A stretch of DNA of 34,983 bases from a virus (lineage: Duplodnaviria; Caudoviricetes): positions 1 through 34,983 of the IMG/VR virus record IMGVR_UViG_3300021978_000003; one strand, written 5' to 3'. Made by a program: the position numbers and the translations under genes. The notes under the pieces are model-generated. The model did not search any database and had not been told where the DNA came from. It worked only from the letters and a program-made list of their open reading frames with translations. Of the stretch, positions 1 through 34,983 are shown one piece after another. Each line of letters begins with the position of its first letter. Within the stretch, counting starts at the first letter, position 1.

Positions 1-1569
1 CCTCAGTGCGGTTCAAGGGATGCACTAGCAGTCTACAATACAGGGACTGCTTGGTGCTTCTCTTGTTCTACACATATAAGGGACTATGACACTAGTGAAC
101 AGAGAATAGGAGAGGCTAATATGACTCGTGACTCTTTCGTGAGAGGAGAGTACCTAGATCTAGGAGCACGTAAGATATCAAAAGCTACGTGCAGGAAGTA
201 TGGATACCACGTAGCAGAGGTGAATGGTACTTATGCTCAGATCGCTGACTATATTAAAGATGGAGAAGTAATAGGACAAAAGGTAAGGTTTGCAGACAAG
301 ACATTCAAAGTAAATGGCACAGTTAATGCTACTACTTTATTTGGTCAGCATCTGTGGCGTGATAAAGGTAAGCAAGTAATCATAACTGAAGGAGAAATAG
401 ATTGTCTTAGTGTTGCAGAAGCATTCGGATCAAAGTTCCCTGTGGTTTCACTTCCAAACGGAGCACAGAGTGCTGAACGTGTGATACGTACAAATCTAGA
501 ATGGATTGAAGGCTTTAGTTCAGTTCTTTTATGGTTTGACAATGACAAAGCTGGGCGTGAGGCAGTTGAGCGTGTGCTACCTATCATTAGTGCTGGTAAA
601 GTACGTGTGATTAGTACTCGATACAAAGATGCTAATGATCTACTTATAAGTGAAGGTAAAGCTAGTGTACTCAGTGCTACCTATGAAGCTAAAGAGTGGA
701 GACCAGATGGCATACTACTATGCAGTGAACTGTGGGACAAGTACAAAGAGAAGCAGGTCTTTGACAAAGCAGAGTACCCGTATCCCAAGATGAATGAGAT
801 GTTCAAGGGCTTACGTAAGGGTGAGTTAGTTACATTCACTGCTGGTGCTGGGATGGGCAAGTCTACAATTGTTAGAGAAATTGCTTATGATCTAATGCTC
901 CATCAAGACAAGAAGATTGGATACATAGCATTAGAAGAGAACTGGAAGCGTACTATTACTGCGTTCTTAGGCATGTATGTACGTAGACCTCTGTTCTATG
1001 ACAATGAACTGACTCCTGAACAAGAGAAGGAAGCGTGGGATGAAACAGTAGGCAAAGGTAAGCTGTATTTGTATGATCACTTTGGATCAATAGAAACTGA
1101 AAACTTACTCAACAAAATAAGGGTAATGGTACACACATGTGGTGTTGACTATGTAGTACTAGATCATATATCCATTGTTGTAAGTGGTATGGACACAGGT
1201 GATGAGCGTAGAGCTATTGATAAGCTGATGACTGAGCTTAGATCATTGGTTGAAGAGACACAGATAGGTATGTTAATCATTAGTCACTTGCGTAGGACAG
1301 GAGACAATAAGAATCACGAAGATGGTGCTCAAATTTCTCTTGGACAATTGAGAGGGAGTGGAGGCATAGCACAATTAAGTGATGGTGTAATAGGACTAGA
1401 GCGTAATGCACAAAGTGAAGACCAAGGCGATGTCATCAGGATACGTGTACTAAAGAATAGGTTCGCAGGATCACTAGGTTTAGCAGACACCTTGATTTAC
1501 AGTAAGCAGACAGGTAGAATTGAGCTATCACCAAGTGAGGAGACCTCTTTTGAAAACACTGACTTTTGA
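1..1569 (+). CDS. DNA primase-helicase (T7 gp4-like), 5'-truncated; internal in-frame start at 121
   Basis: Frame is open from base 1 (PQCGSRDALAVYNTGTAWCFSC, zinc-binding domain). TOPRIM ITEGEIDCLSV/FDNDKAG; SF4 helicase motifs AGAGMGKST, LDHISIVVSG, LRGSGGIAQLSD, VLKNRF. Confidence 0.97.
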   Translation, partial: PQCGSRDALAVYNTGTAWCFSCSTHIRDYDTSEQRIGEANMTRDSFVRGEYLDLGARKISKATCRKYGYHVAEVNGTYAQIADYIKDGEVIGQKVRFADKTFKVNGTVNATTLFGQHLWRDKGKQVIITEGEIDCLSVAEAFGSKFPVVSLPNGAQSAERVIRTNLEWIEGFSSVLLWFDNDKAGREAVERVLPIISAGKVRVISTRYKDANDLLISEGKASVLSATYEAKEWRPDGILLCSELWDKYKEKQVFDKAEYPYPKMNEMFKGLRKGELVTFTAGAGMGKSTIVREIAYDLMLHQDKKIGYIALEENWKRTITAFLGMYVRRPLFYDNELTPEQEKEAWDETVGKGKLYLYDHFGSIETENLLNKIRVMVHTCGVDYVVLDHISIVVSGMDTGDERRAIDKLMTELRSLVEETQIGMLIISHLRRTGDNKNHEDGAQISLGQLRGSGGIAQLSDGVIGLERNAQSEDQGDVIRIRVLKNRFAGSLGLADTLIYSKQTGRIELSPSEETSFENTDF

Positions 1570-3331
1570 TATTGAATGTGATGGCTTACTACAAGAGTGC
1601 ACCAAGATACATTGTGCTGTTGTCTACGATCACGAGATGGGGGAGTATCATTCGTATGTTCCCAACAATATACACAGACTACCATTACTACTACAGACTG
1701 CTGATGTAGTTATAGGTCATAATATTATTGGCTATGACTTGCCAGTACTTAAGAAACTATACAACTTAGAACTTGATTGTGAAATAGTAGACACACTGAT
1801 CTACAGCAAGTTAGCGTACTATGATCTGGAAGAACGTGAAGCATTACATGCTAAGGTAGAACCCAAGCTGAAGACAAGTCATTCACTTAAAGCATGGGGT
1901 CAGCGTATGGACTTTCCTAAAGGAGAGTATGCTGGCGGTTGGGATGTGTTCACTGCGGATATGTTGAAGTACTGTAACCGTGATGTTGCTTGTACATACA
2001 AACTCTATAGACACTTAGTTACTTATAAGTACAAAGTACCCAGTGAAGCACTAAGTTTAGAGCACAAGTTTGCTACTATTATTCAGAAGCAGACAGAGAA
2101 AGGCTGGTACTTCGATACTAAACGTGCTCAAAGATTACACGTAGAGTTGCAAAGAGAAAAGGAAAGTATTGAATGTGAACTAGAGGAAGTGTTCCAGCCT
2201 TTATACTTTGGTAGCGTAGTCAAGGAGTACAAGAAGTATCCTCGTAACTCTACGTGTAAAGTAACAGGCAATCGTGTTCAGACTGTAGGTGAGTTCACAC
2301 CTGTCAAGTTAACTGAGTTCAATGCTGGATCACGTAAGCATATATACAAGTGGTTGCATCATATGTATGGGTGGAAGCCCAAGGAATACACAGACAAAGG
2401 TAGTGTAATAGTTGATGCAACTATATTAGGTAAACTGCCGTACAAGGAAGCCCAGCTACTCAGTAAGTACTTTGACTTACAGAAGGTGCTTGGCATGATT
2501 ATTGAAGGTAAAAACGCATGGCTAAAACTAGTCGATGAAGGGCAGAGGATTCATGGTGAGCTTGATATTCTTGGTGCTGTTTCAGGTCGCTGTACACATC
2601 GTACCCCAAATCTGGCTCAAGTCCCAAGTGGAAGATCTTTTAAAGGTAAAGAGTGCAGGGAGTTGTTTACTGTACCAGAAGGGTATCAACTTGTAGGAGT
2701 TGATGCAAATTCTTTAGAGCTTAGAATGCTTGCACACTATATGGCATTCTTTGACAAGGGTGCCTATGGTAGGGAGCTATTGAATGGAGACATTCATACT
2801 CACAATCAGAAGATGGCAGGTCTTGATACTCGTGATCAAGCTAAGACTTTTATTTATGCACTACTATATGGTGCTGGAAGTGGCAAGCTAGGTGCAGTAG
2901 TAGGAGGCAGTAGTAAACGAGGTGAACAGCTTAAGAAGAAGTTCTTTACCAGTATTCCAGCACTGTCAAAGCTGACAAAGAGTGTACAAAGTAAGTACCA
3001 AGAGATAGGCTACTTGCGTGGTATCACAGGACGTAGACTGTACATACGAAGTGAGCATAGTGCTTTGAATACACTGTTGCAGAGTGCTGGTGCATATGTG
3101 ATGAAGTATTACGCTATACTACTCGACCAGAACTTACAAAAGTATGGGGATGCTGTAGCATTTGTAGGCAATATCCACGATGAGATTCAACTAGAAGTTC
3201 GTAATGATATAGTGGATGAAGTCAAAGACATCTGTGAGCATACGTTCAGTAGTATTACTACTCAACTTAAATGGAGACTACCTTTACAGGGTAAGGCTAA
3301 GTCAGGTCTTACATGGATGGATACCCATTGA
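1550..3331 (+). CDS. Family A DNA polymerase (T7 gp5-like)
   Basis: Exo motifs FDIECDG, GHNIIGYD, YCNRDV; polymerase motifs DANSLELR, RDQAKTFIYALLYG, IHDEIQ. Start placed at TTG 1550 (GAGGAG at 1537-1542) rather than 1520. Confidence 0.97.
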   Translation: MKTLTFDIECDGLLQECTKIHCAVVYDHEMGEYHSYVPNNIHRLPLLLQTADVVIGHNIIGYDLPVLKKLYNLELDCEIVDTLIYSKLAYYDLEEREALHAKVEPKLKTSHSLKAWGQRMDFPKGEYAGGWDVFTADMLKYCNRDVACTYKLYRHLVTYKYKVPSEALSLEHKFATIIQKQTEKGWYFDTKRAQRLHVELQREKESIECELEEVFQPLYFGSVVKEYKKYPRNSTCKVTGNRVQTVGEFTPVKLTEFNAGSRKHIYKWLHHMYGWKPKEYTDKGSVIVDATILGKLPYKEAQLLSKYFDLQKVLGMIIEGKNAWLKLVDEGQRIHGELDILGAVSGRCTHRTPNLAQVPSGRSFKGKECRELFTVPEGYQLVGVDANSLELRMLAHYMAFFDKGAYGRELLNGDIHTHNQKMAGLDTRDQAKTFIYALLYGAGSGKLGAVVGGSSKRGEQLKKKFFTSIPALSKLTKSVQSKYQEIGYLRGITGRRLYIRSEHSALNTLLQSAGAYVMKYYAILLDQNLQKYGDAVAFVGNIHDEIQLEVRNDIVDEVKDICEHTFSSITTQLKWRLPLQGKAKSGLTWMDTH

Positions 3332-3360
3332 AAAATAGGTGAAAAATTTAGGAGAGAATA

Positions 3361-3825
3361 ATGAAACCAGTTCATTTTGATATTCCTTTTCCTTTGATTA
3401 AGGGCAAGGGTGGTGTGATGAGATTACTGAGTGCTAACTTGTACAGGAATGCGTACTTTCATACGCTTAACAATGCCAAGACTGTGTATGACAAGGTGCT
3501 AGACCCAGTGCTACAAAATATTAAACCATTCACACACCCAGTTAAGATTGACTTTAAGTTCTTCTTTAAAACTAAAAGACGTAGAGACATAGACAACTTT
3601 CAGTTCCCAGTCAGTAAGTTCTTGTGTGATTCCATGACCAAGAGATCTATACTAGTTGATGACAACATGATGTACTATCCAGAAATGTCTGCTAGTTGGG
3701 GTGGTCTATCTGATGCTGACTATGTACAGATTACTATTAGTAAAAGTAAAGTAAAGATTGATCCAACACTAAAGGCTCCCAAGCGTACAGGCTGGGGAAA
3801 TAAATTGAGTCAGGAGGATGAATGA
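3361..3825 (+). CDS. RusA-like Holliday junction resolvase/endonuclease
   Basis: RRRDIDNF...LCDSM...LVDDN pattern typical of the RusA family; SD AGGAGA upstream. Confidence 0.75.
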   Translation: MKPVHFDIPFPLIKGKGGVMRLLSANLYRNAYFHTLNNAKTVYDKVLDPVLQNIKPFTHPVKIDFKFFFKTKRRRDIDNFQFPVSKFLCDSMTKRSILVDDNMMYYPEMSASWGGLSDADYVQITISKSKVKIDPTLKAPKRTGWGNKLSQEDE

Positions 3826-4370
3826 TGAGTGTAGAAGAGGAAGCATGTGAAGACGGTAGGATGAATGCATACAAGAAGGAAGTAGTAGAGTGGAACATGG
3901 ATCGTAATGGACTTGTGTTTGATCGTGAGCTAGAAGAAGGTATGCTAATTGAAGAGCTTAATGAATTCATGGTAGCTACAGACTTAGCAGATCATCTAGA
4001 TGCACAAGCTGACTATAGGTTTGTACTTGAAGGAACAACATGTAAGTTCTTAAGTGCAGGTGTACCTAGTACTGAAAGTATGGAGTGGTGGATCAGACTT
4101 AAGAACTGGTCTACTGGATGCCTGGAGTTTATGGATCAGATTGTCAGGGATCATCTAGAGAATACTTACCCTACTCTTGATTCAGATGATGTAGATAGTA
4201 TGATTAGTGAAGTGTTTGGCATTGTGTGTGATGCTAATAAAAAGAAACCTAAGAGTGTTGAACATGAAGGTAAGATACCCAAGGGTACATTATGGGTAGA
4301 TCCTAAGTGTGCTATTTTGGATTGCATTAAGTGGTACACTGTAGATCAATTGAAGTCTAAGTCACACTAG
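3822..4370 (+). CDS. MazG-superfamily NTP pyrophosphohydrolase-like protein
   Basis: Acidic helical motif LIEELNEF...DHLDAQAD, then ANxxK...GKIPK...P tail seen in phage NTP-PPases; SD AGGAGG. Confidence 0.6.
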   Translation: MMSVEEEACEDGRMNAYKKEVVEWNMDRNGLVFDRELEEGMLIEELNEFMVATDLADHLDAQADYRFVLEGTTCKFLSAGVPSTESMEWWIRLKNWSTGCLEFMDQIVRDHLENTYPTLDSDDVDSMISEVFGIVCDANKKKPKSVEHEGKIPKGTLWVDPKCAILDCIKWYTVDQLKSKSH

Positions 4371-4832
4371 ATGATCTATCGTATACTTAGTAAAGATGGA
4401 GTACTTGTAACTGAATGGGGAGAAGATAGTATGAAGCATGAACATTCTATAACACATGAAGAACATAAATCAAAGAACTTAAACAAGTATGTAGAATCCA
4501 CTAAGAAACGACTGAATGATTTAACGCAAGATGATTGGGATAAAGTTAGAACAAGTAAGCATGTAAAGTCTCCCATGCCTAAGTCATTGATGGAAGATTC
4601 TTATGATCGTTCTATGGAACTTGCTAATAATTTCTTAGACGGGGATGAATCAATCAATCCTCACTACTACAAGAAAGGCATAGAGTGCATTGATTACATT
4701 AAAAGTAAAGGTATGAACTATATGGAAGGCAACGTAGTTAAGTATGTAACTAGATACAAAGATAAGAATGGTGTGGAAGATCTGAAGAAGGCTAGGTGGT
4801 ATTTAGATCAGTTAATTAGCTCACTAGAATGA
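4371..4832 (+). CDS. DUF3310 protein (T7 gp1.7 nucleotide kinase-like); alternative start at 4431
   Basis: INPHYY..GIECIDYI...EGNVVKYVTRY..KNGVEDLKKARWYL signature. Confidence 0.85.
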   Translation: MIYRILSKDGVLVTEWGEDSMKHEHSITHEEHKSKNLNKYVESTKKRLNDLTQDDWDKVRTSKHVKSPMPKSLMEDSYDRSMELANNFLDGDESINPHYYKKGIECIDYIKSKGMNYMEGNVVKYVTRYKDKNGVEDLKKARWYLDQLISSLE

Positions 4833-5158
4833 GTAGGCATACATGTAGAGGAGATGGGAAAGAAGTAAGTAAAAATTTACATCAAGACATGCCTACTTTA
4901 AAGTATGATCAGTTTGTATTCGCTACACGTTTAACCGTGAACCCTAGTGCGTGGGAAGTAAACATTGAAAACTATATGGAATACCTGAACAAGAAAGGTT
5001 ACAGGGTTCCACTTGAGTTTATACTTCCTGGCATTGAGTCAGCTAGAACAGCGGCTATTAGTGCTGACATTGAACAGGACTATGACTCAAGTGAGTTACT
5101 TAAGTACAGAGTAGACATGTGTCAATGTGGTAAACCTAGACTAGTGGAAAAAGAATGA
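4829..5158 (+). CDS. Hypothetical protein (N-terminal HxC and C-terminal CxC)
   Basis: Fills the gap between neighbours with 4-nt overlaps at both ends; no family recognised. Confidence 0.7.
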   Translation: MSRHTCRGDGKEVSKNLHQDMPTLKYDQFVFATRLTVNPSAWEVNIENYMEYLNKKGYRVPLEFILPGIESARTAAISADIEQDYDSSELLKYRVDMCQCGKPRLVEKE

Positions 5159-5397
5159 ATAATCCATTTACAAAACATCCTAATGACACAGCCGGTCCAG
5201 AAGGCTACTGGGTTCACTTTCATAGGTCATTTTTTAATGGATGGGTATTGATATGGGCAGGAATTACGGCAATTATCCATGCAGTATTTCCTTGGTGGTT
5301 TAAGTTTTATACAGTAGAGACTCTCATTAGGATCTATTGGACAACCTTACATAATTCAATCAGACATGCTAACCTAATTGAAAAGTATAAAGAATGA
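5155..5397 (+). CDS. Small membrane protein, DUF6356-like
   Basis: NPFTKHP...Y..H...AIIHAVFPWWF pattern resembles the bacterial DUF6356 family; hydrophobic core; ATGA overlaps. Confidence 0.6.
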   Translation: MNNPFTKHPNDTAGPEGYWVHFHRSFFNGWVLIWAGITAIIHAVFPWWFKFYTVETLIRIYWTTLHNSIRHANLIEKYKE

Positions 5398-5660
5398 AGA
5401 AACTATTGAAGTTTAGTGCATCGTGGTGTGGATCATGTAAAGATTATCAATTAGTCTGGGATCGAGTGGTAAAGGATCTACATGCTGACTGGGACGTACA
5501 AGAGATATCACTTGATGATGAGTCTGCTACTGATATTGCTATTCAGTATGGGGTCAAGACACTTCCTACTACTATTATAGTTAAAGATGAGCATGTCAAG
5601 ATACTTAGAGGTAAGCAGACACGTAGACAACTATTATCAGCTATAGGAATAACCAAGTGA
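5394..5660 (+). CDS. Thioredoxin-family protein
   Basis: FSASWCGSCK active site; YGVKTLPT cis-Pro motif. Confidence 0.9.
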   Translation: MKKLLKFSASWCGSCKDYQLVWDRVVKDLHADWDVQEISLDDESATDIAIQYGVKTLPTTIIVKDEHVKILRGKQTRRQLLSAIGITK

Positions 5661-6412
5661 AAGCACTCATCGATGCTGACTCAATCATATACAAGTACGC
5701 GAGTATTAATCAAGATGTTATTGAATGGGAACCTGATGTTACTAGTGTGTTCTTTAATATTCGTGATGCAAAGATAGGCATAAGCAGGCACATCGATGAG
5801 ATACTTGAAAACACAGGTTGTACTGAAGCTCTACTGGTGCTTAGTCCTAGCACTAACTTTAGATACAATGTACTCCCTACTTATAAGTGGAACCGTAAGA
5901 AGTCTGTGCACCCACTAGAAATGTTGATGCCACTAAAGAGATGGGTGTACGCTACATTCAATGTACATGTTCCATGCTATGTGGAAGCAGATGACTTCTG
6001 TGTATGGCTTACCATGTTCGAGCCTACCAAGTGGGTGATATGTCATATCGATAAAGACCTTGACCAAGCACCCGGAAAGCATTATAATTATTCAAAGAAA
6101 AAGAACTATTACATTAGTGAACAAGAAGCAGAGTACAAGTTCTACGAACAAGTACTAGTTGGCGATACAAGTGATGGCTATAAAGGATGTCCTAATATAG
6201 GTAAGGTCAGGTGTGCAAAGATTTTAGATCCAGACAGTGCACACTTAGGAGAGCAGAGAACTACGTGGGAATTAATCGTGGACACGTATGTAAGTAAAGG
6301 CTTAACACACGAGGATGCATTACAGCAAGCGAGAGTAGCAAGGATGCTCACTCCAAATGAATGGGATGGAGAAGATAACATTGAACTCTGGAGTCCAATA
6401 GATGGAGACTAA
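5657..6412 (+). CDS. 5'-3' exonuclease (T7 gp6-like)
   Basis: ALIDADS, NFRY..LPTYK.NR, EADD, IDKDL, GDTSDGYKGCP, QARVARML motifs. Confidence 0.93.
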   Translation: MKALIDADSIIYKYASINQDVIEWEPDVTSVFFNIRDAKIGISRHIDEILENTGCTEALLVLSPSTNFRYNVLPTYKWNRKKSVHPLEMLMPLKRWVYATFNVHVPCYVEADDFCVWLTMFEPTKWVICHIDKDLDQAPGKHYNYSKKKNYYISEQEAEYKFYEQVLVGDTSDGYKGCPNIGKVRCAKILDPDSAHLGEQRTTWELIVDTYVSKGLTHEDALQQARVARMLTPNEWDGEDNIELWSPIDGD

Positions 6413-8162
6413 AGTAGTAAGTAGTACAGGAATTATAGATATTGATTACCAAAGGGATGCCTTGCTTAGTCCCTTTTCACATGCAACATTGCAAGATAGA
6501 TACTTGGTTGAAGGCGAGTCACCTCAAGATGCTTTTGCAAGGACATCTATTACGTTTAGTGATAGTCCTGAGATGGCACAACGCATGTATGACTATGTAA
6601 GTAAGTTGTGGATGTCTTACTCTACACCTGTACTAGCTAACTCAAAGAAGAATACAAAGGGCTTGCCTATTAGTTGCTTCTTGAACTATGTAGATGATTC
6701 AATCAAAGGACTAAACGAACACACACTAGAGTCTAGATTACTTAGTGTAGCGGGAGGAGGGGTAGGAGCACACTGGTCTAGTGTCCGAGGGCATACGGAT
6801 AAGAGTCCCGGTGTTATACCCTTCCTCAAGACACAGGATGCAGATGTACTAGCATACCATCAAGGTACTACACGCAGAGGAGCGTATGCTGCTTACATGC
6901 ATGTGTCACATCCAGATATCCTTGAGTTCATAGGTATACGCAAGGCTACTGGTGGTGACATCAATCGTAAGGCATTAAATATTCATCATGGAGTAGTGAT
7001 TAGTCAGGAGTTTCTTGATGCTGTACGACATGATGCAGACTGGTATCTAGTTGCACCAGAAACAGGCAAGGTAGTAGACAAGACTGGTGCTAGAGATTTG
7101 TACAAGACACTACTGGTTACAAGACACCAGACAGGTGAGCCTTACATAATGAATGAAGATGTTGTACATGAGTTACAACCAATAGCACACAAAGAGAAAG
7201 GACTACGTGTGCATGGTAGTAATTTATGTGCAGAGATCATGCTTCCTACTACTCCTGAGCGAACAGCAGTGTGTTGTCTAAGCTCACTTAATTTAGAAAA
7301 GTATGACGATTGGAAAGATACTAATATTGTTGCTGATCTAACACGCTTCTTAGACAATGTATTGGAATACTTTATTACTACTAGTGATACAAAGGACTAC
7401 TGGAGAGCTATTAATAGTGCAACCAAAGAGAGGTCAATAGGTATAGGAGCTATGGGTTATCATGCATTGCTTCAGAAGCGAGGTATTCCTTTTGAGTCAG
7501 CCTTAGCTATCAGTGTTAACAGGCGTATATTCAAACAGATAAAGGAGCAAGCACATGAAGCGTCAATCAAATTGGCCGTTGAACGTGGTACACCCAACGA
7601 CATTCAAGGAACAAGTGATACTGAACGTAGGAATGTTCATCTTCTTGCTATTGCTCCTAACGCTAGTTCCAGTATTCTTGTTGATACGAGTCCTAGCATT
7701 GAGCCTTGGAAAGCTAATGCATTCTTACAAAAGACTGCTAGTGGTTCCTTTCTGGTCAAGAATAGATACCTTCATAAAGAAATAGCAGAGTACTATCCGG
7801 GTAAAGTAGAAGAAACATGGCAATCTATAGTTATCCACAATGGATCTGTACAACACCTGGTGGAGCTACCTGAATGGACAAGGGATGTATTTAAAACAGC
7901 TATTGAAATCAATCAGAACTGGGTTGTACAACATGCTGTGGATCGTCAAGACTATGTATGTCAAAGTCAGAGTGTTAACTTGTTCTTTCCTCCTGAAGTA
8001 GAGTGGGAATATCTACACAAGGTACACTGGAAAGGAATGACTGAGCTTAAGTCACTGTACTATCTTAGAACTGAAGCACTCAGTAGAGCAGAGTCAGTGG
8101 GTGTACAGATTGAGCGTAATGTAATCCCAATCGATGATGAATGTCTAGCATGTGAGGGCTAA
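6402..8162 (+). CDS. nrdA: Ribonucleotide reductase class I alpha subunit, no ATP cone
   Basis: STPVLAN, ISCF, SNLCAEI, APNASSS, SLYYLR and C-terminal CLACEG. Confidence 0.96.
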   Translation: METKVVSSTGIIDIDYQRDALLSPFSHATLQDRYLVEGESPQDAFARTSITFSDSPEMAQRMYDYVSKLWMSYSTPVLANSKKNTKGLPISCFLNYVDDSIKGLNEHTLESRLLSVAGGGVGAHWSSVRGHTDKSPGVIPFLKTQDADVLAYHQGTTRRGAYAAYMHVSHPDILEFIGIRKATGGDINRKALNIHHGVVISQEFLDAVRHDADWYLVAPETGKVVDKTGARDLYKTLLVTRHQTGEPYIMNEDVVHELQPIAHKEKGLRVHGSNLCAEIMLPTTPERTAVCCLSSLNLEKYDDWKDTNIVADLTRFLDNVLEYFITTSDTKDYWRAINSATKERSIGIGAMGYHALLQKRGIPFESALAISVNRRIFKQIKEQAHEASIKLAVERGTPNDIQGTSDTERRNVHLLAIAPNASSSILVDTSPSIEPWKANAFLQKTASGSFLVKNRYLHKEIAEYYPGKVEETWQSIVIHNGSVQHLVELPEWTRDVFKTAIEINQNWVVQHAVDRQDYVCQSQSVNLFFPPEVEWEYLHKVHWKGMTELKSLYYLRTEALSRAESVGVQIERNVIPIDDECLACEG

Positions 8163-9154
8163 TGATGAGTACAATATTTAAACACAGGGACAGCTACAAA
8201 CCCTTTAGTTATGAGTGGGCTTATGAAGCATTCAAAGAACATGAGAAGATGCACTGGACTAGTGAAGAGATTCCACTGCATGAAGACATTAAAGATTGGC
8301 AGACTCGTTTAAGTTTAGAAGAAAAACATCTTATTCGTAACATACTACTACTCTTTACTCAAGCAGACAGTGATGTAGCTAGTGGATATTATGATAAGTT
8401 GATACCTCTATTCCCTGCCCCTGAGTTACGTATGATGATGGGTTCCTTTGCTAATCGTGAAGCAACTCATATGGATGCTTACTCTTTATTGACTGATACA
8501 CTAGGCTTTAGTGAAGACATTTACAGTGAGTTTAGGCAGTATGAAGTGATGGCTAGTAAGCATGACTACATTGAACGCTTTGATCCAAGTAAGTACAGTG
8601 GTGTAGAAGAAGTTGCTAAAACTATAGCTGTATATAGTGGCTTTACAGAAGGTCTACAGTTGTTCAGTTCCTTCGCTATGCTACTTAACTTCCAACGCTT
8701 TGGTAAGATGAAGAACATGGGAGTAGTAGTAGAATGGTCTATCAAGGATGAGACTAAACATATTGAAGGCATGACCAAGGTGTTCCGTACTATGATTGCG
8801 GAGAATCCTGAAGTATGGACAGACGAGTTCAAGTTACATCTGTACACAATTGCTAGGAATATGGTTGAGCTTGAAGACAACTTCATTGACATGGCATTTG
8901 AAAAGGGAGGCATTGAGGGTTTAACACCAGAAGAGATGAAAGATTACATCAGGTACATAGCTGATCGTAGGCTCATGCAACTGGGTCTTAAAGCTAATTG
9001 GTTTGTTGATAATCCTTTACCGTGGATAGATCAACTACTTAGCTCAGTAGTGCACACTAATTTCTTTGAAGCACGTAGCACTGAGTACACTAAAGGTGGA
9101 GTTAAAGGAGACTTTAGTTTGTTACAGTTTCCTAAGATTAAGGGGAACAAATAA
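8162..9154 (+). CDS. nrdB: Ribonucleotide reductase class I beta subunit
   Basis: Metal ligands FTQAD, EATH (with radical Tyr in HMDAY), EGLQLFSSF, DETKH; NFFE...Y tail. Confidence 0.96.
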   Translation: MMSTIFKHRDSYKPFSYEWAYEAFKEHEKMHWTSEEIPLHEDIKDWQTRLSLEEKHLIRNILLLFTQADSDVASGYYDKLIPLFPAPELRMMMGSFANREATHMDAYSLLTDTLGFSEDIYSEFRQYEVMASKHDYIERFDPSKYSGVEEVAKTIAVYSGFTEGLQLFSSFAMLLNFQRFGKMKNMGVVVEWSIKDETKHIEGMTKVFRTMIAENPEVWTDEFKLHLYTIARNMVELEDNFIDMAFEKGGIEGLTPEEMKDYIRYIADRRLMQLGLKANWFVDNPLPWIDQLLSSVVHTNFFEARSTEYTKGGVKGDFSLLQFPKIKGNK

Positions 9155-9387
9155 TGTTTAAGACTTTATTTATAAGTATATTGTTTACAGGTCTATTGAT
9201 ACTACTTACTTTCTACTCAGCTATAGCTCAAGCAGAGTGTTTACTTGATGATGCACGATGGGCTTACGATACAGAAAGTAACATTTTACGTGTATGTCAA
9301 GAGACAGATGAGGGATTTATGATGTGTGTGCAGTTTCCTGAGAAAGTTAAGGTAATCAAAGACTTAGACAATCCATTCAATTTGTAA
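9154..9387 (+). CDS. Small exported/membrane-anchored protein
   Basis: Basic N-terminus, hydrophobic stretch and AQA cleavage-like site; three Cys in the mature part; SD AAGGGG. Confidence 0.65.
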   Translation: MFKTLFISILFTGLLILLTFYSAIAQAECLLDDARWAYDTESNILRVCQETDEGFMMCVQFPEKVKVIKDLDNPFNL

Positions 9388-9411
9388 AAGTAAAAGGACA
9401 TTATAATATGG
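9385..9411 (+). promoter_or_regulatory. Putative phage RNA polymerase promoter (copy 1)
   Basis: TAAAAGTAAAAGGACATTATAATATGG matches 33281-33307 at 24/27 nt; sits at the start of the structural block. Confidence 0.7.
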
Positions 9412-9584
9412 AAACTATTCCTACTCATTCTAGCGACTTACTTAAAGTGCTAGACACTAATTACCCAGACATCTTCCCTATACAGGAATTAGGACAACTA
9501 AGCCCTTATGAATTAGGTAGGAAAGCAGGAGTAATCGAATTAATACGACTACTTAAACAGCTACAACAGAAAGGAGAACCCTAA
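9408..9584 (+). CDS. Small protein, T7 gp6.5-position (58 aa, not in ORF track)
   Basis: METIPTHSSDLLKVLDTNYPD...GRKAGVIELIRLLKQLQQKGEP; AAGGA upstream; typical small gene ahead of the portal. Confidence 0.7.
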   Translation: METIPTHSSDLLKVLDTNYPDIFPIQELGQLSPYELGRKAGVIELIRLLKQLQQKGEP

Positions 9585-9585
9585 T

Positions 9586-9795
9586 ATGGGAGGAAGTCCA
9601 AGCGTACCCGCACCACCAGCCGCACCACCAGCCCCTGCCCCAGCCCAGCCAGTAGAAGAAGCTATCTTTGAACCAACAGCAGATACTGCTAAAGACAAAG
9701 AAAAGAAACTAAAGGCTATTAAGGAAGGCAAGAAAAGACTACAGGTTCCCTTGAGTCCTAGTGGTAGTGCTACGGGTGTAAACAAAGGAGCCTAA
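9586..9795 (+). CDS. Small virion/assembly protein (gp6.7/gp7.3-like), paralog 1
   Basis: MGG start, Pro/Ala-rich linker, Lys-rich segment, TGVNKG end; SD AAGGAG. Confidence 0.75.
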   Translation: MGGSPSVPAPPAAPPAPAPAQPVEEAIFEPTADTAKDKEKKLKAIKEGKKRLQVPLSPSGSATGVNKGA

Positions 9796-9797
9796 AT

Positions 9798-9986
9798 ATG
9801 GGTGGTACTAAGACATATAGACAGCAAGCTCCAGCACCAGCTAAGACAGAATTAGCTGAAGCTATTGTGTTTAAACCAGATGATGTTAAGAAGAAAAAGA
9901 CTACAAGTAAGACTAGTAAATTAGCTATTACCAGTAATGCCAAGAACGCTGGTACAAATACTGGTGTTAACAAGGGGTATGGCTAA
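9798..9986 (+). CDS. Small virion/assembly protein (gp6.7/gp7.3-like), paralog 2
   Basis: Same architecture as the preceding gene; SD AAGGAG; abuts the portal start. Confidence 0.75.
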   Translation: MGGTKTYRQQAPAPAKTELAEAIVFKPDDVKKKKTTSKTSKLAITSNAKNAGTNTGVNKGYG

Positions 9987-11506
9987 TGGCTTATAATGAA
10001 GCTAGTTCTGGTGGTGAAATGGAGACCACCTTAAAGACTAGGTGGAGTAAATTAGAAACAAGTAAGACTTCAGTTTTAGATCGTGCACGAGCGTGTGCAG
10101 AACTAACCATTCCGTCCCTCTTAACCAAGCAGGGACACAAGGAACAGGATACTCTTAAGACTCCTTACCAGTCTCTAGGCAGTAGAGCGATTAATCATTT
10201 AGCAAGTAAATTACTACTTACTTTACTTCCTCCTAATGCTCCCTTCTTTAGGCTCATGCCTAATAAAGAAGAGATTGCAATCTTGGATGATGCACAGAAG
10301 ATGGAACTAGATAAAAGTCTAGCTCTATTTGAGAAGGAAGTCTATACATATATCGAAAAGAAAGCCTATCGTGTTCCTTTATTTGAAGGATTAAAGTTAC
10401 TTATAGGAACTGGTAATGCACTACTTAGACTTGATGAAGGTCAGTTACGTGTTTATAATCTCGAAGAGTATGTAGTTAAGCGTAATGCACTAGGTAAGAT
10501 CATTGAAATTATTGTACGAGAAACTATTCATCCAAGTGATCTACCAGAGTTAAAGCTAGAAGAAGAAGAAACAGAGCTGTACACATGTATCAAAGTAATG
10601 GAAGATGGTAATTATCATACGTACCAAGAAGTTGCTGAAGAAATTGTACAAGGAACAGAAGGAGTACTTAAGCCTGAAGATGTACCATTCCTAGCTTTAA
10701 GATGGACAGCTATCAATGGTGAAGACTATGGTAGAGGATTAGTAGAACAATATATTGGAGATTTACGTAGCTTAGAAGCCCTTGCTCAGGCAATGGTAGA
10801 AAGTGCGGCGGCTAGTAGTAAGATCGTGTTTATGGTTGATCCTACTGCTACTACTAGAGCTAAGGATCTAGCTCGTGCTAAATCAGGTGACTTTGTTCAA
10901 GGTCGCGCAAGTGATGTAACCACCCTACAGGTTCAGAAGACAACTGATCTACAGATTGCTTTTGAGCTTAGTCAACAGTTGCAACAGAGACTAGCGGCGG
11001 CTTTCTTGTTAACAGAAGGTGCACGTAGAGATGCAGAACGAGTAACAGCAGAAGAAATTAGACTTGTTGCTGGTGAACTTGAGGATGCTCTTGGTGGTAT
11101 TTATTCAATCTTAAGCCAAGAACTACAGTTGCCACTAGTTAAGATTATTCTTAAACAAAGTAAAACCAAACTACCTGAAGGACTTGTCGAACCAGTTATT
11201 GTTACTGGTCTTGAGGCACTAGGTAGAGGACATGACTACAATAAGTTAGTTATGTTTGCACAGACATTGCAACAGCTATTAGGCCCAGAAATCTTTGCTC
11301 AACATACAAATGTAGATGCGGTTATTGATCGCATTGCTACATCATTAGGAGTAGACATTACTGGAATCATTAAAGACCCAGAGCAGAAAGCTCAAGAAGC
11401 ACAGCAAGCACAGTTGGCACAGAGTCAGCAGATTGGACTAGATAGTGCGGCTCAGTCTGGTGGTGCTCAGGCAGGTGCAATGGGTGCTCAACAACTTATG
11501 AGTTAA
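9986..11506 (+). CDS. Portal / head-tail connector (T7 gp8-like)
   Basis: LTIPSL, PYQSLGSRAINHLASKLLLTLLPPNAPFFRL, GEDYGRG, RDAERVTAEEIR, TGLEALGRG. Confidence 0.97.
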   Translation: MAYNEASSGGEMETTLKTRWSKLETSKTSVLDRARACAELTIPSLLTKQGHKEQDTLKTPYQSLGSRAINHLASKLLLTLLPPNAPFFRLMPNKEEIAILDDAQKMELDKSLALFEKEVYTYIEKKAYRVPLFEGLKLLIGTGNALLRLDEGQLRVYNLEEYVVKRNALGKIIEIIVRETIHPSDLPELKLEEEETELYTCIKVMEDGNYHTYQEVAEEIVQGTEGVLKPEDVPFLALRWTAINGEDYGRGLVEQYIGDLRSLEALAQAMVESAAASSKIVFMVDPTATTRAKDLARAKSGDFVQGRASDVTTLQVQKTTDLQIAFELSQQLQQRLAAAFLLTEGARRDAERVTAEEIRLVAGELEDALGGIYSILSQELQLPLVKIILKQSKTKLPEGLVEPVIVTGLEALGRGHDYNKLVMFAQTLQQLLGPEIFAQHTNVDAVIDRIATSLGVDITGIIKDPEQKAQEAQQAQLAQSQQIGLDSAAQSGGAQAGAMGAQQLMS

Positions 11507-11626
11507 GTTACTTACTTTTTATGATGCTTACTTATAAGTGAAAATAGGAGTAGTAGGAAGTGGGGGAAGTCACGATAACTGTTTACACAGATGTAGACAC
11601 AGTTTCAGAAACTAAGGAGACTACAG

Positions 11627-12433
11627 ATGTCACTGGAAATAGAAAGCACAGAGCAACAGGAAGTAAAACTAAGCGAACACGATCAAGCGATGGTGGACGT
11701 AGTAGACAAAAGCAACGAAAGTCTAAAGGAAACACTACAGACTGATATTGATAACGCAAATACCATTGGCACTGAGCCTGAGATTGAAGAAGGTGAGAAA
11801 TTACTAGCAGGCAAGTACAAGAATGTAGAAGAATTAGAAAAGGCTTATACTGAATTACAGTCTAAGTTAGGCAAAGCAGATGCGCCTTCTGAGGAAGACA
11901 CCGCACCAGTTGAGACTAATGAAGCAGAGAATGCAGTAGAAGCGGCAGGGTTAGACTTTGCATCCCTAGAATCTGAGTATGATACACAGGGTGAACTAAG
12001 CGAAGACTCATTTAAGAAACTAGAACAAGCAGGCATACCACGTAGTGCTGTTGATCAATACATTGCTGGACAAACGGCTATGCAGAATACATTTGCAGAC
12101 CGTATCCAATCTGATGTAGGTGGAGAAGCAGAATACAATAGTATGATTGAGTGGGCTAGTACTAATCTGAGTTCTAGTGAACAGAAAGCGTTCAATAGTA
12201 CACTTGACAATGAAGACTCAGCTAGGTTTTCTGTACAAGGTCTGTACAGTAGATTCAAAATGGCTAACCCTCAACAGATTGGTAGTAGTAGGTTAAGTGG
12301 TCAGACATCAACAGCGACTAGTGGATATGAAACTAAGTCAGACATGATGCGAGACATTAAGCACCCTGACTATAAATCTGATGCTCGCTATAGAGCAAGA
12401 GTGCAGTCTAAGATTGGCAAGTCCAGTTTTTAG
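11627..12433 (+). CDS. Capsid scaffolding protein (T7 gp9-like)
   Basis: Acidic; LLAGKYKNVEELEKAY..L, VGGEAEY..MIEWA, Y..DARYRA.V..K motifs; lies between portal and capsid. Confidence 0.92.
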   Translation: MSLEIESTEQQEVKLSEHDQAMVDVVDKSNESLKETLQTDIDNANTIGTEPEIEEGEKLLAGKYKNVEELEKAYTELQSKLGKADAPSEEDTAPVETNEAENAVEAAGLDFASLESEYDTQGELSEDSFKKLEQAGIPRSAVDQYIAGQTAMQNTFADRIQSDVGGEAEYNSMIEWASTNLSSSEQKAFNSTLDNEDSARFSVQGLYSRFKMANPQQIGSSRLSGQTSTATSGYETKSDMMRDIKHPDYKSDARYRARVQSKIGKSSF

Positions 12434-12455
12434 AGTGGATGCACTTAAGTAAGAT

Positions 12456-12532
12456 ACTTACATATGTATAAATGCCCTGAATAAGAGTCTGAGGACACCC
12501 TGTTTAGGATACCAATTACTACACATGAGGTA
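12456..12532 (+). promoter_or_regulatory. Structured 5' leader of the major capsid gene
   Basis: Nested stems TACTT/AGGTA, CATATGTA/TACACATG, CCTGAATA/TGTTTAGG, GTC-TGAG-GAC. Confidence 0.55.
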
Positions 12533-12572
12533 AATAAAAACTAAAACTATACATAAGTAAAATAATAATAAA

Positions 12573-13481
12573 ATGGCGAATTACGCATTAGGTAACCCTA
12601 CTGGTGCCGCATGGGCACCCAACACCTCCACTGGTATTATCAATACATCAGGTACTGATATTGCATTGAAGGTGTTTTCCGGGGAAGTTCTGACTGCATT
12701 CTCAACGAATAATGTCTTCCTTCCTTTAGTAAATGTACGATCCATCGACTCAGGTAAGTCAGCACAGTTCCCAGTAATTGGTAACTTGACTGCTACCACT
12801 GTTCATATTCCCGGTCAGGACATTGTACCGTCCACGATTGCGGCGGCTGAACAGGTAATTACTATCACTGCTCGTAGGTATGCATCTGTGTTTGTAGATG
12901 ACATGCAGGAAGCAATGAGTCATTACGAAGTACGTGGTCAGTATTCTACTGAAATTGGTAACATTCTTGCTAAGAAAGTTGACCAAGCAGTAGTAGCACA
13001 GCTTGACGCATGTGAAGGTGCAACTCCTAAGACAGGTCAGCCAGCTATTAACGCTGATTTCGATCTTGGTACAACTCTTACTACTGATGAATTTGTTGAT
13101 GCCATGTTTGATGCACAGCAGAGATTCGATGAGAAAGATGTTACTGGTGAGCGTGTATGTGTTGTAAATCCAGAAGCATACTACAACATTGTACAGTCTA
13201 GTAAAGCGGTTAACCGTGATTGGACTAGTAACAATGGTGGTATTGATTCAGGTAATGTCTTCAAGATTGCTGGTGTTCGTATTCTTACCAGTAACAACAT
13301 TTCGAGTGGTAACTGGGGCTATATGTTTACCCCTTCTGCTGTTGGTGTTGTTAAGTTGCTCGATATCGTATCTGAAGCTAACTATGTTCCTGAGAAATTG
13401 GGTACGCTGTTAGTCTCTAGCTATGCTATGGGCGAAGGAGTCTTGAACGCTGGTTGTTGTCAGAGATTCAGCAAGACGTAA
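12573..13481 (+). CDS. Major capsid protein (T7 gp10-like)
   Basis: LKVFSGEVLTAF, RSIDSGKSAQFPVIG, HYEVRGQYSTEIG..LA..VDQ, IAGVRILTSNN, YAMGEGVL. Confidence 0.97.
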   Translation: MANYALGNPTGAAWAPNTSTGIINTSGTDIALKVFSGEVLTAFSTNNVFLPLVNVRSIDSGKSAQFPVIGNLTATTVHIPGQDIVPSTIAAAEQVITITARRYASVFVDDMQEAMSHYEVRGQYSTEIGNILAKKVDQAVVAQLDACEGATPKTGQPAINADFDLGTTLTTDEFVDAMFDAQQRFDEKDVTGERVCVVNPEAYYNIVQSSKAVNRDWTSNNGGIDSGNVFKIAGVRILTSNNISSGNWGYMFTPSAVGVVKLLDIVSEANYVPEKLGTLLVSSYAMGEGVLNAGCCQRFSKT

Positions 13482-13540
13482 GTTAGTGTAATCACTCACA
13501 TATGTACATAATAAGTATAAAATAGAGTGATTGCGTCATT

Positions 13541-13577
13541 AGGGTGTTCTTCTTAATTGAGGAGCACCCTTTTTTTT
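13541..13577 (+). terminator. Intrinsic terminator after the capsid gene (T7 Tphi position)
   Basis: Stem AGGGTGTTCTTC / GAGGAGCACCCT followed by a T run. Confidence 0.9.
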
Positions 13578-13639
13578 CACCTCCGGGTTTACTTATAAGT
13601 AGTAGTAAACTTGTGTGTGTGAATAAGGGATAGATATCA

Positions 13640-14221
13640 ATGAAGAAGTTAAATGAAGCAATTAATATTTGTCTAGTTACAATAGGTGAACGACCACTAG
13701 GGAGTAGTACTCCTATTACTGGTATCTATGAGGCTGAACTGTCTGACACATTCTTGGATGAGGCTAAAACAGAGTTACTTAGTCGAGGATTTATATTCAA
13801 TACTGACACACAGTGGGAGCTTAGGCCGAATACTAATGATGAGATCATTATTCCATATGGAGCCTTATCTGTGGATGCAACATCTGCTTCATCTGACTAC
13901 ATTGTAAAAGACAACAAGCTGTACAATAGAGCGGAACACGACTTTGTGTTTACTGAAACAGTAGAAGTAGATGTCATATGGGACATTGACTTTGATGATC
14001 TACCTAGCCACGCTCAGGTAGTTATAGTAGATTTAGCTAAAGAGAAACTGTATTCACGAGTGATTGGTGTAGATAGCACCATTAAACTACTGCGTGAAGA
14101 CATACAACGATCAACTGCTACACTGTTGAATGAAGAAATGAGACTAGGTGATTACTCAATCTTCGATGATGGTGTAACAAATAGACCAATGACTAGATCA
14201 CGTAACCCGGCAGGACTGTAG
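13640..14221 (+). CDS. Tail tubular protein A (T7 gp11-like)
   Basis: LNEAINICLVTIGERP, SRGFIFNT, FDDLP motifs; synteny. Confidence 0.92.
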   Translation: MKKLNEAINICLVTIGERPLGSSTPITGIYEAELSDTFLDEAKTELLSRGFIFNTDTQWELRPNTNDEIIIPYGALSVDATSASSDYIVKDNKLYNRAEHDFVFTETVEVDVIWDIDFDDLPSHAQVVIVDLAKEKLYSRVIGVDSTIKLLREDIQRSTATLLNEEMRLGDYSIFDDGVTNRPMTRSRNPAGL

Positions 14222-14222
14222 G

Positions 14223-16355
14223 ATGAGTGAAGTTAATCAAACGATTCCATCCTTTGTCAATGGGGTAAGCAAACAAGCAGTAGAGTCTAGACATGAATCA
14301 CAAGTAGAAGACATGAAGAACTGTACACTGTCTTTTACTGATGGTACAAGGAGAAGAAATCCTCTTGTACACATAGGAGCACTCACAGCATTAAATGGGT
14401 TAGATCCTTATATTTATTCGTACAGTAGAGGAGATGGTTTAGAGTCTTATGTAATTGCTATCATTAGTGGTGCATGGTATGTGTACAAACTAGATGGCAC
14501 TCTTGTAGATTCAGAAACCAGTGTGTCATACCTTACACTTGCATCAGGAGTAGTTCCTAGAGATAGCTTTAGTGCTACTACTATTGGTGATACTACTTTT
14601 ATTGTTAACAAAACAAAGACAATAGCTGAGTCAGGTACATATACACATGGAAATAGTAGCTCAACTGTATTGCATAAGAAGTATGCTTACTATTGGGTTA
14701 AGCGTAGCTATGTTGCATATGGTGGTACTGACAATCAGCAAGCAAGTACATACCAGTACAAAGTTTATGATGGAAGCACAACTGCACTACGTCCTACTGA
14801 TACTGAAGCGGCTAGTACAAGTGGAGCTAATGCCTATGGTAAGAACTCACTGACAGTAGCTAATACACTAGCAGGTGACTTAAGCAATGCTACTAACTCA
14901 GGAAGTGTATTAAGACAGCTTAAGAATAATGCAGGCACATGGGAAGTGTCAGACTCATGGGGTAACCAAGCATCAGAAGGATGGTGGGGTTACATATCAA
15001 AGATTCAGGATCTACCTGAAGACATGGGTAGTTATGATGGTACAGACACTTTAATCAAGATTACAGGAGATGAGAAGAACAACTTCGAAGGCTTCTGGAC
15101 TACATATACAGATGGTACGTGGAAAGAATCAATAGCTAGTGGTATTAAAGTAGGAGTAGATGCTACGACAATGCCTCATACTCTTATACGTAACTCATTG
15201 ACTAACTTTACATTTGGTACATTTGCATACACTAATCGTAAAGTAGGAGATGACTTTAGTAATATGATGCCTAGCTTTGTAGGGAATACGATTGAAGATG
15301 TATTCTTTTACAGGAACAGACTAGGTGTGATTAGTGATGATTCCATCATTATGAGTGAGTTGGGTATTTATGAGAACTTCTTCAGGACAACGGTAACTGA
15401 TTTACTTGCTACTGATCCTATTGATGTAGCTGTAGACACTAATCAGGTAGCTTACTTGAAGTATGCAGTTCCTTTTAAGTCTAACTTGCTTTTATTTGGC
15501 ACTAATGCTCAGTATATTTTATCGTCAAGTGATGAGTTAAAGCCTGACACAGCTACTATTAGTCAATCAACTGTGTATCAGATGAATCCTAAGACTAAGC
15601 CAGTACCTATTGGGCCTAATACTTACTTTAGTGTTAACAAAGGATCAAGTACACAGGTACGTGAATATTACAATGTACCTGACTCAGTAGACAACTTAGC
15701 TTTTGACATTAGTGCACACATTAGTGACTACATTCCTAAGAATGCAGTAGACATGGAAGTAAGTGCTAAGTACGATATGCTGTTTGTACTAAGTAGTGAT
15801 GAGACATCTACTATATATGTGTACAATCAGAGTTGGGAAGGTGATAAAAAAGCCCAGAGTGCATGGCACAAATGGACATTCAGTAGTACAATAGCTATTA
15901 CTAATATTAGATGTATCGGAGATGAGTTGTATGTAATTTACAACATAACTGTCTCAGGTAGTAGTGTAACAAAGATGAGTAAGGTTTCTCTAGCCAAGTC
16001 TGACTATACAAGTGTGAGCTATGTGGATGCAGAGTTGACTGGAAATACTACTACTTACTCAAGTGAAATAAAACTAAGTGAATGGGGATTCAGAACAGGT
16101 GGTGATGTAAAGGTGGATGACAAACAAGGTAGATTGCAAATACGTAGCTACCAATTGCAAACTAGACCAAGTAGTGTACAAAAGATCAAAGTAGATGTTG
16201 GTACACTAAGTCACACATCAACAGCAGACAAAGCTGTAGTAATGGGAGAAACAAGTAAAACAACAATAACAGTCTTAAGTAAAGATGCTTCAGGGTTCTG
16301 TCTAGATAGTTCGAATCTTAAAGGCAACTTCACAACTAAATCAAGAACAGTGTGA
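14223..16355 (+). CDS. Tail tubular protein B (T7 gp12-like)
   Basis: QTIPSFVNGVSKQ, IGDTTFIVN, TMPHTLIR, R.VGDD.SN..PSFVG, FFYRNRLG, DPIDV, QSAWHKW. Confidence 0.95.
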   Translation: MSEVNQTIPSFVNGVSKQAVESRHESQVEDMKNCTLSFTDGTRRRNPLVHIGALTALNGLDPYIYSYSRGDGLESYVIAIISGAWYVYKLDGTLVDSETSVSYLTLASGVVPRDSFSATTIGDTTFIVNKTKTIAESGTYTHGNSSSTVLHKKYAYYWVKRSYVAYGGTDNQQASTYQYKVYDGSTTALRPTDTEAASTSGANAYGKNSLTVANTLAGDLSNATNSGSVLRQLKNNAGTWEVSDSWGNQASEGWWGYISKIQDLPEDMGSYDGTDTLIKITGDEKNNFEGFWTTYTDGTWKESIASGIKVGVDATTMPHTLIRNSLTNFTFGTFAYTNRKVGDDFSNMMPSFVGNTIEDVFFYRNRLGVISDDSIIMSELGIYENFFRTTVTDLLATDPIDVAVDTNQVAYLKYAVPFKSNLLLFGTNAQYILSSSDELKPDTATISQSTVYQMNPKTKPVPIGPNTYFSVNKGSSTQVREYYNVPDSVDNLAFDISAHISDYIPKNAVDMEVSAKYDMLFVLSSDETSTIYVYNQSWEGDKKAQSAWHKWTFSSTIAITNIRCIGDELYVIYNITVSGSSVTKMSKVSLAKSDYTSVSYVDAELTGNTTTYSSEIKLSEWGFRTGGDVKVDDKQGRLQIRSYQLQTRPSSVQKIKVDVGTLSHTSTADKAVVMGETSKTTITVLSKDASGFCLDSSNLKGNFTTKSRTV

Positions 16356-16402
16356 ATAAAGATTAACCAATAGCACACACTAAGTAAACATAGGGATTTA
16401 AC

Positions 16403-19351
16403 ATGGTTTCAGATAAAGCGTTTACAGGAGATGGTACTACTACTGCCTATAGCATAGGCTTTAGGATTATCTCCGATGATCACGTAAAGGTATTCCAAAC
16501 CCCTTCAGGCGGTTCACAGTCAGTAACAAGTAAAGATGATTATACAGTCATCAATAACTCGATTGTGTTCGACACCGCACCCGCTACAAGCACTGCCATT
16601 ACTATTCAAGTAGGCACTACAACTGCGGATCTTCTTACTTCCCCTACCGATTACTCAACAGTAGCTACTAATATTGGAGATATCCAAACATTAGAAAACA
16701 ATATTGCTGACATTAATAGACTAGCTGTAGCTGATGTAATTACAGATATGAACCTATTAGCGACAAGTGATATCGTTACAGATATGAATCTACTAGCTAC
16801 TAGTTCGAATGTAGCATCGATGGCTTTATTAGGTACTAGTGCTGTAATTAGTGATATGAACACACTAGCTGTAGCTGATATCGTTTCAGATATGAATACA
16901 TTAGCGACAAGTGATATCGTTTCAGATATGAATACACTTGCAAATGCTGATGTAATTAGTGATATGAATGCACTGGCTACAAGTGACATCATTAGTGACT
17001 TAAATACACTTGCAACGAGTGATATTGTCACTGATATGAACCTGTTAGCAACTAGTGCTAATGTAGCTAGTATGGCTTTACTAGGTACTAGCGATTGTGT
17101 ATCAGATATGAACACACTTGGTACATCAGCGTGTGTTGCAGATTTAGCACTACTAGCGACAGCAGATATTGTTACTGATATGAATCTACTGGCTACTACT
17201 GATTGTATTTCAGATATGAATACATTAGCTGTAGTAGATGTCGTTAATGATATGAATACACTAGCTGTAACAAGTGTAGTTAATGACTTAGATGCAGTAG
17301 CTGACAAAGTGTCTCAGATTGCTTTACTAGGTACTAGTGATGCAATTTCAGATATGAATACACTAGGAACATCTGCGATTGTAGCTGACTTAGATGCAGT
17401 AGCTGATAAGGTTACTGAAATTGGTAGATTAGGAACTGCTGATGCTGTTGCAGATTTAGCACTACTAGGAACTACTGATTGTATTTCAGATATGAATACA
17501 CTTGCTGTAGCAGATATCATTAGTGATATGAATACCCTAGCGGTATCAGATGTGATTTCAGATATGAACACATTAGCTACGAGCGATATCATTAGTGACT
17601 TAAATACATTAGCTACAAGCGATATCGTTACAGATATGAATTTATTAGCTACTAGTGCTAATGTCAGTGCAATGAGTACATTAGGAACAAGTGGTAATGT
17701 AACTAATATGGCAACTGTGTCTTCTGATATTGCGAATGTTAATACAGTAGCTTCGAATGTTACTGATGTTAATGCGTTCTCTCAGATCTACAGGATTGCA
17801 TCGAGTGCACCTACTACTAGCCTTGGAAATGGTGACCTGTGGTGGAACTCTACATCAGGTGGATTGAAGGCTTATGACACAAGTGCGTCTGCTTGGCAAT
17901 CAACTGCACCATCAGCCGCTGACCAGACTAATATTAATATTGTTTCTGGAGATGTGGTCTACGCGGAGGATCTTGGGTCAATCGCTGTGGCCGCGACAAC
18001 GTCTACAGGTTCAGATATCTCGACGGTTGCTGATGACATAGCTAATGTAAATACTGTATCTGGGGCAATAGCTAATGTAAATACGGTTGCCGGAAAAGCA
18101 ACGGAAATTGGTAGATTAGGTACTAGTGATGCTGTTGCAGATTTAGCGATATTGGGAACAGCCGCCATCGTTTCAGACTTAAATGTCTTAGGAACAGCCG
18201 ATGTAGTTAATGATTTAAATGTTTTGGGGACATCTGCAAACGTCACCAACATGAACACCCTGTCTGGCATTAGTGCAAACATTACGACTACTGCCGGGAT
18301 AGCCAGCGACATTACTACAACTGCCGGGAAAGCAACAGAGATTGGGCGATTGGGAACAGCCGCCGCTGTAGCAGATTTAGCATTACTAGGCACTACCGGG
18401 GTAGTAGCTGATATGAATTTATTGGCTACGGCTGATTGCATTAGTGATATGAATGCACTTGCTACGAGTGACATCATTAGCGATCTGAACACATTAGCCA
18501 CGAGCGATATCGTTGTTGATATGAATTTATTAGCAACTTCGGCAAATGTAACCTCGATGGGGCATTTGGGAACATCTGCAAATGTCACCGCGATGGGGAC
18601 TTTGGGCACAAGTGCAAACGTCACGAACATGTCTGCGTTGTCTAGTATTAGCTCAAACATCACTACTACAGCAGGTATTTCATCAGACGTAACGGCAACT
18701 GCGGGGAAAGCCACAGAAATAGGACGGTTAGGAACAGCCGCCGCTGTAGCAGACTTAGCAATATTAGGAACTACAGCGGTAGTCGCAGACTTAGCAATAC
18801 TGGCTACATCTGATGTCGTTGCAGATTTAAATACATTAGCGACATCTGCAATCGTGACGGATATGGATCTGCTTGCTACATCTGCAAACGTCACTGCAAT
18901 GGGGACTTTGGGTACTAGCGCGAATGTAACCTCAATGTCTACCGTTAGTGGATCGATTGCAAATGTAAATACTACAGCCACTAACATAGCTAATGTGAAC
19001 CTTACAGGGGGATCAATAGCTAATGTGAACTTGGCCGGGGGATCAATAGCTAATGTGAACACTGTTAGCGGATCAATCGCAGATGTTAATCGATACGCGA
19101 ATGAATACAAGATTGCGAGTTCTGCTCCAAGTAGTCCCTCTTCAGGTGACTTATGGTATGACTCTACTGTTAATACATTGAAATATTACACAGGCAGTAT
19201 CTGGGCCAGTATCTCAGCAGGTATCTCATCCGTGGTATCAGACACTACTCCGCAATTAGGCGGATCTTTAGATGGTCAAAATAACAATATGACAAATATA
19301 GGAACTATTAGTGGAAGTAATTTACAACTTGACTTCGGGGGTCTGACCTAA
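16403..19351 (+). CDS. Long repetitive tail fibre with T7 gp17-like N-terminal adaptor
   Basis: N-terminal FTGDGTTTAYSIGF...VKV adaptor; long shaft of 12-aa and 10-aa repeats; two SSAP...GDLWxxS knob motifs; C-terminal DTTPQLGG. Confidence 0.85.
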   Translation: MVSDKAFTGDGTTTAYSIGFRIISDDHVKVFQTPSGGSQSVTSKDDYTVINNSIVFDTAPATSTAITIQVGTTTADLLTSPTDYSTVATNIGDIQTLENNIADINRLAVADVITDMNLLATSDIVTDMNLLATSSNVASMALLGTSAVISDMNTLAVADIVSDMNTLATSDIVSDMNTLANADVISDMNALATSDIISDLNTLATSDIVTDMNLLATSANVASMALLGTSDCVSDMNTLGTSACVADLALLATADIVTDMNLLATTDCISDMNTLAVVDVVNDMNTLAVTSVVNDLDAVADKVSQIALLGTSDAISDMNTLGTSAIVADLDAVADKVTEIGRLGTADAVADLALLGTTDCISDMNTLAVADIISDMNTLAVSDVISDMNTLATSDIISDLNTLATSDIVTDMNLLATSANVSAMSTLGTSGNVTNMATVSSDIANVNTVASNVTDVNAFSQIYRIASSAPTTSLGNGDLWWNSTSGGLKAYDTSASAWQSTAPSAADQTNINIVSGDVVYAEDLGSIAVAATTSTGSDISTVADDIANVNTVSGAIANVNTVAGKATEIGRLGTSDAVADLAILGTAAIVSDLNVLGTADVVNDLNVLGTSANVTNMNTLSGISANITTTAGIASDITTTAGKATEIGRLGTAAAVADLALLGTTGVVADMNLLATADCISDMNALATSDIISDLNTLATSDIVVDMNLLATSANVTSMGHLGTSANVTAMGTLGTSANVTNMSALSSISSNITTTAGISSDVTATAGKATEIGRLGTAAAVADLAILGTTAVVADLAILATSDVVADLNTLATSAIVTDMDLLATSANVTAMGTLGTSANVTSMSTVSGSIANVNTTATNIANVNLTGGSIANVNLAGGSIANVNTVSGSIADVNRYANEYKIASSAPSSPSSGDLWYDSTVNTLKYYTGSIWASISAGISSVVSDTTPQLGGSLDGQNNNMTNIGTISGSNLQLDFGGLT
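16730..19090 (+). repeat. Degenerate coding tandem repeats: 36-nt (DIVSDMNTLATS-type) and 30-nt (ANVNTVSGSI-type); boundaries approximate
   Basis: Dozens of variants of GATATGAA(T/C)...TTAGC at 36-nt spacing. Confidence 0.9.
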
Positions 19352-19352
19352 G

Positions 19353-20690
19353 ATGGCTAAGAAACTACAGTTGCGAGGTGGGACAACTTCCGAGCATTCA
19401 TCCTTTACTGGTGCGGTACGAGAATGCACCGTTGATACAACAAAAGATACTCTTGTAGTCCATGACGGCAGTACGGCTGGTGGACATGTGCTGGCTAAAG
19501 ATGATGAAGTCTTGAAGTTAGCTGGTGGAACCATGACAGGTCATATAACCGGTGGAGATAATATTTATCTCAAACTTGGTGCTTCTAATGATCTTCAAAT
19601 TGTACATGACGGAGCGAATAGCTACATTACGGATGCCGGAACCGGAGGTTTAAAGGTACAGGGATCGACTTTCATACACTTAACAAGTGCATCCGGCGCA
19701 CAATATTTCACCGCAGATGAAGGTGGTGCCGCAAGAATTTACTATAACGGGTCGGGCAAATTAGAATCAACGAATACTGGAATCAATGTAACCGGAAAGA
19801 TAGTCTGCGATACTCTGGGATTGAATGACAATGAGAAGATTGAACTAGGTACTCATGGCGACCTAGAGATATACCATGACTCATCGGATTCATATATTTC
19901 AGACACCGGAAGCGGAAATCTTCATCTCCTTTCCTCCACTAATCTAAATTTAATGACGGCGGGTGCTTCCGACTACTTCGTTAAGTGTGTAACTTCAGGT
20001 GCAGTTGATATTTACCATAACGGAAGTTCTAAACTAGCCACAACTGCTAATGGATGCTCAATCACCGGCGAACTAAATGTATCCACCAAGATTAAGCCCA
20101 CTTCTATTGAGTTGGATGATAACCAGAAGCTGTTATGTGGTAATTCTTCCGATCTCCAGATATACCATGACGGATCGGATAGCGTGATACTCGACACAGG
20201 AACGGGAAATTTATCATTAAAAACTGATGGTAACTTTTATGTGCTGAATGAGGCTGGTACAAAAGTTATGATTCGGGCTGATGTTAATGCTTCAGTAAGG
20301 TTATATAACGATGGGTCACAGAAACTCAACACCGAAAACGGTGGAGTTGGAATCACTGGCGATCTTACGGCATCTGGTAATTTAATCTCTAACTCTGATG
20401 AACGTGTCAAGGAAGATATCCGGGTAATCCCGAATGCCTTATCCAAGATTGAAGAAATCAGAGGTGTTACATTCACCCGTAATGACCTTGAAGATACTGA
20501 GGCTAGGCATACTGGGGTAATCGCACAGGAAGTCGAAAAGGTTCTTCCTGAAGTGGTCGGAGAGAATGAAGAAGGCATTAAGAACGTAGCTTATGGAAAC
20601 ATGGTTGGATTGCTCATCGAGGGTATGAAAGAACAGCAAGAGATTATTAGGTCACTTGCATCTAGAATCACAGACTTGGAAGAGGGTTAA
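19353..20690 (+). CDS. Second tail fibre/receptor-binding protein with Mtd_N-like N-terminus and S74 autocleaving chaperone
   Basis: [37 protein letters not shown]; three DN...LG...DL.I.HDG/S repeats; SDERVKEDI...[15 protein letters not shown]...[12 protein letters not shown]. Confidence 0.9.
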
Positions 20691-20692
20691 TA

Positions 20693-21058
20693 ATGGCTAC
20701 TACAATTGATAACAGCGACATCACATTTGGCAGTGGTAAGAAAGCGGCGTTTGATGACTTAACGAATGTTGGTACTTTACCATCGTCAGTACAATCCCAA
20801 CTTGTCGGCCCGACTGGAAGCACTGGAAGCACTGGAAGCACTGGAAGCACTGGCCCAACGGGCAGTAACGGCAGTAATGGTTCTACAGGCCCAACTGGCC
20901 CAACTGGCGCGTCAGGGGCTACCGTGAAGTGGCTATCGTATACAAACAACAACCCCGTGTCGCTTTCGGGATGGACTTATATTGGGTCGTTCGGTACTCA
21001 ATATTACGCTTTCGGTCAGTGGTACTCTAGTGCGACACATTTGTGGAATGATACTTAA
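20693..21058 (+). CDS. Short collagen-like protein
   Basis: 13 consecutive G-X-Y triplets (20807-20923; GPT/GST/GSN) and an aromatic-rich C-terminal tip. Confidence 0.85.
20813..20853 (+). repeat. Perfect 9-bp tandem repeat ACTGGAAGC x4.5
   Basis: Read directly from the sequence. Confidence 0.95.
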
Positions 21059-21081
21059 TATAGTTAATAAGGGTGCATTAA

Positions 21082-21333
21082 ATGGATGACAAGAAACAAC
21101 GTAATGACGCTAGAATGCGTCTACACAGCGTGATACTTCTTTGCTGTGACAGACTTAAAATTGAAAGGCCCGTAGGAATTTTTGGTGACGAGCCTGAAAT
21201 GAACTGGGATGGTGACGAGCCTGAGAAGGGTTTTTATACGGGTGTGTTTGATGAGGTAGCCGCTGAGTTTGATGCTATGTCTCTATCAGAGCGCAGTGAA
21301 AGATTATGTCCTGAAGTACCGCCAACCTCATAG
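21082..21333 (+). CDS. Hypothetical acidic protein
   Basis: AAGGGTG upstream; tight spacing; internal 15-bp direct repeat (21183-21197, 21210-21224). Confidence 0.65.
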   Translation: MDDKKQRNDARMRLHSVILLCCDRLKIERPVGIFGDEPEMNWDGDEPEKGFYTGVFDEVAAEFDAMSLSERSERLCPEVPPTS

Positions 21334-21335
21334 AT

Positions 21336-21929
21336 ATGAGGTGTAGGCCGAATAATAACCCACACATCAATGAGGTATATAAGGTCGCGATGCTTGATGA
21401 GCATCCAAATTTTATTGACGGAATTGTTTCTAGGGCCAGTGGTGAGTGGAAGACTTCATATGTTACGACTAATGTAATGGGTGCTGACCCAGCACCTTCT
21501 ATATCCAATGCTAGGATATCCACTCAACAACCACTAAGTAAGGATGAGAATGGTAGTCCGTTATCTGACATCTTATTCCATGTTGAAAAGATGAATTATT
21601 CTTCCTGGAATTTTAAGTTGACCGGAACCGATGACCAGATAGATGCGACTGAGATATATAAATACGAAGTTGGTGGACATTTCAGATGGCATATGGATAT
21701 GACCCCAATTTTATCTTCAAGAAAACTTGGATTCACTTTGCAGTTATCAGCCTCGGACGATTATGAAGGGGGCGATTTGGAATTTATGGCGTGTGACTCA
21801 AACCCTGCTATTAGAAAGAAAGGTTCTTTAATCGTTTTCCCATCTTTCGTGTGGCATCAAATAACCCCTGTGACTCAGGGAACCCGTCTGGCAATTGTGG
21901 GCTGGGTTCACGGGCCTACATTTCAATAA
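21336..21929 (+). CDS. 2OG-Fe(II) oxygenase (prolyl-hydroxylase/PKHD-like)
   Basis: Y..GGHF.WHMD, RKLGFTLQLS...YEGGDLEF, FPSF.WH.ITPVT.GTR..IVGW: complete HxD...H...R set. Confidence 0.93.
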   Translation: MRCRPNNNPHINEVYKVAMLDEHPNFIDGIVSRASGEWKTSYVTTNVMGADPAPSISNARISTQQPLSKDENGSPLSDILFHVEKMNYSSWNFKLTGTDDQIDATEIYKYEVGGHFRWHMDMTPILSSRKLGFTLQLSASDDYEGGDLEFMACDSNPAIRKKGSLIVFPSFVWHQITPVTQGTRLAIVGWVHGPTFQ

Positions 21930-21943
21930 ACAAGGAATAACCA

Positions 21944-22168
21944 GTGGCAGTAGAAATAGAATCCCGCATAGCCAAGCTAGAGTGGAGTAGTAAGGAGCAT
22001 GCACAAGACATTCGGGAGATAAGAGCGACTGCTGACAAACTAGCAGACTCTTTGGAGCGAATAGACAAGTGCTTACAGCAAATAAAGTACACAGCTTTTG
22101 GAGCAATCACAGTACTAATAATGGATCAGAGTGGTATGACTAGCTTAGTAGGAGCACTGTTCCCTTGA
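21944..22168 (+). CDS. Coiled-coil plus C-terminal TM protein (lysis-region, XhlA/holin-like architecture)
   Basis: ESRIAKLE...coiled coil, then hydrophobic AFGAITVLIM; SD AAGGA; GTG start. Confidence 0.6.
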   Translation: MAVEIESRIAKLEWSSKEHAQDIREIRATADKLADSLERIDKCLQQIKYTAFGAITVLIMDQSGMTSLVGALFP

Positions 22169-22182
22169 TGTGGAGGTAGTGA

Positions 22183-22299
22183 ATGTACATATTGAAACTA
22201 ATAGCTAAGAGCTTATTAAGAGCATGTTTATATGTACTAGTGTGTCTATTCTTTGGAGTAGGCATTCTTCTTTTAATCAATGAGTGGATTGGTATTTGA
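22183..22299 (+). CDS. 38-aa single-TM peptide (not in ORF track)
   Basis: GGAGG SD; MYILKLIAKSLLRACLYVLVCLFFGVGILLLINEWIGI. Confidence 0.55.
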   Translation: MYILKLIAKSLLRACLYVLVCLFFGVGILLLINEWIGI

Positions 22300-22357
22300 C
22301 CCTGTAGGGTAGTACCGGGTTAAAAAGTTTGGTCTATTTCAGTACCAAATCTAGCCG

Positions 22358-22389
22358 ACCTGAAATGCCTGAGAGCATGTTTGACAGGT
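22358..22389 (+). promoter_or_regulatory. CUGAGA-loop hairpin element (copy 2)
   Basis: ACCTG-AA-ATGC-CTGAGA-GCAT-GTTTGA-CAGGT; similar to 31096-31130. Confidence 0.6.
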
Positions 22390-22494
22390 ACATGACTACT
22401 TACTTATAAGTAAAAGTAAAAGTATAAGTAAAAGTATAAATAGAAGTAAAAGTAGGAGTAGTAGTAATTAATTTCAACACAATGGAGATAAAAT

Positions 22495-22659
22495 ATGTGG
22501 GCATACATATTAGCAAGACTAAGTGAAGCAAGTACTATCAGAGGCATCATCATGTTCTTTGGTGGTATTGGTTTAGGTATTTCACCTGAATTAACTGATC
22601 AAATTGTGGCAGTTACAATCGCTTCATCTGGTCTGGTTGGACTTGCTATTAAGGATTAA
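22495..22659 (+). CDS. Small two-TM holin-like protein (54 aa, not in ORF track)
   Basis: GGAG SD; YILARLSEASTIRG...GISPE...GLVGL..KD, a pattern common in small phage holin-like proteins. Confidence 0.75.
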   Translation: MWAYILARLSEASTIRGIIMFFGGIGLGISPELTDQIVAVTIASSGLVGLAIKD

Positions 22660-22676
22660 TGTAAAAGGGGACTGAA

Positions 22677-23006
22677 GTGGAGAACCATGGACTAGATACA
22701 TGTAATGTAACTGGAGATCCTATTCTCCATCGAACTACCGCTGATGTGTTTCATAGTGGTACTAACTGCTGGATTGTGTGTGATGCACAAGAGATGGTTG
22801 GACGTACAGGGAAGTACGTTCTCTGGCAAGATGGAACACACTATGGACTACTTGCACTGTATCGTAAGTTCAAGAAACAAATAAGCCAAGGACATGATGT
22901 GTACTTTATGCTAAAGAATATAGGCATATTACGCAATCATGTAGAGCTTGTAGAGGGATACGAGGATTTATATGTCTTCAAACGTAAAGAAGGTGGATTC
23001 AAGTGA
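22677..23006 (+). CDS. Hypothetical protein
   Basis: AAGGGGA SD before GTG; fills the gap; no family recognised. Confidence 0.6.
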   Translation: MENHGLDTCNVTGDPILHRTTADVFHSGTNCWIVCDAQEMVGRTGKYVLWQDGTHYGLLALYRKFKKQISQGHDVYFMLKNIGILRNHVELVEGYEDLYVFKRKEGGFK

Positions 23007-23439
23007 GTGTATAAATAAACTTGAAGATTTATTAGCACAAGAACAACAAATACCACTAGAGTTTGGTCATATATTTAGTGGAGGTATGTATGCACGTACT
23101 GTGCTGATACCACAAGGAACTATTTGTACAGGCTTAGTACACAAGAGTGAACACTTGAACATACTAGCCAAAGGTAAATGCATAGTATTTACTACTGATA
23201 CACAAAGTGAACAAAAGGAAGCACCCTGCATATTTAGTGCTAAAGCAGGTGTAAAGAAAGCAGTGTACGCATTAGAGGATGTACTGTGGACTACTATTCA
23301 TGTCTGCACCAGTACTACTGTTACTGAAGCTGAGATAGAAGTAGCAGAACCCCCTAGAAAACACATACAAGAAGCACATGAATGTGTACAAGCTGGTACA
23401 CACATTACTCACACAAGTAAACAAATGATGGAGAAATAA
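22972..23439 (+). CDS. Cupin-fold phage protein (true start may be slightly downstream)
   Basis: H.FSGGMYAR...IP.G....G.VHKSEH...L.KG...AP..F.A.AG.KK..YA.ED..WTTIH. Confidence 0.8.
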   Translation: MSSNVKKVDSSECINKLEDLLAQEQQIPLEFGHIFSGGMYARTVLIPQGTICTGLVHKSEHLNILAKGKCIVFTTDTQSEQKEAPCIFSAKAGVKKAVYALEDVLWTTIHVCTSTTVTEAEIEVAEPPRKHIQEAHECVQAGTHITHTSKQMMEK

Positions 23440-23443
23440 ATTA

Positions 23444-24028
23444 ATGAGTATGGTAGCAGTAGCAGTGCTAGGAGTAGCTGGAGCCGCTATGGGCGGTATG
23501 CAAGCAAAGATGGCTAATGATAAAGCCAATGCTAAAGCAACTAATGATATTATTAGTGGACAAGTTGCTCAAGGAATGGCAAATGCTAATAGTATTCGTA
23601 GGAATTTGGGAATAGCTGAAGCTATGGTTGATAGTAATCGACAAACTGGAATTAAACTATTTAATATTAATCGTAAGAATGCTCGAAGTCAAGCACTAGC
23701 TCTAGCTAAATCTGAAAAGAGAGGAGTAAGTGGTAAGTCATTACTTGAATCTTATCTAAACATGCAAATGCAAGAGATGATTCAAGAAGGTAATGTTATT
23801 GGGGAAGGAGAAGATAATTTAGTTGCATTAGGACGAGAAGCACAAGGCATAGCTTTAGAGAACCAAGATAGGTCTAATGCCGCACAATCTCAAATTAATA
23901 CTGCGGCGGCTCAAATGTCTGATGGATCTTTCCAGATAGCTATGGGAGCTTTCAAAGGTGGTGTAGAAGGTGCACAAGCAGGTGCCTCTCTTGGAAGTGC
24001 TTATGCTAAATATAAGAAGGGTCTATAA
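23444..24028 (+). CDS. Internal virion/ejection protein (T7 gp14-like)
   Basis: Gly/Ala-rich hydrophobic termini, central GVSGKS motif, size and position. Confidence 0.8.
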   Translation: MSMVAVAVLGVAGAAMGGMQAKMANDKANAKATNDIISGQVAQGMANANSIRRNLGIAEAMVDSNRQTGIKLFNINRKNARSQALALAKSEKRGVSGKSLLESYLNMQMQEMIQEGNVIGEGEDNLVALGREAQGIALENQDRSNAAQSQINTAAAQMSDGSFQIAMGAFKGGVEGAQAGASLGSAYAKYKKGL

Positions 24029-26424
24029 TGCCAAAACAACAAACTAAAACAATACAAGCCGCTCAAGCAATTGAGACAATTCTTCCAGATGTAACGCCTA
24101 ATAAACTAAGTAAGTTTGCTAGTATTATGCCTCGATCCGCAGCTATTGGAACTGAAGGCACAAGTGAACCAGACAAAGATTATGTGAAGGACTTCTCTAA
24201 TGCTGTTATTGCCGGAGTAGATGCTTTTGAAGAGACTCCTTATGCTAAAAAACTAGATGCTACTGCTAGAAGAGCCGGTACATATGAAGCAATAAGAGAT
24301 GTAAATGCTGATACTGATCGTCTTCGTAGTGAAAATATCCCTATAGAAGATTGGAATAATACAAGAACTCAATGGGTAGCACAAAGAGTAGCAGAAAAAG
24401 GTAAACAGCATGGCATGACATGGTTCAGTGCCTATAATGCTATAACTACTAGGCTGGCAGGTTTTGAATTAAACAAACAAGACCATCTTTTGCAAGACAA
24501 GATCATGAATGAGAATGGAGCTTTGCTACTCTCAGAAATATTTAACCCAGAACTCGTAGATGTGCCTTTCACTCTTCCTAATGGAAAAGTAGTTGAAAAT
24601 AATACTACAAATGCACATTTAAATTTAATGAGTATGGGTTTTAGTTCTGCACAAGCCTCTGCCTTCATGTCAAGTCATTTTACCCGTGAGTTAGAAGGAA
24701 GCTGGGCGTACGTACAGAATAATCAAGCCTCATATCAATTCGAATTAGGTAGGACGCAGAACAGAGTAGACGCTGAAGCATCTGTTGAAGATGACCCAAG
24801 TAGTATCTTTACAGGAAGAAGAAAATATACTGTTCTATCTTCTCTTACAGACCTCCTAGATGCTGACGGTAAAGTTATTACAACAAAGAATGAACGTATA
24901 GAACAATTCAAGAAACTATCTAGTGTACAGAAATCAAGAATGGAAGCCGCATACAGAATGTATACTCAGGATGGGATAGCTAATCCTACTAATCAATTAC
25001 TTGCTCAACTAAATAGAATCGCTAACATTCCTGTTAATAATGGGTTGAAATTAAAGGACTTAAATACGCAAGGTAGTAATATTTTAGCCGGTAAAATTAG
25101 TACTATAAGTATTGGATTACGAACTTACACTACAAGCAATAGTCTTTTAGAAAGCTCTATAGGTAACGGACAAGTGCTTGATATAGAACAGGTAAAACAT
25201 GAATACGGGGCAGATGTCGCAGAAAAATACACAAGCCAAGTAAAGAGTTTTACTTATGGGGCATTAAATCAATTAATAGGAGGTGTTCCTCTTTCACCAT
25301 CAACTATAAGTTTTATAAATACTGCACCACCAGAAGCTGTTGAAGCCGCTACAAAGGATGTAATTACTTCCCGAATTAATAAAGTCCTAACAGCTTCTGA
25401 AAACGTAGTTAAAGGTGATCCAGATACAGAAAATGCCTTTAGACAGGAGTTAGGTATTACTCATAACTTAGTAGAAAGTACCTCAACTATACCTACAATA
25501 AGACGATATCTACAGGAATCATTTTCAGATGATACTAAACTTGGTGTAGCTCTTAGATACTATAAAGCAGGAGTAAATGTCGCAACTATAAAAAGTGCTT
25601 CAGATGCTCATGCTAGTATTTCTGATAAGCAAATGAATGAATATAAACTAGATCTATCAACTATAGAAGAGCAATTAGTAAAGACAGGAGGTGATAGGTA
25701 TAACGATCTTGATGGCCTAGCAAAGATAGCGATGAAAAAAAATATCAAGAAAATGATTGTAGCCGCTCAGGGGAATGCAAGTTTAACTGATATTGTAGCA
25801 ACATTCTTCGAAGAACCTGTAGGAGAATATTCTATTACTCTTGGTGATGGGAAAACAGTTAGTATGTCTCGCTCATCTACTAATCTCTATCCTAAATTAG
25901 AAGCAGAGACAAGTAAAGACCCTAACTATAGTAATGACTTCAATGGAGAAATTGTAAAACATATAGTCCAAAACAACTTAGAGCAATTCAAGGGTATAGG
26001 GTTAACAGTGGATTCAAGGACTAAATGGTTTGATGCTGGACAGATTACAGGTGTAAGGACAGGGACAACAGAAGGTGGTGATCCTCACTATATAATCGCT
26101 ATAGGTGGCAAGGAACTCACTGTTAAGGTAACTCAATCTCAGATGGACAACTTAATAGAAAGATCACATGTAAGTTTAAAGAAAGTAATTGAGGCTTCTG
26201 TAAGTAGAAACATTCAACATCCAGTCAGTGATAAACGCTCATCAACTGGAAGTAAAGAATCACAAGGCAAACCTAGAAAACAGGTACTAAAAGGTGTATA
26301 TAAGCAATTATTAGGGGGTACACGTAGTAAAGATGATCAAATCCTTGACAGACTAAATGATTTATTATTTACAGACTGGTTGGATAAACCTGTTACTAAG
26401 TGGACAGACTATGGGAGTAATTAA
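24028..26424 (+). CDS. Internal virion/ejection protein (T7 gp15-like)
   Basis: 798-aa protein directly after the gp14-like gene; assigned by synteny and size only. Confidence 0.65.
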   Translation: MPKQQTKTIQAAQAIETILPDVTPNKLSKFASIMPRSAAIGTEGTSEPDKDYVKDFSNAVIAGVDAFEETPYAKKLDATARRAGTYEAIRDVNADTDRLRSENIPIEDWNNTRTQWVAQRVAEKGKQHGMTWFSAYNAITTRLAGFELNKQDHLLQDKIMNENGALLLSEIFNPELVDVPFTLPNGKVVENNTTNAHLNLMSMGFSSAQASAFMSSHFTRELEGSWAYVQNNQASYQFELGRTQNRVDAEASVEDDPSSIFTGRRKYTVLSSLTDLLDADGKVITTKNERIEQFKKLSSVQKSRMEAAYRMYTQDGIANPTNQLLAQLNRIANIPVNNGLKLKDLNTQGSNILAGKISTISIGLRTYTTSNSLLESSIGNGQVLDIEQVKHEYGADVAEKYTSQVKSFTYGALNQLIGGVPLSPSTISFINTAPPEAVEAATKDVITSRINKVLTASENVVKGDPDTENAFRQELGITHNLVESTSTIPTIRRYLQESFSDDTKLGVALRYYKAGVNVATIKSASDAHASISDKQMNEYKLDLSTIEEQLVKTGGDRYNDLDGLAKIAMKKNIKKMIVAAQGNASLTDIVATFFEEPVGEYSITLGDGKTVSMSRSSTNLYPKLEAETSKDPNYSNDFNGEIVKHIVQNNLEQFKGIGLTVDSRTKWFDAGQITGVRTGTTEGGDPHYIIAIGGKELTVKVTQSQMDNLIERSHVSLKKVIEASVSRNIQHPVSDKRSSTGSKESQGKPRKQVLKGVYKQLLGGTRSKDDQILDRLNDLLFTDWLDKPVTKWTDYGSN

Positions 26425-27174
26425 ATGGGCTTAACAGGTACAAAGAAGTTCTTAGATAGACAAAATGGAGCTATGCAAGCGGCAAAAGAAAATCTACAAC
26501 TTAATAGGTCTCACTTATACAAACCCCCTGTTAAAGAAAAAGAACAACAACAACAGGAGTCTCCTATAGGTGATCTAGATTGGCTTGCTGATAATTATAA
26601 TGCATCCACAAAACAAGAAAGAAATCAGTGGAAAAAGAATGCCAAAGGTTGGATGTCTAAATTACAAACTAACAAGATAACACCACAAGCTAAATCAAAT
26701 CTACAAGAACTAGCACAAGTAATCAAAGATGATGGGCCAATAGTATTCGGTGCAGAATTAGGACGTACAAATATGGATGGAAGTACTTTAGCTGAAGCCA
26801 TGTTAACAATATATGGTGCTGAAACAGGCTTTGGAACAAGTAAAAAGAAAGTAAGTAAGTCAGGAGCTTTAGGTGAAATGCAAGTAATGGATTATACATT
26901 TGCAGACATGGTTAAAGCAGGAGTTCTAGGGCCACTGTATGCTAAAGCAGTAGGGCTAAGTAATAAGGAACTACAAAGCTTTAAACCAAAGCATAGAGAT
27001 AACGGAGATCCTTATTTAGATGCTAGTCAAAAGAAAGGCATTAAAAAACTACTACTTAATAATAATAAAGCTAATTACCTAGCGGCTATGGGTAAATATT
27101 TACGTAGGAAGATGCACTCACTAAACAATGCTAGTGATCCACAAACAGCACAAATGGTAGTATCCAGTGAGTAA
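26425..27174 (+). CDS. Stand-alone lytic transglycosylase (SLT-like), probably virion-associated
   Basis: IYGAETGFG (catalytic Glu-Thr) ...SKSGALGEMQVM..TF...N..AA.KYL motifs. Confidence 0.75.
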   Translation: MGLTGTKKFLDRQNGAMQAAKENLQLNRSHLYKPPVKEKEQQQQESPIGDLDWLADNYNASTKQERNQWKKNAKGWMSKLQTNKITPQAKSNLQELAQVIKDDGPIVFGAELGRTNMDGSTLAEAMLTIYGAETGFGTSKKKVSKSGALGEMQVMDYTFADMVKAGVLGPLYAKAVGLSNKELQSFKPKHRDNGDPYLDASQKKGIKKLLLNNNKANYLAAMGKYLRRKMHSLNNASDPQTAQMVVSSE

Positions 27175-30100
27175 TAGTATAAATGTAAGTACTAATAGAA
27201 ATGATCCTAGACTTAGTGATATTAAAGAAGCACAAAGTGGAATAACATATCCTGATTATAATGCTCCTACTACTCCTACTTTTCAACATGATTCTGACTT
27301 AAGTGGGGATGTTTCTTATAACGGAGAAGCAATAAAGAGTCTGATTCAAACTGCACGAGATAAGAAGGATATAGGAGCATTTGAAAGCGCACTTTGGACA
27401 GGACACTCACTAGGTAAAGAACTTTGGGAACCACATACCCGTGAATATATGGAAGAGGAGGCTGATCCTGACTTTGATCTATATAAGGCTATGGAAGAAG
27501 ATCAATGGCTTCCTGTATCCTTAATAAATGATTTACTCAATAGAGATAAGCTACAGAACCAAACCCAGTATGAGCAAGCTAGAGACTTGTATAATCGTAC
27601 AAACGATATGCATGAGAAACAAACTGAGTTTGGGTTCTTAGCAAGTATGGCTCAACAGCTTCCTATTCAATTACTTGATCCTATTAACTGGCCTGAAATC
27701 TATTTGTCTGCACAGATGGGTGGGATACCAACTATACTGAGAATCATAGCAGGAGCGACTCTTGCAGGTGGGACAATTAGAGCACAAGAAACAGTTATAC
27801 AGCATGAAACACTTCACTTAGATGAAGAACGTAAGAATGATTTAACACTGTTTGGAATGGCTTTAGGTGGAGCGGCTTACGGTATTTTTGGTAGAACTAA
27901 CACCATAAGAGCAACAGGTGAAGGTTCTATGGATTTACATGTAATGCCTACTGAGAAACAAATAAAAGCAGAAGCAAAATTCCTAGCTTCTGGACAGAAA
28001 GGACAACGTAAATTCGCTGACATACCAGAAAGAGATAGAAAAGTAGACAAAACCCATTGGTTTAGTTGGAGTTTATTTGGAAGATTGGGTAGGTCTGTAA
28101 GTCAAACGATGCGTACTCTTAATGATATGACATCTCGTAGTGGCGTTAGTAGTGTAACAAATGAAGAATCTTTTGAAGCGGCGGCTACTACTATTAAACA
28201 AATAATTACTAGTAAAATAGTTGCAAATGTTAAGACAATTTATGGTGGTAGAGCTAAATTTAATAAGGATCGAGTAGCCGCAGAAAGACAAACAGCAGAT
28301 GATTGGTTCTCTAATACATACGATCATGCCGCTAGAAAAATCAATGATGATAACTTTAAAGTACCTGAAGACTACAAAACATCAGTTGATGCTTTCTTAG
28401 ACCATAGGAAATATCTAAAAGAAGAACGAGAAAAAGCAGGTCTAAGCACTGTCGAAGGTGATTCAATAAACCGTGTGTGGAGATATCAAGAAATAGCGCG
28501 ACTTGCTAAGGAAGATCCTGATAAATTAAGGACAATGTTGAGTGATTCTTTAAAGAACCACAAGAAATATAAAGGAGCTAATGATACTGAAAAAACAGAA
28601 ATAGCTAAATTTAATGCGGTTCTAGAAAATAGAGCAACAATAAAACGTAACTGGGATAATGTTGACGCTGAAATACTTGAACTTCAAGCTAAACATGCTA
28701 CGGCTATTGAAGAGGGTGTATTAAATAAGTATGAATTAGGTCAAATACAAGGGGAGATATCTCTCTTAAAATTAAAAAGAGGGGATATACTTAAGTCAGG
28801 TCAGAAACAAAATACTACTAAACAAACACAACTAGCCAATGCTGATAGGTTAATTGAGCAACAACTAGATAAGTTTGCTGGTCTTAAAGAAGCTACACAG
28901 GCTGAAGCACATACAAGTGCATTGATTGCCGCAGAAGAAAAAGTTTTAGATGATCTTATACCTAAAAATATGACTGCGGAAGAAGCCTTAGATAGCAATA
29001 TCCTAGGTGATTTAGGAGGTATAGCCGCTAAGATTACAGACGAAGTAAGTGGTATGCAGATACGCCTAGATCCTGCTTACTTCCGCTCCTTACTAAGAGT
29101 TACTGATCCTGTTTCATTATTAAAACGCCACCTTGAAACAGCACAGGTATCAAAAGAGTTACAAAAGGAATTAGCAACAGCCCTCAAGAGACTAAAACAA
29201 CAATTCACAATACGTAAGAATGCTAAATTAAAGGCCGAGAAGGAACTTTCTAGTACTTTACAAGGTTTAAGAAAAAGACTAGAGAAACAAAAGATTGCAA
29301 AAGAAGCAATAACAACGAGACTCCCTTTTAATATTAAAAAACCTCTTGCAACAGAAAGTATTTCTGAACAAACAGATAGTGCATATAAATCTCTTGTAGA
29401 AGCTAGTAGCCCTACTAAATCTCAATTAACTGACTCAGAACTTCACAGATCAAGAGATTTTAATGAGTCATTCCTTACTGACATCCTAGAGCGTAATGTA
29501 GAACAACACATGCGTAATGGGATCTTATCTAATGCAGGACGTATTGCCCTTGCACGTAAGTTTGGAATCAAGAATGGAGCCGAATTAAAAGATTTTGTTA
29601 ACGAAGCAGTAGGAACAGTAATAGAAGAAACACACCAAGCACTTAGACTAGAGCATACTTCTAAAGGAATAGAAATAACTAGTCAACTTGATCAAACGCT
29701 AGGAAGAAAAGCTCGTAAACTTGCCAAGCGTGAAGGAGAAATGCTTGAAAAGCACCTTAAATTAGTTAATAACACACAACTTACTCCTAGTAATCCTGAA
29801 GGATTCATGCATGGTTTTAAAGTATGGTCACAGGGGATGAATATGGCTACCCTTGGTGGTGGTATCTTTGCTACAGCACTTCAAAGTGAGATAGCTATGG
29901 TACTAACCAGAGGAGGCATGGATGTAGGATTAAAGGCAATTGGTAGTTCCTTTAAAGAAATGCAGAACCTTATCAAGAATTTACCAGCAGATAGCAATCT
30001 TCTGCGACAACTACAAGTAATGGGAGGAGCTACTGATGTATGGAATGCAACTAACATTCAAAAATTTATTGAAGGAGAAGATGTAGGTAATGCTATATCT

Positions 30101-31069
30101 AGATCAGGGCATACAGCAGGAGAACTTGTTAGCAAATATACATACCTGACTAGTATTACATCTGCATATAGAACAGCAATAGCTAGTTCATTAATTACAG
30201 ACCTATTATTCAATAAAAGACTCCTTCCGGGTGCAATTACTAAGAGAAATAGAAACTCATACACTCGCTTTCAGTTTGATGTCAATCGTATAGAAGAATT
30301 ACAGTCATATGTTACTAAAGGACATCCTAACTATAAGAAAGGTGTCTTTGAACTTGATGAACATGGTGGTTTAAAAGATATGGATCTTACTAAACTGCCT
30401 CAAGATTTAAAAGAAATGCTGGACAATACTTTAATGAATGCTGGTGAACTTGAAATCTTACGTGGTGATAGACATCATCTACCTGAGATATGGAGTGATC
30501 CTGATTCAGCTATGTATCTAATGACTCAATTCCTAGCTTATCCATTCCAAGCACATGAATCTTTAATGTTAAGAGGTTGGTCAGATGGTGATGCTAGATT
30601 AGTTGTAGGACTTACATTCTCAGCCGCATTTACAAGTATGCTTGCACTAAGTAAAGAAGAACTAGAAATTAAACTAGGACTTCGTAAGGAAACTGAACGT
30701 AGATACACTGATGATGCAGAAGGATACCAACAATTAGGTTGGAAAGTATTTGCTAGTGGTGCTTACCAAAGTTCACTAGCAATGATGGTTAACTTTGTAA
30801 GTCAAGGTACTACTGGTGGTCGAGTCTTAGATCCTTATCAACAGAAACACATAATGGGTGCTTTAGGTGGTGCTCCTATTGGACAAGCTAACACTGTTTA
30901 TCAAGCTGTAGTGCAAGCAGGAAATGACTTTTCAGATGTAAATAGTACAGGATGGGATACTAAATATGGAAGAGCAGCTATGCTACTAAGTGGATTACCT
31001 GCTTATAGTTTTCCGATTCTAAATAAGTACTTAATAGAACAAAATAAAGACTGGGCAGAAGGATTTTAA
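27167..31069 (+). CDS. Large internal virion/ejection protein (T7 gp16-like)
   Basis: 1300 aa; QLLDPINW and MTQFLAYPF motifs, Gly-rich hydrophobic segments; synteny. Confidence 0.75.
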   Translation: MSNSINVSTNRNDPRLSDIKEAQSGITYPDYNAPTTPTFQHDSDLSGDVSYNGEAIKSLIQTARDKKDIGAFESALWTGHSLGKELWEPHTREYMEEEADPDFDLYKAMEEDQWLPVSLINDLLNRDKLQNQTQYEQARDLYNRTNDMHEKQTEFGFLASMAQQLPIQLLDPINWPEIYLSAQMGGIPTILRIIAGATLAGGTIRAQETVIQHETLHLDEERKNDLTLFGMALGGAAYGIFGRTNTIRATGEGSMDLHVMPTEKQIKAEAKFLASGQKGQRKFADIPERDRKVDKTHWFSWSLFGRLGRSVSQTMRTLNDMTSRSGVSSVTNEESFEAAATTIKQIITSKIVANVKTIYGGRAKFNKDRVAAERQTADDWFSNTYDHAARKINDDNFKVPEDYKTSVDAFLDHRKYLKEEREKAGLSTVEGDSINRVWRYQEIARLAKEDPDKLRTMLSDSLKNHKKYKGANDTEKTEIAKFNAVLENRATIKRNWDNVDAEILELQAKHATAIEEGVLNKYELGQIQGEISLLKLKRGDILKSGQKQNTTKQTQLANADRLIEQQLDKFAGLKEATQAEAHTSALIAAEEKVLDDLIPKNMTAEEALDSNILGDLGGIAAKITDEVSGMQIRLDPAYFRSLLRVTDPVSLLKRHLETAQVSKELQKELATALKRLKQQFTIRKNAKLKAEKELSSTLQGLRKRLEKQKIAKEAITTRLPFNIKKPLATESISEQTDSAYKSLVEASSPTKSQLTDSELHRSRDFNESFLTDILERNVEQHMRNGILSNAGRIALARKFGIKNGAELKDFVNEAVGTVIEETHQALRLEHTSKGIEITSQLDQTLGRKARKLAKREGEMLEKHLKLVNNTQLTPSNPEGFMHGFKVWSQGMNMATLGGGIFATALQSEIAMVLTRGGMDVGLKAIGSSFKEMQNLIKNLPADSNLLRQLQVMGGATDVWNATNIQKFIEGEDVGNAISRSGHTAGELVSKYTYLTSITSAYRTAIASSLITDLLFNKRLLPGAITKRNRNSYTRFQFDVNRIEELQSYVTKGHPNYKKGVFELDEHGGLKDMDLTKLPQDLKEMLDNTLMNAGELEILRGDRHHLPEIWSDPDSAMYLMTQFLAYPFQAHESLMLRGWSDGDARLVVGLTFSAAFTSMLALSKEELEIKLGLRKETERRYTDDAEGYQQLGWKVFASGAYQSSLAMMVNFVSQGTTGGRVLDPYQQKHIMGALGGAPIGQANTVYQAVVQAGNDFSDVNSTGWDTKYGRAAMLLSGLPAYSFPILNKYLIEQNKDWAEGF

Positions 31070-31095
31070 CACACCTTTAAACACCCTGTAAACAT

Positions 31096-31130
31096 ACCCC
31101 TGACACGCCCTGAGAGCGTGTTTAAGGGGT
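31096..31130 (+). promoter_or_regulatory. CUGAGA-loop hairpin element (copy 3), followed by Ts; may also terminate transcription
   Basis: ACCCCT-GA-CACGC-CCTGAGA-GCGTG-TTTA-AGGGGT. Confidence 0.6.
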
Positions 31131-31152
31131 TTTATACATTAGGAGGTATGGT

Positions 31153-31392
31153 ATGTCAAGTAAGGCAAGTATTGACACTCTAAACACGTTACACGATCTA
31201 CAAACTCAATACTATTTACAACTGTTACAAGCTGGACTAAGTGGAGAAGTAGAATTAAAGCCAACAGAGCTTAGTGCTATAAATGTATGGTTGAAGCAGA
31301 ATGATATTACTGCTGATCCAATTGAAAGCAAACCCATGATGAACCTAGTTGATGAGCTTAAGGACAGCAATGTTCTTGATATGTTTAACTAG
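31153..31392 (+). CDS. Terminase small subunit (T7 gp18-like)
   Basis: KAS.DTL..LH, ELSAI..WLKQNDITA motif; AGGAGG SD; precedes terL. Confidence 0.88.
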   Translation: MSSKASIDTLNTLHDLQTQYYLQLLQAGLSGEVELKPTELSAINVWLKQNDITADPIESKPMMNLVDELKDSNVLDMFN

Positions 31393-31396
31393 ATGT

Positions 31397-31492
31397 ATGT
31401 GGATAGATGCTTTTGTGGTTGAACAATTGCTTGGTGTAAGCTTTGTAATAGCAATTCTCGTATGGGGAGCAGTAATGAGTAAATACAAGTGA
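31397..31492 (+). CDS. 31-aa single-TM peptide between terS and terL (not in ORF track)
   Basis: MWIDAFVVEQLLGVSFVIAILVWGAVMSKYK; GTGA overlap with terL; no clear SD. Confidence 0.4.
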   Translation: MWIDAFVVEQLLGVSFVIAILVWGAVMSKYK

Positions 31493-33180
31493 ATAAACGT
31501 GAACTAAGAACTTTAATTAATGACTTTAGGGAGTACTTAAAGTATGTATGGTTAGGAATTAACTTACCTCCTCCTACTCCTCTTCAGTTAGATATGGCAA
31601 AGACGCTTATGACAGGGGATAAGCGACTCTTAATGGAAGCGTTTCGAGGTATAGGTAAGACATACATCACAGGAGCCTATGTAACGTGGAGACTATTAAG
31701 GAATCCCAATGAGAAAGTAGTAATTGTTAGTCAAAGTGGTGCACACAGTGAAGCTATTGCTCAGTTTATACGTAGGCTTATCTTTGATTTACCTGTTCTT
31801 GAACACTTAATCCCTGAACAGGATATGCGTAATAGTGTTAAGTCTTTTGATGTGAGTGGTTGTGAAGTAACTGTACAACCTAGTGTGAAGTCATTAGGGA
31901 TTACTAGCCAGTTACAGGGCAATAGAGCTAGTATATTGATTAGTGATGATGTAGAAGGCTTACAGAATAGCGCAACTGAGTGGATGCGTACCAAGCTATT
32001 AGCAACTGTAGCTGAATATGATGCTATTTTACAGACAAATATAGACGCTCAGATCATTATATTAGGTACTCCTCAGAGTGGAGAAAGTATCTACAATAAA
32101 ATGAGGGATAAAGGGTTCAGAACGATTGTATATCCAGCTAGGTATCCTGAAGACATTGAGATATATCAGGGTACTCTTGCTCCTCATATAGCAGATCCAC
32201 TACTTTCACACAAGGTACAAGTAAATGACTGCACTGATTCAAGGTTTACAGATGAAGACTTGGTGGAACGAGAAGCTAGTATTGGTAGAAGTTGGTTTAG
32301 GCTCCAGTATCAACTGGATACCACACTTAGCGATAGTGACAGATTTCCTCTTAAAACGAGTGACTTTATAGTCCATGATTTAGATATTAATAAAGCTCCA
32401 GTAGGAATAACATGGGGAGGTCGTAAAGAGCTTGCATGTGATGACTTACCCAATATAGGCTTTACAGGTGATCACTTCTATCGTGCTAGTCACATAGACT
32501 CTGAATACACTGGCTATCAAAGTGTAATTATGAGTATTGACCCTAGTGGTAGAGGTAAAGATGAAACTGGCTACTCAGTTATCAAGCAATTGCATGGAAT
32601 GGTCTATATTAGTGAATGTGATGGGTTTCATGGTGGATACACGCCTGAAAACTTAATGCACCTTGCACAAATAGCTAAAAAGCATAAAGCTCAACTCATA
32701 GTGATTGAAAGTAACTTTGGGGATGGGATGTTTGGTGAATTACTGAAACCTATTCTTAAAAGTGTGTATCCAGTTAGTATTGAAGAAGTACGAGCTAGTA
32801 AACAGAAAGAACTTAGAATTATTGACATTGTGGAGCCATTGCTTAACCAACACAAGCTAGTTATTGACTATACACTTGTAAAGAGAGATATAAATAGAGG
32901 ACTCAGTGATCATAAGGTGATTGCTTACTCTTTGATACATCAGATAACGCATATAACTAGAGATAGAGGTTCTTTGTTTCACGATGATAAGCTGGATTCA
33001 TTAGCATTAGCACTAGGCTGGATAGTAGAAACAGTAGGTGTGTCAGCAGAAGAGGCACTAGAACGCTATCGAGAAGACCTGTTAGATGAAGATTTAGAGC
33101 GATTTATGCATGGTGTTGGTGTAAATGGGCGTGTAAAAGGTAAGAATTACCTCGATTCCTTTGAACATATCAACCGTTGA
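31489..33180 (+). CDS. Terminase large subunit (T7 gp19-like)
   Basis: AFRGIGKT, ISDDVE, LGTPQ, IDPSGRGKDETG, ESNFGDGMF, HDDKLD. Confidence 0.97.
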   Translation: MNKRELRTLINDFREYLKYVWLGINLPPPTPLQLDMAKTLMTGDKRLLMEAFRGIGKTYITGAYVTWRLLRNPNEKVVIVSQSGAHSEAIAQFIRRLIFDLPVLEHLIPEQDMRNSVKSFDVSGCEVTVQPSVKSLGITSQLQGNRASILISDDVEGLQNSATEWMRTKLLATVAEYDAILQTNIDAQIIILGTPQSGESIYNKMRDKGFRTIVYPARYPEDIEIYQGTLAPHIADPLLSHKVQVNDCTDSRFTDEDLVEREASIGRSWFRLQYQLDTTLSDSDRFPLKTSDFIVHDLDINKAPVGITWGGRKELACDDLPNIGFTGDHFYRASHIDSEYTGYQSVIMSIDPSGRGKDETGYSVIKQLHGMVYISECDGFHGGYTPENLMHLAQIAKKHKAQLIVIESNFGDGMFGELLKPILKSVYPVSIEEVRASKQKELRIIDIVEPLLNQHKLVIDYTLVKRDINRGLSDHKVIAYSLIHQITHITRDRGSLFHDDKLDSLALALGWIVETVGVSAEEALERYREDLLDEDLERFMHGVGVNGRVKGKNYLDSFEHINR

Positions 33181-33256
33181 TGCCATGTTTACGAGGTATG
33201 TGTTCACTTATAAGTAGACATCACGTAAGTGTATGATTAGTAAGTATAAACTAGAG

Positions 33257-33277
33257 TTATCCACAGAGTTATCCACA
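33257..33277 (+). promoter_or_regulatory. Two tandem perfect DnaA boxes
   Basis: TTATCCACA at 33257-33265 and 33269-33277. Confidence 0.75.
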
Positions 33278-33280
33278 GAT

Positions 33281-33307
33281 TAAAAGTAAAAGGACATTCT
33301 AATGTAG
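33281..33307 (+). promoter_or_regulatory. Putative phage RNA polymerase promoter (copy 2; T7 phiOR-like position)
   Basis: TAAAAGTAAAAGGACATTCTAATGTAG, near-identical to 9385-9411. Confidence 0.7.
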
Positions 33308-33800
33308 AACTTAATTGCTCTGCAACCGATTCGCGATAGCGCGACCTCCCGACGATGTGAAGTCCTAAGCACTCAGGCTCATGTGAACTAGTTTAAACAC
33401 TAGTGGGTGGTACGAATACCTAAGATGTAACTAGATGCCGAACAACTCTATTGCTTTAGATAGATTCTGGATGTACACACACATAGTGAATGTACACAGT
33501 TGAGGGAGGACAGAAACTATTGATTATAAGTAGTAGTAGTAGTAGTAGGTGTTGTACTAGTTTAGGTATTACGTCCCTCCCTCAAATGTAAAGAACCTAG
33601 TACTAGGCTATGTGAACACTTGTTGTTTACACCTGTTGTTAGATGTACACACTGTGTTGACATAAGTGGTGGCATCCTTTTGAGGTTAGGTATCCCCCAC
33701 AGTCTCCGTACCTAGTGTTAGGAGTGTGTCACCACTTATGTTTATACGTGTTGTTAACAGTATGTCTACTTATAAGTGAACACCTACTACTACTACTAAC
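33308..33800 (+). ncRNA. Candidate structured non-coding RNA or ssDNA structure at the right end
   Basis: No credible ORF; many hairpins and long-range complementary segments directly downstream of the putative phage promoter. Confidence 0.4.
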
Positions 33801-33937
33801 TAAGCCAGTAATATGGAGTGTTGTACATGTATGACATATGCGTCTATATGCGTCGAACTACGCTTAAAAATGGTATAAAAATGTCTGGGGGTATTATACA
33901 TACATACGTGCGCCATGCCCCCCATGCCCCTTCCACT

Positions 33938-33975
33938 TATAACCAAATGGCATATGCATATAACTAAAGTGCATA
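33938..33975. promoter_or_regulatory. Pair of LysR-type (T-N11-A) boxes, 21-bp period
   Basis: TATAACCAAATGGCATA and TATAACTAAAGTGCATA. Confidence 0.4.
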
Positions 33976-33982
33976 ACATTGT

Positions 33983-33998
33983 TGGCATGATTCTTGCA
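33983..33998 (+). promoter_or_regulatory. sigma54 -24/-12 element 1
   Basis: TGGCATG-ATTC-TTGCA versus consensus TGGCAYG-N4-TTGCW. Confidence 0.75.
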
Positions 33999-34018
33999 TG
34001 GGGTACACGCTCAATGGT

Positions 34019-34034
34019 TGGCATGATGTTTGCA
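34019..34034 (+). promoter_or_regulatory. sigma54 -24/-12 element 2
   Basis: TGGCATG-ATGT-TTGCA. Confidence 0.75.
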
Positions 34035-34063
34035 TACATTACAAATAGTTAATGTTTGAGCGT

Positions 34064-34080
34064 TGCACCAAAATAGTGCA
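34064..34080. promoter_or_regulatory. NtrC-binding box 1
   Basis: TGCACCA-AAA-TAGTGCA versus consensus TGCACYA-N3-TRGTGCA. Confidence 0.75.
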
Positions 34081-34108
34081 GACACAAATTTTTGACCTAT
34101 TGCCTACT

Positions 34109-34146
34109 TGTTGCTTAAACACAACAACTGTTGCTTAAACGCAACA
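34109..34146. repeat. Tandem pair of 18-bp palindromes TGTTG-N8-CAACA, 20-bp period
   Basis: TGTTGCTTAAACACAACA and TGTTGCTTAAACGCAACA. Confidence 0.8.
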
Positions 34147-34171
34147 CTCCTAACAATACGCGAGTTAAAAG

Positions 34172-34192
34172 TTATCCACAGCCTGTGGACAG
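34172..34192. promoter_or_regulatory. Inverted DnaA box pair
   Basis: TTATCCACA (34172-34180) and degenerate reverse box TGTGGACAG (34184-34192). Confidence 0.65.
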
Positions 34193-34201
34193 TTTCAAGC
34201 T

Positions 34202-34218
34202 TGCACCACTTTGGTGCA
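34202..34218. promoter_or_regulatory. NtrC-binding box 2 (perfect dyad)
   Basis: TGCACCA-CTT-TGGTGCA. Confidence 0.8.
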
Positions 34219-34300
34219 TCCATTGTGCGCTCCTCTCGTTCGATCTAAGCCACGATAGCCCGAAACCCTCACATTGCCCCACCTTTTCTGTACTCACAGC

Positions 34301-34309
34301 TTTTCCACA
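34301..34309 (+). promoter_or_regulatory. DnaA box
   Basis: TTTTCCACA fits TTWTNCACA. Confidence 0.5.
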
Positions 34310-34327
34310 GACTTACTAACATATACA

Positions 34328-34343
34328 TGGCACGGTTGTTGCT
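34328..34343 (+). promoter_or_regulatory. sigma54 -24/-12 element 3 (perfect consensus)
   Basis: TGGCACG-GTTG-TTGCT. Confidence 0.8.
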
Positions 34344-34397
34344 ACGTAACGTACTCTTATTTATACGCGGGAAATTCTCAGAGCTAACAACACGGGT

Positions 34398-34478
34398 AAA
34401 TTAATTTAATTCTTTAATATCAAGCACTTGTGTACACTGTGAAGCTAACTTGTTGATTCTTAAGGATTAAATTAATTT
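34398..34478. promoter_or_regulatory. Two inverted IHF sites within an AT-rich imperfect inverted repeat
   Basis: TATCAAGCACTTG (34418-34430, +) and AATCAACAAGTTA (34446-34458, -) both match WATCAANNNNTTR; outer arms AAATTAATTTAAT/ATTAAATTAATTT. Confidence 0.7.
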
Positions 34479-34488
34479 CATTTAGGGG

Positions 34489-34517
34489 TTGACATAGTCC
34501 AGCCATTAATTCATTAT
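34489..34517 (+). promoter_or_regulatory. sigma70-type early promoter
   Basis: TTGACA-17 bp-CATTAT with an AT-rich upstream tract; ORFs follow. Confidence 0.7.
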
Positions 34518-34576
34518 GTGTTTCAAGCCAGACGCAACCAGCAACTGGCATTCACTTAAAAGTAGAAAGGTCGATC

Positions 34577-34696
34577 ATGAATTTAGAACAGATTAAAAGC
34601 CTACTGGACGCTGAATTGATCAGCAAACAAGAAGCAAACATATTGATTGACTCCCTTAACTATATGAATGATATTGAATTCGTTCACCACCTATAA
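34577..34696 (+). CDS. First early ORF, 39 aa (not in ORF track)
   Basis: GAAAGGT SD; MNLEQIKSLLDAELISKQEANILIDSLNYMNDIEFVHHL. Confidence 0.6.
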   Translation: MNLEQIKSLLDAELISKQEANILIDSLNYMNDIEFVHHL

Positions 34697-34711
34697 AAAG
34701 GATATTGAATC

Positions 34712-34983
34712 ATGGCTAAAGTAGATTTAACAACGGTTCCAGATATTTCAGAAGATCAGAAAACAATTGATCTGATTTCAATGACCGATTATTCTAAGGT
34801 AGTACTTAGCTGTACCAAGAAACAGAAACGTGAATCTGAAAAATTTAGTGATATTGCTGGCTCGTATTTGTCCAGTGTTCGTAATATGTCAAGTCTGTCG
34901 GATTTGATGAATATTGAATTGATCAGGGTTTTTGAGTCTAGTGGTAAATCGGAATACAATATTGTTCTAAAACAGTTCCAGAA
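34712..34983 (+). CDS. Early hypothetical protein, 3'-truncated
   Basis: AAGGA SD; MAKVDLTTVPDISEDQK... open to the window end. Confidence 0.7.
   Translation, partial: MAKVDLTTVPDISEDQKTIDLISMTDYSKVVLSCTKKQKRESEKFSDIAGSYLSSVRNMSSLSDLMNIELIRVFESSGKSEYNIVLKQFQ

Follow-up and report, generated by a model that had tools for sequence, protein, structure and literature searches.

The 680 gene-free bases that separate the predicted left end of a T7-type phage genome from its first early gene contain approximately 14 matches to the sites of host proteins, and this array is a real, selected feature of the phage. Between the leaders of related phages, moreover, the repertoire of sites swaps among those of DnaA, IHF, Fur, parS, HexR-like, sigma54, and NtrC.

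The window, the whole stretch of DNA analyzed here, is a single viral contig of 34,983 bases whose genes, as identified by family searches, lie on one strand in T7 order: primase/helicase, DNA polymerase, resolvase, exonuclease, and ribonucleotide reductase come first, and are followed by portal, scaffold, capsid, tail, and the small and large terminase subunits. Placement among the Lauvirus-like Autographiviridae is indicated by the presence, in T7 order, of T7-type terminase, portal, capsid, tail, primase/helicase, and polymerase, and by a terminase 72-74% identical to that of Lauvirus Lau218, the next best among the phage records listed being at most 48% identical. On a terminase tree the window and related loci form one clade with a support of 100/100. 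The record extends from the primase start to 400 bases into the early genes, such that part of the early region is missing; a single-subunit phage RNA polymerase, which is carried by Lau218, found no match among the 37 ORFs scanned in a record that is without that region, and the T5-type A1/A2 entry families were likewise missing from the ORFs scanned. The public runs that best match the phage are hydrothermal-vent metagenomes. A search of genome contigs for a host returned only terminase relatives 37-48% identical, none of them from the Lauvirus-like clade, while the host predicted for Lau218, the SUP05 gammaproteobacteria (PMC5224470), need not apply to the phage of the window.

The left end was placed by comparison with two annotated genomes. 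The right end of T7 displays two A-runs, with the cut 17 nt past the start of the second and a C-run 25 nt into the repeat (NC_001604), and the end of LUZ100 displays an identical 42-nt span with an annotated cut 12 nt later than in T7. The same layout begins at position 33877 of the window, downstream of the terminase gene and with T7 spacing, and predicts the left end of the genome at about 33894-33906. The genome end claimed in a preliminary description of this DNA is therefore predicted by homology to the T7 and LUZ100 signals, and with the end so placed the array occupies both the predicted terminal repeat and the leader. Of 32 clade loci, 24 carry the signal (27 do so under a looser pattern, the remaining five loci being short), as do 3 of 44 distant T7-like loci. 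Thirteen of 15 leaders have a T-run motif between +172 and +261, which may correspond to the right-hand limit of the terminal repeat; repeat lengths in T7 and LUZ100 are 160 bp and 244 bp, respectively. The predicted terminal repeat would then include the 17-mers, two of the sigma54 elements, the 20-bp palindrome, and one of the NtrC boxes, and the other sites would fall in a left-only leader; repeat and leader are both part of the DNA that is predicted to enter the cell first. One contig of run X8, covering 33868-34046, has a depth of 43.9 as compared to 17.4 and 15.6 alongside, values that are contig-level and confounded by strains and so do not count as evidence for the repeat. RNA contigs from one sample span 33428-34007 and, as they carry no strand or start, are likewise given no weight.

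Between the terminase gene and the end signal lies a long hairpin, the loop motif of which is found in 18 of 19 clade loci on stems of unrelated sequence. In 9 loci out of 12, a single fold of the hairpin outperforms at least 95 of 100 shuffles; folding of the alignment yielded 0 pairs, since the stems are not alignable. The hairpin is likely an end-processing signal. A search of Rfam produced two weak microRNA matches far under cut-off, which were rejected. Neither the hairpin nor the pair of DnaA boxes at 33257 and 33269 appears in the preliminary description, and the boxes lie outside the span that it covered.

Table 1. Features of the late-gene end, predicted genome end, and leader of the window (positions are those of the window).
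Feature	Position	Strand	Basis
T7-type terminase large subunit, last late gene	31489..33180	+	PHROG 38, E 4e-101
Two perfect DnaA boxes (33257, 33269), 3 bp apart, on the right-end side after the terminase gene	33257..33277	+	Pattern match
Long hairpin with conserved loop, inside larger inverted repeat 33531-33802	33655..33741		z -6.7 for 33520-33810
T7-type end signal: two A-runs, the second followed at 42-43 nt by a C-run	33865..33930	+	Layout of T7/LUZ100 termini
Predicted terminal repeat, ~190-200 bp	33894..34090		Right edge inferred from conserved T-run
Duplicated 17-mer, 21 bp apart; LysR-type label putative	33938..33975		Only two copies in window (33938, 33959)
Sigma54 -24/-12 element 1	33983..33997	+	Pattern match
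Sigma54 -24/-12 element 2	34019..34033	+	Pattern match
20-bp spaced palindrome	34036..34055		Single copy in window
NtrC-type box, one mismatch	34064..34080		Pattern match
Two 18-bp palindromes (34109, 34129), HexR/RpiR-like (tentative label)	34109..34146		Recurs in leaders
Perfect DnaA box (34172) and inverted two-mismatch box (34184), 3 bp apart	34172..34192		Pattern match
Perfect NtrC-type box, 126 bp ahead of sigma54 element 3	34202..34218		Pattern match
DnaA box	34301..34309	+	Pattern match; altered in X5/X16 strains
Sigma54 element 3, perfect, pointing at early genes, candidate promoter	34328..34342	+	Pattern match
Two inverted IHF sites (34418 +, 34446 -) in 26-bp inverted repeat	34418..34458		Pattern match
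Sigma70-type early promoter, 10 of 12	34489..34517	+	Best in region
First early ORF, 39 codons, no family	34577..34699	+	Family search

The composition of the array is given in Table 1. Site patterns were consensus strings, not motif-database entries, and their enrichment was assessed against 2000 dinucleotide shuffles of positions 33930-34520. Three sigma54 elements are seen where the shuffle mean is 0.10, and none of the 2000 shuffles reaches that count; the same is true of the two NtrC boxes, a class without a match in positions 1-33180, while the two IHF sites are equaled in 4 of 2000 shuffles and the two strict DnaA boxes in 33. Every sigma54, NtrC, and IHF site listed in the preliminary description was thus recovered at its coordinates and above shuffles, and motif counts exceed those of shuffled sequence, a check that the same description had proposed. 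The palindromes are also present as described; 0 of 2000 shuffles reach the count of either palindrome class, a circular result since the patterns came from the sequence itself. Three further labels stand in part. The DnaA boxes at 34172 and 34301 hold, while that at 34184, with two mismatches, fails both the strict and one-mismatch forms. The two boxes called LysR-type are a true duplication of a 17-mer, and the duplication is their only specific feature, the generic LysR rule (a T-N11-A dyad) having 6242 matches in the window and a stricter pattern none in the region. The sigma70 promoter is the best candidate in its region, in which 6 promoter-like sites are seen as compared to 6.1 expected. 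Beyond the window, the 20-bp palindrome was found only in a near-identical contig (L005) and in one unrelated control locus; DnaA boxes directly past the terminase stop are found in L005, L007, L010, L011, and L038 as well.

Several lines of evidence indicate that the array is phage DNA and not an assembly artefact, the preliminary description having named a misassembled host fragment as a finding that would refute it. Contigs assembled from runs X2, X5, X8, and X16 connect the terminase gene with the end signal or run through the array, and IMG/VR contig L005, with 98% terminase identity, carries the same array, such that the sites are joined to the terminase gene in independent contigs. Strain variation is present nonetheless. 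In X5 and X8 the segment from approximately 33898 to 34016 is swapped for other DNA which, by eye, again holds a sigma54-type element; other variants disrupt two DnaA boxes, 34301 and 34172, along with the NtrC box 34064; and three spacer bases of the 34202 NtrC box differ in X2 and X5, a change that amounts to inversion of the palindrome and therefore carries little information on selection. Relative to L005, 1 of 12 substitutions falls within sites (196 of 470 bases), a thin comparison of approximately seven events because six of the substitutions form one cluster.

Comparison of related phages was based upon 14 representative leaders (9,022 bp), which count as approximately nine lineages since six of them share long alignable stretches, and 300 shuffles were used to assess enrichment. 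DnaA boxes number 21 in 8 loci, IHF matches 16 in 10 (3 of the 16 being variant DnaA boxes), Fur 11 in 6, parS 3 in 3, HexR-like palindromes 24 in 9, sigma54 elements 9 in 3, and NtrC boxes 3 in 2. None of the 300 shuffles reaches any of these seven counts, the Fur, parS, and HexR-like patterns having been picked after the leaders were inspected. The name of the HexR-like class reflects the HexR motif of P. putida, which has arms similar to those of the 18-bp palindromes and a spacer one base longer (10.1101/2022.01.11.475908). Motifs for NrdR, CRP, FNR, LexA, ArgR, MatP, and SlmA are absent from all 14 leaders, and that of CtrA is not enriched (4 matches as compared to 2.18 expected, a count reached by 50 of 300 shuffles). 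In 31 distant T7-like loci used as a control (46,460 bp), which probably have other hosts than the clade, the seven classes together yield 5 matches.

Close neighbors on the terminase tree differ sharply in their site sets. L010 contains three HexR-like sites and one sigma54 element with no NtrC match, whereas its sister L011 contains a parS site, five sigma54 elements distributed over both strands, one NtrC box, and four DnaA boxes, and repeats the order sigma54-sigma54-NtrC-T-run found in the window. L013 is devoid of all seven classes, and Lau218 has just a single Fur box. Site classes recur in leaders that have no alignable DNA in common, and the conservation in relatives that the preliminary description had suggested looking for is accordingly seen at the level of site class. 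A parS site lies at +45 to +64 in three leaders, and runs of DnaA boxes with an 11-12 bp period flank the end signal on both sides, with IHF close by. The Fur, parS, HexR-like, sigma54, and NtrC classes total 50 matches left of the end signal (9,022 bp) and 1 to the right (8,162 bp), where the right side is the non-coding DNA from terminase stop to end signal in 13 loci and is constrained by its own hairpin; that side also holds 9 DnaA and 3 IHF matches. This 50-to-1 asymmetry favors a role in cis over that of a decoy. An anchor scan of IMG/VR returned 9 matches, all on contigs already in the set, and one of metagenomes returned 33, of which 6 have a terminase match and one is a new leader (L116); two further L011-like loci came from the latter scan, with terminase absent from the locus.

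Of 15 loci examined, 10 have an IHF match, and in 7 of these the match begins 90-133 bp upstream of a sigma70 start site, the other three having no downstream promoter above threshold; the two IHF sites of the window, which do not fit the tighter IHF pattern used for these loci, lie approximately 106 and 78 bp ahead of its predicted sigma70 start. A HexR-like palindrome covers the start site of an upstream sigma70 promoter in six loci out of 15, which all belong to one subclade. The sigma70 promoter of the window is free of overlapping operators, most sites being located 150-550 bp upstream of it. All three sigma54-bearing leaders have a forward sigma54 element between +406 and +525, ahead of the first gene. 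The -24/-12 elements of the window are correctly spaced, and an enhancer-type layout, in which an activator box is located approximately 80-150 bp upstream, is seen for the element at 34328 but not for those at 33983 and 34019 or that of L010, two of the three window elements preceding every NtrC box. Promoters of the sigma54 type, glnAp2 among them, are enhancer-dependent, and the window resembles glnAp2 in that a perfect NtrC-type box precedes a perfect forward sigma54 element. It differs from glnAp2 in that additional sigma54 elements lie ahead of the enhancer and, in relatives, occupy both strands, and in having IHF downstream of the sigma54 element rather than between enhancer and promoter. 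Early promoters assisted by IHF include lambda pL and Mu Pe, both of temperate phages with a phage repressor; the window is like these in placing IHF roughly 80-130 bp ahead of an early sigma70 start, and unlike them in that no integrase was found in any of 5 related records, only one of which is rated at least 90% complete. A Pfam scan of 63 early ORFs, from 91 listed, found no transcription-factor domain, and a phage-made repressor for the palindromes was rejected as a candidate since no such domain occurs in those 63 ORFs, the RNA-polymerase region being outside the scan. A promoter-plus-palindrome scan, run without a control, produced 58 loci, 7 of which are from the Lauvirus-like clade.

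Comparable sites are found beyond the clade. The order of terminase, end, non-coding leader, host promoter, and early genes, together with the end signal, is shared with the left end of T7, which has short repeats and the A1-A3 promoters and none of the tested host sites (NC_001604). The preliminary description knew of no such array in T7-like phages; a lack of host sites is true of T7 and false for the Berlinviruses P483, A7, and nasanit, which are close relatives of T7. These carry 5, 4, and 5 perfect DnaA boxes, respectively (nasanit by eye), and no other tested class, in a terminal repeat homologous to that of T7 and at a distance of at least some 400 bp from the first promoter-like site. 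Similarity between the non-coding DNA of the window and cultured phages is confined to DnaA-pair matches of 30-37 bp in 13 records. A similarity search with the sigma54 pair gave 20 weak matches, among which those to Vibrio T5-like phages are informative; in one such phage, VF16, the non-coding part of the predicted terminal repeat contains Fur, sigma54, LexA, and DnaA matches. An estimated 1500 IMG/VR stretches contain sigma54 elements in tandem pairs, as compared to approximately 140 for one scrambled pattern. The resulting clusters lie inside long ORFs in 15 of 92 cases (66 of 79 controls), occupy both strands in 30 of 92 (0 in controls), and agree with the RpoN consensus at positions not fixed by the pattern. 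DnaA boxes accompany 11 of 92 clusters and 2 of 79 controls, and IHF sites 14 and 3, the controls being mostly coding DNA. Terminase is the largest neighbor of 17 of 68 sigma54 pairs and of at least 6 of 57 controls (p 0.06), which is suggestive only of sigma54 pairs being near terminase genes.

Two published systems bear the closest resemblance to the array. In T5, DnaA-box pairs are found in the left terminal repeat's injection-stop region, where a role has been proposed only (10.1101/866236). As in T5, DnaA boxes form pairs 3 bp apart (33257/33269 and 34172/34184), and in both cases a lytic phage has such boxes in non-coding, early-entering DNA. Entry takes place in two steps in T5, a siphovirus whose eight boxes are set in long inverted repeats (two pairs, spacer of 52 bp), whereas the four strict DnaA boxes near the predicted end of this T7-type podovirus are without T5-like long inverted repeats, and its mixed site classes vary between relatives and begin approximately 45 bp from the predicted end. 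In phages of alphaproteobacteria, CtrA-dense intergenic regions have been associated with "lytic deferment," and both binding and regulation of phage promoters have been demonstrated (PMC9437464). The likeness lies in a non-coding stretch dense in host-regulator sites, with one regulator there and several here; the abstract of that study states no link to the genome end, and, as noted above, the CtrA motif is unenriched in the leaders of the clade. The published precedents found are single-factor only. Within the literature covered, which excluded subscription papers and supplements, neither a T7-type end with a mixed and exchangeable array nor DnaA boxes in Berlinvirus repeats were found to be described. 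In the accessible text of one further study the early-injected region is treated only for restriction sites (PMC12455610), and that of another makes no mention of NrdR (PMC10134795).

Taken as a whole, the reading that we favor, with a probability of roughly 0.45, is that the array recruits host proteins in cis, prior to the synthesis of phage protein, in order to set up and tune the first early transcription, and that it would thereby also gate DNA entry. The named host proteins (RpoN, NtrC, IHF, DnaA, and others) would bind the predicted sites, IHF would assist the sigma70 promoter at 34489, and NtrC at 34202 together with sigma54 at 34328 would offer another way into the early genes, one that responds to nitrogen. 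The additional sites in tandem (those of DnaA and of HexR-like type and the upstream sigma54 copies, with parS and Fur in relatives) may keep the leader occupied, looped, or clear of silencing proteins, an auxiliary role by which they would be interchangeable. Host RNA polymerase pulls the T7 genome into the cell, and as T7-type genomes are drawn in by this means, control of the early promoter would time entry. Counted in favor of this transcriptional role are the left/right asymmetry, the IHF spacing, the operator over the start site, the forward sigma54 element, and the enrichment of sites, as well as the lack of a transcription-factor domain in the 63 early ORFs and the tested precedent of CtrA for control by host factors. 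Among the options offered in the preliminary description, the coupling of host state to early transcription is accordingly the most supported, through the IHF spacing, the subclade operator, and the 126 bp between NtrC box and sigma54 element, while the lysis or dormancy decision attached to it is unsupported, no integrase having been found in the 5 related records. Set against a transcriptional role are the tandem, two-strand layout of sigma54 elements, which is unlike that of working promoters; parS sites and four-box DnaA runs, which are not ordinary promoter parts; DnaA boxes on the right side and in the Berlinvirus repeat; sites damaged in strains, an empty L013, and a single Fur box in Lau218; the distance of most window sites from a sigma70 promoter that none of them overlaps; and the derivation of the counts from approximately nine lineages, with post hoc HexR-like and Fur patterns and 3 of 16 IHF matches being variant DnaA boxes.

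Some of these observations are better accommodated if tight host binders simply coat the DNA that enters first, acting independently of any promoter as a ratchet, tether, or pause, or as a shield of the end against nucleases and end sensors. Such a coat best explains the tandem and two-strand sigma54 copies and the parS sites close to the end in three leaders, and the DnaA boxes in the terminal repeats of three Berlinviruses, the mixed sites in the VF16 repeat, and the abundance of sigma54 pairs in viral DNA, with 30 of 92 clusters on both strands, are in keeping with it, as is the ratchet, tether, or pause during entry that has been proposed for the T5 boxes (10.1101/866236). T7, however, has no such sites, a coat has no need of fixed IHF or operator spacing to promoters, and the proximity of sigma54 pairs to terminase is suggestive at most; in addition, the absence of CRP, FNR, LexA, ArgR, MatP, and SlmA motifs from the 14 leaders indicates that the choice of binder is not arbitrary. 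As the principal explanation a coat is somewhat unlikely. That replicated copies act in trans as a decoy, a role that the preliminary description had proposed, titrating DnaA, Fur, HexR, NtrC, and the sigma54 holoenzyme and so reprogramming host replication and carbon, nitrogen, and iron metabolism, appears improbable. Several copies of each site are present, the factors concerned are metabolic or replication regulators, and sites in the terminal repeat would be doubled per genome; yet a sponge needs no fixed side, and its case is weakened by the 50-to-1 asymmetry, by promoter-linked spacing, by the inability of the single copy present at entry to titrate, and by the phage encoding its own nucleases and ribonucleotide reductase.

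Comparably improbable is a host-type origin or positioning element, in which DnaA and IHF, together with ParB on parS, would start early replication, join or process ends, or place the genome, with the other sites forming a separate layer. The periodic DnaA runs on both sides of the end signal, the nearby IHF, and the parS sites of three leaders are what such an element might contain, but the phage encodes a primase/helicase and a DNA polymerase, 6 of the 14 leaders have no DnaA box, and the sigma54, NtrC, Fur, and HexR-like sites are left unexplained. Transcriptional control, coat, decoy, and origin are not mutually exclusive. By comparison, an origin of the array in chance matches, misassembly, or a recently captured host fragment is largely refuted: weak labels do exist (LysR, the DnaA box at 34184, the number of sigma70-like sites), yet the shuffle tests in window and leaders, the contigs of four other runs and L005 that join terminase gene to end signal or array, the sharing of site classes without alignable DNA, and the near-empty control loci all speak against it. 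It is a broader and rather doubtful proposition that unrelated lytic phages have converged on a swappable panel of host-regulator sites that senses nitrogen, carbon, iron, and replication state and gates entry, a protein-free checkpoint that would be a host-tuned module.

Three things are added by this phage and its relatives: complete sets of sites are exchanged inside a single clade, the sites are distributed asymmetrically to the left and right of the end signal, and T7 contrasts with the Berlinviruses. The non-coding leader of T7-type phages is usually seen as a spacer with promoters; in this clade it carries a selected, exchangeable set of host-protein sites. Because T7 has no boxes while the Berlinviruses carry 4-5 DnaA boxes in the same repeat, the question is testable in E. 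coli, and the same contrast offers a route to the unproven idea concerning DnaA in T5. If the sites act as proposed, the phage would make use of host regulators before making any protein of its own, which would bear on the drive and timing of DNA entry, on host range, and on the infection of nutrient-limited marine bacteria, and the site set of a given leader may indicate the regulator inventory of the host that it enters.

Hairpin structure recurs upstream of the predicted left end in the Lauvirus-like clade: the loop sequence is kept in 18 of 19 clade loci, the stem sequences are unrelated between loci, and the T7-type end signal lies 52-198 bp downstream. T7 itself duplicates its terminal repeat by use of a hairpin, and the structure in the window, spanned by RNA contigs from one sample, may be the counterpart of that element or else a structured RNA.

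Between the terminase gene and this hairpin lies a DnaA pair; the 42 bases that hold it (33257-33298) are, in several sequencing runs, the only sequence that the window has in common with a different contig, where an IHF-type site precedes them; this contig is probably another clade member. Elsewhere in the clade, the L013 leader has a tandem row of five strong sigma70-type promoters; a scan of it for seven site classes (DnaA, IHF, Fur, parS, HexR-like, sigma54 and NtrC) found none. In Lau218, the RNA polymerase gene converges on the early genes; of three records inspected, two show it as a split gene.

Beyond the clade, Berlinvirus terminal repeats contain four to five perfect DnaA boxes, whereas that of T7 has none. 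Two sites near the LUZ100 end resemble the NrdR-box consensus; the main text of the LUZ100 paper (PMC10134795) does not mention NrdR. The VF16 match clusters, one of which also includes Fur matches, lie where a T5-like terminal repeat is non-coding, and L392 has similar clusters. Separately, 17 CtrA-type matches (raw count) occur across 11 of 31 distant T7-like loci (L040-L083) within the first 1500 bp past the terminase stop, and tandem sigma54 pairs are repeatedly flanked by PHROG 1392 or 1617 genes, both of unknown function.

Features and loci compared
Feature	Location	Remark
Long hairpin	window 33655-33741	within 33531-33802
Lau218 RNA polymerase gene	L001:5455-7934	strand opposite to early genes
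Berlinvirus repeats, perfect DnaA boxes	L270 (P483, NC_028822); L269 (A7); L451:1545-1710 (nasanit)	
Two NrdR-box-like sites	L087:295-345 (LUZ100)	between terminal repeat and promoter P1
Two LexA/sigma54/DnaA match clusters	L391:4350-4700 and 6650-6970 (VF16)	
PHROG 1392/1617 beside sigma54 pairs	L146, L154, L156, L201, L204, L206, L212	

In the window's own population, strain variants in three sequencing runs (X5, X8 and X6) depart from its sequence starting at 33897-33898, a point coinciding with the predicted left end, as if terminal repeats were swapped as units.
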